Part shown: positions 1 through 64,000 of the stretch, piece after piece | How positions within the stretch are numbered: the first letter of the stretch is position 1 | How the letters are laid out: every line of letters begins with the position of its first letter | Assembly (NCBI GenBank): GCA_963842525.1 | Contig: CAWJGT010000009.1 | Coordinates: 1,760,001-1,824,000, forward strand | From: an uncultured Holophagales bacterium | GTDB taxonomy: Bacteria; Acidobacteriota; Thermoanaerobaculia; Multivoradales; UBA5704 | Length of the DNA stretch: 64,000 nucleotides | Direction of reading: 5' to 3' | The notes under the pieces: model-generated | Seen by the model: only the letters and a program-made list of their open reading frames with translations | The model's database searches: none | What the model was told of the DNA's origin: nothing | Position numbers and translations under genes: made by a program

Positions 1-3
1 CAT

Positions 4-3000
4 GTGGAGCACGGCAGCCTGTCGGACCGCTGGCTTCGGAGATCTCCGGTGCCGCCGGCCACCTCGGAGGGCCGCGGCCTCGCCTACGGCATCCTCGGCC
101 CCTGGCTGCGTCTGCGCCGGCTCCTGGCCTCGGTGGGCGAGGCCGAGTGGGAGCGCGCCCGCGAGGCTGCGGAACGGCTGCGGGGGGGCTCCGACCACCT
201 CGTCCTCCGCGCCGGCCTTGCCTATCTCTTCCCCGACGTCCCGGAGTGGGCCGAGGAAGAGGCGCGGACGACCCTGGAGCTGGGCCACGCGCTGGCCCAT
301 GCCGGTTGCCTCCTCACTTCTGTGCGCGACGGCGATCTCCTGGAACGCCTGATGGGCCTCCACCGCCATCCCCACACCCTCGTGCCCCGGGTGGACACGG
401 CCCAGGACGAGCCGGACGTGGCCGGCGTGGCGCTCTCCATGGCGGAGGGGGCGGGGCCCGCGGCGGTGCCGGCCCTGGAGAAGCTCCTTATCCTGTGCCC
501 GAACGCGCCGCAGCGCCGGGCCTGCGCCGAGGCCCTGGCCCTCCTGCCGGACGCGCGGGCCGTCGCCGCCCTGACCAGACGCAGCGACCTCAAGGAGGTG
601 GTCCCGTCGGCGACCGAGGCCGCCCAGCGCTTCCCGCGGCTGGCCCTGCCGGCGCTCGCCGCGGAGGTGGCGCGCGGCGGCAAGACGGGCAAGGCGTGCG
701 ACCCGGTGCTGCGCCAGCTCGTCCTCCAGGACCCCGGCCTCGGCCGGGAGCTGCTCCCGGCGCTGCCCGAGGCCGCCCGCCGCCTCCTCGAGCCCCTGCT
801 GGGACGGGTTGCGCTCGCGGTCGTGGACGCTCCCCCCGAGGCCCTGCCGCCGATCCTGGTCCAGCCGCCGTGGATCGAGCCGACGCCTCGCAGCACCGCA
901 GTGCAGGAGCTCCGCCTCGATCCCCTGTCCCTTCCGGACACCATGGCCTGGAGAGAGGGGCAGCGGGAGGAGTGGCTCGCGGCGCCGATCCAGACCGGCG
1001 ACATGCTCGCGACCGTCGTCGGAGGTTCCATCGCCCGGGAGCTGCGCGGCATGACCGACGAGGCGGCGCTGCGGGAAAAGATCCGGAGCCTCGCTCCCAC
1101 TGTGCAGTCGCGGCGCTATTGCAGCCCGGGGCCCCTTGCCCGGCTGCCTGCGCCGATCGGCGTGATGCTGTGGAACGAGATGCCGTCCGAAATCTGGTCG
1201 TTGACGGACTGGGACCGGATCGAGCGTTTCCTCGCGAGGCGAGAAATGGAGGCGCTTCCGGGGCTGCTCCGCTTTGCCGCCATCAAGCCGGTCCAGGGTT
1301 TTCCCCTGCTCCAGCCCTTCCGTGCGCAGACGATCGCGCCCGTGGCGGCGCGGGCCCTCTCCGGCAAGCAGGGACGGCTGGCGGCGCTGCGCTGGTTGCG
1401 GCTGCACGCCGAGCACGCGGCTGCGGCTCTGATCCCGCCGGCGGTCGGACCCGCGGGCGAGGAGCGGGACGCGGCTTCCGTCGCTCTGCAGCTCCTGGCC
1501 GGCCAGGGGAAGCGGGAGGTGGTCCTGGAGGTGGCGGCGCGCTATGGCGAGGAGGCGCCGGCCGCCGTGCGCGAGGTGCTCGACGACGAGCCCCTGTCCC
1601 GGTTCCCCCGCAAGCTGCCGCAGATGCCGGGCCTCTGGCAGCCGGAAGGCCTGACGCGGCCCCGGCTGCGCGGAGGTGACGCGGCTCTCCCCCTCGCGGC
1701 CGTCGGGCATCTCGGCACCATGCTCGCCTTCTCGCGCCTGGACGAGCCCTACGCCGGGCTGCGGCTCGTGCGGGAGGCCTGCGAGCCCTCCTCGCTGGCG
1801 GCCTTCGCCTGGGATCTGTTCCAATCGTGGCTGGCCGCGGGAGCGCCGGCCCAGGAGGCCTGGGCTTTCTACGCTCTGGGGCACCTCGGCGACGACGCCT
1901 GCGCGCGCCGGCTCGCGCCGCTGATCCGCCAATGGCCGGCCGAGGGAGGGCACACCCGCGCGGTCATGGGCCTGGACGTGTTGCAGGCGATCGGCACCGA
2001 CGTCGCCCTCATGCTCCTGCACGGCATCGCCGAAAAGGCCCGCCATCAGGGGATTCAGAAGGCCGCCGCGGAGAGGATCCAGGATCTCGCCGACCAGCGC
2101 GGCCTGACCGCCGAAGAGCTGGCCGACCGCCTGGTGCCCGACCTCGGGCTGGGGGCGGACGGCTCGCTGGTCCTGGACTTCGGCCCGCGCTCGTTCCGCG
2201 TCGGTTTCGACGAGCACCTGCGGCCCTTCGTCCGCAATACCGAAGGCAAGCGGCTGCCGGACCTGCCGAAGCCGAACAAGGAAGACGATGCGGGCAAGGC
2301 CGCGCAAGCCCAGGAGGCCTGGAAGGCGCTCAAGAAGGACGTGAAGGCATTGGCCGCTCTCCAGCTCCTGCGGCTGGAGCTGGCCTTGGCCGGACGCCGG
2401 CGCTGGGAGCCGGAGGTGTTCCGCGTCTTCCTCGCCGGGCACCCCCTCGTCCAGCACCTGGTGCGGCGCCTGGTCTGGGGCGCCTATGACGCGACAGGGG
2501 GCCTCCTGGGCACCTTCCGGGTCGCCGAAGACGGCAGCCTGGCCGATACGGCGGACGACCCCTGGAACCTTCCCGCCGGTCTGAGCGTGGGCGTGGCCCA
2601 TCCTCTCGAAATGGAAGCCAGCCTCGTGCAGCGCTGGGGCGAGGTCCTCGCCGACTACGAGATCCTCCAGCCCTTCCCGCAGCTCGGCCGCGACGTGTAC
2701 CAGCCCACCGACGAGGAGCGCACGGCGAAGAAGCTGCTGCGCTTCGAGGGGCTGGAGGCCTCGACGGGCAGGGTGCTCAAGCTGGTCGACCAGCGGGGGT
2801 GGCGCCGCGGCCCGACCGGCAACAAGGGCTACATCTGGTACTTCGAAAAACCGCTGCCGGACAGGATGCACCTGGTGCGCCTGGAGCTCCAGCCCGGAAT
2901 CAGCGTCGGCTCGCCGATGGAGGAGCCGGAGCAGACCCTCGGCCCGGTGATCGTCAACCGGCCGGGCGCCTGGGTGGACGAGGGCACGCTCGCCTTCGGG

Positions 3001-3060
3001 GAGCTGGACCCTGTAGCCTTCAGCGAGCTGGTGCGCGACCTGGAGATGCTGCGGGGGTGA
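4..3060 (+). CDS. DUF4132 domain protein (YehI/MolR-like), possibly 5'-partial
   Basis: C-terminal motifs LADRLVPDLGL, HPLVQHLVRRLVWG, VAHPL, LADYEILQPFPQLGR and FSELVRDL are typical of DUF4132; first gene of a yeh-like operon. Confidence 0.85.
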   Translation: MEHGSLSDRWLRRSPVPPATSEGRGLAYGILGPWLRLRRLLASVGEAEWERAREAAERLRGGSDHLVLRAGLAYLFPDVPEWAEEEARTTLELGHALAHAGCLLTSVRDGDLLERLMGLHRHPHTLVPRVDTAQDEPDVAGVALSMAEGAGPAAVPALEKLLILCPNAPQRRACAEALALLPDARAVAALTRRSDLKEVVPSATEAAQRFPRLALPALAAEVARGGKTGKACDPVLRQLVLQDPGLGRELLPALPEAARRLLEPLLGRVALAVVDAPPEALPPILVQPPWIEPTPRSTAVQELRLDPLSLPDTMAWREGQREEWLAAPIQTGDMLATVVGGSIARELRGMTDEAALREKIRSLAPTVQSRRYCSPGPLARLPAPIGVMLWNEMPSEIWSLTDWDRIERFLARREMEALPGLLRFAAIKPVQGFPLLQPFRAQTIAPVAARALSGKQGRLAALRWLRLHAEHAAAALIPPAVGPAGEERDAASVALQLLAGQGKREVVLEVAARYGEEAPAAVREVLDDEPLSRFPRKLPQMPGLWQPEGLTRPRLRGGDAALPLAAVGHLGTMLAFSRLDEPYAGLRLVREACEPSSLAAFAWDLFQSWLAAGAPAQEAWAFYALGHLGDDACARRLAPLIRQWPAEGGHTRAVMGLDVLQAIGTDVALMLLHGIAEKARHQGIQKAAAERIQDLADQRGLTAEELADRLVPDLGLGADGSLVLDFGPRSFRVGFDEHLRPFVRNTEGKRLPDLPKPNKEDDAGKAAQAQEAWKALKKDVKALAALQLLRLELALAGRRRWEPEVFRVFLAGHPLVQHLVRRLVWGAYDATGGLLGTFRVAEDGSLADTADDPWNLPAGLSVGVAHPLEMEASLVQRWGEVLADYEILQPFPQLGRDVYQPTDEERTAKKLLRFEGLEASTGRVLKLVDQRGWRRGPTGNKGYIWYFEKPLPDRMHLVRLELQPGISVGSPMEEPEQTLGPVIVNRPGAWVDEGTLAFGELDPVAFSELVRDLEMLRG

Positions 3061-3080
3061 TGTAATCATCGGAGAAGCCC

Positions 3081-4196
3081 ATGCCCAAACCGAAGCCCGC
3101 CCCCACACCCGCGATCCCGGACATCCAGCGGCCTCCCGCGGAGATCCTCTATGCCGACGAGCTGGAGCGCCTGAGGGCGGCCGACGAGGGACCCCGGCCG
3201 CCGGGATGGCAGCTTTCGCTCCACGGGGTGCGCCGGTTCGTGCTCGGCGACGAGAAGCTCCGGATACGCCGCAAGCTCGTGGGCAACCCGTCGCTCGTCG
3301 ACCGCGCCATGGTCACCCTCGCCACCAACCGCGGCCTGATGCTGGTGGGGGAGCCGGGCACGGCCAAATCGCTCCTTTCCGAGCTGCTCGCCGCGGCCGT
3401 CTCGGGGTGCTCGACCCTGACCATCCAGGGCGGGGCGTCGGTCACCGAGGACCAGATCAAATATTCGTGGAACTACGCCCTCCTCGTAGCTGAGGGACCG
3501 AGCCAGCGCGCCCTGGTGCCGGCTCCGCTCTACCTGGGCCTCAAGCTGGGCCGGATCGTCCGCTTCGAGGAGATCACCCGCTGCCCGCTGGAGGTCCAGG
3601 ACTCGCTGCTGGCCGTCCTCTCGGACCGCGTCCTCGCCGTGCCCGAGCTGGAGGGGGCGGACGGCATGCTCTTCGCCCGCGACGGATTCAATCTGGTGGC
3701 CACGGCCAACACGCGCGACCGCGGGGTCAACGAGATGTCGAGCGCCCTCAAACGGCGCTTCAACTTCGAGACGGTCTTTCCGATCGCGGACTACGAGACC
3801 GAGCTGGCGCTGGTGCGGGAGGAGACGGAGCGGCTGCTCCAGCGCTCGGGCGTGCCCGTGGCGCCGGACGACAAGATCCTCGAGGTCCTGGTGACCACCT
3901 TCCGCGAGCTGCGCTCCGGCGAGACGCAGGACGGGCAGGCCATGGAGCGGCTGAGCACGGTCCTGTCCACGGCCGAAGCGGTATCGGTGGCCCATGCGGT
4001 CGGTGTGCGCGGCTGGTTCCTGCGCGGCGGCCCGGGGGAGCCCGCCGACGTGGTCGAGTGCCTCGCCGGCGCGGCGGCCAAGGACAACCTGGAGGACCTG
4101 AAGCGCCTGCGCCGCTATCTGGAGCAGCAGGCCAACCGGCGCCAGGGTGACCACTGGCGCCAGTTCTACGAGGCGAGGCACCTGCTGCCGGGGTGA
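3081..4196 (+). CDS. yehL: MoxR-type AAA+ ATPase, YehL subfamily
   Basis: Walker A GEPGTAKS, RFEEITR, TANTRDRGVNEMSSALKRRFNF. Confidence 0.9.
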   Translation: MPKPKPAPTPAIPDIQRPPAEILYADELERLRAADEGPRPPGWQLSLHGVRRFVLGDEKLRIRRKLVGNPSLVDRAMVTLATNRGLMLVGEPGTAKSLLSELLAAAVSGCSTLTIQGGASVTEDQIKYSWNYALLVAEGPSQRALVPAPLYLGLKLGRIVRFEEITRCPLEVQDSLLAVLSDRVLAVPELEGADGMLFARDGFNLVATANTRDRGVNEMSSALKRRFNFETVFPIADYETELALVREETERLLQRSGVPVAPDDKILEVLVTTFRELRSGETQDGQAMERLSTVLSTAEAVSVAHAVGVRGWFLRGGPGEPADVVECLAGAAAKDNLEDLKRLRRYLEQQANRRQGDHWRQFYEARHLLPG

Positions 4197-4203
4197 GGCC
4201 TCG

Positions 4204-6636
4204 ATGGCCCTCCACATCATCGGCGTCCGCCACCACAGCCCGGCCTGCGCGCGCCTCGTGGCGCACGCGATCCGCACCCTGCGGCCCCGCCATGTCCTGA
4301 TCGAAGGCCCGGCCGACATGAACGGCCGGCTGGACGAGCTCCTCCTCGGCCACGAGCTGCCGGTCGCCCTGTTCACCTTCTACCAGAGCGAAGGGCGCAA
4401 CCACGCCTCCTGGACCCCGTTCTGCCGGCACTCGCCCGAATGGATCGCGCTGGACGCCGCCCGGGAGGTGGGAGCCCAGGCCTGGTTCATGGACCTGCCG
4501 GCCTGGTCCGAGGCCTTCGCCGGAATCCGCAACCGCTACGGCGACCACCCCCTGGACGTCCGCGCCGAGCAGTACATCCGCGCCCTCTGCCGGCGGTTCC
4601 AGGTCGACGACTTCGACACCCTCTGGGACCATCTCTTCGAGCAGCCGATGCCTCTTTCCGAGCTGGCGGCGCGGCTGGAGGAATTCTTCGAAGGCGAGCG
4701 GGGCGAGGGGGAGGCGGACGAGCGCGACAGTCCGCGGGAGGCCTTCATGGCGCGCTGCCTGAGCTGGGCCCTGGCCGACACGGAGCGGCACGGGGGCGAC
4801 GTGGTGGCTGTCTGCGGCGGCTTCCATGCGCCGGCATTGCGGAGCCCTCACCCCCGGCCCCTCTCCCACCCGCACTCCCATCCCCCGGGAGAGGGGAGCC
4901 CCCACCCAGGAGTATCCGAGGAGGTGCATTTTCCCCCCTCTCCCGGGGGGCTGGGAGGGCGGGTGGGAGAGGGGGGCCAGGGGGGTGAGGTTTTCCCTGC
5001 CCCGCCCGCCCCCGAAGTAGCCGCCCGGCACGGCACCTACCTCGTGCCCTACTCGTTCCAGCGCCTCGACAGCTTCGCCGGCTACGAGTCGGGCATGCCG
5101 TCTCCCGCCTTCTACGACGCGGTCTGGGAGCGGGGACCCGAGGACGGGGCTGCGCTGCTGCTGCGGCGCTCCGTGGAGCGGCTGCGGGCGAAGCGCCAGC
5201 CTGTCTCGGCGGCCGACCTGATCGCCTGCTCGACCCTGGCTGCCGGCCTTGCCCGGATGCGCGGCCACGGCTCGCCGGCCCGCACCGACCTGCTGGACGG
5301 TGTGGCCGGCGCGCTCGTCAAGGACAGCCTGGAGGCGCCGCTGCCTTGGAGCTACCGGGGGACGCTCCGGCCGCGGACCGACCCGCTCCTGGTCGAGGTC
5401 ATGGCCGCCTTTTCGGGCGAGAAGGCCGGCCGGCTGGCCCTCGCGACCCCGCGCCCGCCGCTGGTGGACGACGCCGTGCGCCAGCTCGCCGAGCACGGCC
5501 TGACCCCCGAGCGCGTGCCCCGCACCGTGGAGGTCGATCTCACGGACGAGGCCGGCCGCACACGCAGCCGCATCCTCCACCGGCTGCGCGTCCTCGGCAT
5601 CCCCGGCTTCACCCGCCTCAGCGGGCCGGAGCCGGCGACCGGCGCCGAACTGAAGGAAACGTGGATGATCGAGGACGTTTTCGAGCGCGAGTCCGCCCTC
5701 ATCGAGGCCGGCGCCTGGGGGGCCACCCTGGAGTCGGCCGCGACGGCGCGCCTGGAGGAGGCACTGCTGGACGCCGGCGGACAACTCGCCGTGCTCGCCC
5801 GGTTGCTGACCGAGGCCGTCTTCGTGGGGATCGCCGGCCTCGGCCTGCGCGTCCTGGAACAGGTAGCCAAGGCGGTCCACCAGGAGCCCTCCTTTGCCAT
5901 CCTGGGCCAAGCGGCCGGCCTCCTCCTGGCCCTCTGGCGTCATGACGTCCTCCTGGGAGCCCGTGGCGCCCGACAGCTCGGCCTGATCCTCGAAGCGTCC
6001 TTTGACCGCGGCCTCTGGCTGGTCGAAGGCCTCCAGGGACCCACCGCGCCGGCCGACCCGGAGGAGCTGAAGGGTGTGGCCGCCCTGCGCGACCTGGTCC
6101 GGTTCGGCGCCGGCCGGCTGGCCGTGGACGGTGGCCGGGCCGCGGCGGTGATGGAGCGCCGTGCGGCCGACTCCGAAGCGCCTCCTGCGCTACGCGGTGC
6201 GGCCATCGGCTTCCTCTGGAGCCTCGGGCTCTTCGCCGACGAGGCCGAGGCGCAGGCCCAGGCCGAGCGGGCCGTCCGCAGCGCAGCGCGGCCGGAATCG
6301 TTCGGCGACTTCCTGGCCGGGCTCTTCGTCCTGGCGCGGGAAGAGGTTCTGCACGCCGAGAGGCTCCTGGCGGCTGTGGACGCCGCCCTGTGCGGCTTCG
6401 GACAGGAGGGCTTCCTGATCGCTCTGCCCGCCCTGCGCCTGGCCTTCTCCTTCTTCCCACCCCTGGAGCGCGAAGCGATCGCCCAACTCGTCCTGACCCT
6501 CCATGGCAGCGATCCCGCCCGGGCCGCCGGGATGCTGAAGCTCGACATACCCGCCGAGGAGGTCGCACGTGGCCTGGCCCTGGAATCCGAGGTCGCGCGC
6601 ATTGCGGCGCGGTATGGGTTGGAGGAGGAGGCGTGA
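4204..6636 (+). CDS. yehM: YehM / DUF5682 family protein with an in-frame palindromic insertion
   Basis: N-terminal IGVRHHSPACAR, LIEGPAD, GGFH and YLVPYSFQRLDSFAGYESGMPSP; ATG at 4204. Confidence 0.85.
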   Translation: MALHIIGVRHHSPACARLVAHAIRTLRPRHVLIEGPADMNGRLDELLLGHELPVALFTFYQSEGRNHASWTPFCRHSPEWIALDAAREVGAQAWFMDLPAWSEAFAGIRNRYGDHPLDVRAEQYIRALCRRFQVDDFDTLWDHLFEQPMPLSELAARLEEFFEGERGEGEADERDSPREAFMARCLSWALADTERHGGDVVAVCGGFHAPALRSPHPRPLSHPHSHPPGEGSPHPGVSEEVHFPPSPGGLGGRVGEGGQGGEVFPAPPAPEVAARHGTYLVPYSFQRLDSFAGYESGMPSPAFYDAVWERGPEDGAALLLRRSVERLRAKRQPVSAADLIACSTLAAGLARMRGHGSPARTDLLDGVAGALVKDSLEAPLPWSYRGTLRPRTDPLLVEVMAAFSGEKAGRLALATPRPPLVDDAVRQLAEHGLTPERVPRTVEVDLTDEAGRTRSRILHRLRVLGIPGFTRLSGPEPATGAELKETWMIEDVFERESALIEAGAWGATLESAATARLEEALLDAGGQLAVLARLLTEAVFVGIAGLGLRVLEQVAKAVHQEPSFAILGQAAGLLLALWRHDVLLGARGARQLGLILEASFDRGLWLVEGLQGPTAPADPEELKGVAALRDLVRFGAGRLAVDGGRAAAVMERRAADSEAPPALRGAAIGFLWSLGLFADEAEAQAQAERAVRSAARPESFGDFLAGLFVLAREEVLHAERLLAAVDAALCGFGQEGFLIALPALRLAFSFFPPLEREAIAQLVLTLHGSDPARAAGMLKLDIPAEEVARGLALESEVARIAARYGLEEEA
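4846..4990. repeat. CCTCACCCCC...GGGGGTGAGG palindromic element (family A) inside the yehM reading frame
   Basis: Inverted arms CCTCACCCCCGGCCCCTCTCCC / GGGAGAGGGGGGCCAGGGGGGTGAGG; same family as at 6641, 20824, 22977, 58746 and 59753. Confidence 0.85.
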
Positions 6637-6640
6637 GGGA

Positions 6641-7165
6641 CCTCACCCCCTGTCCCCCTCTCCCATCGCCCCCCCACCGGCCGGGAGAGGGGGGACGTGG
6701 TTGGTGCTCTGAGAGAATAGCTGGCAGTTGCTTCTCCGCGCGGGCTCGCGCTTGCCCACAACCCAAGCCTTCCAGGCCGGCCCAACGGGCCGGGAGACTC
6801 CAGCCCAGGGCTGAGGCCGAAGGCCGATGCCCTGGGTCACAGGGCCCACGTTCAGGCGGCCTGAAAGGCCGCGAGACCTCTGGGCTGAGCCGACTCCGGC
6901 AGCCACTCTCGCGGGCCTTTCAGGCCGCTGGGTTTGATCACCTCTCTGCCCAGGGCATCGGCCTTCGGCCTCAGCCCTGGGCTCCGTTCTCCCGGCCCGT
7001 TGGGCCGGTGGAGAAGAAATTTGCGCGCCGCACGAGGATTCCCGGATGTAGTAGCTCAGAGGCTCTCCGTTTAGAGAGATCCTCGACCTCGCCTCAGAGC
7101 ACCAACCACGTCCCCCCTCTCCCGGTGGAAGGGGGGGCGATGGGAGAGGGGGACAGGGGGTGAGG
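6641..7165. repeat. Family A palindromic element with ~73-bp terminal inverted repeats (MITE/REPIN-like)
   Basis: 6641-6713 is the near reverse complement of 7093-7165. Confidence 0.9.
6777..7008. repeat. Family B multi-hairpin REP-like element nested in family A
   Basis: CCGGCCCAACGGGCCGGGAGA...CAGCCCAGGGCTGAGGCCGAAGGCCGATGCCCTGGG and its mirror; inner GGCCTGAAAGGCC / GGCCTTTCAGGCC; second copy at 60721-60920. Confidence 0.85.
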
Positions 7166-8287
7166 TCTATTCCACCCCCCCTCGAGCGCTGGCGCCTCGT
7201 CCTCGGCGCACCCGCCGATCCGGCGCTCGGCTGCCCGGCCGGCGACCTCCAGGCCATGGACTCCGCTCTCGGCTGGCTCTACGGCCGGGAGAAGGGCCTC
7301 GCGGCGCGCGACGTCGACGAACGGTCCGGCGGGCGCGAGCCTTCGGCCCTCTCCGTGCCGGAGTGGATCGACGAGGTCCACCGCCTCTTCCCCAAGGAGA
7401 CCATCGAACGCCTGGAGCGCGACGCCATCGAGCGCTATGGCATCGACGAGGTGGTCACCAACCTGGAGGTCCTCGAAAGGGTCGTGCCCAACGAGACCCT
7501 GCTCGCCGCTGTCCTGCGCACCAAGCACCTGATGAACCCGGACGTCCTCGCCCAGGCGCGCCGGCTGGTGGCCGAGGTCGTGCGCCGGCTCCTGGAGGCG
7601 CTGGCGCGCGAGGTGCGCCAGGCCTTCGCGGGCGCCATCGACCGCCGACGCCGCTCGGCCCAGCGCTCGGCACGGAACTTCGACGTCCGGCGCACCCTGC
7701 GGGCCAACCTCCAGCACTGGTCCCCCGAGGAGCGCAAGCTCTACCTGGAGAAGATCTGGTTCTTTGCCCGCATCCGCCGCTTCACCGAGCCCTGGCAGAT
7801 CGTCCTGCTGGTGGACCAGAGCGGCAGCATGGCCATGTCGGTGATCCATTCCGCGGTGACCGCGGCCTGCCTCTGGGGCCTGCCGGGCATGAAGACCCAC
7901 CTCGTGGCCTTCGACACGTCCGTGGTGGACCTCACCCACGACGTGAGCGACCCCGTGGAGCTGCTGATGAAGGTCCAGCTCGGCGGCGGCACCGACATCG
8001 GCCAGGCGGTCGCCTATGCCGAAGGCCTCCTCGAAACGCCGCGGCGCTCGATCGTCGTGCTGATCACCGACTTCTACGAAGGGGGTCATCCCGACCTGCT
8101 GATCCGGCGGGTCAAGGCTCTCTGCGAGCAGGGCACGAAGGTGCTCGGCCTGGCCGCGCTCGACCCGGACGCGAACCCGGTCTACGACCGCGACTTGGCG
8201 GAGCAGCTCGTCCAGGTGGGCGCACAGGTGGGCGCCATGACCCCGGGCGAGCTCGCCGGCTGGATCGCGGAAAAGGTGCGGGCATGA
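7160..8287 (+). CDS. yehP: VWA domain protein (YehP / CoxE-like)
   Basis: RWRLVLG start, MIDAS DQSGSM, GGGTDI, ITDFYEG. Confidence 0.9.
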   Translation: MRSIPPPLERWRLVLGAPADPALGCPAGDLQAMDSALGWLYGREKGLAARDVDERSGGREPSALSVPEWIDEVHRLFPKETIERLERDAIERYGIDEVVTNLEVLERVVPNETLLAAVLRTKHLMNPDVLAQARRLVAEVVRRLLEALAREVRQAFAGAIDRRRRSAQRSARNFDVRRTLRANLQHWSPEERKLYLEKIWFFARIRRFTEPWQIVLLVDQSGSMAMSVIHSAVTAACLWGLPGMKTHLVAFDTSVVDLTHDVSDPVELLMKVQLGGGTDIGQAVAYAEGLLETPRRSIVVLITDFYEGGHPDLLIRRVKALCEQGTKVLGLAALDPDANPVYDRDLAEQLVQVGAQVGAMTPGELAGWIAEKVRA

Positions 8288-10320
8288 CTCCTGGCCGTAC
8301 CGACCTGCTCGCCCTCACGCCCGAGAGCCTGGCCGCCCTGGCCAACGTCGGCCTCGTCAAGCGCGCCCAGAAGGAGCTGGAGCAGGGGAGGGGGCCGCAA
8401 CTCTCCGAAGCGCCCAACGGCACCGTCGTCGGGACCTTTGCGGACGGCGTCGATCGCCCGCCTGCCGCCGGGGGTCCCTCTGCGCGAGGCCCCCTGCACG
8501 TGCGGCGCCGTCACCGTCTGCCGCCACCGGATCGCGGTCGCCCTGGCCTACCGGGCACAGCACGGCGGAGAGCCGCCGCCGGCCGAGGAGAACGCCGCGC
8601 CTCCCTGGTCTCCCGGAGAGATCGACGACGCCACGCTCCTCGCCCGGCTCGGCCGGCGGACGCTCGAACGGTCGCGGTCGCTGCGGCGGTCCGGCTGCAT
8701 TGTCGAGGTCCGCCGTCCGGGATTGCTCGACCCGGTCGCCACCGCGGTCCTCCCGACCTGCACGGTGCGTTTCCTGGTCCCCCGCGACCTCGCCTACGCC
8801 CGCTGCGACTGCCAGGCGCAGCAGGACTGCGAGCACGTGGCCGTTGCGGTCTGGGCCTTCCGCGCCGCCGATGCGCGGGACCGCGAGGCGCAGCAGCTCC
8901 TCGTGCAGGTCGCCGACGAAGCCAGGGGTCGATCCGTCCGAAGGCGACCCCGGCCGACCCCGCGCTGGAAGCGTTGGACAGCGCCATCCGCCTGGGCGAG
9001 GAGATTCTCCTGGAAGGGGTCGTCCATGCCCGCGACTCGCTGGCCCAGACCTTCGCCCTCGGCCGTCAGGGGCTGCTCCGCGCCGGCCTGACCTGGCCGC
9101 TGACCTTATTGGAAGACCTGGAGGAGGCCCTGGCCGCCTACCGCGCCCGCAGCGCCCGCTATCGCGCCGGCCGGGTGACCGAGCTGCTCGCGGAGCTGAC
9201 CGCCCGCAGAAGAGCCGTCCGCGGGACCGGCGAGCTGCCCGTCCCCTTCGTGCTGGGACAGGGAGAGGCGCTGGAGACCCGGCTCGACCACCTGCGGCTC
9301 GTGTCCCTGGGCGCCCGCATCGAGGCCGACGGCCGGGACCGGGAAGCCGAGGTCGTCCTGGCGGACCCGGACACCGCGATGGTCCTCGTGCTGCGCAAGC
9401 GTTGGACCTTTCCGGAGACGGAAGAGCCGCCGGACGCGACCGGCCTTGCCGCGCGCCGCGTGGCCTCCGGAGCCGCCCTGGGAGCCCTCGCCCAGGGCCA
9501 GATGGTCACCCGAGCCGCCCGGCGCCGCGCCAACCGCAGCCTTGTGTTTGGAGATGCGCGTGGCGGAGCCACCTCGGTCACCCCGCAGACCGGCGCCTGG
9601 GACGTGCTGCCCGCGCCGCTCCGCGTGACCCGCATCGCCGACCTCGCCGCGGCCTGGAAGACGCGTCCGCCGCGGCTGCTCCGTCCCCGCGTGCTCGCCG
9701 AAAACGTCCACGTCTTCGCCATCGAAAGCATAGCCGCCCTCGCCTACGCCCCCGGCGAGCAGACGCTGCTCGCAACCCTCCTCGACGCCGACGGTGAGCC
9801 GCTCCGCCTCGCCCGCCCCTACCGCTCCGTAGCACCGCACGCCCTGGACCATCTGGCCGCGGCCCTCATCGGCGCCTGGGGCTCCGTCCGCTTCATCAGC
9901 GGCGAGGTTCGCCGCCACCTCGGCGGCTTCGTCATCGATCCCCTGGCCGTGGTCTGCGACCGTCTCGTGGTCCCGGACCTGGAGAAGGGGACTGCCGAAC
10001 GGCCGCGCCTGCCGCTCGCCGGACCAAGCGCCGACCTGCCAGTCGAAGCCGCCGCAGCCGAAGCGTCAGGGCTTATCGAAGAGGGCGTCCACCAAGGCCT
10101 GCGCCGCGCCGCCCCCAGCTATCCCGACCGCCTCCGAGCCGGCGCCGCAAAGCTGGAAAAGGCCGGCCTGGCCACCGCCGCCACCCGCCTCCGCCGCCTC
10201 GAAGAAAGCCTCCGTCGCGCAAGGGCCGCGACCGAGGAGCAGGAAGAGAAGTGGAGGCAGGTGTCGACCGCCTGGAGCGACGCCGCCCTCCACCTCGATC
10301 TCGTGCGGGAGGTGGGGTAG
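8284..10320 (+). CDS. yehQ: SWIM zinc-finger protein (YehQ-like), two apparent frameshifts (~8452, ~8930)
   Basis: MTPGRTDLLALTPESLAALANVGLVKRA; CTCG..CRH and CDC....CEH SWIM motifs lie in the shifted frame; ATGA overlap with yehP. Confidence 0.8.
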   Translation: MTPGRTDLLALTPESLAALANVGLVKRAQKELEQGRGPQLSEAPNGTVVGTFADGVDRPPAAGGPSARGPLHVRRRHRLPPPDRGRPGLPGTARRRAAAGRGERRASLVSRRDRRRHAPRPARPADARTVAVAAAVRLHCRGPPSGIARPGRHRGPPDLHGAFPGPPRPRLRPLRLPGAAGLRARGRCGLGLPRRRCAGPRGAAAPRAGRRRSQGSIRPKATPADPALEALDSAIRLGEEILLEGVVHARDSLAQTFALGRQGLLRAGLTWPLTLLEDLEEALAAYRARSARYRAGRVTELLAELTARRRAVRGTGELPVPFVLGQGEALETRLDHLRLVSLGARIEADGRDREAEVVLADPDTAMVLVLRKRWTFPETEEPPDATGLAARRVASGAALGALAQGQMVTRAARRRANRSLVFGDARGGATSVTPQTGAWDVLPAPLRVTRIADLAAAWKTRPPRLLRPRVLAENVHVFAIESIAALAYAPGEQTLLATLLDADGEPLRLARPYRSVAPHALDHLAAALIGAWGSVRFISGEVRRHLGGFVIDPLAVVCDRLVVPDLEKGTAERPRLPLAGPSADLPVEAAAAEASGLIEEGVHQGLRRAAPSYPDRLRAGAAKLEKAGLATAATRLRRLEESLRRARAATEEQEEKWRQVSTAWSDAALHLDLVREVG

Positions 10321-10422
10321 AGATGGGATGAGAAGGCCACCCTCCCGGTGCGCAGTGCCTTAAAATGGCCCTGCAAACTGGGAATATTTAAGCGCTGGAA
10401 AGCGCAAGAAAGGAGGGTGGCC

Positions 10423-11481
10423 ATGAAGAATGCTATCAGAGTGGAGGTGGAGGCGGTGGTGGGCGTAGACCTTGGGGACCGTTCGAGTCAGATCTGTCGT
10501 CTGGATCGAGAAACGGGAGCGATCTTGGAAGAGAAGCGTCTGTCGACGACCTCGGCGAGCTTTCAGCGCTACTTTGAAGGGGCAAGCCCGTGTTTGGTCA
10601 TCCTGGAGAGCGGGACGCACACACCCTGGGTGCGGCGGTTGTTGGAATCTTTGGGCCACCAGGTGATCACCGCCAATCCCAGCAAGGTTCGGGCGATCGC
10701 ATCGAGCCTGCGCAAAAGCGACGAGCGGGATGCCCGGTGCCTGGCGCAGTTGGGCCGAGTGGACCCAGAGTTGCTCAGTCCGGTGCACGCGCGAAGCCCG
10801 GAGTCGCAGCAAGCCTTGGCAGTGGTGCGCGCCCGGGAGGGTCTGGTCAAGGTCCGGACGATGCTGGTCAACCAGGTCCGCGGGATGGTGAAGTCGTTCG
10901 GCTTTCGCCTGCCGGGGTGCTCGGCGAAGAGCTTCGCCCGAAGTGCGTCGCAGGCCTTGCCGCAGACGCTGAAGGCTTCTCTGGAGCCGCTGTTGGCGGT
11001 GATCGCTGATCTGAGTGAGCGGATCGGGGGCTTTGATCGAGACATTGAGGCGTGGGCGCAGCGTTTTGCCGTGACGCAGCGGTTGCGCCAGATCAAGGGA
11101 GTGGGAGCGCTGACGTCTCTGGTCTTCGTGTTGACGCTGGACGATCCGCATCGTTTTGCTCGCTCGCGTTCGGTGGGGGCCTACCTGGGATTGGTGCCAG
11201 CAAGTCGAAGCTCGGGCAGCTCGACGCCGCAGTTGCCGATCACCAAGCAGGGCGACCGGCTGTTGCGCTGGCTGCTGGTGCAGGCCGCGCACTACATCCT
11301 CGGTCCTTTCGGCCAGGACAGCGATCTACGCAGGTTCGGACTGGAACTGGCGCGGCGTGGAGGCAAAAACGGCAAGAAGCGAGCGGTGGTGGCCGTGGCC
11401 CGGAAACTGGCGGTGCTGCTGCACCGGCTCTGGATCAGCGGCGAGGATTACGAGCTGTGCCGCCAGCCGGTAGCAGCGTAA
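10423..11481 (+). CDS. IS110-family DEDD recombinase/transposase
   Basis: GVDLG, ILESG, KSDERDA, YLGLVP..SSG, AVARKLAVLLH; AGGAGG RBS before ATG 10423. Confidence 0.95.
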   Translation: MKNAIRVEVEAVVGVDLGDRSSQICRLDRETGAILEEKRLSTTSASFQRYFEGASPCLVILESGTHTPWVRRLLESLGHQVITANPSKVRAIASSLRKSDERDARCLAQLGRVDPELLSPVHARSPESQQALAVVRAREGLVKVRTMLVNQVRGMVKSFGFRLPGCSAKSFARSASQALPQTLKASLEPLLAVIADLSERIGGFDRDIEAWAQRFAVTQRLRQIKGVGALTSLVFVLTLDDPHRFARSRSVGAYLGLVPASRSSGSSTPQLPITKQGDRLLRWLLVQAAHYILGPFGQDSDLRRFGLELARRGGKNGKKRAVVAVARKLAVLLHRLWISGEDYELCRQPVAA

Positions 11482-11554
11482 AAAAGCTCAGGTAGGGGGA
11501 AATCTCAGGTAGGAGAAACCACGGTCGATAGGAGCTCGCGTCGAACCCCCGCTG

Positions 11555-11735
11555 CCGGCGACTGCGCTGGGCGTCTTCAGCCTACGAGGCCGCTGTAGAG
11601 ATAGCAGCGCCGCTGCGGTGGAACCCCATCATGCACCGAGTCCAAGCGACGGACTCCTCGAGAGTGCGGATAGAAGACTCGGGGACAGACGCAGCTCTGA
11701 AGCCAGATAGGGAAGGCCGCCAAGGGCGGCCTTGA
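11555..11735 (+). ncRNA. Putative bridge/seekRNA in the IS1111 right non-coding end (boundaries approximate)
   Basis: Target-matching GGGCGTCT (11569-76) and GTAGAGA (11595-601) lie in a loop closed by GCGCTG/CAGCGC; donor-matching CCCATC (11625-30) and ATAGAAGA (11670-77). Confidence 0.75.
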
Positions 11736-11737
11736 CA
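11732..11737 (+). promoter_or_regulatory. Outward-facing -35 box (TTGACA) at the IS right end; possible junction promoter on circularisation
   Basis: Perfect TTGACA just inside IRR, as in IS1111-group elements; the -10 in the circle would be weak (GAAGAT). Confidence 0.55.
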
Positions 11738-11885
11738 TTCGGGGCCTTCTCATAGAAGACGCCCTACCCCGCGACCACTGCCCTTGTGGCCACCACATCC
11801 GCCAGGGCGTCTCCAAGGCCCCCGCCACCACCGATGCCCCGCCCACGCCATGGTAGGATTCGATCGAGTTGTGGAGGCTCCAGCA

Positions 11886-12227
11886 ATGCAAGCACACAGG
11901 ATGCGCGTCGTGGTTCCGGAAGATCATCGAGCGGTGATCGAGTTCCCGAAGACCATTCGCTCCGGCCCGGTGGAGCTCATCGTGCTCGTGCCACCGGAGA
12001 GCGAAATGGAACCGGACCGCAAGCCTGAAGGGCAGGGTCGTATGGCGGCTCTGGTCGATGACCTCGCCAAGGATCCGCGGCCGTTTCGCGAGCTCTCACC
12101 CGACGAACGCAGTGCTCGGCTCGAAAAAGTGATGGGCGTGGGCCGCGGACTGATGTCGACGAGCGAAGAATTCGCCAGACAGAAGCGCGAGGAAATCGAG
12201 CTCGAGGAACAGAAGTTTGCCCGCTGA
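11886..12227 (+). CDS. Putative antitoxin (VapB-like partner of the downstream PIN toxin)
   Basis: Small ORF overlapping the PIN gene; C-terminal STSEEFARQKREEIELEE resembles antitoxin tails. Confidence 0.6.
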   Translation: MQAHRMRVVVPEDHRAVIEFPKTIRSGPVELIVLVPPESEMEPDRKPEGQGRMAALVDDLAKDPRPFRELSPDERSARLEKVMGVGRGLMSTSEEFARQKREEIELEEQKFAR

Positions 12228-12633
12228 CGGGCTGTACGTCTTCGATTCGTGTGCCGTCATCGCTTTTCTGCAGCGCGAGCCCGGCGCCGAGGTCGTAGCG
12301 GAAATCCTGAAAGATTCCAGGAACCGCTGTTTCATCCACGCCATCAATGCCTGCGAGGTCTACCACGACATCTACCGCCGTGGAGGTGAGGAGGACGCCT
12401 CAGCTCTCGAAGAGATCCTGGCAACTACCGGCATCGAACTGGTAGAAACGATTCCCTCCACCCTCTGGCGGACCGCTGGAAAGCTCAAAGCCGAATGGCG
12501 ACGGATATCGCTGGCCGACTGTCTCGCCATTGCCCTCGCCCTCTTGGAGAATGCCACCCTCCTGACCAGCGATCACCACGAGCTCGATCCGATCGCGCAA
12601 GCGGCGATCTGTCCGATCCGTTTCATCCGGTGA
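12217..12633 (+). CDS. vapC: PIN-domain toxin (VapC family)
   Basis: YVFDSCAVIA, INACEV, ISLADC, LLTSD. Confidence 0.85.
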   Translation: MPADGLYVFDSCAVIAFLQREPGAEVVAEILKDSRNRCFIHAINACEVYHDIYRRGGEEDASALEEILATTGIELVETIPSTLWRTAGKLKAEWRRISLADCLAIALALLENATLLTSDHHELDPIAQAAICPIRFIR

Positions 12634-12634
12634 C

Positions 12635-12751
12635 GCGACGCCGCCCTCCTCCTCGATCTCGTGCGGGAGGTGGGGTAGAGACGCCCTAGTCCGCGACCAC
12701 AACCCTTGTGGCTACCACATCCGCCAGGGCGTCTCCAAGGCTCCGCCACCA
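12635..12751 (+). repeat. Diverged direct repeat of the yehQ 3' end plus downstream REP
   Basis: Matches 10277-10323 joined to 11760-11830 (IS removed) with a few substitutions. Confidence 0.9.
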
Positions 12752-13072
12752 CGAACGCCCGGGACTGGCCTCCACAGCCTGCGGGCACCCCCCCTGGGAG
12801 CGCCGGCGTCCCGCCGGCATCATCAAGACAGTTGGGCCGTAGGCCCGGCCTTCTTGGACTGCGGCGGGAGGCAAGGCGCGAACTCATCGCTGGGATTGCG
12901 GTGCCTATGGCCGGCCGCCGTGGTCGCGGGGGGCGCGGGCCGGCGAGACGCCAGCGCTCCCAGGAAAAAACTGTTCGTCCGGTTCCCAGGCGTTCGTGGT
13001 CGCGGAGGCCGGAGACGCCCTGACGGTGGTGGTCGCCGCGAGGATGGTGGGAACGGACTAGGGCGTCTCTAC
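12675..13072. repeat. GTAG-type REP composite (family C) with a nested GGGAGCGC...GCGCTCCC pair
   Basis: GTAGAGACGCCCTAGT (12675) and ACTAGGGCGTCTCTAC (13057-72) are inverted; inner CCTGGGAGCGCCGGCGTC / GACGCCAGCGCTCCCAGG. Confidence 0.75.
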
Positions 13073-13389
13073 GAAGATTCGCTGGCCGTACCTGTTTCAA
13101 GCCGTTTTCCGGGGCTTCCTTTTTCTCTTCGTGTCCTTGGCCGCTGGGGCTGGTTGCACCCCGAATTCCCGATCCAGCAATTCCATCAAATCGGGCCGCT
13201 TGATACTCGTCCATGCCTCCCGTGCTGCCGCAACGTGTCCTTGGCGCTCCTCGGGAGTCGCGGCAACGCGGGCCAGCCTGAGGTGGCTCCCGCCGATCGA
13301 GTAGCGATTCTGAATGCGGCGGTAGAGGACGAGGGATTCCTCGAACGATCGTTGTGCATCCTCCGATCGCCCCTCCCGGACCGTGATGT

Positions 13390-14110
13390 CGCCGAGGCCC
13401 TGGATGCAGTTGGCCTCGCCGCGGAGGTCGCCGACTTTTCTGTAGAGAGGTAGTGCCTGCTCGTAGCGCTCGCGAGCGTTGTCGTGGTCGGACCTTTCGA
13501 GGGCGATGTCGCCGAGGCTCTGGATGCAGTTGGCCTCGCCGAGGAGGTCGCCGACTTTTCGGTAGAAAGGTAGTGCCTGCTCGTAGCGCTCGCGAGCGGT
13601 GTCGTGGTCGAACCTTCGAAGGGCGATGTCGCCGAGGCTCTGGATGCAGTTGGCCTCGCCGAGGAGGGAGCCGACTTTTCGGAAGAGAGGTAGTGCCTGC
13701 TCGTAGCGCTCGCGAGCGGTGTCGTGGTCGGACCTGTCGAGGGCGATGTCGCCGAGTCTCTGGATGCAGTTGGCCTCGCCGAGAAGGTCGCCGACTTTTC
13801 GGAAGAGAGGTAGTGCCTGCTCGTAGCGCTCGCGAGCGGAGTCGTGGTCGGACCTTCGAAGGGCGATGTCGCCGAGTCTCTGGATACAGTTGGCCTCGCC
13901 GAGGAGGTCGCCGATTTTGCGGAAGATGGGGAGTGCCTGCTCGTAGCGCTGTCGGGCGTCGGCATGGTCGGATCTGTTGAGGGCGATCTCGCCTAGGCGT
14001 GCAATGCAGTTGGCCTCGCCGAGGAGCTTGCCGACTTTTCGGTAGAGGGCTAGTGCCTGCTCGTAGCGCTCGCGAGCGGAGTCGTGGTCGGACCTGTAGA
14101 GGGCGATTTG
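13390..14110 (-). repeat. About six 120-bp tandem repeats encoding 40-aa TPR units
   Basis: AGTGCCTGCTCGTAGCGCT recurs at 13452, 13572, 13692, 13812, 13932 and 14052. Confidence 0.95.
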
Positions 14111-14469
14111 GCCGAGTTTCTCCAGGCAGCGCGCCTCCTGCTGTTGGTTTTCCAAGGCGCGAGCCGCGTCCGATGCTCGGGTCAGCGGGCCGACTGAGCC
14201 CAAGCCGGAGACGGTAGAGAATTTCCCCCAGGAGAGTGCGCCCTCAATTGCAGGTTCGGGATTTGGCTGCTCGAGCCGGGAGAGGATCATAGCTTCTACA
14301 TTTCCCGTCTCGGGCGCGAGCCGCTCGACGGCAGCCGCACCTCCTTCCCGCCCCACTTCCTCCCCTCGCAGTGCCAAATCCACATAGAACGCCACGGTCC
14401 GGTCGAAATCCTCCTGCTGCGGAGGATACCGACGCCGAGTGTGCTCCCGTACCGGCGCAAGAACCCTCA

Positions 14470-16047
14470 GAGGCTGTGAAGGAATCGCGGGTCCGAGATT
14501 GGAAGGCGGAGGGCGGTAACAAGGCGCATAATAGATGTGAGGATCCTAAAGCGTGCGCGGTCAGGGGCCACATCGTATCCGACGCGAGCTAAGGCAGCGA
14601 CAAGCGGTCGAAAACAGACTTGGACAGGGGAATTACCCTCCTTTTCGCCGCGAGGCCCTGACCTTTATGCCGATGCGACGCAGCCCGCGCCCAGCGAGAG
14701 GGTGCGCATCAGGTTGTGGGCAATGGCGAACCAAAGCAGCACCGCTCGGGCCTTGTGCAGGCCTCGCACTAACAGACGTTGCAGCCCGCGGTTGCGAGCC
14801 AGAGCGTTGACACATTCCACGCTCGACGCCCGCTGCTTGTAGATCTCTTTGGCCTCCGGTGTGCCCATGCGTTGGCGCCACTGCGCGATTGCCGGTGAAT
14901 CGGTCGACAGAGGCACATACGGATCGCGCGTCTTGTCCTTCGGCTTGGCGACCGGCGCATAGACCGTGGTGCCCAACTCGCTGGCCTTCTCGATATCTTT
15001 CAAACCGGCAAAACCACCATCGACCAAGCTCTCTGGCGGAATCACTTCATAGCGCTCTTCCAGTTGCTCCAGCATCGGCACCAACTGACCCTGATCGCTG
15101 CCGCTGTTGCTGACATCCACTCCCACCACGATCTGCGTCTCGGCGTCGACCGAAAACTGACCGTTGTACGCTGGACGAAATCCTCCATCCCCCATCTTCA
15201 TCACCCGTGCCTCGGCATCCGTCGTCGACACCCGCGCCTGGTCTTTCTTCTCCGCTGGCTTCTTGGCCGCAACCTCTGCCATCTGCGCCAACGCCGCCTT
15301 GACCCGATGCTGGCGGTCCTCCGCCGCGCGCTGCCGGGCTGCCGTCTGACGACGATTCGTCGCCTCCGGGTCTTTCTCCAGCTCCTCGCGCAGGCGTTCA
15401 ACCTGCTCCTGTGCCTCTTGTAGACAGCGCTCCAGACTCGATTGACGCCGAAACGAGGCCGCACCGGCACTGGCACGCACACGGATGCCGTCCTGCGACA
15501 CACGGTTCAGTGTCACCAGCTTCTGCTCCATCAACACCGCCACGCTCTGCGTCAGCACCTGATCGAGAAATTCCTCGTGCTGCACCCGAAAGTCCGACAA
15601 AGAGTGGTGGTTCACCGATACACCCCCCAAGATCCACCGATACGCATCGTGTTGAAGCGTCAGACGCTCCAGGGCTCGCGCGCTGCCCACGCCCTCAATC
15701 GTGGCGTACAACCATAAGGCCATGTAGATCCGCGGGTCGATGGCTGGACGGCCGGCACCCCCCTCCACCGATTGCACCTCCGCGTACAGAGGGCTCAGAT
15801 CCAGGGACTCCACGAACTCCCAGACGGCACGCGCAACGTGATCCGGCGGCAGAAGACTTTCCAGGTCCACGGGGCGCAGTTCCATCTGCGACCGGTTAGG
15901 AACCACCAAACGAGGAACCCCTTTCGCTTTGGCGGGCTCAGCACTCACTTCCGGCGCAGGGATAGGGAACAGAGTGTCGCTCATGCAGTAAGTATCTCAT
16001 GGATACGCTCCGCTACGAACCGCTTACCGGGATTTTTTCACAGGCTC
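14470..16047 (-). mobile_element. IS1182-family insertion sequence
   Basis: Imperfect terminal IRs GAGGCTGTGAA / TTCACAGGCTC; CTCAG at both junctions (14466-70 and 16047-51). Confidence 0.9.
14665..15984 (-). CDS. IS1182-family DDE transposase
   Basis: LLPPDHVAR, GRPAIDP, QDGIRVRASA, STTDAEAR, VDGGF, YKQRASSVE. Confidence 0.92.
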   Translation of the reverse strand: MSDTLFPIPAPEVSAEPAKAKGVPRLVVPNRSQMELRPVDLESLLPPDHVARAVWEFVESLDLSPLYAEVQSVEGGAGRPAIDPRIYMALWLYATIEGVGSARALERLTLQHDAYRWILGGVSVNHHSLSDFRVQHEEFLDQVLTQSVAVLMEQKLVTLNRVSQDGIRVRASAGAASFRRQSSLERCLQEAQEQVERLREELEKDPEATNRRQTAARQRAAEDRQHRVKAALAQMAEVAAKKPAEKKDQARVSTTDAEARVMKMGDGGFRPAYNGQFSVDAETQIVVGVDVSNSGSDQGQLVPMLEQLEERYEVIPPESLVDGGFAGLKDIEKASELGTTVYAPVAKPKDKTRDPYVPLSTDSPAIAQWRQRMGTPEAKEIYKQRASSVECVNALARNRGLQRLLVRGLHKARAVLLWFAIAHNLMRTLSLGAGCVASA

Positions 16048-17493
16048 TCAGTCGAGGCCCATCAGGGAGCGCCAACCCGATCTTGCGCAGAGTGGCCGCC
16101 GCCGCATCGCTTCCTTTAGGAAGAAGGGCTGGGAGATCCCCGCGGGCGATGCCGTCCGGCAGCACGCCCAAAAGCGAAAGCAGGCGACGGGCGGGCTCCG
16201 TCATCCGGGGGCCCTGGATCGAAAGCTCCAAGGAGATCTCAAGATCGGTCAGTCGCTGCCCGCCTTCGTCTCTTCGGAGCAAGTTCGTTCGTTCTTCGGT
16301 CCACCGCCGCCTGAGTCCCGCGAGGTCCGGCTCCCCCTCGGCCTGGTAGGCCAGCAGCGTGACCGCAAGCGGCAGACGGTCGACGGCTTCGAGGAGCCAC
16401 TCGAGGTCCGGATCGTTCCGGTACCGCTCGCCAGCGACAGCCAGGAAGGCTTCTCGCGCTGCCGGCAGATCCAGCGGCCCGACCCGAATCGCCTCGCGCC
16501 AAGGCGTCCCCAAGGGGCGTTGCTCTCCCCGGATCGAGGCCACCAAAGCCAGCTTTGGCACGGCGGCGAGTTGGGCGAGCAATTCTTCTGTGGGCAACCG
16601 ATCGCCATCCCATGGAGTTTCGGTGTTGTCGAGGACGAGCAACGCTGGCCCGCGTTCGAGGCTCACGAAAAATCCGGCTTTCGAGGTCGGGTCCGGGCTC
16701 CAGCGCCAAGGAGAGGCCGATCTCGCCCACCAGGGCATCGCGGCTCTTTGCACCTTCGCATCGCACGAAGTATCTACGACTGCCGAACTTCTCGACGACT
16801 TGTCGATGGTGCAGGGCCGCCTGGGTGATCGTCGTCTTTCCGGCCCCTGGGCCGCCGAGGACCGGCACGGGCGGGGGCGGATCGGAGCAGATGGCGTCCA
16901 CCAAGATTCCGACCTCGTCCTCCCGGCCGAAGTATCGGGGCGGGGGAGGGAGGCGGTGGACGGCTTGCTGAGAACTGGTGGGAGGGGATCCCGGAGTTTT
17001 TTCTTGAAGGAGCCCTCGCACCTCGCGCGCAATCGTGGCAAGCTGCTCTTCCCGTTGGTTCCCCCGAAAGCCTGCCAGCGGCTTGGCGCCCGAGGGCCTG
17101 ATCTGCATGGCGGCCAGCCAGGGGACGACCTGCCAGTCGCAGGAGCGCACGATGATCGGGAACACGCGCAGGCCCTGCTCGCTACGGCGTGTTAGAAGCC
17201 GGGGAACCTCCTCTCCGCGAATGAAAGGCGAGGTCAGGAAATCGGCCGAGATGAGGAGCAGGGCGATGTCCGCCGATTCGATCTCCCTGGTGATCTCTTC
17301 GAACCAGCCGGAGCCCGCCTCGATCCGTTGGTCGTCCCAGATTTCGAGCAGGCCCTCCTCGGCGGAAATGCCGAGGTGCTTCACAAGACGGTCTTTCCAG
17401 ACCTCGTCCTCATGGCTGTAGCTGATGAAGACCTTGGGAGGGGGCACACGAAAATTCTAACCTGTTCGGCCCCTGCTCAGGACGCCTGCGGAC

Positions 17494-17640
17494 GTACATT
17501 GTCGACGAGGCCTTGTGCGTCACCCACAAGCTGTCGTACCTGACGCACGACGCCTAGTACGCCACGTACGAGGCCTCGTACGTCACTCACGAGCCGTCGT
17601 ACGTGACGTACCAGGCCTCGTCGGTGACAAACGAGGCCAT
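17494..17640. repeat. Seven degenerate 21-bp tandem units, each semi-palindromic
   Basis: Consensus approx. GTACGTSACNYACGAGGCCTC; exact 21-bp period. Confidence 0.85.
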
Positions 17641-17671
17641 GGCGGCGGGGTACCCGCCCGTTTCGCTCACT

Positions 17672-19460
17672 CTATTTCTGCTTGCCCTTCGCCCCCGTTC
17701 TGGCTTTCGCCAGCAGCTCCTCGGCTTCCTGGCGTTGGCCGGCGTCGAGGGTGGTGGAGATGAGCTCTTCGAGGAGCTCGACGGCGGCCTTCTGATTGCC
17801 GGCGCCGATGTATTCGATGGCGCGGTTGTAGCTGTCACCGAACTGGTTGTAGTTGAGGACGTAGCGGATCTCGTCGAGCCGGCGCTGGAGCTCGTCGCGG
17901 CGGCGGTCGGTGTGGGCGCGGGGGATCAGGGCTTCGAGCTGCGGAACGGCTTCCGCCAGCTTGCCCTGGCCGATCAGCCTCTCGACCTGCTTGCGCTCCG
18001 CGAGGAGGATGGCATCGCGCGCCCGCTCGACCATGTCGGGAGCGCGCGGCACGAGGACCTTTTCGATCAGCTCTTCGGCTTGGGCGCGCTCGCCGGCCTG
18101 GGCGTAGGCCAGCGCGAGGTTGAAGGCGAGATCGATCCGGTCGGGCAGCAGGCGGTGGGCGGTCTCGAAGACCTGGGTTATCTCGGTGGGCGAGGGGTCC
18201 ATCAGGCTCAAGGTCTGGGCGAGGCGGCCCCAGGCCTCGGCGTAGCCGGGCTGCAGGGCGACGACCCGCTCCAGGGCGGCCCGGGCCTGCGGCAGTCGGA
18301 TGCCGTCGGTGTCGGGCTCCAGGAGGTTCACGGCGAGGCGGAAGTGGACGGCGTAGTCGTCCGGGGCGACGCGGGCGGCTTTTTCGTAGAGGGTGTGCGC
18401 CTCGTCCCGGTGGCCGGACAGCTCTTCGATCCGGCCGAGGCCGGCGAGGGCCCGCGGGTGGTCCGATTTCTGCGCCAGGGCCGCACGGAAGTGCTCGGCC
18501 GCCTCGCCTGTCTGCTGCTCGTTGCTGGCGCGCAGCAGCAGCTCTCCCAGGCGGACGAGGGCGTCGGCGTGCTCCAGGGGGCTCACCTGGATCGCGAAGT
18601 CCGACTCCGCGCGGACCGGCTCGGCGCGGACCAGGAAAACGGCGCGGCGCACGTAGGCCCGCAGCCTCGTCTCCAGCACGTGCTCGTCCGTGCCGAGGAG
18701 GCGGCGGAGAGAGTCCGGCCCGGCCTTGCCGCGCGCCACGTCCTGGAGATAGCCGAGCATCCGCTGCCGCTCGTCCGAGTCCCCGTTCAACAGGTAATGG
18801 ACCAGCGCCCAGGACTGGGCGTAGAAGACTCCCCGCCGGTCCCCTTCGTTGTAGTCCGGCGAGCTCTGGTCCACGGCGAACAGCTCGCGCAGCGGGATCA
18901 TCGCGTGGCGCCGCAGCCAGAGGACGTGCTCCCGGATCGCCGTGCCGATATGCGCTTCGGTCGCCCTGACCTGGAAGGTGCTGTAGTACTCGGACAGCCC
19001 CTCGTTGAGCCAGAGCGGCAGGTCCACATAGTTGGCGCGGAGCACGGAGTGCAGGTATTCGTGATAGGTGATGGCCGTCTCGTCCCCCTTGGGATCGCCG
19101 TTGATGACCATGTAGTTGACTTCCGGGTGGGAGATGAAATAGCCCTGGCCGGCCAGCGGCTTGCCCTGGTAGAGCAGCTTGTAGGAACGGAAGGACGCGT
19201 CGTTGCGGAAGACGTAGATATAGGTGGGCTGGGGCGAGCTGCAGCTCGAGGTCCGGGTTGATCTGCCCCAGGGCCGACCGCAGCCGCTCGAGGTCGGCCG
19301 CGATGCGGCGGGTGTTCTTTTCCCCGGAATTGCTGAACAGCAGGAAGCTCGGGCTGCGGACCTGGATCCAGGGCTCGTCCGGCGACGGCAGGGCGAGGGC
19401 TGGGCAGGAGAGGAGGGGAAGGAGGAGGGCCGCGGCGCGCAGAAATCGTGAAGCTGACAT
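17672..19460 (-). CDS. Secreted DUF1570/gluzincin-like + TPR protein (frameshift ~19240)
   Basis: Signal peptide, YHEYLH...PLWLNEGLSEY, FYAQSWALVHYL, C-terminal TPRs. Confidence 0.75.
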
Positions 19461-19501
19461 CGATCGGCTCCGGATGAGAAGAGAGATTCGTAACTCCCAT
19501 G

Positions 19502-19605
19502 AGGGACGGAAAGGACAGCAAGGACTCCAGGGTCAGCAAGGACATGCCGGAGGCTCGCTCTTCGGTTGTTGTCGTTGCAGTCCTTGGTGTCCTTGCTGTC
19601 CTTTC
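19502..19605. repeat. Inverted arrays of a 9-bp unit (AAGGACNNC / GTCCTTGNT)
   Basis: AAGGACAGCAAGGACTCCAGGGTCAGCAAGGAC versus GTCCTTGGTGTCCTTGCTGTCCTT. Confidence 0.7.
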
Positions 19606-19626
19606 CCCGATGCTACAGTCCCCCTC

Positions 19627-20961
19627 ATGCTCCGCAGAGTCCTCGACGCCTACCGGCAGGCCTATGCCGGCCTGCCCGGGCCGGTGTGGCGGCTTGCCGT
19701 GGCCACGCTGGTCAACCGGAGCGGCACGATGGTGCTGCCGTTCCTGGCCCTCTATCTGACCCGCGAGCAGGGATTCACCACGATCCAGGCGGGACAGGCT
19801 CTTGCGGCCTACGGCCTTGGCGGAGCGGCGGGCTCGTTTCTGGGCGGCTGGCTGTCGGACCGTCTCGCGCCCTGGCGGGTGATGGTGGGGAGCCTGACGC
19901 TGCACGGGATCGGCTTCCTGGTGCTGGAGCACGTGCAGGGCCACGCGGCGATCCTTTTCATGGTCCTGGGCCTCAGCCTCGTCGGCGAAGCCTTCCGGCC
20001 GGCCATGTCGTCGGCCATCGCCGCGGTCACCGCGCCGGACGAGCGGCCTCGCAGCTTCGCCCTCTACCGGCTGGCGATCAACCTCGGCATGACGTTCGGT
20101 CCGACGGTGGGCGGCTTCCTGGCGGTCCATGACTATGCCTGGCTGTTCCGCGCCGACGGCGTCACCTGCCTGCTGGCCGCCGCTTTCCTCCTGCTCTCGT
20201 TCCGCCGCGGTGGGATGGCGGCGCGGGTCGTGCCCGAGGCGCAGAGGGTGGTGGGGATCTCGCCCTGGCAGGACCGTCCCTTCCTGGCCATGCTCGGCCT
20301 GCTGTTCCTGCTGGCGGCCATGACCTTCCAGATCGCCAGCACCTTCCCGCTGACGCTGCGCGATCACTATGGAATGTCGGAGGCGTGGATCGGGCTGGTG
20401 TTCGGGATCAACACCCTGGTGATCGTCCTCTTCGAGATGGTACTGGTCCACCGCCTCGAGCAACGGGATCCGCTGGCGATCGTGGGGTTCGGCGCCTTCC
20501 TGTTCGGCCTCGGGTTCGCGCTCCTCCCGCTGGGCTCGACCTTCGCCTTCGCCGCCTTCACGGTGCTGGTCTGGACGGTGGGGGAGATGCTGAGCTTTCC
20601 CATCGTCTCGGGCGTGGTCGCCAACCGGGCCGGAGAGGCGAACATGGGGCTCTACATGGGTCTGTTCAACCTCTCGTTCGAGGGGGCCTATGTGGTGGCG
20701 CCGCTCGCCGGCACCTGGATCTACCAGCGCTTCGGGCCGCTGGCGCTCGGGCTCGGCTGCGGCGTCCTCGGCCTGGTGCTCTGGGTGGGATTCCAGGCCC
20801 TCTCGAAGCCGATGCGGCGGAGGCCCTCACTCCCCGGCCCCCTCTCCCAACCGCCCTCCCTTCCGCCGGGAGAGGGGGAGGACAGAGTCAACCGATCTGG
20901 GGAGGCGGAGGCGGCTCCTCGTGCAGATGCAGCTTCCGGTAGCCCCGGTTCCAGTAGATGA
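19627..20961 (+). CDS. MFS transporter (C-terminus runs through a family A repeat arm)
   Basis: Many hydrophobic segments, GWLSDRL motif A, LAINLGMTFGPTVGG. Confidence 0.9.
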   Translation: MLRRVLDAYRQAYAGLPGPVWRLAVATLVNRSGTMVLPFLALYLTREQGFTTIQAGQALAAYGLGGAAGSFLGGWLSDRLAPWRVMVGSLTLHGIGFLVLEHVQGHAAILFMVLGLSLVGEAFRPAMSSAIAAVTAPDERPRSFALYRLAINLGMTFGPTVGGFLAVHDYAWLFRADGVTCLLAAAFLLLSFRRGGMAARVVPEAQRVVGISPWQDRPFLAMLGLLFLLAAMTFQIASTFPLTLRDHYGMSEAWIGLVFGINTLVIVLFEMVLVHRLEQRDPLAIVGFGAFLFGLGFALLPLGSTFAFAAFTVLVWTVGEMLSFPIVSGVVANRAGEANMGLYMGLFNLSFEGAYVVAPLAGTWIYQRFGPLALGLGCGVLGLVLWVGFQALSKPMRRRPSLPGPLSQPPSLPPGEGEDRVNRSGEAEAAPRADAASGSPGSSR

Positions 20962-21403
20962 GCGGCGGCGCGCCTTCCTTGGGGACCGCGCTGGCCTCGA
21001 CCGCGCCGACGTAGATGGTGTGCGAGCCGGCGGGGTAGCGCGCATGGATGCGGCAGTCGAGCCAGGCCAGCGCATCGACCAGGACCGGAGCGCCGGTGAC
21101 CCCCGTCGACCAGGTCCCCTGGGCGAAGCGGTCCTCGTCCTTGACCCAGGCGAAGCGGTTCGACAGCTCCGACTGACCTTCGCCCAGGATGTTGACCGCG
21201 AACACGGCGTCCTCCTCCTGCAGCAGCGGATAGGCCTTGTGACGGTTTTCGATGATGATCATGATGAGCGGCGGCTCGGCCGAGACCGAGGCGAACGCCG
21301 AAACGGTGAGGCCGTGGATGCGCTCGCCGGCCCGGATCGTCACGATGGTGACGCCCGCCGGGAAGTGGCGCAGGGCATTGCGGAATTCTTCGGACGAGAT
21401 CAC
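20888..21403 (-). CDS. Flavin reductase family protein
   Basis: FRNALRHFPAGVTIVT, SVSAEPP, GSHTIYVG, PLIY. Confidence 0.92.
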   Translation of the reverse strand: MISSEEFRNALRHFPAGVTIVTIRAGERIHGLTVSAFASVSAEPPLIMIIIENRHKAYPLLQEEDAVFAVNILGEGQSELSNRFAWVKDEDRFAQGTWSTGVTGAPVLVDALAWLDCRIHARYPAGSHTIYVGAVEASAVPKEGAPPLIYWNRGYRKLHLHEEPPPPPQIG

Positions 21404-21572
21404 GCGCGGCTCCCTCCCCGGGCATGGACGTTTGACTGCGCGGGCGATTCTCCCATACTCTCCGGCCCCCGCGATTTCACGGCCTTCTCAAGTGCCGGCC
21501 CGGCTTTACTGCCGGTCTCTCTCCGTCTAAGCTAGACCCGGTCTTCGGAGGGCTTCTAGGGAGATCGACCGC

Positions 21573-22974
21573 ATGGCCGCTAAGGGCAGGACGCGCGAGG
21601 GGTGTGCCGTTTGGCTGCTGGCTCTGGCTCTGGCTTCGTCCGGGCTCACTGCTGCTCAGGAACCGCAGGAGCCGGAGCAGCCGTCCGAGGAAGAACCCGC
21701 GTCCCTGCGGCCCGGGCTGAGCTTCGGCCTCGAGGTGAAGGCGAATTTCCGCCACAGCGAGCTCAACCGCTTCCCCGTCCCCTTTCCCTTCGAGCCGTCG
21801 CAGCTCCCGCCCGGTGAGACCCGGGGCTTCGAAGAGACGGTGAACGAGGGGTCGCATCTTGAAGTCTCGACCGTGACCCTGCTCCTGGACGCGGTCTGGG
21901 GAGACGGGCTCGTGGCCCACGGCAAGGTGGATTTCATCGACCTCTATGACCGCAATCCCACCTCCGCCGACAGGAAGGTCGACGTGGACGAGGCGTGGTT
22001 CCGGTTCGGCGTCGAGGCCGAACCCGCCACCCTGCCGGCGCGCAGCGGCGTCTATCTGAAGGTGGGGAAGCTTCCCAAATTCGAGCGGCAGGACGACCGG
22101 CACCTGGAGAGCTATGGGCTGGTCTCGACCGCCTTCAACCGCTTCGAGGACATCGGGCTCGAGCTGGGCGCGAGCTTCGGCCGCCATCTCTACCTCAAGG
22201 CCTCGGCCACCCAGGGCAACCCGGTGTTCATCCGCGACCCGAACGCCCTGGCCGGCGACAACGGCACCGACGACCTCATCCGGTTCCCGAACCCGGACCC
22301 GGAGCTCGAAGACGGGCGTGGTGATCCTCTACGACGCCGAGGTGGAGGACGTCGACACCGACGGCGACCTGGAGCTGGGCGGCGGCCTGGGAGTGCGTTT
22401 CGCCGACGAGGCGGGGCAGCGCGGCTTCGACGTGCTGGCCTGGGCCTACCAGCGCAAGCTGGCGGAGACGGTGGAGCTGGAAGGCACCTTCTACGGCGGC
22501 GACATCGACCTGCTCAACGGGCCTTTCGACCTGCCCAGCACCCGCTTCCCCCAGCTCTCGGGCGACGAGAAGCGGGAGCTTGGCGCCAACCTCTGGCTCT
22601 ATTGGGGCGGGCTCACATTCTTTTCCCAGTACGTGGACCAGGAGATCGCGGGCCTGCCGCGGACCGGGATCGAAGGGGAGCTCGCCTGGAGCTTCGACCT
22701 GCCGCTGGTCTGGTCGATCGGCGAGCACCAGCTCTTCACCTTCGTCGCCCCCGCGCTACGGTATTCCAAGCTGGACAACGACTTCCGCAACCCTGCGCAG
22801 ACGCCGTCCCCGAGCCTCAACTGGGACTGGGAGAAGCTCGACGCGGGCGTGCGGCTGGGAATCGTCCCCGGGGTGGAGCTGACGATGGAGTACGCGGACA
22901 ACCGCTTCATCCTCGGCTCGGGGGCCAAGAGGGAGAACAACGAGTTTCTGGCCACGCTGAGGTGGAAGACGTGA
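21573..22974 (+). CDS. Putative outer-membrane beta-barrel protein (frameshift ~22312)
   Basis: Signal peptide; VDEAW...LKVGK porin-like strands; C-terminal EFLATLRW. Confidence 0.6.
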
Positions 22975-22976
22975 GG

Positions 22977-23205
22977 CCTCACCCCCTGTCCCCCTCTCCC
23001 ATCTCCCTTCCACCCCCCGCCGGGAGAGGGGGGACGTGGTTGAAGCCGATTGCCGATCTCCCCAGACTCGTAGAAGCACAGCATGCTGCGCCCGAAACGC
23101 CCCACCAGACCGCGACGGACCGGAACCGCCACATCCACCCGCATGCGTCCCCCCTCTCCCGGGGAAGGGAGGGTGGGAGATGGGAGAGGGGGACAGGGGG
23201 TGAGG
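22977..23205. repeat. Family A palindromic element between translationally coupled genes
   Basis: CCTCACCCCCTGTCCCCCTCTCCCATC ... GATGGGAGAGGGGGACAGGGGGTGAGG. Confidence 0.9.
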
Positions 23206-23876
23206 TCCTTCTCGCCGCCCTCCTCCTCGTTCTCTGCCTTCCAGGTCTGGCCGCCGCCGAGGATCTCCGTGGCACCGTGCAGCTCCTGGCCAAGGGAGGC
23301 AAGGGACCGGCCCGTGGGGTGGACGTGCGGCAGGCGATCGTCTATTTCGAGCCGGCCGGAGGGGCGACGGTGCGGGCGCCGGCGGCTCCCTTCACCATGG
23401 CGACGCGCAAGAAGCAGTTCGCGCCGCGGGTGCTGACCGTGCCGCGCGGCAGCAAGGTGCGCTTCCCCAACGAGGACCCGATCCTCCACAACGTGTTCTC
23501 GGTCTCCCCGGGCAACGCCTTCGACCTCGGCCTCTACAGGCAGGGCGCCGGCAAGGAGAAGGAGCTGGACGAGCCCGGGCTGGTGCGGGTCTTCTGTAAC
23601 GTGCACCACGATATGGTCGCCTATGTCCTTGTGCTCAATACGCCCTATTTCGCCTCTCCGGGAGCGGATGGGACGTTCATCCTCACCGGGCTGCCCAGGG
23701 GGCCGGGCCGTCTGACCGTCTGGCACGAGCAGGCAGATTTCATGACTCTCGATGTCCAGGTTCCGGCATCCCAGCCGACGGTCGCCCGGCTGGAAATCGT
23801 CCGGCCGCGGGTTCCTCCACATCTGAACAAGATCGGTCTGTCGTATTCCAAGCGTGACCGCTACAACCAGCCCTGA
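23200..23876 (+). CDS. Cupredoxin-like / carboxypeptidase-regulatory-like periplasmic protein (start needs a 1-nt correction)
   Basis: FPNEDPILHNVFS, FCNVHHDM (His, Cys-His-Met ligand pattern); signal VLLAALLLVLCLPGLAAA. Confidence 0.75.
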
Positions 23877-26497
23877 CCGCAGGTCCGGCCTGTCCCTCGG
23901 GACGCGGATCTTCCTGATCACCTCGCTGCTGATCGCGCTCTCCGTCGGCTCGGCGGTCGCGGTCACCTCTCTCCTGATCCGGCGGATCGCACGCGACACG
24001 GCCCTCGAGGCCTTGAAGAGCAGCGCTGCCGTGCAGGCCACCTTCCAGGACCAGCGATACGAGCGGCTGCAGCTCATCTCTCGCCTCTTTGCCGCGGACC
24101 CCGCGCTGGTCGCCTACTTCGTCGAGGCCGCGGAGGGACAGGACATCGAGTCGCTGCGGGACCTGCTGAACCAAGGGCAAGCAGGATCTCGGATTCGACT
24201 TCGCCATCCTGCTCGATCCCGCCGGCAAGGCGGTCGTCCGTACAGACCGTCTGAATGTGACCGGGCAGGATCTGTCCCAGAGGCCGCTGGTGGCCAAGGC
24301 TCTGACCGAGTTCGAGGCCCAGGGGGTCTGGACGGAGGGGGATCGCCTTTATTACGCCGTGGCCGTGCCTCTCCTGAAGGACTCCACGCTCCAGGGCTTC
24401 CTGGTGACGGGCTTCGCCATCATCAAGCCCGATGCCCTGGAGGTCAACGAGATCAGCGGCGCCGACGTAGCGTTCGTGGCCGGCAGCGAGGCGATGCCGC
24501 GTGTGGTGGCGACCAATCTGTCCCCTTCCATGGAGCGCAGCCTGATGACGGCCCTGGGCTCCAGCCAGCAGATGATGGACCGGGCGATGGAGGGAGGCGA
24601 GAAGCCTGCCGAGAGGGAGCTGGACCTGGACGGGGAGCCCTGGCTGGCCTACGAGACCCCGTTGCTCGACGCCGCGGGCCGCCCGGTGGGAGGGACCGTT
24701 GCGCTCGCGTCGGTCGAGCGGGAAATGGCGGCCTACCGGCAGATCCAGACGGCTCTCCTCGTAGCCGGCCTCGCCTCGGCCCTCGTGGGCGGCCTGCTCG
24801 CCTTCGCCATCGCGCGACGCACGCTCGGCCCGGTGCGCCGGCTGGTTGCCGCTGCCGAGGCCGCCCGTCAGGGCGACTACGGCCAGAAGATCGCCACCGG
24901 CCGCAACGACGAGGTGGGCCGTCTCGCCCAATCCTTCGACGAGCTCCTCGGGGACCTGCGGGAAAAGCGGGACATGGAGGCCTACGTCACCGAGCTGTCG
25001 CGCAACCTGCCGGAGCCGGCGGGGACGCGGGCCGTGGTGGGCGGCCCGCAGAGCCGGGAGTCGCTGCTCCTGGGCATCGAGCTGCGCGGCTACGCCCGCC
25101 CGGCGTCCAACCCCCAGGACACCCTGGAGCGCCTCGGCGCCGACCTCAAACGGGCGACCTCGGCGGTCGGGGCCCAGCGGGGCATGGTCGACGCCATTGC
25201 AGGCCACCGTCTCCTCGCGCGGTTCGAAGGGGAAGGCAGGGCGCGGCGGGCCCTGACCGCCGCGGCGCAGGTGCTGGGAGCGTACCCCGAAGGCGAGGCG
25301 GATGGCGCTCCCGACGCTCCTGCCATCGCCCTGGCCTCCGGCAAGACGGTCACCGGGCCGGTCTCCGTCGGGGAGCAGCTCGAGCGCGCCCTGGTCGGCC
25401 TGCCGGTGCAGCAGATCGACAGCCTCCTGCGCGAGGCCGCGCCGGGCGAGCTGCTGTTGTCGCGCGACGTCTACGAGGAGCTGCGCGGCGCCTTCGAGGC
25501 CGCTGGCTACCAGCTCGCGGAGCGCCGCGGCATCCTGAGCCCGCAGCCCTTGTATGCCGTGAGCTCTTCGATGGCCGTGCGCCTGACCGGCCTGCGTGGT
25601 GTAGGAGGCATGTCCGCAGTCGGCGAGGCCGCGGCGACGCCGGTGCCGGCCGGCGTGCCGACGATCTCCGGCATCGCGCCGGGAGCGCTGATGGGGCAGC
25701 GGTTCGAGATCCTCTCGGTGCTCGGCGCCGGCGGCATGGGCGTGGTCTACAAGGCCCGGGACCGCGAGCTCGACGACCTGGTGGCGCTCAAGATGCTCAA
25801 GCGCGAGGTCATGGGAGACCGCGGCCAGCTCGAACGGCTGAAGAGCGAGCTCAAGCTGGCGCGCAAGATCACCCATCCCAACGTGCTGCGCACCTTCGAC
25901 TTCGGCGAGATCGACGGCCTCGCCTACATCTCCATGGAGTACGTGCGCGGGGTCACCCTGCGCTACCTGCTCGACCAGACCAACCGGCTGCCGTACTCGG
26001 CCGGCCTGCGCCTGGCCAAGCAGCTCTGCGCCGGCCTGGGGGCCGCTCATGCCGTGGGAGTCCTCCACCGTGACATCAAGCCGGAGAACCTGATCCTGGA
26101 GCCCACGGGCAACGCCAAGCTGATGGACTTCGGCATCGCCCGGCCGATCAACCGCCTGACGCCGGGGCAGACCGAGGCGGGCTTCATCGTGGGGACGCCG
26201 CTCTACCTCTCGCCCGAGCAGCTCCAAGGGCGCGAGGTGGATGCCCGGGCGGATATCTATTCGACGGGCGTCGTGCTCTACGAGATCTTTTCCGGTGCGC
26301 TGCCCTTCGACGGCGACGATCCGATGGAGATCCTGTTCAAGCACCTGCGGGAGACGCCGCCGCCGCCGAGCGGCCACTGGCCCGAGATCCCGCCCCGGCT
26401 GGAGGCGATGGTTCTGCGCTGCCTCGCCAAGGAGCCGGACGAGCGGTACCGCTCGGTGGACGAGCTGCTGCACGACCTCGAAGGACTGAGCGCTTGA
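23854..26497 (+). CDS. Membrane sensor: periplasmic Cache-like - HAMP - degenerate class III cyclase - Ser/Thr kinase (frameshift ~24175)
   Basis: Two TMs, HAMP NDEVGRLAQSF, kinase GAGGMG / VALK / HRDIKPEN / DFG / SPE. Confidence 0.85.
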
Positions 26498-26516
26498 CCG
26501 AGATGAGGGCATTGCC

Positions 26517-27691
26517 ATGATTGCGCCCGACAGAAGGCCTTCCATTCCTGAACCTGCATTCGACCTCGAACGGAGGCTCGTCGAGCTGGAGATGCTGCTG
26601 GAGATCGGCGCCAGCCTGTCCAGCACGCTCGATTTCCCCACCGTGCTCGAAATGGCCCTGGAGACCGCCGAGCAGGTCTGCAGCGTCGAGACCAGCTCCA
26701 TCTGGGAGCTCGACGAGGAGAAGCAGGAGCTCTTCTTCCGCGTCGTCCGCGGCCGGGCGGCCGGCGAGATCCGCAACCTGCGGGTGCCGGTGGGGCAGGG
26801 GATCGTGGGCAGCGTCGCCCAGACCGGCATCGCCGAGGTGGTCGACGACGTGACCTCCGACGGCCGCTGGCACGGCGACGCCAAGGGCTTCCGGACCCGC
26901 TCGATCCTGACCGTGCCGCTCGCCGTCCAGGGAAGCGTGATCGGCGTGCTCCAGCTCCTGAACCCTGTCGGCCGGGAGCACTTCTCCGAGGGGGACCTGC
27001 GGCGCATGAAGCTGTTCGCCGGCGTCCTCGCGCCGGCGCTCCAGAACGCCCGGCTGCACGCGGCGCAGCAGCGGCAGTTCCTGAGCATGGTCACCGCCCT
27101 GGCCGAGACCCTGGACAAGAAGGACCCCTACACCGGCGGCCACGTGCGGCGGGTGGTGAGCTACTCGATGCTCCTGGGGGCCGAGATGGGGCTCTCGCGC
27201 GGCGAGCTGCAAGGACCTGTGGCTCGCGGCGACACTCCACGACATCGGCAAGATCGGCGTCCCCGACCGCATCCTCGGCAAGCCGGCCCCGCTCGACTTC
27301 GACGAGGCCGAAATCATGAAGCGGCACACGGTGGACGGCTCCGAGATCGTCTCCCACCTCTCCAACCGGAGCATCTTGGCCGGAGTGCGCAACCACCACG
27401 AGAGGCTGGACGGCCGCGGCTATCCCGACGGCCTGAAAGACCCGGAGCTTCCCGCTGGTGGCGCGCATCATCGCCGTGGCCGACACCTACGACGCGATGA
27501 CCACCAGCCGCCCGTACCGGGCCGGCCTGCCGCCGGAGAAGGCGGCCGTCGAGATCATCGCCGCGGCCGGCACCCAGCTCTGCCCGAGGGTGGTCGCGGC
27601 CTTCCGCTCCCTCTGGGAGAGCGGCCGTTTCGACCTCGCCAACAGCGAGCCGGTCCTGCGCTCGGTCTACGAACCCGTGCCGGCTAGGTAG
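26517..27691 (+). CDS. GAF + HD-GYP phosphodiesterase (two frameshifts)
   Basis: GAF (TRSILTVPL), YTGGH, HDIGK in a shifted frame, HHERLDGRGYP, VADTYDAMT..RPY. Confidence 0.85.
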
Positions 27692-27702
27692 GCGTCGCGT
27701 CG

Positions 27703-29106
27703 TCAAGGGGTGACGACGATCGTCTCCTCTCCCTCGATCGTGGTGCTGCCCACCTTGACGGTGGCTTTGATCGTCACTGCGCCCGGGGTGGTGCCAACAG
27801 GGGCGATCATGTTCGCCGTCGCCACCTGTCGAGCCGGTGTTGTGGTCGTCGTGGTGCTCGGCTTGACGTCGCGGAACAGCAGACTCTTGCCATCTTTGTC
27901 GACGGCAGTGAACTCAACCACGGTGCCCTCCGTCACGGTGCCCACATCGCGGCGCAGGTCGGCGGTGATCGCAACCTGTGTGGTGCCGTCGGCCTTGATC
28001 GTGCTCGCGGCCGGATTGACGATGATGGATTCGGGCAGTGCCCGTACGAAGGGCAGCGTCGTCTGAGCGGTCGAACCCCCGGCCGTGGCGCGCAGCACGG
28101 CTGTGACGATCCGGGAGTCGGCCCGGAGGTCGACAATGGCCCGGTTGCTGGCGTCCGCCGTGGCGGTAGCCTGCAGCAGAGTGCCTGCGGTGGTCGTGAA
28201 GGTGACGGTACGGTCCGCCTGCGGCAGCTCGGGCGGCACGGTGGCGGTGACCTGAACCACAGTTGCGCCGTCCGCCGGAGCCTGTGATATCGAGGTCGAA
28301 ATCTGGATGAGGCTCGAAGGGCCCGGAGCCTCGAATCGTATCGTGACGCGGTCTACGGCCTCGGCCACGCCGTCGAGGGTCGCCGTCACGATCGACGTCT
28401 CCAGGGTCCTTGAGCTGACCAGGTCGGCCCGTGCGGTGTTGTCGCGTCCCGCGATCACCTCCAGCGTCGAGGGCGGCCCGGCGCTGCCGTTGACCAGTGT
28501 CCCCTTGGTCGCGGAAAAGATGACCTTGCGGCGGTCCGACGGTGTGTCAGCACTGATCGTCGCCACCAGGGTCGTCCGGGAGAATCCGTCGGCGGGAATG
28601 CTTGCCGAGCTGGCGGTGAGCTGGATCGTGGTCGGGCCGGCGGTCACGAACTGGACTTCTGTGTGCGCGGTGACAAGAGTGCGGGTCCCCTCTTTGACCT
28701 TGGCGTCGATCGACGCCGTCTCCGCCTTAGTGGAGCTCTTGAGAGTAACCTTTGCTTCGGCACGGAAAACCCCCTGAGCATCGCGCACCGTAGTGGCCTC
28801 CACCGTCATCGCGGTGGACGTGCCCGTTGGGGCGCCGACGAAGGTGCCGGTCGAGGTGGTGAACTCCACCGTCCGTCGGCCCTCGGCGGCAACAGGGCTG
28901 AGCGTAGCCGTGATCACGGTCGTGGACGAGCCATCAGCGGTGATGGAGGATTTGTCCGGCTTCAATGTGAGTGTGTCGAACACGCCAGGTGCAGTGGGGG
29001 AGAAGGCGTCGGGATCGTACCGGCGCTCGTTGCATCTATTTCCAAGCGACACGACGGCCAGGAGCGACAAGCCGGCCAGGATGGAAAATCTCCTGTTCCA
29101 TCTCAT
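27703..29106 (-). CDS. Exported protein with ~4 bacterial Ig-like (Big-1/invasin) repeats, possible lipoprotein
   Basis: Repeated S-I-x-ADG...V-x-F-T-T-x-x-G units; N-terminal hydrophobic stretch followed by Cys. Confidence 0.75.
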   Translation of the reverse strand: MRWNRRFSILAGLSLLAVVSLGNRCNERRYDPDAFSPTAPGVFDTLTLKPDKSSITADGSSTTVITATLSPVAAEGRRTVEFTTSTGTFVGAPTGTSTAMTVEATTVRDAQGVFRAEAKVTLKSSTKAETASIDAKVKEGTRTLVTAHTEVQFVTAGPTTIQLTASSASIPADGFSRTTLVATISADTPSDRRKVIFSATKGTLVNGSAGPPSTLEVIAGRDNTARADLVSSRTLETSIVTATLDGVAEAVDRVTIRFEAPGPSSLIQISTSISQAPADGATVVQVTATVPPELPQADRTVTFTTTAGTLLQATATADASNRAIVDLRADSRIVTAVLRATAGGSTAQTTLPFVRALPESIIVNPAASTIKADGTTQVAITADLRRDVGTVTEGTVVEFTAVDKDGKSLLFRDVKPSTTTTTTPARQVATANMIAPVGTTPGAVTIKATVKVGSTTIEGEETIVVTP

Positions 29107-29618
29107 TTCTTGGACATCTCCGAAAGCAGTTTTTCGACGGTTTCGTCGGACGGATTTCCGCCCTGCTCGAGGCGGGAGATCGTCGAGCGTGCCACACCGA
29201 TTCTGTTCGCGAGATCGGACTGGCTCATATTGTTGGTGGCGCGGAAGGCGGCGACAGCGGCGTGGAGGATCAAGACCTGACAAGAACCTCTTTCGGGAGC
29301 GCCTTTCGGGTTACCTGCCGCATCCAGCTCCTGGAGCGCCACATTGATCTGTAAGTTGAATGTGTTCGCCGGATTTCCCGTCGCACTCAGCGAGAGAGAG
29401 TCCGCATAATTATTTCCTGCTGGGGTAACCGGCCTTGGTCCAATCTGCATTTGCAGGCCCCCGCCGGCAAATCGGTACGGCCCATTCAAGGGAAGGGAAT
29501 AGAGGGTGGTGAAACGGGAGGGCGCGTCGCTACTACAGCCGAAAAAAAATTGGACGACCCCTCCCGCTTGGGGAATACTTTCGGGAGTGCACGTGATCGA
29601 ATTGCGATCCAGGTCCAT
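29103..29618 (-). CDS. Unknown beta-rich N-domain + C-terminal XRE-family HTH
   Basis: MSQSDLANRIGVARSTISRLEQG; AAGGAGG RBS; ATGA overlap with the downstream gene. Confidence 0.75.
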   Translation of the reverse strand: MDLDRNSITCTPESIPQAGGVVQFFFGCSSDAPSRFTTLYSLPLNGPYRFAGGGLQMQIGPRPVTPAGNNYADSLSLSATGNPANTFNLQINVALQELDAAGNPKGAPERGSCQVLILHAAVAAFRATNNMSQSDLANRIGVARSTISRLEQGGNPSDETVEKLLSEMSKK

Positions 29619-29641
29619 CACTTCCTCCTTACTAGCACGTG

Positions 29642-31453
29642 TTACTGGGGAAAGACCCCTTGGAACGCCTTTTTGAATGTCCCTGCGATGTTCCAATCGA
29701 TGGAGAGACCGACGAAAGGAGACCATACGAGACGATCGTTGTCCACGAGAGGGTTAGGGTCACGTTCCTTGAAAACCAAGGTGGCCACAGAAAAACGGAG
29801 AAAGTCGCTAAGTCGAAGACCTACTCCTGCGATAGCTGGACGCCTCCGAATCAGCGGTTCGGCGTCCTCCAGATCGATCTCCTGCTGGGGTAGACCTATC
29901 GTCACCGAGAACCGCTTGCGAAATTCCGTCCAACCCTGTTGTCTGAAATCGGCCCAGCGTAGCTGGGCCTTTTTGTTGACCGGGCGAAAGTAGATGTTGG
30001 CGCCCACATAGGCGAAGGCTTCCTCGATGTCCCAAGCCAACCCCGAGCCAAGGTCGGCGCCCACGTACCAGGTGGCCCGGGTCTCGTATTTGGCCACGGT
30101 CGTGGCCCTCAGGTTGAGAGTTTCGAGAAGCAGCGCCCGAGGCTTGCGGCAAGCTTTTGCAGCTCCGTAGAGCTGTTCGGAGCAAGCCCTTGAGGTTGTC
30201 GGCTGGGCCTGGAGGTCGTTGTTGAACGTCGCGGAGGCGGCGTTCGCCAGATTCTCGATCGTGGAAGAAAACGGGGGTAACCGCCGCGAGCCCCGCCTCG
30301 TTGCGGAGGCCTGCGTCGGTACGCAGGGCGTCGGCGAGCTCTTGGAGATCCCCGAGTTGTGCGGACCGCCACAAGTTTGATTGCCCGGCGTCCCAAATCT
30401 GGTCGAGCGTCCCTGTGTGCTTTCTGAGCGGGCGAGGATTGCGGACCGAGAGAGACCGATCAGATCCAGCGCTCCTGGCGCCCGGCGAGGAGCTGCGCAA
30501 CGCGCGGCTGATTGACGTTGGCCAGGAGAGCGGCGGCGGTGATCTCCAGAGCGGGCTGTCGCTGAGAGGTCGTCAGGTCTCCCGAGACGGCCCAGGCCCG
30601 GTTCTGCAGGTTCGTGCGAGTACCAGCCAGGTTTACTTGGAAGCCCAAGAAGGTGGAGACCTGATTCCCCACCGTCACGCCGAATTGCGATCGATCACGG
30701 CAGGAGGCCGTGTCAAAAAAGGAACCCGGCTCCAGCACCAGGACTCTTGCCCGGTCCGACGTCGCCTGAGCAGCAGCGAGCAGGCTCGCGCGCAATTACC
30801 TGGGCGCGCATCGGCCGGCATGAACTGGCCGGGTCATCGGAGTCCAGAAGTTCTGGTTCATCACCATGGTGATGGCCGTATCCGGCGGCCTCGATCGTGG
30901 GCTTTTCCGTCGGGTCCGTGATGTCCGAGAGGTGGTGAACTCGAAGCAGTAGTACCTGTTAGGCTGAAGTGCCGGCACCAACAGCTCGAAGGAGCGATTG
31001 CCCGGATCCCCCTTCGCGGCCCCCTTTTCGGGAGGATTGCAGTTGACCACACTCAGGCTTTTTGTTTGGGCAATCTCGTGATATTCGCCAGGACTTGGTC
31101 GCAACTCGGGCTTCTTGAAGCCGAGGGCTCCGTCCTTCGATAGAAGTCACCGGGTCGCTACCGTGTCGGTCAGGAAGAAGTGGACGTCGAAGGGGAGAGG
31201 GTCCAGCGATCTTGATTCGAGGTCGATCTCGACCGTGTCCGGTTCCACTCCGTCGAACCCCGAGGCCCGAGGGTGTACTCTCCCACCCTGGAATCCCCCG
31301 GGCGCTTTGACGCGGCCAGGCTCGCAACGAGTGGAGCAGAGACTGCAGAGGCTTGAACGAGGAGGACCCGCGCACAACGAGAGCTTCCAACGGCAGGCAG
31401 CGAAAGGAATCCGGGTTCAAGGAGTCTCCTTTTTTCGAAGGATTCGCTGGCAC
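29642..31453 (-). pseudogene. Large exported hypothetical protein broken into several frames
   Basis: Protein-like fragments in successive frames (PLPFDVHFFL; LQPNRYYCFEF; YVGANIYFRPVNK; FVGLSIDW). Confidence 0.5.
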
Positions 31454-31579
31454 ACTATCATCGAGATCCTGATAGAGGTCAATCGCTCGCCTTCCCGAGA
31501 CTGAGGGTGCCGCCCGCCTCGCACCGTTCCAGCAGGTATGCCCGCTGCTATGATGGTCCTCCGAAAGGCCAATCGCACC

Positions 31580-33199
31580 ATGCTGCGCCTCCGTTACACC
31601 TTAGACGGCCAGAGCCGCTACTTTCCCCTCTCCGGCCCCCGGGTCCGCCTGGGACGCGGGAGCGACAACGACGTCGTTCTCTCGGACGTCTCGGTCTCCC
31701 GCTACCACGCCGAGATCCGCCGCGACGGGGATGGCTGGTCGATCTTCGACCTGAAGAGCACCAACGGCGTGGAGCTGAACCGCGCGGCCGTGCAGCGGGC
31801 TCCCCTCCAGGCGGGCGACCGGCTGAGCATCGGCGTCTTCGAGCTGGTGGTCGAGCCGCACGCGGACGTCCGGACGCAGCAGGACGTGGTGGTCACCGCC
31901 CACCCCGAGAGCGGCACGGTCGACCTCGCGGCCCTCACCAATGCGACCATCGTCCGTCCGCTTGCCGATTTCTCCGAGTCCTTCGGCCTCCTCGGCAAGC
32001 TGGACGCCCCGCTGCCGGCGGAGGCGCCGGCCGACCTCGCCTACACCAACCGGATGTTCGGGTTCCTCACCCGGCTGGCGAAGGTCCTGATCAACGTGGA
32101 GTCGGTGGACGACGTGCTCGCCCGGGTGCTGGACATCGCCTTCGATGCGCTCCCGGTGGACCGCGGGTTCGTCCTGCTCTCGGATGCCGGTGGGGAGCTC
32201 GTCTGCGAGCTCTCCCGCATCAAGGACCGGGTCGAGCTGCGGCCGGCGGAGGTCCCGGTCTCACGCACCATGCTGCGCGCGGTCATGCAGGAGCGGGTGG
32301 CGCTGGTCACCTTCGACGCCCAGTCCGACCAGCGGCTCTCGGGCGGCGAGTCGATCCGCCTGCACCAGATCCGCGCCGCGATGTGCGCCCCGCTCTGGTC
32401 GGGAGAGCGGATCATCGGCGTCATGCAGGTGGACTCGCCGTTCCAGGTGGGCGCCTTCACCGAGCGCGACCTCGACTTCCTGAGCACGCTGGCCAACTAC
32501 GTGGCGGTGGCGGTCGAACGCATCCGCTATGCCCGGCAGGCCGAGCACGAGCGCCAGATGCGGTCGCAGCTCGAGAGGTACCACTCGCCGGCGGTCATCG
32601 AGCAGGTCCTCCACGAGGGGGGCGACGGGTCGCGGCCGCGGCTCGCGCAGGCGACGGTCCTCTTCGCCGACCTAGTGGGGTTCACCTCCTTTCGCGAGAG
32701 CTCGGGGCCTGAGGAGGTGGCGGAGCTGCTCGGCGCCTTCCTGAACCTGTCGGTCGAGGCGATCTTCCGCGCCGGCGGCACCCTGGACAAGTTCATCGGC
32801 GACTGCGTGATGGCCTTCTTCGGCGCGCCGGTGCCGCAGGAGGATCATGCCCTGCGGGCCGCACGGGCGGCGGTCGAGATCCAGCGCGAGCTCAAGGCGT
32901 GGAGCGCGGCGCGGGAGGCCCGTGGGCTGCCCGGTTTCGCCGCCAGGGTCGCCCTGAACAGCGGTCCGGTAGTGGTGGGGGACATCGGCAGCGCCCGCCG
33001 CGTCGACTACACGGTGCTGGGAAACACCGTGAACGTGGCCGCCCGCCTCGAAGCCCTCGTCGCCCGTCCCGGCGACGTCGTCCTCGGCCCCGAGACCTGG
33101 CGCCTCCTCGGCGGCCAGATCCCCGCCGAGCCCCTCGGCGAGCACCAGCTGAAGGGCCTCCAGCAGAAGATCATGGCGTACCGGGTGGCGGCGGGGTGA
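31580..33199 (+). CDS. FHA - GAF - class III adenylate cyclase
   Basis: FHA GR..SRYHA..STNG; cyclase FADLVGFT, DKFIGD, GNTVNVAARLE. Confidence 0.92.
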   Translation: MLRLRYTLDGQSRYFPLSGPRVRLGRGSDNDVVLSDVSVSRYHAEIRRDGDGWSIFDLKSTNGVELNRAAVQRAPLQAGDRLSIGVFELVVEPHADVRTQQDVVVTAHPESGTVDLAALTNATIVRPLADFSESFGLLGKLDAPLPAEAPADLAYTNRMFGFLTRLAKVLINVESVDDVLARVLDIAFDALPVDRGFVLLSDAGGELVCELSRIKDRVELRPAEVPVSRTMLRAVMQERVALVTFDAQSDQRLSGGESIRLHQIRAAMCAPLWSGERIIGVMQVDSPFQVGAFTERDLDFLSTLANYVAVAVERIRYARQAEHERQMRSQLERYHSPAVIEQVLHEGGDGSRPRLAQATVLFADLVGFTSFRESSGPEEVAELLGAFLNLSVEAIFRAGGTLDKFIGDCVMAFFGAPVPQEDHALRAARAAVEIQRELKAWSAAREARGLPGFAARVALNSGPVVVGDIGSARRVDYTVLGNTVNVAARLEALVARPGDVVLGPETWRLLGGQIPAEPLGEHQLKGLQQKIMAYRVAAG

Positions 33200-33211
33200 G
33201 AGAATAGCCGG

Positions 33212-34367
33212 ATGATTCAGGTCATCGAGGCCCTCCACTTCCGAAGCCTGCGGAAAATCCGCCAGGAGATCGATTCATTTCAGGTCCTCGTCGGACCCAA
33301 CGGCAGCGGCAAGTCCTCTTTTCTGGATGTGATCCGGATGATCGGAGATCTCCTTACGGACGGGCTTGCCCCCGCAATCCGCAAGCGGTCTCCGAACTTT
33401 TCGGATTTGGTATGGATGTCGGACCCGAAGGGCAGCTTCGAGGTCACGATAGAGCTCCAAGATGACAGAGATCGGCGAGCCAAGTACGAGATCACGATTG
33501 GTCCGGCCGAGAAAGGAGAGATCTCGATCCTGCACGAGGCGCTCTGGACTGCATCGCCTGGGGGAGGGTTGGGCCTGAAAGGTTGGAGAAAGATCATTGA
33601 AAAGGATCCGGAGTCAGGCATTGATCGGTTCTTCTCCGAGACTGACGATTGGACGAGCCCCTTCCGATTCGGCCCCCAAAGATCGGCCCTCTCCAATCTG
33701 CCAGAAGACGAAGATCTCTTCCCAGTGGCCACTTGGGTCAAGCGATTCCTCCGTGAAGGCGTGCACTTGCTGGCCCTCAACAGCGAGGTCATGAGGAGAC
33801 CCTCACCACCAGGCAGCCCGACCGAGTTCCAGCCCGACGGCTCGAATCTGCCATGGGCGATCGAGGAGCTTCGGACAACGAATGGGCCGGTCTTCCAGCG
33901 CTGGATTGACCACGTGCGAACGGCTCTTCCGGATATCGAAACCGTCGAAACGGTGGAGCGCGAGGAGGACCGGCACCGGTATCTCCGGATCATCTACAAG
34001 ACCGGTCTGCGGGCCCCCTCCTGGACCGTGTCTGACGGGACTCTTCGCCTGCTCGCCCTGACCCTGGTTGGATATCTGGAGAAGCTCCGGGCGCATCTAC
34101 CTGATTGAGGAGCCTGAGAACGGAATCCATCCGCAGGCCGTGGAGACGGTGTTTCAGTCGCTCTCGTCAGCCTATGGCAGCCAGATCCTCTGCGCGACCC
34201 ACTCGCCGGTCTTCTTGGCCATGGCCGAGCCCGAGCAGGTCCTCTGCTTTGCTCGCACGCCGGATGGCGCCACGGCCGTTGTGCGCGGGTCCGAGCATCC
34301 GAACCTGAAGGACTGGAAGCGCTCCACGGACCTCGGGACGCTCTTCGCCACGGGAATTCTCGGATGA
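33212..34367 (+). CDS. ABC/AAA_21-type ATPase, MAD3-like (frameshift ~34085)
   Basis: GPNGSGKS, VSDGTLR, LIEEPENGIHP, ATHSP. Confidence 0.8.
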
Positions 34368-35005
34368 GCGCGGGCGAGCCGCTCGACTTGGTCGTGCTCG
34401 TTCCGGGCAAGGATGACCGGGAGACCGTCGACGGATTGCTGTCCGTCCGTTCCGAGAGCCTCGGAATCCTGCGCATCCGCTACGAGATCCTGGTGCATCC
34501 GCGGCGAGATGCCGGCTGCTTCCACGAGGCCCCCGCCGTGCTTCAGCCGTTCCACCGGCGAGCCCGTCATGCGCTTGTCCTGTTCGATCGCGAAGGGTGC
34601 GGGCAGGAAAACCGCACGGCACAAGAGATTGCCGGGGATGTCCAGGGCCGGCTCGCCGAGGCAGGCTGGGGAGATCGCGCCGAGGCCGTCGTCATCGATC
34701 CGGAGCTGGAGGTCTGGATCTGGACTGATTCTCCTCGGATCGAGGGCGAGCTCGGGTGGAGCCATCGTGATCGACGGCTCCGGGACTGGCTCCAGGAGAA
34801 CGGATGGTGGGGCGAGGAGGAACGCAAGCCGGCCCGTCCCAAAGAGGCGTTCGAACGGGTGCTGCGGGAACTGCGCCTGCAGCGCTCCTCCTCGATCTAC
34901 GGCAGGCTTGCCAGGACGGTTGGGCTCCGCCGTTGCGAGGACCTCAGCTTCCGGAGATTCTGTGATCTGCTCCGGTCCTGGTTTCCCGCCGAGCCTCCGG
35001 CCTGA
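34364..35005 (+). CDS. TOPRIM-like DUF4276 / MAD4-like protein
   Basis: DLVVLV, LFDREG, VIDPELEVWIW, PKE; ATGA-coupled to the ATPase. Confidence 0.6.
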   Translation: MSAGEPLDLVVLVPGKDDRETVDGLLSVRSESLGILRIRYEILVHPRRDAGCFHEAPAVLQPFHRRARHALVLFDREGCGQENRTAQEIAGDVQGRLAEAGWGDRAEAVVIDPELEVWIWTDSPRIEGELGWSHRDRRLRDWLQENGWWGEEERKPARPKEAFERVLRELRLQRSSSIYGRLARTVGLRRCEDLSFRRFCDLLRSWFPAEPPA

Positions 35006-35007
35006 TC

Positions 35008-35820
35008 CTACCGTGCCGTCGGGATCTGCAGCATCTGGCCGGGCTTCAGGCGGCTGGAGCGGACGCCGTTGGCGCTCTTGATCCTGGAGACGCTCGTGCC
35101 GTGGCGCTGGGCGATGCTCCAGAGGCTGTCACCGGACCGGACCTTGTATTTGCGGTTGGAGGCCTTGGCCACCGTGCCCCGGCTCGAACCGCCCGTGCCC
35201 TTGGCCGCGACCTGGACGCCGGAATCCACGCCGCGGCTGGCCAGGTAGCGCATGTAGGGCTGCGGGTAGAGCGTGACGTGGTAGTGCGGGGGATGGTTCT
35301 CGCGCGTGGCCTCCAGGACCCCTTTCCCCTCCAGGGCGAGCAGGTTCTTCTCCAGCCAGGCGCGGCAGGCCGGACGGCTGCTGCGGCGCAGGTCGACCGC
35401 CATGCCGGTGGGGTGGACCGAAAGCGGCGAGGCGTTGCGGGGTTGGCGCGTCGTGGGCCGGGTGAGGCTGGTCACCACCAGCCGCTCCCGGCAGGCGCTC
35501 TTGTACTGCTGCGCCAGGCGCTCGATGAAGGTCTTGACCTCGGACCGCGCATAGGGGAAGGAGACGTCGACCACCCGGAAATTGGAATTTCCCGTCACGC
35601 GGACAAGCAGGCCGCGGCTCGCGAACTCGCGGACCTCGCTGGAGGTGCGCAGGTAGGTGTAGTCGTGCTCCCGGGCCATCCGGTTCTGGCGGACCATCGA
35701 GACCTTCGAGCCGGCGAGGCTCTGGGCCTCGGGGGCCGGCACGGCGGCGAGAAGGAGCAGACCGGAGGCGACGGCGACGCGGGACAGGGGCCGGAGGCGG
35801 GAGGATCTCTCGAGCTTCAT
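35008..35820 (-). CDS. DUF5715 (M15-like peptidase fold) + LysM protein
   Basis: VTSLTR, SVHPTGMAVD, HYHV; LysM YKVRSGDSLWSIA. Confidence 0.85.
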   Translation of the reverse strand: MKLERSSRLRPLSRVAVASGLLLLAAVPAPEAQSLAGSKVSMVRQNRMAREHDYTYLRTSSEVREFASRGLLVRVTGNSNFRVVDVSFPYARSEVKTFIERLAQQYKSACRERLVVTSLTRPTTRQPRNASPLSVHPTGMAVDLRRSSRPACRAWLEKNLLALEGKGVLEATRENHPPHYHVTLYPQPYMRYLASRGVDSGVQVAAKGTGGSSRGTVAKASNRKYKVRSGDSLWSIAQRHGTSVSRIKSANGVRSSRLKPGQMLQIPTAR

Positions 35821-35961
35821 TCTTGCGACAACTCCGTCATCAGTGAAGGTCCGCTGGCGTAAGCGGCTCTCCCTGAGACAAAATGCAGAACAGAAAGTTC
35901 ATCCAAGCGTATTCAGGGTACCACAGACGCCGTGAATTCGTGCCCTGGTTTTTTCCGGGAT

Positions 35962-37119
35962 TTACGCCGGCGAAGACGTAGGCGCCACCTTGGCGGGCGC
36001 TGACGGCGTCGTCGTCCAGACCTCCGCCAGCGCCCGCTGGAAGTTGCCTCCCAGGATGAGCTCGATGTTCCGGTCGCTGTACCCTCGCCGGATCAGGCCT
36101 TCGGCGAGGTCGAAGATCCGCCGCGGGTGGCGGAGGCCGCGCACGACGTACCGCGGCCGGACCTGCCGGGTACGAGGATCGATCGCGTCCACGTCGGTGT
36201 CGCTTCCCACCCCGACGTGCTCGACGCCGACCAGGCGGATGACGTGGTCGAAGTGGTCGAGCACGTCGTTGAAGGACGCGGCCTTCCCCTGCTTCAGGAA
36301 CGCGGGGAGGACCGTGATGCCCATCACGCCGCCGCGCGCGGCCATCTTCTGGATCACCGCGTCGGACTTGCAGCGCGGGTGCGGCACCAGTGCGCGGCAG
36401 TTCGCGTGCGTGACCAGCACCGGCTTGCGGGAGGCGGCGATCGCCTGGAGCGTCGTCTGGTCCGAGCAGTGCGAGACGTCGACCACCATGCCGACCCGGT
36501 TCATGGCCTGGACGACCTTCACCCCGTACTCGGTCAGGCCGGTGTCGCGGAGCTCCTTGCAGCCGGCGCCGAGCCGGTTGCACTCGTTGTAGGTGAGCTG
36601 CGACACCCTCTGCCCCAGGCCATGGAAGAGCGCCACGTCGTCGACGCTCTGGAAGTGGTCGGAGTTCTGGAAGCCGATCAGGAGGCCGACCTTCCCCTCG
36701 TCGCGCGCCCGCTTCAGGTCGGCGGCGTTGTCGATGCGCACGAAGTAGCCGGGCTGGGCGCCGAGGAAGTGGTTCCAGCGCCAGGTCCAGCGGAGCGCCG
36801 CCTCGCGCGGCTTCTCCGCGTTGGGCTCGACGGCGGGGTGGTAGACACCGATGCCGGTGCTGCGCAGCTTCTGGAAGTCGGCCTGGGTGAAGCTGTCCGG
36901 CTGGCCCTGCCAGCGGTAGAGCTTCTGCCAGTCCAGGGTCAGCAGCCCGAGCATGTCGATCACCATGGAGCGGCCGACCAGCTCGAGGGCGCGGGCCGAG
37001 GTGTCGGGCCCCTGGTCCGCGAAGAGGCTGAACCGGCCGCGGTTGATCATCGGGGCGCACAGCACCCCCGCGCCGGCGAGCAGGCCCGTCCTGAGGAATT
37101 GCCTTCGGTTCAACTTCAA
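35962..37119 (-). CDS. Membrane dipeptidase (M19) with Tat signal
   Basis: NRRQFL, VDVSH, THAN, GVGSD, GGNF. Confidence 0.9.
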   Translation of the reverse strand: MKLNRRQFLRTGLLAGAGVLCAPMINRGRFSLFADQGPDTSARALELVGRSMVIDMLGLLTLDWQKLYRWQGQPDSFTQADFQKLRSTGIGVYHPAVEPNAEKPREAALRWTWRWNHFLGAQPGYFVRIDNAADLKRARDEGKVGLLIGFQNSDHFQSVDDVALFHGLGQRVSQLTYNECNRLGAGCKELRDTGLTEYGVKVVQAMNRVGMVVDVSHCSDQTTLQAIAASRKPVLVTHANCRALVPHPRCKSDAVIQKMAARGGVMGITVLPAFLKQGKAASFNDVLDHFDHVIRLVGVEHVGVGSDTDVDAIDPRTRQVRPRYVVRGLRHPRRIFDLAEGLIRRGYSDRNIELILGGNFQRALAEVWTTTPSAPAKVAPTSSPA

Positions 37120-37228
37120 ATGTACATCCGCCGAATCAGTTGGCAGGATTCTACACGTCTCCCCGAGCCTCCGCTAGGGGGGAGCGAAAAAAAGCTGTTG
37201 TAATTTTTGGATAGAGAGGGGCGCGGAG

Positions 37229-37254
37229 GCCGGCCCACCGGGTGGTGGGCCGGC
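37229..37254 (-). terminator. GC-rich hairpin after the S1-domain gene
   Basis: GCCGGCCCACC-GGGT-GGTGGGCCGGC right after the stop codon; no clear U tract. Confidence 0.45.
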
Positions 37255-37256
37255 TG

Positions 37257-38541
37257 CTACTTGCGCTTCATGTTCTTGAAGAAGTCCGCCATCGAGCCGA
37301 AGCCGCTCGCGGGCGACGGCGCCGCCGAAGACGACGACGAAGAAGAAGAGGACGATGAGCCGCGGCCGCCGGAGTAGCTGCCGGCCATGGCCTCGTCGCG
37401 GTCGTCCTCCATGCCCACGCCCCGCGTGCCCATGGTCAGGGAGATGCGGCGCTTGGCCGAGTCGACCCCGAGCACCCGCACCCGCACGTCCTGGCCGAGC
37501 TGGGCCGCCTCGCGGGAATGGGTCAGGCGGCGGCCGGAGCCCATCTCGCTGATGTGGACCAGCCCTTCGATGCCGGGCGCGATCTCCACGAAGGCGCCGA
37601 ACGACTCCAGGCGCATGATCCGCCCGGACAGCTCGGTCCCTTCGGGGAAGCGATCGGCCACGTCTCTCCAGGGGTCGCGCTCCATGCTCTTGCGGGACAG
37701 CGAGATGCGCGGCCGCTTGTCATCCTTGCCCTTCTCGATCTTGATGACCTGGACCTCGACCTCCTGCCCGACCTGGAGCACCTCGTTCGGGTGCGCGAGC
37801 CGCGAGTGGCCGATCTCGCTGACGTGCAGCATGCCCTCGAGGCCGCCGAGGTCGACGAACGCGCCGTAGCTGGTCAGCGACGTGATCCGGCCGTTGAGGA
37901 TGGCCCCGACCTGGAGCCTCTCGCGGGTCTCGGCCGCCTTGGACTGGGCCTCCTCTTCGAGGAGCGCCCGGCGCGACAGCACGATGTTCGGACGGGTCCG
38001 GCCGGCCTCGATGCCGGCTGACCTTGAACGACAGCCGCTGGCCGATGAACTGCTGCGGGCTCTCGACGTAGCGCAGGTCGAGCTGCGAGAGGGGGCAGAA
38101 GGCCCGCATCCCGGAGACCTGCACCTCGGCGCCGCCCTTGTTGATGGCCGTCACCAGCCCCTCGACCGGGATGCCCGTCTCGAGGGCCTGGCGCAGCTCG
38201 TTGGAGACGTCCTGGCCGCGGGCGGCCTTGCGCCGCAGCACCAGGCTGCCGGTCTCAGGGTCGGTGCCGGTGACCGTGGCCTCGAGCTCGTCCCCGACAT
38301 TGACGGTGAGAGCGCCGGCCGCGTCCTTGAGCTGGGCGATGTCGATCACCCCTTCGGACTTGCCGCCGAGGTCGACGAAGGCCGTCGTCTCGCCGATCGA
38401 GAGGATGCGGCCCTTGACCTTCCCGCCCACCGCGGGCTCCGGCGCCGCGGTCTCGCTGCCCTTCTCCTCGCTGTCCTTCTCCTCGAACTCCGCCAGGATC
38501 TGGCCGAAGTCCTTGCCTTCCTCGATTTCCTGCTCCTTCAT
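37257..38541 (-). CDS. S1 RNA-binding repeat protein (RpsA-like, four S1 domains; frameshift ~38010)
   Basis: AFVDLGGK, RAFCPLSQ, YGAFVDLGG, FGAFVEI..GIEGLVHISE. Confidence 0.85.
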
Positions 38542-38735
38542 TCCTTGGCTCCTGCGTACCGTTCGTGTGCCCGACTGCCCGGCCCGCGCATTGTAAACCG
38601 ACCGAAGGTATCATGCCGAGGCGCAGAAGGTTTCAACCCGCGCGGGACCCGTTTCGATTCCCACCCGGCGAGATCGGGGCTCGGGAATGGCTTCCGCGTG
38701 GCGGCTCGTTCTGCTTCTCGACGTGAGGGGACTTC

Positions 38736-41508
38736 ATGAGATCAGGCATTTTGTACGCATTGGCGCTGCTGTTGTTTCCGTTCCTCGCCGGTTCCGCCGC
38801 CGCGCAGGCGGGGGAGGCCCACCTCGCCGACCTCCGGCAGCTCACCCGGGGCGGCGAGAACGCCGAGGCCTACTGGTCTCCCGACGGCAAGCAGCTCGTC
38901 TTCCAGTCGACCCGCCCGCCGTTCGCCTGCGACCAGATCCTGCGGATGCCGGCCGACGGCACGGGGCAGCCGGCCCGGGTCTCGACAGGCAAGGGGCGGA
39001 CCACCTGCTCCTATTTCACCGCGGACGGCGCGAGGATCCTCTACTCCTCGACCCACCACGCCCGCGAGGCCTGCCCGCCGCCGCCGGACCGCTCCCACGG
39101 CTACGTCTGGCCGATCGACCCGGACTATGAGATCTGGAGCGTGCGGCCGGACGGCTCGGACCCCGAGCGGCTGACGAACAACCGGGCCTACGACGCCGAG
39201 ATCCACGGTCTGCCCGCGGGGTGACCAGAAGGGTGCGGTCATCTTCACCTCGACCCGCGACGGCGACCTGGACCTCTACCGGATGGACGCCGACGGCTCG
39301 CACGTCCGGCGCCTGACGAGCACCCCCGGCTATGACGGCGGCGCCTTCTTCTCGCCGGACTGCCGGCAGATCGTCTGGCGGGCCTCCCGGCCGGCCGCGG
39401 GCGAGGAGCTGGACGACTACCGGCGCCTGCTCTCCCAGGGCCTGGTGCGGCCGACCCGGCTCGAGCTCTGGGTGGCGGACGCCGACGGCCGCAACGCCCG
39501 TCAGGTGACGAGCCTCGGCGCGGCCTCGTTCGCCCCCGCGTTCTTCCCCTCGGGCAAGAGGATCATCTTCTCCTCCAACCACAGCGACCCGAAGGGGCGC
39601 GAGTTCGACCTCTGGGCGATCGACACCGACGGCACGGACCTCGAACGCATCACCACGAGCCCGGGCTTCGACGGGTTCCCGATGTTCTCCCCGGACGGCA
39701 CCCGCCTCGCCTTCGCCTCCAACCGCAACCAGGGTGCGCCCGGAGAGACGAACGTCTTCGTGGCGCGCTGGGTGGACAGGAGGGAGGCCGAGCCCGGGGC
39801 CAGCGTCCCGGCGCGGGCACAGCGGTTCCTGGACGACGTGCGCTGGCTGGCCGATGACGCACGGGAGGGCCGGGGCATCGGCACCAAGGGGCTCGACGAG
39901 GCCCGGCGCTGGCTCGAAACCCGCTTCCGCGAGGTGGGGCTCGCGCCGGCGGGGGAGAACGGGACGTACTTCGAGAGCTTCGAGGTGCCGGTCGCCGTGG
40001 AGGTGCTGCCGGGCACGACCGTGACCGTCGACGGCCGGCCGGTGCCGCGCGACGCCTTCCAGCCGGCGAGCTTTTCGGGCGCCGGCGCCACCGGGACGGT
40101 CGACGGCGAGGTGGTGGCCGCCGGCTACGGCATCACCGCGGCCGACCTGGGGGTGGACGACTACAAGGGCCTCGACGTCCAGGGCAGGATCGTCGCCGTC
40201 CGTCGCTACACGCCCAAGGGCGCCCCGTTCGACAAGGAGGAGCTGGAGCGCCGCTACGGCGATCTGCGCTACAAGGCCTTCAACGCGCGCGAGCACGGAG
40301 CCAGCGGCCTGATCGTGGTCGACCTCCCGGCCGGGGAAGACCCTGGCTCCGAGCCGCCGCTGCCGGTGCCGGTCGTCGAGACCAGCATGGCGGCGTCCAC
40401 GGGTGACGTGGGCATCCCGGTGGTCGTCCTGACCCGCGCCGCCGGCGCCGGGCTGTTCGAAGGGGCGCAGGCCGGCCATCGGGCCGCGCTCGCCATCGAG
40501 CTGAAGTTCCGCCAGGAGCCGGCCGCGAACGTGATCGGCGTGCTGCGCGCCGGAGCGGCGGAGCGCCTGCCGGGCTCGGTCCTGGTCGGCGCCCACTACG
40601 ACCACATCGGCTACGGCGGAGGCGCCTCCATGGCGCCCGGCGTCCGCGAGGTCCACAACGGCGCGGACGACAACGCCTCCGGGACCGCCGCGCTGCTGGA
40701 GGCGGCTCGCCAGCTCGCGGCGCGGCGCTCCGAGCTGCGGCGGGACGTCTACTTCGTAGCCTTCTCCGCCGAGGAGTCGGGCGTCCTCGGCTCGACGGCC
40801 ATGACCCGCCGTCCGCCGCCCGGGTTCGCCATCGCCGACCTGGTGGCGATGCTCAACATGGACATGGTGGGGCGGCTGCGCGACGGCAAGCTCTCGGTCC
40901 TGGGGGGCGACACGTCCGAAGGCTGGCCCGACCTGGTCAATCCGGCCTGCAAGCGGGCGCAGCTCAACTGCACCCTGGGCGGCGACGGCTACGGCGCCTC
41001 GGACCAGACCCCGTTCTACGCCTCCGGCGTTCCGGTGCTCCATTTCTTCACCGGCACCCACGAGGACTACCACAAACCGTCGGACGACACCGGCAAGGTC
41101 AACGCCCAGGGAGGCGAGCAGGTGGCCGGCGTGGTCGCCGAGGTCGCGCTCGGGCTGGCCGGCCGGCCGGAGCGCCTGGCCTACAAGAGCGCGCCGGCAC
41201 CGGCGCCGCAGGGGGACATGCGCTCCTTCGGCGCCTCCCTGGGCACGGTCCCTGACTACGCAGGTGACGGCCGGCCCGGGGTGCTCCTGGCCGGCGTCCG
41301 CCCCGGCAGCCCGGCTGAGAAGGGCGGGCTGCAGCGCGGCGACCTCCTGGTCGAGCTCGCCGGCACGCCGGTCCGCGGCATCCACGACTTGATGTTCGTA
41401 CTGCGCAGCGCGAAACCGGGCCAGGCAGCGAAGGCGGTGGTCGACCGCGAGGGGCAGAAGGTCGAGCTCGACGTGACCTTTGAAGCCAGCAGCCGGGCCG
41501 TCCGGTGA
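38736..41508 (+). CDS. TolB/PD40 propeller - PA - M28 peptidase - PDZ protein (frameshift ~39200)
   Basis: WSPDG/FSPDG repeats; GAHYDH, GADDNASG, AEE, DYHKPSD; PDZ at the C-terminus. Confidence 0.88.
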
Positions 41509-41529
41509 TTCTTTGAGGGAGCCTGTTCC

Positions 41530-43389
41530 ATGAAATCCACACTTACTGTCCTTGTTGTCCTTGCCGTCCTTTTCGTCCTTCCACCCGCGGCCACCGCAGC
41601 GCCTGCGGAGACCGACTACGCCGCCGCCTTCGAGAAATTCGCCTCCGAGCGCGGAGACGGCAGCGAGAGCGAGCGCCTGAAGAAGCTCTTTGATCTCGAC
41701 TGGGCCTACTCCCTCCAGGAGTCCAAGGAGATGGGGGTCTATCTCGGGCTGCCGGGCCGCTACCCCGACTGGTCGGACACCTCGTTCGCCGCCCAGGAGA
41801 AAGGCGAGGAGATCACCCGCAAGCTCCTCAAGGCGATCCGTTCGATCGACCGCTCGCAGCTCACCCCCTCCGAGCAGGTCCTCTACGACCTCTACCGCCG
41901 CCGCCTGCAGCGGTCGATCGAAGGCCTCCCGTTCCCCGCCGAATACATGATGGTCAACCAGATGGGCGGCCCGCAGCAGTGGATCCCCCAATTCCTTGCC
42001 ATCATGCCGGCGCGGACCGTCGAGCAGTACGAGGACATCGTCGCCCGGCTGCGCGGCCTGCCGCGGGTCATCGACGACACTATCGCGCTACCTCCAAAAG
42101 GGGCTCGAAATGGGCGTGACGCCGCCGCGCGTGACCCTGCGCGACGTGCCCGACCAGGTGAAAAACCTGATCGTCGACGATCCGCTGAAGAGCCCGATGC
42201 TCACCGCCTTCACCAAGCTCCCGGACAACATCGGCCCGGACGAGCGGGAGCGGCTGACCCGCGAGGCCGTGCGCGCCTACGACGAGCAGGCCGCACCGGC
42301 CTTCCGCAAGCTCCACCGCTTCCTGACCGAGACCTATATCCCGGGCGCCCGCGAGTCGATCGCCATGAGCGACCTGCCGGACGGCAAGGCCTGGTACGCC
42401 TTCAACGTGCGCGGGGAGCACCACCACCGACCTGACGCCGGAGCAGATCCACCAGATCGGCCTCTCCGAGGTGAAGCGCATCCGCGCGGAGATGGACAAG
42501 GTCATCGCCAGCACCGGCTTCAAGGGGAGCTTCGAGGAGTTCCTCACCTTCCTGCGCACCGATCCGCGGTTCTACTTCGACAAGCCGGAGGACCTCGCTC
42601 ACCGCCTACCGCGACATCGCCAAGCGGGTGGACCCGCAGCTCGTCAAGCTTTTCGGCCGGCTGCCGCGGCTGCCCTACGGCGTCGAGCCGGTCCCGTCCT
42701 ACGCCGAGAAGTCGCAGACCACCGCCTACTACGAGGACGGCAACTTCGCCGCGGGCCGGCCGGGGACTCTACCGGTCAACACCTACGACCTCAAGTCGCG
42801 GCCGAAGTGGGAGATGGAGGCCCTGACCCTGCACGAAGCCGTGCCGGGGCACCACCTCCAGATCTCCCTCGCCCAGGAGATCGAAGGCGTGCCTGAGTGG
42901 CGCAAGTACGACGGCTACGGCGTCTTCGTCGAGGGCTGGGCGCTCTACGCCGAGAGCCTGGGCGACGAGATGGGCTTCTACCAGGACCCCTATGCCAAGT
43001 TCGGCCAGCTCACCTACGAGATCTGGCGCGCCATCCGCCTGGTGGTCGACACCGGCATGCACACCATGGGCTGGACCCGCGAGCAGGCGATCGACTACTT
43101 CAGGGAAAACGCCGGCAAGACCGACCACGACATCATCGTCGAGGTCGACCGCTACATCGTCTGGCCCGGCCAGGCCCTCTCCTACAAGATCGGCGAGCTG
43201 AAGATCCAGGAGCTGCGAGCCCTGGCCGAGAAGGAGCTGGGCCCGAAGTTCGACCTGCGCGCCTTCCACGATGCGGTGCTGTTGAACGGCGCGCTGCCGC
43301 TCGACCTGCTGGAGAAGAACGTCAAGACCTGGCTCGCCGACAAGAAAGCGGAGATCGCGAAGGAGAAGGACGAGCGGGTGGGGTCGTAG
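41530..43389 (+). CDS. DUF885 family protein (three frameshifts)
   Basis: HEAVPGHHLQ, FVEGWALYAE, RLVVDTGMH, PGQALSYKIG. Confidence 0.88.
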
Positions 43390-43394
43390 GCGGG

Positions 43395-43979
43395 ATGCGG
43401 ATCGGGCCCGTACGTCTCGAAGGCAGGATCATTCGCCTGGAGCCGCTCTCCCTGGAGCACGCTCCGGGGCTCTACCCGCACGCGGACCCTGAGGTCTTCC
43501 GGTGGACGCTGGAGTTCCCGCGCGACGAAAGCTTCGAGGCTTTCGCGGACTGGCTGCGCAGCACCACGATCGAGGCGCCCGCTTCCCTCCCCTTCGCGAT
43601 CGTCCTTGCGGCCACCGGAGAGTCGATCGGCTCGACCAGCTTCCTGGAGATCCGGCCGCAGCACCATGGGCTGGAGATCGGCCGCACCTGGATCGGCAAG
43701 GCCTTCCAGGGCACGGCGGTCAACCCCGAGAGCAAGTACCTCCTCCTGCGCCACGCCTTCGAGACCCTGGGCGCCGCGCGGGTCCAGTTCAAAACCGACC
43801 TCAACAACCTCCACAGCCAGCGGGCCATCGAAAAGCTCGGCGCCCAGCGCGAGGGCGTGCTCCGCCGCTACCAGGTGCGCTCCAACGGCCTGCACCGCGA
43901 CACGGTCATGTACAGCCTGATCGCCGAAGAATGGCCCGAGGTCAAGGAGCGGCTGGAGGCTCGGCTGGCGGCACACTGA
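43395..43979 (+). CDS. GNAT N-acetyltransferase (RimJ/RimL-like)
   Basis: LEIGRTW, VQFKTD..N..SQRAIEKLG..EG. Confidence 0.9.
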   Translation: MRIGPVRLEGRIIRLEPLSLEHAPGLYPHADPEVFRWTLEFPRDESFEAFADWLRSTTIEAPASLPFAIVLAATGESIGSTSFLEIRPQHHGLEIGRTWIGKAFQGTAVNPESKYLLLRHAFETLGAARVQFKTDLNNLHSQRAIEKLGAQREGVLRRYQVRSNGLHRDTVMYSLIAEEWPEVKERLEARLAAH

Positions 43980-45084
43980 AGACGAACGCCTCCAGGAACG
44001 CCTGCGCGAAGGGAGCCTTCTCGACCTCGGCCTTGTCGAGCGGGTTGTCCCACCAGATCCCTTCGCCGTTGGACAGCAGGATCAGCGTCAGCGACTTCGC
44101 CGGGACCTTGAGGTAGAGCGCCGAGAACCCGCGGTCCGGATCCCAGCCGGAGTGCCAGTAGAGCTTTTCGTCCCGATAGTCCTGCACGTACCAGCCGAAG
44201 GCGTAGGGGAGCACGGTTCCGTCCGGCGCCTTGGCCGGTGTGAACAGCTTCTCCATGACGGCTTTGGACGCCAGAGCCCCGCTGTCGAGCGCGATGTCGT
44301 ACCGGGCCAGGTCCTCGACGGTCGAGACGATGCCCGCGCCGCCGGCGAGATGGCGGTCCGGCCGCGGACGCTTGAGGAATTCCCCTTCGGTGCTGATCCC
44401 GAAGCCCTCCGCCACGTCGAAGTAGACCAGGGCCTTGTCGCGTTGCCACTGGCTCGCCATGGTGCGGCGCATGCCGGCAGGTTCCAGGATCCGAGCCTCC
44501 ACGAGCTGCGCCATGGTGTTGTGCCGGCCCTCGACCGTGTCCACCGAGCGGCCGTTCTTGTGCTCGATGTAGCGCGACAGCCGCGAGTAGAGGACGGGGT
44601 TATAGAGGAAGCGGGTCCCCGGTTGTCCGTTGGCTGTATGGTTGAGGATGTTCCGGATCGTGATCGGCGCCGTGCAGCGCAAGTCCTTTCCGAAGGGGAG
44701 GCCGGAGCCGGCGAGCCATTCGCAGAGGTCCATCCATTTCGGGACGTCGTTGATGCTGTCGTCGAGGCTGATCTTGCCATCCGCTTCGAGCTGCAGGAAG
44801 AGGAGGCCGAGGAAGGTTTTGGTCACCGAGGCGATCCAGAAGGGAGTGTCCGGCGTGACCGGCACCTCCCGGTCCGCATCCGCGAACCCGTAGCCCTTGG
44901 ACCAGGCCAGCTTGCGGTCCTTGACGATCGCCGCCGCGAGGCCCGGGAGCTTGTGCTCGCGGCGCAACGCGTCGAGACGGGCCTCGAAGGCCGGTAGGCT
45001 CTTTTCGAACGCCACGGGCTCGGCGCCCGCGGGCAGGACTGACGCCAGGAGGAGCAATGGCAGCAGAACGGAGACGTGTTTCAT
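43942..45084 (-). CDS. Serine hydrolase, beta-lactamase family
   Basis: IASVTK (SxxK), FLYNP, WHSG; signal peptide. Confidence 0.88.
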   Translation of the reverse strand: MKHVSVLLPLLLLASVLPAGAEPVAFEKSLPAFEARLDALRREHKLPGLAAAIVKDRKLAWSKGYGFADADREVPVTPDTPFWIASVTKTFLGLLFLQLEADGKISLDDSINDVPKWMDLCEWLAGSGLPFGKDLRCTAPITIRNILNHTANGQPGTRFLYNPVLYSRLSRYIEHKNGRSVDTVEGRHNTMAQLVEARILEPAGMRRTMASQWQRDKALVYFDVAEGFGISTEGEFLKRPRPDRHLAGGAGIVSTVEDLARYDIALDSGALASKAVMEKLFTPAKAPDGTVLPYAFGWYVQDYRDEKLYWHSGWDPDRGFSALYLKVPAKSLTLILLSNGEGIWWDNPLDKAEVEKAPFAQAFLEAFVFSVPPAEPPAAP

Positions 45085-45118
45085 GAACGCTATTCTAATG
45101 CCGGCCCCGCTCTCGAGC

Positions 45119-45154
45119 AGCCCTCGCCCCGGGTGTCAACCCGGGGTGAGGGCT
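45119..45154. repeat. Isolated intergenic hairpin (REP-like)
   Basis: AGCCCTCGCCCCGGG-TGTCAA-CCCGGGGTGAGGGCT. Confidence 0.6.
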
Positions 45155-45193
45155 CCGATATAGAATCTCCGCCTCTCCGAGTCCGGTGACGCC

Positions 45194-45799
45194 ATGAAAG
45201 CTCCACGCCCGCGCAAGTCTTCCTTCGACGCCTCCTACTACAGGAAGTACTACGAGAACGCGCGCACCCGCGTCGCCGACCCGGCGAGCTGCGCGTCCCT
45301 TGCCGGCTTCGTCTTCGCTTATCTGGAGTACCTGCGCGTGCCGGTCGAGCGGGTGCTGGACATCGGCTGCGGGGTCGGCTTCTGGCGCCAGGAGGTGCTG
45401 CGGCGCTATCCCGCGGCGCAGTACGTCGGCGTCGAGAAGAGCAACTATGCCTGCCGCAAGTACGGCTGGGAGCAGGGGAGCCTCATCGACTACGAGCCGG
45501 CCGAGCCCTTCGACCTGGTCATCTGCCAGGGCGTGTTCCAGTACCTGGACGACGCCGAGGCGCAGGCCGCGATCCGCCGGCTGCCGCGCCTCACCCGGTC
45601 CGCCCTCTACCTCGAGATCCTCACCCACGGCGACTGGGAGCGCAACTGCAACCAGAGCCTCACCGACGGGTCGGTCCACCTGCGCAGCGTCTCCTGGTAC
45701 CGGCGGCGCCTGCGGCGCCGCTTCCTGGAATGCGGCGGCGGCCTGTTTCTCAACAGGAACACGCCGCCTGTACTTTTCGAGCTGGAATACCTCGGGTGA
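45194..45799 (+). CDS. Class I SAM-dependent methyltransferase
   Basis: VLDIGCGVG, FDLVIC. Confidence 0.88.
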   Translation: MKAPRPRKSSFDASYYRKYYENARTRVADPASCASLAGFVFAYLEYLRVPVERVLDIGCGVGFWRQEVLRRYPAAQYVGVEKSNYACRKYGWEQGSLIDYEPAEPFDLVICQGVFQYLDDAEAQAAIRRLPRLTRSALYLEILTHGDWERNCNQSLTDGSVHLRSVSWYRRRLRRRFLECGGGLFLNRNTPPVLFELEYLG

Positions 45800-45803
45800 C
45801 GGC

Positions 45804-45962
45804 TTAGATACCGCAGGCGCGGCAGTCGGACGGGGTCGTCGTGGGGCAGACGCTCTGATCCGACCAGCCTTCAGCGCCTGCGACCTTCCCCAGATCCCGG
45901 CCGCTCAACTGGATGAGCGTTTCTTTCGTCAGCAAGAGCTTTTTCACACTCTTCTTTTGCAT
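45804..45962 (-). CDS. 52-aa RiPP (lanthipeptide-like) precursor peptide, absent from the ORF track
   Basis: Hand translation MQKKSVKKLLLTKETLIQLSGRDLGKVAGA-EGWSDQSVCPTTTPSDCRACGI; purine-rich RBS GAGAGGGG upstream. Confidence 0.75.
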   Translation of the reverse strand: MQKKSVKKLLLTKETLIQLSGRDLGKVAGAEGWSDQSVCPTTTPSDCRACGI

Positions 45963-46244
45963 GACCCCTCTCTCTTTCATGGCCGAATTCGCCTTGTTGG
46001 GGCCGTTTCCCCGGCCCGGTGGTTGCCTACAAGGAGATACGTACCGCAGCCTGATTATGTTTGGATTCCCAACGAATTCATAGCCACATCCGTATAACTC
46101 TCGAGGACTGGCTCCTCATTCGCTGCAGAACAGCCCACCTCCCTCGCCCCCTCTCCCCTGTCTGGGAAGGGGGCCCCTCCTTGGCACGCAAGTTGCCGTC
46201 CTCCAGGGTGGACGCGTTGTGGTCGCCGCGGAAAGGAGGAGCAG

Positions 46245-47168
46245 ATGGATCCGAGCCGAGCCTGGAACCTGGTCGCCCGCAAGCTCGCGGGGTGGGTGCG
46301 GGACTTCATCCTCCTGCTCCCCAATCTGGCTCTGGCTGTGGTCATCCTGGTTGCCTTCTGGGCCGGCGCGCGGCTGGTGCGCAACCTCCTGCTGCGGCTG
46401 CTTCGCCGCATCTCGCACAGCGACGAGGTCAACCGCTTCGTCGCCCAGGCGGTCTACATCGCGATCCTGGGGGGAGGCGTATTCGTCTCCCTGGGCATCC
46501 TGGGGCTCCAGAAGACGGTCGCCTCGCTGCTGGCCGGAGCCGGCATCCTTGGCATCGCCCTGGGCTTCGCCTTCCAGGACATCGCCGCCAACTTCATGGC
46601 CGGCATCTACATGTCGGTCCAACGGCCGTTCCGCCCCGGCGACCTCATCAAGACCAAGGACTTCTTCGGCGTCGTCCAGGAGATCAACCTGCGCTGGACC
46701 GAGATCCTCACCCCGCAGGGCCAGCTCGTCCTCCTCCCCAACAAGGAGGTCTTCGAGAACCCGCTCATGAACTACTCCATCCGGGGTACACGGCGGGTCG
46801 ACCTCTCGGTCGGAGTGTCGTACGGCGACGACCTCGAAAAGGCGCGGCGCGTGGCGATCGAGGCCGTCGAAGCGATCGCGTCCCGCGTCCCGGACCGCGA
46901 CGTCGAGCTCTTCTACGAGGAATTCGGTGACAGCTCCATCAATTTCACCCTCCGCTTCTGGATCCCCTTCCGCAATCAGGCCGACTATCTGGCGGCCCGC
47001 AGCGAAGCCATCGAGCGCCTGAGGACGGCGTTCAACGCCAACGGCATCACCATTCCGTTCCCGACCCGCTCGATCGACTTCAACGTCAAGGGTGGACGGA
47101 CTCTCGACGAGGTCCTGGAGGAAGCCGTGATCGCGCGGGTGGAGGTGGGGGAGCCGTCGCGTCGCTGA
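46245..47168 (+). CDS. mscS: Small-conductance mechanosensitive channel
   Basis: GIALGFAFQD, PFRPGD, LPN, VGVSYGDD, IPFP. Confidence 0.92.
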   Translation: MDPSRAWNLVARKLAGWVRDFILLLPNLALAVVILVAFWAGARLVRNLLLRLLRRISHSDEVNRFVAQAVYIAILGGGVFVSLGILGLQKTVASLLAGAGILGIALGFAFQDIAANFMAGIYMSVQRPFRPGDLIKTKDFFGVVQEINLRWTEILTPQGQLVLLPNKEVFENPLMNYSIRGTRRVDLSVGVSYGDDLEKARRVAIEAVEAIASRVPDRDVELFYEEFGDSSINFTLRFWIPFRNQADYLAARSEAIERLRTAFNANGITIPFPTRSIDFNVKGGRTLDEVLEEAVIARVEVGEPSRR

Positions 47169-47222
47169 AGGTGCCCTGGCCCCCATAGGCGCTAACTTAC
47201 CCACCCCGCCGTGGGCGCCACC

Positions 47223-47387
47223 CACTGTAGAGACGCCCCGTGGGGCGTCTCCGAGGCGGCAAAGACGGACCGAATTGAAAGGCGTTGGATCGAGCGCGGT
47301 GTCGACGGCCGGGTGACCGCGCACCTGCGCTGGTCTCTGGAACGATGGCGCCGCTACGGAGACGCCCCACGGGGCGTCTCTACAGTG
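47223..47387. repeat. GTAG-type REP doublet (family C), perfect 31-bp inverted pair
   Basis: CACTGTAGAGACGCCCCGTGGGGCGTCTCCG / CGGAGACGCCCCACGGGGCGTCTCTACAGTG. Confidence 0.9.
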
Positions 47388-47445
47388 ACCGGCAAGCGCC
47401 GAGGCAACGGTAGGTTAGAGTCTAGCTGCCAGACCGCAGGCCCAG

Positions 47446-47740
47446 CTACGGGACAAGGATTGCCTCTGCCTCGACCAGAGGCTTCGCCCAGGGCTTCAAC
47501 GCCTTCTTCATGACGAGATCCACCCGCCGCCCCAGAAGGTCTTCGAGCAAGAACTTGAGACTCATATAGTCGGTCAGCCCCGGCGTTTCACGAAACTCAA
47601 CCAAGACGTCCTACATCGCTTTCCGGTCCGGCTTCGTCCCGAACCATCGATCCAAAGAGAGCGAGAGAGCAGACGCCAAAGCGCTCCTCCAACTCCTGCC
47701 GGTGTAAGGAGAGAAAGCTGATCACCTCATCGCGTTTCAT
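47446..47740 (-). pseudogene. MNT nucleotidyltransferase (MntA-like), frameshifted; HEPN partner apparently truncated
   Basis: MKRDEV...LFGSMVRDEAGPESDV|DVLVEF...VDLV; overlapping TTG-SRSW start then breaks off. Confidence 0.75.
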
Positions 47741-47825
47741 GACCTGGAGATCTTATCAAGGGTGGAGCACCGGTCGCAGGTGGCGCCCGAGAAGGGCCGG
47801 GGGTAAGGTAAGCTCAGCACAAATT

Positions 47826-48775
47826 GCCGCCTGCTCGCCCATGCCGAGCCCGAGGAGCTGCTGCGCGGCGTCGAAGGCAAGGTCTGGGAGTGGGTGCTCC
47901 CCAGCGCCGAGCTGCCGGCCGCGCGCGAGCGGTGGAAGATCAGCGGCACCCTCCGCCGGGCCGACGGGGTCCACGCCCGGGTGGTCTCGGCCGTGCCACC
48001 GTCGCCGGCCGCTACACCGCTCCCGCCGAGCCTGGAGGACGCCTACCTGGACGTGCTCGAGGGGCACCGCGAAGGCCGCCCGATGCAGCCGATGGAGAAG
48101 ACGGAGAAGGTGGCATGAGCCGGGCGCGCGTTCTCTGGCATCTCCTGCGCGCCGACTTCCTCGAGCGTGTGCGGCGCTACAGCTTCCTCTTCACCCTGGC
48201 GCTCGCCGCGTGGCTCGGCTGGCTGGTCGCCACCGGCACGATCGGGCTGTGGATCGGCGACGCCCGCGGCGTCTACAACTCGGCCTGGATCGGCACCGCG
48301 CCATGCAGTCGCCCAACATCCCGGACTTCGTCGGGATCGGGCCGGTCAACAAGGCTTTGCAGCAGGTGGTCGATGCGGCCTTCGGCAAGGCCGACCGCGG
48401 CTTCACCCTCGGCGGGATCAAGATCGACAAGCCGAGGACCTTCCATTGGGATGGGATGGACTGGACGGGAGACGTCCTCTTCGGCCGGCTGTTCTGGGTG
48501 GCGGTCGCCTTCGGCGTGTCCCTCCTTGCCGCCCTCTTCTTCGACCGCTTCGATCCGGCGCGCCACCGGCTCCGCCCCGAGCGGCGACGCAAGACCGCGG
48601 CGGCCGTCGAGCCGGTGGACGCTTCCGGACCCAAGGAGGCGCTGCCGGCCGTTCACCTGACCCCGCTGCCCGCGGGAGCCTTCCGGTTGGGATGCCGCTG
48701 GTCTATCTGGGAGTCACCGCGCTGCTGGCCGCCGCAGCGGTGGCCGGGCGGCGGCGGCAGATCCTGGCCGGCTAG
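47826..48775 (+). pseudogene. Remnant of an ABC transporter: ATPase C-terminus plus internally deleted permease
   Basis: GRLLAH...PSLEDAYL fragment without a Walker A; MSRARVLWHLLRADFLERVRR joined abruptly to later segments. Confidence 0.65.
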
Positions 48776-48776
48776 G

Positions 48777-48830
48777 TGAAACACCCCCGTGTTTCGTCAC
48801 GGTTTGACGCGAAACACGGCCGTGTTTATG
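48777..48830. promoter_or_regulatory. Pair of AAACAC-N5-GTGTTT inverted repeats, putative operators
   Basis: GAAACACCCCCGTGTTTC and GAAACACGGCCGTGTTTA upstream of the ATPase. Confidence 0.45.
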
Positions 48831-48854
48831 ATTTCGGCTCTGGAGCGCTGTGCC

Positions 48855-50219
48855 ATGTACCTGCCCCGCAGCATCGACGCAATCTTGCTTGCATGGACCC
48901 AGGAGGTTGACCGCAAGCCTCTCGTGCTTCGCGGTGCACGCCAGACCGGCAAGACCGAGGCGGTGCGCCGACTGGCTGAGCATTTCGAGCTGTTCCTCGA
49001 GCTCAACCTCGAACGCTTCGAAGACCTCTCGCTGGTCCGCTCCTGCCGCTCGGCCGGCGAGCTCCTCACCGCGCTCGCGGCGCGCCACAATGTGGAGCGT
49101 TTCCCGGTCCGCACGTTGCTGTTTCTCGACGAGATCCAGGAAAGCCCTGAAGCGGTGGCCTGGCTGCGCTTTCTGCGCGAGGATCACCCGGACCTGTACG
49201 TCATAGCGGCCGGGTCATTGCTCGAGGTACGCCTTCAGGAGCGGGGATTCTCGTTTCCCGTCGGCCGGGTCACGTTCCGCGTGCTGCGGCCCTTCACCTT
49301 CTTCGAGTTCCTGACGGCGAGCGAGCGAGGAGTGCTCGCTCAGCACCTGGCCGCAGCGGTCAGCGAGGGACGGCCGGTCCCTCCGGCGCTCGACGAGCAG
49401 GCGCGCGAGCTGCTGCGCGACTACTTGCTGGTCGGCGGCATGCCCGAGGCGGTTGCACGCTGGGTCGCCGAGCACAACCCGGCCGCCGTACGTAGCGTCC
49501 ACCGCGACCTTGTCCAGGCGCTTGCCGAAGACCTCCAGCGCTTCGGCAACCTGCGCGAGGCCGGCTATCTCGAGGCGGCCTTCGAGAATCTCCGCCACCA
49601 CTATGGGCTGCGCTTCCGTTACGAAAACTTCGCTCCGGGCTACCGCAGTCAACTGATGAAGAATGCCCTCGGCAAGCTCGAAGCGGCGCTCCTCATCCAT
49701 CGCGCCTTGCCGACGAGCTCCATGGAGCTGCCCTTGCGCGAGAAGCCGCGCTCGGCTGCCAAGCTGCTTCCGCTCGACGTGGGGCTGGCACTCCATACCA
49801 TGGGCTCGGGGTTCGAGACCGTGCGCAGCCTGCCCCTCGGCCAGCTCCTGGACGGGCGCATCGCTGAGGTCTTCGCCGGCCAGCAGTTGCTGGCCGCAGC
49901 CCCTGGTTTTCCGGGCGAGCTCTTCTTCTGGGTCAGCGAGTCGCCGCGCAGCAATGCCGAAGTCGACTACTTGGTGCCGATCGAGGGCCGGCCGGTGCCG
50001 GTCGAGGTCAAGTCGGCGGCGGCCGGCTCGCTCAAGTCCCTCCACCAGTTTCTCTGGCGCGCCGGCCAGTCGACCGGCATCCGCCTCTACGCTGGACCTT
50101 TCGCCGACGAGCGGCTCAAGGTGCAAATGCCCGAAGGCGAGCTCGCTTACCGGCTCCTCTCGCTGCCTGTCTATCTTGCCGAGAAGCTGCCGGCTTTGAA
50201 TCTTCATGCCTCAGGTTGA
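48855..50219 (+). CDS. AAA_14 ATPase with DUF4143 / PD-(D/E)xK C-terminus
   Basis: RGARQTGKT, FLDEIQ, VGGMP, EVDY...PVEVKS. Confidence 0.88.
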   Translation: MYLPRSIDAILLAWTQEVDRKPLVLRGARQTGKTEAVRRLAEHFELFLELNLERFEDLSLVRSCRSAGELLTALAARHNVERFPVRTLLFLDEIQESPEAVAWLRFLREDHPDLYVIAAGSLLEVRLQERGFSFPVGRVTFRVLRPFTFFEFLTASERGVLAQHLAAAVSEGRPVPPALDEQARELLRDYLLVGGMPEAVARWVAEHNPAAVRSVHRDLVQALAEDLQRFGNLREAGYLEAAFENLRHHYGLRFRYENFAPGYRSQLMKNALGKLEAALLIHRALPTSSMELPLREKPRSAAKLLPLDVGLALHTMGSGFETVRSLPLGQLLDGRIAEVFAGQQLLAAAPGFPGELFFWVSESPRSNAEVDYLVPIEGRPVPVEVKSAAAGSLKSLHQFLWRAGQSTGIRLYAGPFADERLKVQMPEGELAYRLLSLPVYLAEKLPALNLHASG

Positions 50220-50359
50220 CGCGAGACGCTACGTCCTCTCTGGGGCGTTGAGACGGCCCGACGACTGTGGACCCGCGGGTTGGATGGTATGGCCGTGACA
50301 TCTCGGTCTACCTGCGCCGCCTGCACGCCGAAGGCCGCCTCCGCCGCCTACGCTGTGGG

Positions 50360-50533
50360 GCTACCGGGCTCGAGGCGCGGCAGATCGTCCTCGACATGCT
50401 CGGCGAGCGCTTCGGAGCGGTTCCCGATCGGGTTCTGCGCCAAGTTGAAGAGATCGAGTCCCTGGATCGCCTGCGCTTCCTCGTGAGAAAGGTGATGAAG
50501 GCACAGTCCCTCGCCGAGATCGGGCTCGGCTGA
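50360..50533 (+). pseudogene. DUF4351-like C-terminal fragment
   Basis: LEARQIVLDMLGERFGAVP...IESLDRL; no plausible N-terminus. Confidence 0.5.
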
Positions 50534-50607
50534 AGTGACTCAAGATCGTTGCGGACGCGGTCATCTCGACTAGAATCACCGCGAAACCCCGTACCCGGGA
50601 GGCCCGC

Positions 50608-52071
50608 ATGCCCCGTAGCTTTCGGTCGATTTGTGTTCTGTCGCTTCTCCTGCTGACCCTGCCTTGGCTGGCGGTCGCCAAGCCGGCGGCCAAAGCGCCG
50701 AAGCCCGACCCCGACAAGGATGTGGCCGTCGGCTCAGTCGAGCGGCAACGCCCGGAGCTCGTCCGCCTCTCCGACCAGATCTGGACCTATGCCGAGACGG
50801 CGTTGCGCGAGACCCGGTCGTCCAAGGCGCTCGCCGAGCATGCGGAGCAGCAGGGGTTCCGGGTCGAGCGCGGCGTGGCCGGCATGCCGACGGCTTTCGT
50901 GGCCAGCTATGGCGAGGGGCGGCCGGTGATCGGCATCCTGGGCGAGTACGACGCCCTGCCGGGGATCTCGCAGAAGGCGCAGCCGACCAAGGAGCCGCTG
51001 GAGGCTGGCGCGGGCGGGCACGGCTGCGGGCACAACCTGTTCGGCGTCGCCAGCCTGGGCGCGGCCACCGCGATCAAGGAGCTGATCGCCGCCGGCAAGC
51101 TCAAGGGGACCATCCGCTTCTATGGCACCCCGGCGGAGGAGTCGGTCGGCGGCAAGCTCTACATGGTCCGCGACGGGCTCTTCAAGGACGTCGACGTCAT
51201 CCTTGCCTGGCATCCGTCCGTCGAGATCCGCGCCGACACCCAGAGCACCCAGGCGCTGGTCGACTTCGTCGTGGAGTTCAAGGGCAGGGCGGCCCACGCC
51301 GCCTTCGACCCCTGGAACGGCCGCAGCGCGCTCGACGCCGCCGAGCTCTTCACGCATGGCCTCAACCTGATGCGCGAGCACGTCCAGCCCAGCGTCCGCA
51401 TGCACTACGTCATCCAGAACGGCGGCGACGTACCCAACGTGATCCCCGAGCACGCCCGGATCTGGTGCTGGGTGCGGGACTCGAAACACGCCTCGGTCGA
51501 TACGCTGTTGGAGAGGGTGCGCAAGATCGTCCAGGGCGCGGCCCTCGCCGCCGAGGTCGAAGGGACGCTCACGGTGCAGTCGGGCGACTACGAGATGCTG
51601 CCCAACATGGCCGGCGCGAAGCTCCTCCAGGCCAACCTGGATTGGCTCGGGCCGATTCAGTTCACGCCGGAGGAGCAGGAGTTCGCGAAGACGCTCCAGC
51701 GCGAGACCGGCGTCGTAGCCAAGGGGCTCGACGGCGAGGTCAAGCCCCTCGACGAGCATCCCGGACCCCCGGACGGCGGCTCGACCGACGTGGCCGACGT
51801 GAGCTGGAACGTGCCGGTCATCCACCTCTCGGTCACCACCGGGGCCACGGGCGCGCCCTGGCACGCCTGGCCGGAGGTGGCCTGCGCCGGCATGTCCATC
51901 GGCCACAAGGGAATGACCTACGCCGCCAAGGCGCTGGCCGCCACGGCGATCGACCTTTTCAAGAGCCCGAACCACCGCAACGCCATCCGCCAGGAGCTCG
52001 AGGAGAAGACGAAGGGTCAGATCTACAAGGGTTATATCCCCGACGGTCCGCCGCCGATCCCGAAGGATTGA
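50608..52071 (+). CDS. M20 amidohydrolase (AbgB-like), exported
   Basis: EYDALP, GHGCGHN, GTPAEE, WHP, GSTDVADVS. Confidence 0.9.
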   Translation: MPRSFRSICVLSLLLLTLPWLAVAKPAAKAPKPDPDKDVAVGSVERQRPELVRLSDQIWTYAETALRETRSSKALAEHAEQQGFRVERGVAGMPTAFVASYGEGRPVIGILGEYDALPGISQKAQPTKEPLEAGAGGHGCGHNLFGVASLGAATAIKELIAAGKLKGTIRFYGTPAEESVGGKLYMVRDGLFKDVDVILAWHPSVEIRADTQSTQALVDFVVEFKGRAAHAAFDPWNGRSALDAAELFTHGLNLMREHVQPSVRMHYVIQNGGDVPNVIPEHARIWCWVRDSKHASVDTLLERVRKIVQGAALAAEVEGTLTVQSGDYEMLPNMAGAKLLQANLDWLGPIQFTPEEQEFAKTLQRETGVVAKGLDGEVKPLDEHPGPPDGGSTDVADVSWNVPVIHLSVTTGATGAPWHAWPEVACAGMSIGHKGMTYAAKALAATAIDLFKSPNHRNAIRQELEEKTKGQIYKGYIPDGPPPIPKD

Positions 52072-52155
52072 CCGTCTTGAGCTCCTACCGGAAGACCTTC
52101 GAGGTCCGCTGGGCGGGCCTCGACCGCTCCTCTCGCCTCGAGCCTGCACAACTGT

Positions 52156-52188
52156 CATAATCCAGATGTGCCCCACTTTGTGGGCACA
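52156..52188 (+). promoter_or_regulatory. Putative -10 box and palindromic operator of the TA operon
   Basis: CATAAT followed by TGTGCCCCAC-TTT-GTGGGCACA. Confidence 0.5.
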
Positions 52189-52200
52189 ACAGGAGTGGTA

Positions 52201-52536
52201 ATGATGGAACCCCTTGATGTCTTCACCGTGCGGGACCTGCGTCAGCGGTCGGGGGACCTGCTTCGCGACGCCGAGCAAGGCAGGCTGTCCCTGATCACCA
52301 AACACGGCCGTCCGGCCATCCTGGCTGTGCCCTTCGACGAGCGTCTGCTGAGGTACGGAATTCATCGCGCTTTGGCCCTCCACCTGTTCGAAGCCGGACA
52401 GGTGACGCTCGCCCAGGGAGCCAGGCTGGCCGGCTTGCCGCTCGAAGCTTTCATCGAGCTCTTGGGCCAGACCGACATTCCAGCCGTGAGCTACCCTCCG
52501 GAGGATCTGGAGGACGAAGTCGAGGCCGCGCGTTGA
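52201..52536 (+). CDS. Antitoxin: Phd/YefM-like N-terminus + UPF0175 domain
   Basis: TVRDLR...LITKHGRP; [14 protein letters not shown]...FIELL. Confidence 0.75.
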
Positions 52537-53042
52537 CCGACCTCCCCGTCGTGGCAGATGCCGGTCCTCTCATTGGCTTGGCGAGAGTCGGCCTCCTGGA
52601 TCTGCTGCGCCAGCTCTATGGAAAGGTCCTGGTCCCGGCCCAGGTTTTCGAAGAGCTCCAGACCTCCGAGGACCGGCCGGGGTCACGAGCGCTCCGTGCG
52701 GCCGTGGAAGAAGGTTGGCTCGAAGCGGCTCCCCGGGCCAGAGGCGAGGAGTTGGAGTTTCTGAGCCTTGCCCTCGGTCCTGGCGAGGCAGGTGCGATTC
52801 TGCTCTCGGGGCAACGCCCCTGCCGTTTTCTCCTGCTCGACGAGCGGCGCGGAAGGACAGTCGCGAAGAGGCGTGGGCTCAGGGTTGTCGGGACTGGCGG
52901 GGTCCTTCTCGCGGCCAAGCAGCAGGGGCTGATAGACCGAGTCTCGGAGGTGCTCGATCAGCTCGCCAAGAGCGGGTATCGGCTCTCCCCTGAGCTCCGG
53001 AACCAGATCCTGAACCTTGCCGGAGAGGCCGAGAACGCATAG
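52533..53042 (+). CDS. DUF3368 PIN-like toxin
   Basis: [31 protein letters not shown]. Confidence 0.85.
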
Positions 53043-53174
53043 GAGAGCCGGCGCCAATTCTCCCCCGATCTGGAGGACCCGTGGGATTGCGTTTACTACG
53101 ATTCGCCAAGACTTTTTGGAATACCTGTCGCCCTCCACTAGTCTCTCAGCGATCATTCACATGAGGATCAACCC

Positions 53175-55371
53175 ATGATCACGAATGGCCCAATCTACTC
53201 GACGCTTCTTGCTGAAGCCGAACAGACTAGACCCTACGGGCCCGAGTCATTGAAGGTCATCTTCTCGACTGTCGAGAATCTTCAGAAGCACCCAACCTCC
53301 AGCGATCGCCCTGGAATGCTTTTGGGCATGATTCAGAGCGGCAAGACGCGCACTTTCGTGGGCGTCATCGCTCTTGCTGCGGACAATGGCTTTGACTTGT
53401 TCATCGTCCTCACCAAGGGAACAAAAGCGTTGACCACCCAAACCTACGAGCGTCTCAAGAAGGCGTATGACACGGCAATCGAGAGTGACGACCTGCGGGT
53501 CTTCGACATCATTGACGCTGCCGAAGCTGACTTCCCGCGAACAGCGCATCCCTGTGATCATCGTCGCCAAGAAGGAGAAACGGAATCTAGACCGCCTGAA
53601 GTCCGCTTTATTCAAGACCTATCCGTTCGAAAACCGGCGAGCCTTGATTATCGATGACGAGGCCGACTTCGCCTCGGTCGGATTCCGCCGTCCCAAGGGT
53701 GAACAGGCGGAGTTGCAGGCCATCATGCGCCTTATCTCCGAAGTGCGCAATGGTCTGCCGAACTCCAGCTTCCTACAGGTCACCGCGACGCCATATTCGC
53801 TATACCTTCAGCCGTCGGCACCGACTCCCGGGCAGGGTCCTGAGTTTCAGCCTGTCCGACCGGCCTTCACCGAACTCGTTCCCATCCATGACGAGTACGT
53901 CGGAGGCAAGGTGTACTTCGAGGAGTCAGGTGAACCCGGCTCAGTGGCCTCCGCCCTCTTCACCCCCGTGCTGCCCGAAGAGATCAACCTTCTCCACCAC
54001 GCTGATCGCAGACGATTCAAAGTTGAAGAGGCGCTGAATCATAGCGGGATCAACACTCTGCGGCACGCCATCATAACGTTTATCGTCGGCGGGGTAGTCC
54101 GGCGGCTTCAAGCCAAGAATTCCAGGGAGAAGCCTAGCAAATATAGCTTCATTATTCACACCGAATCGAGTCGAGGCTCTCATGCTTGGCAGGAAAAGAT
54201 CGTCGATACACTCATCGACACCGTCCGGACTGCGGCCGAGTCGCCCACGGCCCGCTTCGGCGAGCTCGCCAGAGCGGCGTACGACGACATCGCTCTATCA
54301 ATCGGCTTTGCAGGCGGATGGCTGCCTCCATTTGACGAAGTTCTTACGGAGGTCATCGAGCATCTTGCGGCAGTCCAGGTTGAGAAGGTCAATACTGACA
54401 ACGACGTCAAGAACCTCTTGGACCGCGACGGTCAACTCGAGCTGCGCAACCGTCTCAACATCTTCATCGGTGGCCAGATTCTTGATCGTGGCCTCACGAT
54501 TCGCAACCTAATTGGGTTCTACTACGGAAGGCGAGCGAATCGATTCCAACAGGATACCGTTCTTCAGCATGCCCGGATGTACGGCGCTCGTCCGAAGGCA
54601 GATCTTGCCGTCACCCGCTTTTACACGTCTGTTGACCTCCATCGCGTACTGAGCACAATTCACGAGTTCGATGCCGGATTGCGAGAGGCTTTCACGGCTG
54701 GCGGGAACGCCGCGGGCGTTGCGTTCATCCGCAGAGAGGGAGCCAACATAATTCCTTGCTCACCCAACAAGATCCTGATTTCAACCCTCACCACTCTTCG
54801 TGCGGGAAAGAGACTGCTTCCTGTAGCATTTCAAACCGGGTACAAGAGCCACGTGCTCAAGCACGTGAAGACCATTGACGGGTTCATCGCCTCCACGCTC
54901 AAGGCGGATGCTGTGGGCGCGCCCGTTCTGGTGAGCTTGACTGATGCCGAGGGCCTTGTCGATCTCGTCCATGCGACATTTGAGGATCAGAACGAGTTTG
55001 GCTACGAGTGGGACGTAGAGGCCTTCAAGGCAAGTATGGAGTACGTCAGCAAGCTCAACCCGGACCCAACGGAGCGAGGGAGCATTTATTTGCTAGCTCG
55101 TCGCGATCGCGATAATGTCCGCATTCGCGACAGCGGTCGGCCGTTTGATGCGCCGGATACCTCGCACGTCGAGGGCGCTATTGCCAAATCTGTCGCGAAA
55201 ACCGCCCCAATGCTCATGATGTTTCGGCAGAACGGGAGGAAAGAACGCGGGTGGCGTGACTGCCCGTTCTGGTGGCCTGTTCTGTATATGCCTCAGCGCA
55301 TGGGCACGGTGGTCTTCGCAAGCGATGTGAATGACTACGACGAGGATGCGCCAATTCCGTCCGTGCCCTGA
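53175..55371 (+). CDS. Helicase-like ATPase + Z1 domain protein (frameshift ~53515)
   Basis: GMIQSGKT, IIDDEAD, TATP, GGQILDRGLTI, DTVLQHARMYG; lower GC than flanks. Confidence 0.8.
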
Positions 55372-55401
55372 GTTCGAACCGAACATCGGCTAACTCAAAG
55401 A

Positions 55402-55451
55402 GTAAGCCCCCGGCTCTGCCTGGGGACTCCCAGAGTTTGACAGTTCCGGGA
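55402..55451 (+). mobile_element. Possible IS200/IS605-type end remnant
   Basis: GTAAGCCCCCGGCTCTGCCTGGGGACTCCCAGAGTTTGACAG hairpin resembles IS200-group ends (recognition from memory); no tnpA follows. Confidence 0.4.
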
Positions 55452-55590
55452 TCGTGGAAGTGTGGGCGGGCTTCACTGTTCGGAGTCGATCGGAGCTGAA
55501 AAGGAGAAAGGAGGTGGCGGAGGGGCGGGCGGTGGCACCATCTATCGCAGAAACTGCGGCGAAGACCTGCGCTCCAAGTGGAGGATCCGG

Positions 55591-55798
55591 CGCCTGGCCG
55601 GAGGTCGCCTGCGCCGGCATGTCCATCGGCCACAAGGGAATGACCTACGCTGCCAAGGCCCTGGCCGCCACGGCGATCGACCTCTTCAAGAGCCCGGACC
55701 ACCGCAACGCCATCCGCCAGGAGCTCGAGGAGAAGACGAAGGGGCAGATCTACAAGGGTTACATCCCCGACGGCCCGCCGCCGATCCCGAAGGACTGA
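55591..55798 (+). repeat. 208-bp second copy of the amidohydrolase 3' end
   Basis: Matches 51864-52071 with 9 substitutions. Confidence 0.97.
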
Positions 55799-55823
55799 CG
55801 GCGGCGCTGGAGAGGCACGGCGG

Positions 55824-57747
55824 TCAGCTCGCTCCGCCGAGATCCCGCCAGCCCAGGATCTCGTCGATGGTCTGCCGCGAGACGGAGTGGTAGCCGGGCC
55901 GGGCCTTCTCGTAGATGCGCAGGGCCAGCTCGGCGCCTTCGGGAGTCTTCGCCAACTCGGTGTAGAGGGGCCGCAGGAACTTCCTTCTCCCCATGCCCGT
56001 CAGGAACCGCTCCAGCGCCGGCCAGGCCGCGTCGTAGCGGCTGTCGATGGCCCGCAGGAACCAGGCGTTCAGGATCTCGGAGTTGCCCGAGTCGGTGAAG
56101 TGGAAGGCCGCGTCGAGCTCGGCCATCCGGTCCCGGCTGAGCGGCGCCGGCAGGTTGGGCAGGAAGTGTTGCCACTGGAACGCATTCCACCCCTGGGTCT
56201 GGAGCTGGCCGGCAGGAGTCCCCCGGGCGAAAGCCTGGAGCTGGCGGTCCACCTCGGCGAAGGCCGTGGAGCGGATCTCCGGCGCGTTCAACGGCAGCCC
56301 CGGTCCGTAGACCCACTGCTGGATCTGCAAGCGCTCGGCGAGCGCTGCGTCGCCGGCGAGCAGGCTCTGCTGCAGGATGGCGAGGAACCCAGCGGTATCC
56401 GTGGACTGAAAGGCGTGCGAGTCGAAATACTCGCGCAGGAAGCGGTCGAGCTTCTCGCGCCCCACGGCTTCCTCGATCGTCCGCAGGAACAGAGACCCCT
56501 TCTCGTAGGCGATGTCGTTCATCCCTTCGTCGGGGTCGCGGCCGGCGAGGCTCAGGAAGAGGTGGGTATCCGGCTTGTCGGCCCCGAGGTCCTCGAGCGT
56601 CGTTTGCAGATCCTGCCGGCCGAGCACCCAGAGCATGTCCACGTAGTCCTTGCCGTGGAGCGACTCCATGATCCGGCGCTCGAAGTAGTTGGTGAAACCT
56701 TCGTTGAGCCAGAAGTCGTTCCAGGTAGCGTTCGTCACCAGGTTGCCCGACCAGGAGTGGGCGGAGCTCATGGGCGATCAGCGACACCAGGGAGCGGTCG
56801 CGGGCGAGCAGGGTGGGGGTCACGAAGGTCAGGCGCGGGTTCTCCATGCCTCCATAGGGGAAGCTCGGCGGCAGCACGAGCAGGTCGTAGCGGCCCCATC
56901 GATAGGGGCCGTAGAGGCGCTCGGCCGCGTCGATCATCTTCGGAGTGTCCGCGAATTCCCAGGCCGCGAGGTCGATCACCGTGGGCTCGGCGTAGACGCC
57001 GCTGCGCTCCCCGAGCGGCCGGAAGACGATGTCGCCCACCGCGACCGCTAGGAGGTAGGAGGGGATCGCCTGCGGCATCCGGAACTGGTAGACGCCGTCG
57101 GCGCTCTTCTGGGTCGGGTTCTCGGCGCTCATCAGGGCCAGCAGACCGCGCGGCACGCGCAGGGTGGCCTCGTAGGTCATGCGTACGCCGGGCGAATCCT
57201 GGCAGGGCACCCAGGTGCGGGCCAGGATCGCCTGCGACTGGCTGAGCAGGAAGGGAGCCGTTTTGGAAGCTGTCTGCTGCGGGTCGAGCCACTGGAGAGC
57301 CGCCGCCTCCGGCCGGGTGGAGTAGTCGACGTGGACCCACTGGGTCGCGGGAGTGATCTCGATCTCCAGGGCCCGTCCGAGGAACTCCACCGGCTCGCCC
57401 AGGGTGAACCGCGTGGCCGTGCCGTTGTCCAGGGTCACCCTCTGGACGTCCAGGTCGCGGGTGTCGAGGACGAGCCGCTCAGCGCCGGTCTTGTTCTTGA
57501 TGCGCAGGCTGGCGCGACCGGCGAGCCGGCGCTTCTCGAAGTCGACGCCGAGGTCGAGCTTCAGGTGCTCGACCGCGACCTCGTCGGGCCGGGCAAAGGA
57601 GTGCGGGTCCTGCGACGTCTCCTGGACGACGCGCACGGCCGGCGCCGCGGTCACGGGCGGCGGAGCCGGGGTGGCGCAGGCGAGCAGCCAGGGTCCGAGA
57701 ACGAGCAGGGCGAGGGACGAGCGGTGGAGGAGCTTCGGCATGGCCAT
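55824..57747 (-). CDS. M1 aminopeptidase, leukotriene-A4-hydrolase-like (frameshift ~56765)
   Basis: GGMEN, AHEL|AHSWSGN...WLNEG, YEKG; lipoprotein-like signal. Confidence 0.9.
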
Positions 57748-57788
57748 AAGGAGGCGATTATACGAGGGAGTGCAGGATCAAACCGGGA

Positions 57789-58721
57789 TCAGATCGCCGG
57801 CTCGCCCTGATCCAACGCCTTGTGCAGGCGCTGCAGGATCGCGAAGACCTCGGGCCGCGTCAGCTTGGCGCCGGGGCCGCGGGCCTCGATCCGGTCCAGG
57901 GTGGCCTGGGCGAGGTGGACCGGCAGGGCGTTGAAGGCCACCAGCCCCTGTTCCGCCCCGGCGCGCTGGAGAGCGAGCACGTACTCGGCTGCCTGATCCA
58001 GGTCCCGCCGCGCCAGGGCCATCACCTCGGCCCGGTCCACCCCCTCGGGCAGGTACCGCCGGCCCTGGGTGGCGTCGGAGGCGGAGTCCTTCAGGATGTT
58101 GACGAGCTGCAGGCCCTCGCCGAAGGGACGCGAACGCGACCGTAGCAGGGAGGAGGCGTCCGCCAGCCCGGGCCGTTCGCGCAGGAACAGCTCGGTCAGG
58201 AGCTCGCCGACGATGCCCGCGACCACGTAGCAATAATCTTGAAGATCCGCCAGGTCCCGCAGGCGCAGCTCCCCCTGATCCGAGGTCCGAGCCACAAAAC
58301 CCGCCATGCCGTCGGCGGTGCGCACCGTGTGCTCGCGGATCAGGTCGACCGCGCCGGGGGAGAGAGCAAAGAATGCGTCCAGCACCGCCGGCAGCCCAGC
58401 CAGCAGATCGCGGTAGGCCGGGTGCTCGCAAGGGACCTCGGTGGCCCAGCGACGCGCGGTCGCCGCGATCTCGTCCGTGTCCGGCGCGTGGAGCAGGCGG
58501 CCGAAGTCTTCCAGGGCCTCGATCCGCTGCGCCTGCGGCCAGCTCGTCGCGTCCTCGAAGGTGTCGGCGATCCGGAAGAGCAGGTAGGTGATGGTCACCT
58601 CCCGCCGGGTCGGCTCGGGAAGCAGGGGGATGGCCAGCGCGAAGGTGCGGCTGGTGGTGATGAGGAGCTGCTCCAGGTCCACCGCGCTCTCCGCCGCCTG
58701 GAGGTTCGAGTCCGCAAGCAT
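57789..58721 (-). CDS. Squalene/phytoene synthase family (SQS-like)
   Basis: TSRTF, YLLFRIADTFED, YCYVVAGIVG, GLQLVNILKD...D...GRRYLP. Confidence 0.88.
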   Translation of the reverse strand: MLADSNLQAAESAVDLEQLLITTSRTFALAIPLLPEPTRREVTITYLLFRIADTFEDATSWPQAQRIEALEDFGRLLHAPDTDEIAATARRWATEVPCEHPAYRDLLAGLPAVLDAFFALSPGAVDLIREHTVRTADGMAGFVARTSDQGELRLRDLADLQDYCYVVAGIVGELLTELFLRERPGLADASSLLRSRSRPFGEGLQLVNILKDSASDATQGRRYLPEGVDRAEVMALARRDLDQAAEYVLALQRAGAEQGLVAFNALPVHLAQATLDRIEARGPGAKLTRPEVFAILQRLHKALDQGEPAI

Positions 58722-58745
58722 TCGCAGAGGATAACAGGTCCGGGC

Positions 58746-58765
58746 CCCTCACCCCCGGCCCTCCA
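58746..58765. repeat. Truncated family A left arm
   Basis: CCCCTCACCCCCGGCCCTCC. Confidence 0.6.
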
Positions 58766-58834
58766 GCGGCGGGCGACCGGTAATCCTTTTCGAGAAGCTT
58801 TGACCCGCCTGTCCGTATCGTCTAGACTTTTTTC

Positions 58835-59713
58835 ATGGCTCAGCCGGTGCGGAACAACCCGGCCCTGTCGCCGTGGGATCTCGACTGGGACGAGAACGAG
58901 GAGGCTTGCCTCGTCTTCGGCTTCCGCGAGGGACTCTTCCGCGCACCCGATGGCGGCGTCGAATACCGCCAGATCCCCCTGACCGCCGAGGACTACATCA
59001 ATCCGCGCGTCGGTGACCACTTGACCCAAGGCAACCGCCACGCCATCGTCAGCATGAACCTGTACGACATGCTCGAACAGCGGTATGAGACCGCAGCGGA
59101 TGTGATGGTGTCCTTCGACATGAAGATCCGCTGGGGAATGCGCCGGCTTCCAAGCCCGTCGCCGGACGTGGCGGTGATCCCGGACGTACGCGACAGGGAG
59201 AAAAGTCGCAAAAGCTTCCATGTGGGCGCGGAAAAAGCACGCCCCTGCCTGGTCATCGAGGTGGTCTCGGCCGACGAGGAGGGGGACGAGCGGTGGCTTG
59301 CGGATTATAAGACGAAGGTCGACATCTACCGGCGAGCCGGGGTGCCGGAATACCTGATCGTGGACCCCCAGCACTACCTGAAGGAGCCGCACCTGCGGCT
59401 CACCGGCTACCGCCTGGACGCGAGAGGCCGCTACCGGCCGATCGAGCCGGACGCCCAAGGGCGACTGCTCTCGGAGACGACCGGCGTGTGGTTCGCCATC
59501 GCGCCGGACCGCCAGGACCCCTGGCTGATCGACGCCGCCACCGGGGAGCGGCTGTTGACCGGACGCGAGACGCGGGCCGCCCGGCGGGAGGCGGAGCAAG
59601 CTCGGCAGACAGCCGAAGAGCGAGCCGCGGCAGCCGAAGAGCGAGCCGCAGCGGCCGAAGCAGAGCTGGCGCGATTGCGTCAGAAGCTGGGGCTCGGCGA
59701 TCCACAGCCCTGA
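58835..59713 (+). CDS. Uma2/DUF820 PD-(D/E)xK endonuclease with coiled-coil tail
   Basis: SPDVAV, LVIEVVS, K..IY...GVPEYLIVDP; AEERAAA tail. Confidence 0.88.
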   Translation: MAQPVRNNPALSPWDLDWDENEEACLVFGFREGLFRAPDGGVEYRQIPLTAEDYINPRVGDHLTQGNRHAIVSMNLYDMLEQRYETAADVMVSFDMKIRWGMRRLPSPSPDVAVIPDVRDREKSRKSFHVGAEKARPCLVIEVVSADEEGDERWLADYKTKVDIYRRAGVPEYLIVDPQHYLKEPHLRLTGYRLDARGRYRPIEPDAQGRLLSETTGVWFAIAPDRQDPWLIDAATGERLLTGRETRAARREAEQARQTAEERAAAAEERAAAAEAELARLRQKLGLGDPQP

Positions 59714-59752
59714 GCCGGTTTCCCGTCTCCCGTCATTTGAGATCACTTCCCG

Positions 59753-59810
59753 GCTTCCCCCTCTCCCGGTCGGGGGGAGAGCGATGGGAAAGGGGCCAGG
59801 GGGGGTGAGG
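59753..59810. repeat. Family A right arm
   Basis: CCCCCTCTCCCGGTCGGGGGGAGAGCGATGGGAAAGGGGCCAGGGGGGGTGAGG. Confidence 0.8.
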
Positions 59811-59813
59811 TGT

Positions 59814-59892
59814 CTACGTCACCTCTGTCCCTGGCACCTCCTCCCCGCGCAGCGCCCGTTCCAGTGCGCCGGGGGCAAGGCCGTTGAGGATC
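59814..59892 (-). repeat. Diverged second copy of the IPK gene 3' end
   Basis: Encodes ILNGLAPGALERALRGEEVPGTEVT* versus ILNGLTPGALERALRGEEVPGTEVSLTP* at 61356-61443. Confidence 0.92.
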
Positions 59893-60720
59893 GCCTCCTG
59901 GGTGCCAGAGGATCCTCCTGAGGCTTCCTCCCTCGCCGGCGGAAACGTCTACTGCCCGTGCTCTCACGGAAGAAGACCGCGATCCTTCCACCTTCGAAGC
60001 ACCATCCCTCCCCGCACCCGGCCCTCGGACCCCCAAGATACCGCGACGCGATCGAACTGCACGGTTTCCGACCGGGAGCTTTCCACCGCACCTGCCGTTC
60101 GTCAGCGACCAGCCGCCGCATGGTCTCATTCCCGTGCCCGGGTAGCCGCGCTGGTCCCGCCAGTTGCAAAAGCTCCCTCGCCTGGCTGCCGGGCAGAGCT
60201 GTACCCGGTCTAGTGCTGGTCGTCGGCAGATCTCAAAGAATGCGGGGAAAATCCCTCTCAATCTTCTCCGGGGCGCAGCCCAAGGGCGCGTTCAGGTGCC
60301 CCGTGAGGGTAAATGCAGGCCGGCCCGCAAGCCTCGCGGGGCTCCATGCTCAAGATTCCCCAAGAATCCTCAGGCACCTATTCTAGACCGCAACGAGGGG
60401 TTAGGCGGCCAGTCGCCGCCGTAGCGACGCGATTCTTAGAGGACTTCAAGACGGAACCGAGGATTTACCGCGCCGGATTCGACGTAGCCGCCCCCCGAGA
60501 GAATCAGCCGCCATTCGATGCCTTTGCCGCGAGTAGCGGTACGTTGAGCCCTGGCTCGTCGAGTGATTCCAGGAGTGGCGCGACCGCCAGAAAGTGACGT
60601 GGCCGGACCACAATTTCTTTGGGAATAGTGCCGTCACCCGGGAGCACATCGATCGCCTCGATGTGTTGGAGCCCTCCCTGATCCGCGAGGATACTGCCCT
60701 TGCTGTCGAACACGATCGCG

Positions 60721-60920
60721 TGAGGCCGGAGGCCGATGCCCTGGGAGAAAGGCAATACGCCAAGGCGGCCTGAAAGGCCCGCGAGAGATCTGGTCCGAGT
60801 CGGCGCGTTCCGCTCCGGCTCTCGCGGACCTTTCAGGCCGCGTGACCGTGGGGCCTGTTGACCCAGGGCATCGGCCTTCGGTCTCAGCCCTGGGCTGCGC
60901 TCTCGCGACCCCTTGGGTCG
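60721..60920. repeat. Family B REP-like element, left-truncated
   Basis: Shares GGCCGATGCCCTGGG, GGCCTGAAAGGCC and CCCAGGGCATCGGCCTTCGG with 6777-7008. Confidence 0.85.
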
Positions 60921-61013
60921 CCAAGGCCGCGTGCCGGCCAAGCCCGGCTAAGTAAGGTTAGCGCGTATGCCCGGTCGGGGGGAGGGCGATCACGCCCACC
61001 GGCGGGCGCGAAC

Positions 61014-61327
61014 CCGATTCACGGTGAAACGGCTCTGGTTTGCCATGAACGCGGGCCGATTCATGGTGAAACGGCTCTGGTTTGCCGTGAACGCGGGCCG
61101 ATTCATGGTGAAACGGCTCTGGTTTGCCGTGAACGCGGGCCGATTCATGGTGAACCGGCCCTCATCGCGGCGATCCGGCCGCGGTTCGTCATGATCTCGG
61201 CCCGATTCGCCATGACCGCGAAGCCGTTTCCCGCGAATCGGCCCTCGTTCGTCATGAATCGGTTGCGTTCGCGGCGATCTCGTCTCCGTTCACGGCGAAC
61301 CACGACCGGTTCACCACGATCCGCCCC
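61014..61327. repeat. 21-bp-period array (~15 units; first part three near-identical 42-mers)
   Basis: CCGATTCAYGGTGAAACGGCTCTGGTTTGCCRTGAACGCGGG at 61014, 61056 and 61098, then degenerate 21-mers. Confidence 0.9.
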
Positions 61328-61355
61328 ACCCAGAGCAAAGTTAGCGCGCATGGGG

Positions 61356-62159
61356 TCAGGGGGTGAGGGACACCTCGGTCCCCGGCACCTCCTCGCCGCG
61401 CAGCGCCCGCTCCAGAGCGCCGGGGGTGAGACCGTTGAGGATCAGCGACGGGATGCCCAACCGGGCGAGCGCGAGCGCCGTCTCCACCCGGTGGCGCATG
61501 CCGCCGGTCACGTCGGTCCCGGCGGCGGAGCCGATCGCGCTGATGGCCTTACCGGCCCCATCTGCTGAGATCCGCGGGATCGTCCGGCCCGCCTCGTCCC
61601 AGACACCGTCGGTCTCTCCCAGCCAGAGGGCGCGGCGAATGGAGATCCCCATCCCGGGCAGCGTGCGGGCGAGCAGCTCGAACAGCCGCTCGGTCGAGCA
61701 GATCGAAGCGCCCCAGGCGCGGTCCATCACCACATCGCCGTAGAGCACCGGCAGGAGCCCCTGCGCCAGGGCGAGGCGCAGAGGCTCGGCGTCGAGGGAG
61801 ACCGGCCGGCCGGCCTCGGCGACCACGCAGCTCGACGGAGCGATGGAGAAGGGGAGCGCGCCGGCTTCGACGAGACCAGCCACCATCAGCCGGTGGAGCA
61901 CCGCGGCACGCTCCTGGGTCACGGAGATTCCGGGGACCTGGTCCGGCGAGAGGGCCCCTTTGGCGAGGCCGTAGCGGTGGGCCGCGACGTGACCGTACGA
62001 GCCGCTGCCATGGGCCACGATCAGGAGCTCCGCGAGGCCCGGCGCGGTGCGCGCGATCTCGTTGGCCAGCCGGGCGATCACCTCCGACCGCGGCGTCTCC
62101 GGCCGCGTTTTGTCGGTGATCAGGCTGCCGCCGAGCTTGACGAGGATGGCGTCTGGCAT
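61356..62159 (-). CDS. ipk: Isopentenyl phosphate kinase (amino-acid kinase fold)
   Basis: LVKLGGSLITDK, AHGSGSYGH (signature His), LYGD, DVTGGM; inside a mevalonate operon. Confidence 0.85.
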   Translation of the reverse strand: MPDAILVKLGGSLITDKTRPETPRSEVIARLANEIARTAPGLAELLIVAHGSGSYGHVAAHRYGLAKGALSPDQVPGISVTQERAAVLHRLMVAGLVEAGALPFSIAPSSCVVAEAGRPVSLDAEPLRLALAQGLLPVLYGDVVMDRAWGASICSTERLFELLARTLPGMGISIRRALWLGETDGVWDEAGRTIPRISADGAGKAISAIGSAAGTDVTGGMRHRVETALALARLGIPSLILNGLTPGALERALRGEEVPGTEVSLTP

Positions 62160-63172
62160 CAGAACAGGTGCTGGGTCTCGACCTCCGGGCCGTCGCCGAC
62201 GCCGTCGCGGATGACGAAGCCGACGGCGGGGAGGTCTTCCAGCCGTTCGGCGACCTGGTCTTCGGAGTCGGGGTCGCAGAGGACGTGGATGTTGGCGCCC
62301 GCGTCCATGGTCGCCCAGGCGGCGAGCCCCTCCTGGCGCAGCTCGCGGACGGCGCGCAGGACCGCGACCGTGCCGGGGCTCCAGTAGAAGATCGGCGGCC
62401 GCGAGGACATGGCGATCAGATGGAGGTCGATCGCCTCCTCTTCGAGGACCGGGCCCAGCATCTCGAGGTCGGCGTGCTCGATGGCCCGCCGGACCCGCTC
62501 CAGGCGCTCGGGCAGGAGCTCCAGGCGTTTGGTGTAGTAGGGACTGGTGTGGGCGCGCTGGTGCCCATCGTGCGACGAGACCACCTTGGGTCCGATCTCG
62601 ACGACGGCGATCACGTCGCGGAGGTCCCAGTGGGCGGCGTCGGCGAGCTGGACCGCATAGCTCTCCTCCTCCGTCTCGTTGCCGTTGGTCCTGTCGACCG
62701 GCCATTCGACGTAGCCGCCGAAGATCGAGCGGGCCGCCGAGCCGGAGCCGCTGCTGCGGGCGAGGCGCGACAGCTCCTCGGGCGGGACGTCCCCCTTGCC
62801 GAGGACCTTGGCGACCGCGAGCGTCAGGGCGGCGAACCCGGAGGCCGACGAGGCGAGACCGGCGGCGGTGGGGAAGCTGTTGCGCGTCGCCACCCGGAAC
62901 CGCTCATCGCGGCCGGCCCACTGCCGAATGCGGTCGAGGTGCTGGTCGACCCGCCGGCCGAACTCCGGATCGGGCGAGCCGAAGCCGTCCGGCTCCTTGA
63001 TCCAGACCTCGTCGCGTCCCGAGTCGAGGATCTCGACGGTGCACTTGCTCACGCACTCTTCCAGGGTCATGGAGATCGACGGGTTCATGGGGAGCGCCTT
63101 TTCGAGGTCGCGAGCCCCCCAGTACTTGATGAAGGCGATGTTTGCCGGTGCGGAGACGGTGACCTTGCTCAT
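62159..63172 (-). CDS. mvaD: Diphospho-/phosphomevalonate decarboxylase
   Basis: ANIAFIKYWG, NSFPTAAGLASSASG, GSGSAARS, TMDAGAN. Confidence 0.9.
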   Translation of the reverse strand: MSKVTVSAPANIAFIKYWGARDLEKALPMNPSISMTLEECVSKCTVEILDSGRDEVWIKEPDGFGSPDPEFGRRVDQHLDRIRQWAGRDERFRVATRNSFPTAAGLASSASGFAALTLAVAKVLGKGDVPPEELSRLARSSGSGSAARSIFGGYVEWPVDRTNGNETEEESYAVQLADAAHWDLRDVIAVVEIGPKVVSSHDGHQRAHTSPYYTKRLELLPERLERVRRAIEHADLEMLGPVLEEEAIDLHLIAMSSRPPIFYWSPGTVAVLRAVRELRQEGLAAWATMDAGANIHVLCDPDSEDQVAERLEDLPAVGFVIRDGVGDGPEVETQHLF

Positions 63173-64000
63173 CCGAAAGCCTCCTCCTGAAGGAACCCCG
63201 GGGCTCCCAGGTGGACAGAGTAAAAACGAAAAAATCGCAAAAACTTCCACTCCGCGATCCGCTCGGGATCGGGATGATAAACCAACAGAGAGCCCGCCCC
63301 CGGGCCCGCGAGCGAGCCGGCGCCGGAGATTTTTGCCGCTCCTCCCTCGGCTTCCACCCGGCGGACGGCGCCGCGAACGGCCTCGGGGACGACACCGATC
63401 TCCTCGAGGCAGGCCTCGTAGGCCCGAATCTGATGCAAGGTCCGGTCCGGGTCCTCCGTCTCCCGTTCGAGCTCGGCGCGGAAGGCCCGGGTCGCCGCCT
63501 CCATCCTCTCGAGCAGGCGCTCGTGCCGATCCGGCTCCCGGTCGCGGCGGTCGCGCACCGCGGCGACCACGGCGCCGGTGGGCTCGGCGGGCGTCCCTGT
63601 GTCATAGACCCGCAAACGAGACAGCAGGGGTGAGCCCGCGGCGACCGGCTCGGTCTCGACCCCCCCTTCGGCCCGGCGGCGCGCCCAGATCACCCCCCCA
63701 TGGAGCACTGTGGCGCCGTCGACACCCGAAGGCTGGCCGTGCTGCCGGCGCTCGACCTCCAGGGCCAGCCGCTCGATCCGAGAAAGGTCAGGTGTGGTGG
63801 AGAAGAAAGCGAGCGTGGCTGCAGTCACCGCCACGGCGGTCGCCGCCGAGCTGCCGAACCCGGAGCCGATGGGCAGGTCGGACTCGACCCTGAGGTCGAT
63901 GCCGTCTCCGACCTCTCCCGCCAGCTCCTCGGCAGTCTCGCCCAGCGCCACCTTGACCACGTGCGCCGGGTCCTCGCCGCGCACCCGGCGGAACGCCTCG
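63169..64000 (-). CDS. mvk: Mevalonate kinase (GHMP), 5'-partial at the window edge
   Basis: SDLPIGSGFGSSAA, HGQPSGVD, AKISGAG; ATGA overlap with the decarboxylase. Confidence 0.85.
   Translation of the reverse strand, partial: EAFRRVRGEDPAHVVKVALGETAEELAGEVGDGIDLRVESDLPIGSGFGSSAATAVAVTAATLAFFSTTPDLSRIERLALEVERRQHGQPSGVDGATVLHGGVIWARRRAEGGVETEPVAAGSPLLSRLRVYDTGTPAEPTGAVVAAVRDRRDREPDRHERLLERMEAATRAFRAELERETEDPDRTLHQIRAYEACLEEIGVVPEAVRGAVRRVEAEGGAAKISGAGSLAGPGAGSLLVYHPDPERIAEWKFLRFFRFYSVHLGAPGFLQEEAFG

Follow-up and report, generated by a model that had tools for sequence, protein, structure and literature searches.

The 1436-bp segment at positions 10321-11756 of the window, i.e. of the whole stretch of 64,000 nucleotides analysed here, is very probably an intact insertion sequence of the IS1111 group (family IS110), residing in a soil Acidobacteriota-type genome and carrying its guides in the 3' non-coding end. 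It is a further example of the RNA-guided recombinase type described in 2024 rather than a new kind of system, and it leaves the known mechanism unchanged; what it adds is a natural system of the IS1111 type, with well-defined limits, from a phylum that has been little studied. The assignment to the IS1111 group, made already in the initial annotation of this DNA, has been borne out by the domain content, the anatomy of the ends, the insertion sites, the order of the guides and the covariation between guides and targets. How IS1111-type guide RNAs read donor and target has been elucidated less fully than the corresponding process in IS621, and the element is a usable candidate for testing it because its ends, AG core, 12-bp target and guides are defined and its relatives have been naturally retargeted.

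Transposase and ends of the element

The element exhibits the architecture of the family IS110, i.e. a 352-aa DEDD transposase, subterminal inverted repeats of 11 bp and a non-coding 3' end of 278 nt; all features given below lie on the + strand unless stated otherwise. The transposase/recombinase gene (10423-11481), delineated by Pfam, its translation and the alignment with IS621, encodes a protein of 352 aa that matches both PF01548 (DEDD_Tnp_IS110; 2.4e-18, profile positions 1-152 of 155) and PF02371 (Transposase_20; 4e-19) and contains the motifs VGVDLG, ILESG, KSDERDA and GLVPASRSSG, the last one fitting the motif GL-P----S(t)G given for IS1111 transposases in PMC11187229. Its alignment with the IS621 transposase (8wt6_A; E 4.4e-8) spans the KxDxxDA and SG motifs, KSDERDA being positioned opposite KTDTVDA of IS621 and the SG of GLVPASRSSG being aligned with the IS621 SG that holds the catalytic serine.

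Concerning the ends, the extent of 10321-11756 follows the IS1111 convention and is common to three copies in the genome, the same ends having also been found at 13 related loci. The initial annotation had extended the element to 11759; positions 11757-11759 are, however, the second copy of AGA and belong to the target. The left (ATGAGAAGGCC; 10328-10338, the reverse complement of 11743-11753) and right (GGCCTTCTCAT; 11743-11753) subterminal inverted repeats are perfect over 11 bp and conserved in both the close and the distant group of homologues. Outside them there are the left terminal extension AGATGGG (7 bp; 10321-10327), consisting of the core AG and the right-donor bases ATGGG and conserved in 71 related elements, and the right one, AGA (3 bp; 11754-11756), delimited by the 3-bp rule of PMC11187229, the duplicated AGA having been assigned to the left end as was likewise done for ISEc11 (PMC11187229). 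According to that source, the IS1111 elements are characterized by extensions of 7 bp at the left and 3 bp at the right outside the subterminal inverted repeats, by the length of these repeats (~11-13 bp) and by an extended non-coding region following the gene (PMC11187229); in the present element, the non-coding regions cover 102 nt upstream (10321-10422) versus 275-278 nt downstream of the gene (11482-11756/9). Both junctions read as initially annotated, i.e. GGGGTAG-AGA-TGGGATG at the left (10314-10330) and CTCATAGA-AGA-CGCCCT at the right (11749-11765).

Copies, insertion sites and core

The three copies of the element found in the genome are 99-100% identical over 1439 bp. The description of the element as intact applies to two of them—the copy in the window and the copy C1—both keeping the full frame of 352 codons, but not to the third one, C25, which is frameshifted. 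All three (3/3) are inserted in the same orientation in the target GTAG|AGACGCCC, none being located elsewhere, and 13/13 close relatives occupy GTAG|AG(A)CG.., again in a constant orientation. Comparison with the empty site reveals no target duplication, only AG(A) being shared. The empty site itself, GGGGTAGAGACGCCCT, reported previously at 12672-12687, has been confirmed there as the uninterrupted target GGGGTAG-AG-ACGCCCT within a sister copy of the host repeat; with up to 2 mismatches allowed, nothing else in the window matches, 0.07 matches being expected and 7/100 shuffles giving one. Across the genome, the exact 12-mer GTAGAGACGCCC has 47 further occurrences compared with 2.3 expected. 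The additional unoccupied matches mentioned in the initial annotation are also real, the exact 12-mer being present at 13061-13072 (- strand; C9:1773061), where it forms the foot of a repeat of the hairpin type, as well as at 47227-47238 (+ strand; C9:1807227) and 47372-47383 (- strand; C9:1807372), both in repeats of a short-hairpin type, GAGACGCCCCGTGGGGCGTCTC in the former.

With regard to the core, GA or AGA had been proposed, in agreement with the duplication of AGA at both junctions. The distant group, however, has C-AGA at its left junction and A-AGG at its right one, their common part being AG only, and the search for single-AG empty sites in the host genomes of that group yielded 5 matches, compared with 0 for a reversed control pattern. 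Because the junctions of homologues share AG alone and the empty sites carry one AG, the core, as read from these sequences, is AG and not GA/AGA.

The copies could also be inactive relics that have preserved their anatomy while the element is immobile in this genome. Such an explanation, which is improbable, would agree with just 3 copies facing 47 free exact sites, with the frameshift in one copy and with no promoter having been recognized (see below). It would also agree with the contigs of four soil DNA runs, in which no circle, excision forms or joints were found over 9621-12459, although rare circles are beyond what contigs are able to reveal; the contigs do cover the element and place it beside other REP-type flanks. 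Two copies with the full 352-codon frame and an identity of 99-100% over 1439 bp argue against relics. Moreover, none of five same-genus genomes contains a full-length copy, the best match covering 401/1439 bases with 73% identity, so that the near-identical copies, together with the same-genus genomes lacking a full-length one, fit a recent arrival or movement.

Host repeat

The element interrupts a host repeat, the left half of which (10278-10320) ends in GTAG and is near-identical to 12633-12677 by the empty site, while the right half (11757-11815) consists of the hairpin AGACGCCCT ... AGGGCGTCTC. Among the 47 empty exact sites, 42 carry the inverted arm and form the foot of a REP-like hairpin with the same architecture as that at 11757-11815; of ~48 hairpins, 40 have GTA preceding the arm on one strand only. 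The GTAG head is a hallmark of REPs, into which IS621 also inserts. The label REP, used in the initial annotation, is justified here by the form seen in the sequence, i.e. that of a short, imperfect, many-copy palindrome headed by GTAG, but not by any link to a RAYT transposase. With 20 matches to PF01797 (Y1 transposase) in the genome, such a link was considered and rejected, the repeat flanking 0/8 of the near-full-length genes checked (1 kb on each side; 8 of the 20 matches). A lone arm of the repeat is located ~900 bp from one of these eight genes.

Predicted guide RNA

The 3' non-coding end contains the core of a predicted bridge/seek RNA of ~168 nt (11531-11698), with putative ends based on the MFE fold and conservation. 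It is closed in this fold by GGAGCU-c-GCGUC (11531-11542) paired with GACGC-AGCUCU (11688-11698), and conservation of the region extends to 46 different homologous sequences. Its target-binding module (11556-11612) is formed by the stem CGGCG-a-CUGC (11556-11565) with GCAGCGCCG (11604-11612), surrounding a 5' loop strand, an inner hairpin and a 3' loop strand. This stem is paired in 99.8% of cells of the alignment and exhibits two compensatory pairs (AU 36/CG 9/GC 1; UA 38/CG 8). The initial annotation had drawn the stem as GCGCTG/CAGCGC, and it is quite unlikely that such a fold, combined with a core of GA or AGA, is the functional one: GCGCUG (11564-11569) is able to pair with CAGCGC (11605-11610) here, but this register is impossible in 38 distant sequences, whereas G[C/U]G-a-CUGC/GCAGC[G/A]C forms in 46/46, the compensatory changes keeping CGGCGaCUGC/GCAGCGCCG.

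Inside the conserved stem, the 5' loop strand contains the top-strand target guide GGGCGUCU (11569-11576), complementary to AG-ACGCCC, i.e. to the core and the right target. It is followed by the inner hairpin GCCU-ACG-AGGC (11580-11590), seen in both the sequence and the MFE fold, the position of which is conserved and which is longer in distant homologues, and then by the bottom-strand target guide GUAGAGAU (11595-11602), corresponding to GTAG of the left target, the core AG and one or two further bases. The guide GGGCGUCU thus lies 5' of GUAGAGA (11595-11601), the two overlapping on AGA at the insertion point; the order given for IS1111 seekRNAs is the same, with the complement of the top strand located 5' of the bottom-strand match and overlapping with it (PMC11187229).

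The donor part begins with the candidate right-donor guide CCCAUC (11625-11630), complementary to G-ATGGG of the left end, and continues with a hairpin (11633-11667) composed of the stem GCACC/GgUGC and the apical stem GAGUCC/GGACUC, and with the left-donor guide AUAGAAGAC (11670-11678), equal to ATAGA of the right end plus the core AG, then AC matching the right target. The stem of the hairpin is paired in 99.1% of cells, with one compensatory pair (CG 39, GC 7). In distant homologues, the apical stem reads GAGCGA/UCGCUC; its compensatory look comes from reading the alignment, because MAFFT placed the two homologue groups in different registers at both the closing stem and the apical donor hairpin, where pair counts are inapplicable. 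The strings GGGCGTCT (11569-11576), GCCT-ACG-AGGC (11580-11590) and CTGTAGAGA (11593-11601), as well as the donor strings CCCATC (11625-11630) and ATAGAAGA (11670-11677), are all found where they had been placed before.

Downstream of the RNA core, there is a GC-rich hairpin, GGCCGCC-AAG-GGCGGCC (11715-11731), directly followed by TTGACA (11732-11737); conservation of the hairpin is confined to the close group, while CTTGAC is conserved in both groups.

The structure as drawn pairs 87.7-90.5% of cells versus 24-49% with the 3' partners shifted along the alignment. A 3' segment GGGG/GGCG may pair with either a 5' CCC run or CCCC of the right-donor guide, both being compatible with the alignment. 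As for the folding and covariation proposed as a check, the stems do covary in homologues, but the lone sequence folds no better than its shuffles (z -1.59; 15/200 shuffles folding as well). No Rfam family matched over 9800-12800 at E ≤1, and nhmmer with the profile of 46 sequences matched, within the genome, only the three copies of the element, leaving no stand-alone copies of the RNA. The consensus scan of 10250-11830 gave 0 sigma-70-type promoters and no matching terminator, a single terminator-like site having been detected on the minus strand, at chance level. A promoter assembled at the circle junction from TTGACA (11732-11737) and GAAGAT was rejected, the latter matching the -10 consensus at 3 of 6 positions only. 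Among the listed sequencing runs, no RNA run was found to contain the sequence of the element.

Covariation of guides and targets

The matches of the four guides observed here are 7, 8, 8 and 6 nt long, and among 2000 versions of the non-coding end obtained by dinucleotide shuffling, equally long matches were found in 679, 178, 144 and 884, respectively; both target guides appeared together in 68/2000 and all four in 1/2000. Since shuffles often yield matches of equal length, the guides of one sequence are only suggestive, i.e. modestly above chance. These frequencies, along with the unexceptional fold of the single sequence, could be reconciled with an IS1111-type element whose protein recognizes the hairpin repeat as its target, the short matching stretches within the 3' end being coincidental. 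This is, however, highly unlikely, given that across lineages using different targets the RNA segments shift with the flanks while the framing stems remain constant, and that in the studied IS1111 members the RNA is required and reprogrammable (PMC11187229).

The decisive evidence for the guides is, at the level of sequence, the comparative one from homologues. In 63 elements of Acidobacteriota-type genomes, the segments of the target loop change with the insertion site: the counterpart of the 5' guide varies with the right flank (AAGUCCU, AACUCCU, AGUGCCU and GGGACGUC) and that of the 3' guide with the left flank (UUAUCAGG, UAAUCAGG, CUUCACAGG and GUUCGAG). The guide fits the target, for example, in the lineages L079 (GUUCGAG with AGUCCUAC) and L090 (GGGACGUC for ACGTCCC). 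Of the 15 positions compared between the guides and their own targets, 11.8 match in the close group and 10.3 in the distant one, the cross-group values being 2.6 and 1.7. The observed sum over all elements, 674, was reached by 0/2000 shuffles (399.6 +/- 26.2) and that of the distant group alone, 485, by 0/10000 (402.0 +/- 8.6), figures that overstate independence, since some of the elements counted share a genome or belong to related lineages. The claim that the guides are aimed at the GTAG repeat of the host is upheld by this covariation. The pattern of guides is regarded as real because of three independent insertions at the same site, 47 empty sites (2.3 expected) and the covariation between guides and targets.

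Concerning the donor, the left-donor guide AU[A/G]GAAG follows CAT[A/G]GAAG of the right end in 44/44 rows in which the right end was found (8 A/A and 36 G/G; not found in 2/46), the guide of a third lineage being ATGGAAG-AC. The donor guide CCCATC put forward at 11625-11630 is present as a string, but its role is weakly indicated, a match of its length arising in 884/2000 shuffles; its counterpart in homologues keeps CCCA with one or two mismatches beside the core, and does not follow the G-to-A change of the left end (AGATGAG) in 7/46 sequences.

Comparison with known systems

The elements of the IS1111 family with a seekRNA described by Siddiquee et al. (2024; PMC11187229) include ISPa11, ISEc11, ISKpn4 and ISPst6. 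The present element shares with ISPa11 and the IS1111 relatives a DEDD transposase with PF02371, 11-bp subterminal repeats, 7- and 3-bp extensions, a long downstream non-coding region, the same order of guides and no target duplication, ISPa11 likewise targeting REP (PMC11187229). Unlike the ISPa11 group, it represents a separate Acidobacteriota-type lineage with other ends and the target GTAG-AG-ACGCCC.

With IS621, the element has in common a homologous recombinase (E 4.4e-8 to 8wt6_A) and the logic of a two-module RNA, here predicted, by which both strands of target and donor are read around a 2-nt core (Durrant et al. 2024, PMC11208160; Hiraizumi et al. 2024, PMC11208158). The core of IS621 is CT, whereas it is AG here, and the subterminal repeats of IS621 have 2-3 bp only, compared with 11 bp here (PMC11208160, PMC11208158). 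Unlike that of IS621, the RNA of the present element is positioned within the right end, its guides being arranged in reverse order. The elements ISPpu9 and ISPpu10 from Pseudomonas putida (family IS110) resemble the present one in insertion into REP and in the RNA region located 3' of the transposase gene, i.e. a small RNA gene downstream of it; ISPpu9 has extra stand-alone copies of the RNA gene, whereas here the RNA region is present only within the three copies of the element (PMC12288879).

Proposed mechanism

The DEDD/serine recombinase would bind the predicted RNA of ~170 nt derived from the 3' non-coding end, both the production of this RNA and its binding by the protein being predicted. 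In the target module, two short guides would flank a small hairpin inside the conserved stem, the 5' guide GGGCGUCU pairing with the top strand of AG-ACGCCC and the 3' guide GUAGAGA with the bottom strand of GTAG-AG-A. The two guides would jointly read the 12-bp GTAG-AG-ACGCCC at the foot of the GTAG-headed palindromic repeat. In the donor module, AUAGAAGA would read the right end of the element and the core, while CCCAUC, the weaker guide, would be directed at the left end. As in relatives that have been studied, an excised circle (junction ...CATAGA-AG-ATGGG...) may form and recombine with the target at the AG common to both, where the strand cuts would also be expected, in a single orientation and without target duplication.

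In the left-donor guide, the one or two bases after the core match the right target and not the element's own left end. A family with 'handshake' positions on the bottom-strand donor guide and a switch gating the binding of the donor is conceivable on this basis, albeit rather unlikely; the switch is suggested because the 3' GGGG/GGCG run has two partners, the 5' CCC run and the right-donor guide. If true, the handshake and the switch would be design rules specific for IS1111 and placed differently from IS621. The match of these bases to the right target is seen in three lineages, the guide of the present element reading AUAGAAG-AC, that of L089/L090 AUGGAAG-AC and that of the distant group AUGGAAG-G(A/G).

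Anatomy and classification of the element

The evidence places the element in the IS1111 group as an uncharacterised new member whose readable guide RNA is directed at a REP-like repeat; the main interpretation of the initial annotation is retained, with corrections concerning the core, the register of one stem and the right-donor guide. The junctions, read from the sequence as GGGGTAG-AGA-TGGGATG on the left and CTCATAGA-AGA-CGCCCT on the right, agree exactly, as does the empty site, with those that the annotation had assigned to an element at 10321-11759. The one long frame of the element (10423-11481) encodes 352 aa with both Pfam domains of the IS110-family transposases, PF01548 (2.4e-18) and PF02371 (4e-19), and its product aligns to the solved IS621 transposase 8wt6_A (E 4.4e-8) over a stretch that includes the KxDxxDA and SG motifs. 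The subterminal inverted repeats (10328-10338 and 11743-11753) are 11 bp long and match perfectly. They are bordered on the outside by AGATGGG (7 bp) at the left end and by AGA (3 bp) at the right end, the duplicated AGA being taken once and assigned to the left end, and the long non-coding region is found 3' of the transposase gene. According to Siddiquee et al. (PMC11187229), it is such ends and the downstream non-coding region that distinguish IS1111 from IS110 proper, and the element is bounded here at 10321-11756 because of the convention used there. Its nearest studied parallel is ISPa11. The TAG within the flanking GTAG doubles as the stop codon of a long open frame (7363-10320).

Copies in the host genome and the target repeat

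The host genome (9.95 Mb, 68% G+C, 34 contigs) contains three copies of the element sharing 99-100% identity, all of them flanked by ...GTAG and AGACGCCC... and oriented alike. The element was originally described as intact, which holds for the copies in the window and in contig C1, both keeping the 352-codon frame, but not for the copy in contig C25 (C25:401714-403155), where a G inserted after the equivalent of window position 10514 stops the frame after 51 codons. In this copy the RNA closing stem also has additional bases at its foot, and the copy may be decayed or an assembly error.

With up to two mismatches allowed, the uninterrupted target GGGGTAGAGACGCCCT is matched in the window only once, at 12672-12687 (0.07 matches expected). 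Its 12-mer GTAGAGACGCCC occurs 47 further times in the genome, against 2.3 expected from base composition, and the three additional sites named by the initial annotation are all among them (13061-13072, minus strand; 47227-47238; 47372-47383, minus strand). In 42 of the 47 cases the inverted arm GG[C/T]GTCT lies no more than 78 nt downstream; the element therefore targets a palindromic repeat, at its 5' foot, and at least three sub-types of this repeat exist. The repeat interrupted by the element (10278-10320 plus 11757-11820) and that of the empty site 2.3 kb off (12633-12740) agree in the hairpin and also in some 45 nt that precede GTAG; they are copies of a longer unit of more than 100 nt, extending beyond the hairpin alone. 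With regard to REP-associated Y1 transposases, the genome has 20 PF01797 matches, and none of the eight near-full-length genes examined among them is flanked by the target repeat, so that a tie between the two is not established for these eight. Three Y1 transposase genes (IS200/IS605 or RAYT-type) are clustered within 4 kb at C34:527792-531498, adjoined by an IS110-family match (C34:529468-529773).

Homologues and the AG core

The scan of the transposase protein against species-representative genomes returned 80 loci, nearly all from Acidobacteriota-type metagenome-assembled genomes. The close group gathers 13 loci with 79-87% protein identity and 77-84% DNA identity over the entire element, sharing its ends and inserted at the same GTAG|AG|ACG.. 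repeat. The remaining loci form the distant group (53-56% protein identity), in which the subterminal repeats are kept, the left end is AGATG[G/A]G, the right end CATGGAAG and the insertion site ...TTAYC|AG|GA[C/G]TT.... The junctions of the latter group read C-AGA on the left and A-AGG on the right with AG alone common to both, and uninterrupted sites carrying a single AG were found in two of the three distant-group host genomes searched (5 matches versus 0 for a reversed control pattern). The core, earlier proposed as GA or AGA, is therefore predicted by homology to be AG. Distant-group elements (left flanks of the loci L032, L034, L044, L056 and L057, likewise L040, L048 and others) are located at the ends of recurring sequences such as ...gtgttgcgtcgacc..ttgagc.ggcacgacTTAYC and ...ccggtaaccgcgtTTAYC. 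These sequences resemble the termini of some other mobile or repeated element, and one flank, ...cgcgggccgaaggccctaaaaggaC, was seen in three genomes.

Guides and their covariation with targets

The non-coding end of the element contains, in order, the top-strand target guide GGGCGUCU (11569-11576), the complement of the AG-ACGCCC top strand; a small hairpin (11580-11590); the bottom-strand target guide GUAGAGA (11595-11601), identical to GTAG-AG-A and hence pairing with the bottom strand; the right-donor candidate CCCAUC (11625-11630); a conserved hairpin (11633-11667); and the left-donor guide AUAGAAGA (11670-11677), repeating the right end and the core. According to PMC11187229, the IS1111 seekRNAs have this order, with the top-strand complement leading and the two matches sharing the bases at the insertion point; IS621 has the opposite order (PMC11208160). 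The matches of a lone sequence are not striking by themselves: when the non-coding end was dinucleotide-shuffled, matches of at least the observed length appeared in 679, 178, 144 and 884 of 2000 when taken singly, in 68 for the two target guides jointly and in 1 for all four.

Comparison with homologues reveals that the target guides change in step with the targets. The right-target guides of the distant group (AAGUCCU, AACUCCU and AGUGCCU) are complements of AG-GACTT, AG-GAGTT and AG-GCACT, and its left-target guides UUAUCAGG, UAAUCAGG, AAACCAGG and CUUCACAGG correspond to their own left flanks plus the core. The Bryobacterales element L079 has yet another guide pair fitting its own site, and L090 carries GGGACGUC for the right flank ACGTCCC; at least five distinct combinations of guide and target are observed. 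Eight right-target and seven left-target positions were scored in a set of 63 elements, made up of 47 distant and 16 close ones, the three host copies counted among the latter, with 20 of 83 loci left out for missing ends, flanks or anchors and three mis-anchored guides placed manually from the alignment. Close guides matched 11.8 of 15 positions on their own targets and 2.6 on distant ones, the distant guides 10.3 on their own and 1.7 on close ones. The observed total of 674 for all elements (shuffled 399.6 +/- 26.2) was reached in 0 of 2000 shuffles and that of 485 for the distant group alone (402.0 +/- 8.6, maximum 439) in 0 of 10000, although there were fewer separate events than these figures suggest, since same-genome copies and related lineages are non-independent.

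Concerning the donor side, the left-donor guide tracks the sole difference in the right end, AUAGAAG accompanying CATAGAAG in 8 rows and AUGGAAG accompanying CATGGAAG in 36 (46 aligned sequences, the right end not being found in two), which probably reflects one evolutionary change. The right-donor candidate CCCAUC, put forward by the same annotation, is weaker: its relatives keep CCCA with one or two mismatches beside the core, and seven rows with the left end AGATGAG retain CCCA. The CCCC of this segment could alternatively pair with a GGGG further downstream, in a part where the two groups are aligned in different registers. The one or two bases following the core in the left-donor guide (11677-11678) agree with the right target instead of with the left end of the element itself, in three lineages (AC in the element and in L089/L090; in the distant group, GA or GG). 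They resemble the handshake positions described for IS621 (PMC11208158), and in the element they are located on the bottom-strand guide.

RNA structure

The minimum-energy fold of the element's RNA region is not better than those of shuffles (z -1.59). For the alignment of 46 distinct RNA-region sequences (218 columns), RNAalifold predicted 22 pairs, and in 5 of these there are compensatory changes. The target-module stem CGGCG-a-CUGC / GCAGCGCCG (11556-11565 with 11604-11612) is paired in 99.8% of cells and has two doubly changed pairs (AU 36/CG 9/GC 1 and UA 38/CG 8); the donor hairpin stem is paired in 99.1% with one (CG 39/GC 7), and one more (GC 38/CG 8) belongs to a short outer pairing of the 5' CCC run with GGG/GCG located 3' of the left-donor guide. 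The given structures pair 87.7-90.5% of cells, versus 24-49% with the 3' partners slid by one to three columns. The GCGCTG/CAGCGC stem of the initial annotation can form in the element's sequence, but it represents another register and cannot form in the distant group.

Distribution, expression and mobility

Among 40 related genomes, full-length copies are confined to G010 (six, 82% identity) and G009 (one, 71%), and the five same-genus genomes searched yielded partial matches, the best covering 401 of 1439 bases at 73% identity. The RNA-region profile search of the host genome found the three element copies alone and no stand-alone RNA genes. There are 19 PF01548 matches in this genome (C3:1636297, C9:1079395 and C9:63029 are examples), which has, apart from the element, several further groups of IS110-family transposase genes.

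No RNA runs with the element sequence were found among the sequencing runs searched, and the element gave no Rfam family match. RNA production and size, protein binding, circle formation and cleavage positions are inferred from studied relatives, as described in PMC11187229, PMC11208160 and PMC11208158. The contigs of four soil DNA runs showed the element beside other repeat-type flanks, with no circle or excision joints seen in them. A consensus promoter was not found for the element. A CTTGAC(A) motif (11732-11737), about 25 nt from the right end, is present in both homologue groups (30 of 30 aligned non-coding ends), and the next hexamer at a 17-18-nt spacer, GAAGAT, spans the predicted circle junction; the two may constitute a junction promoter for the transposase gene, the match to the -10 box being weak.
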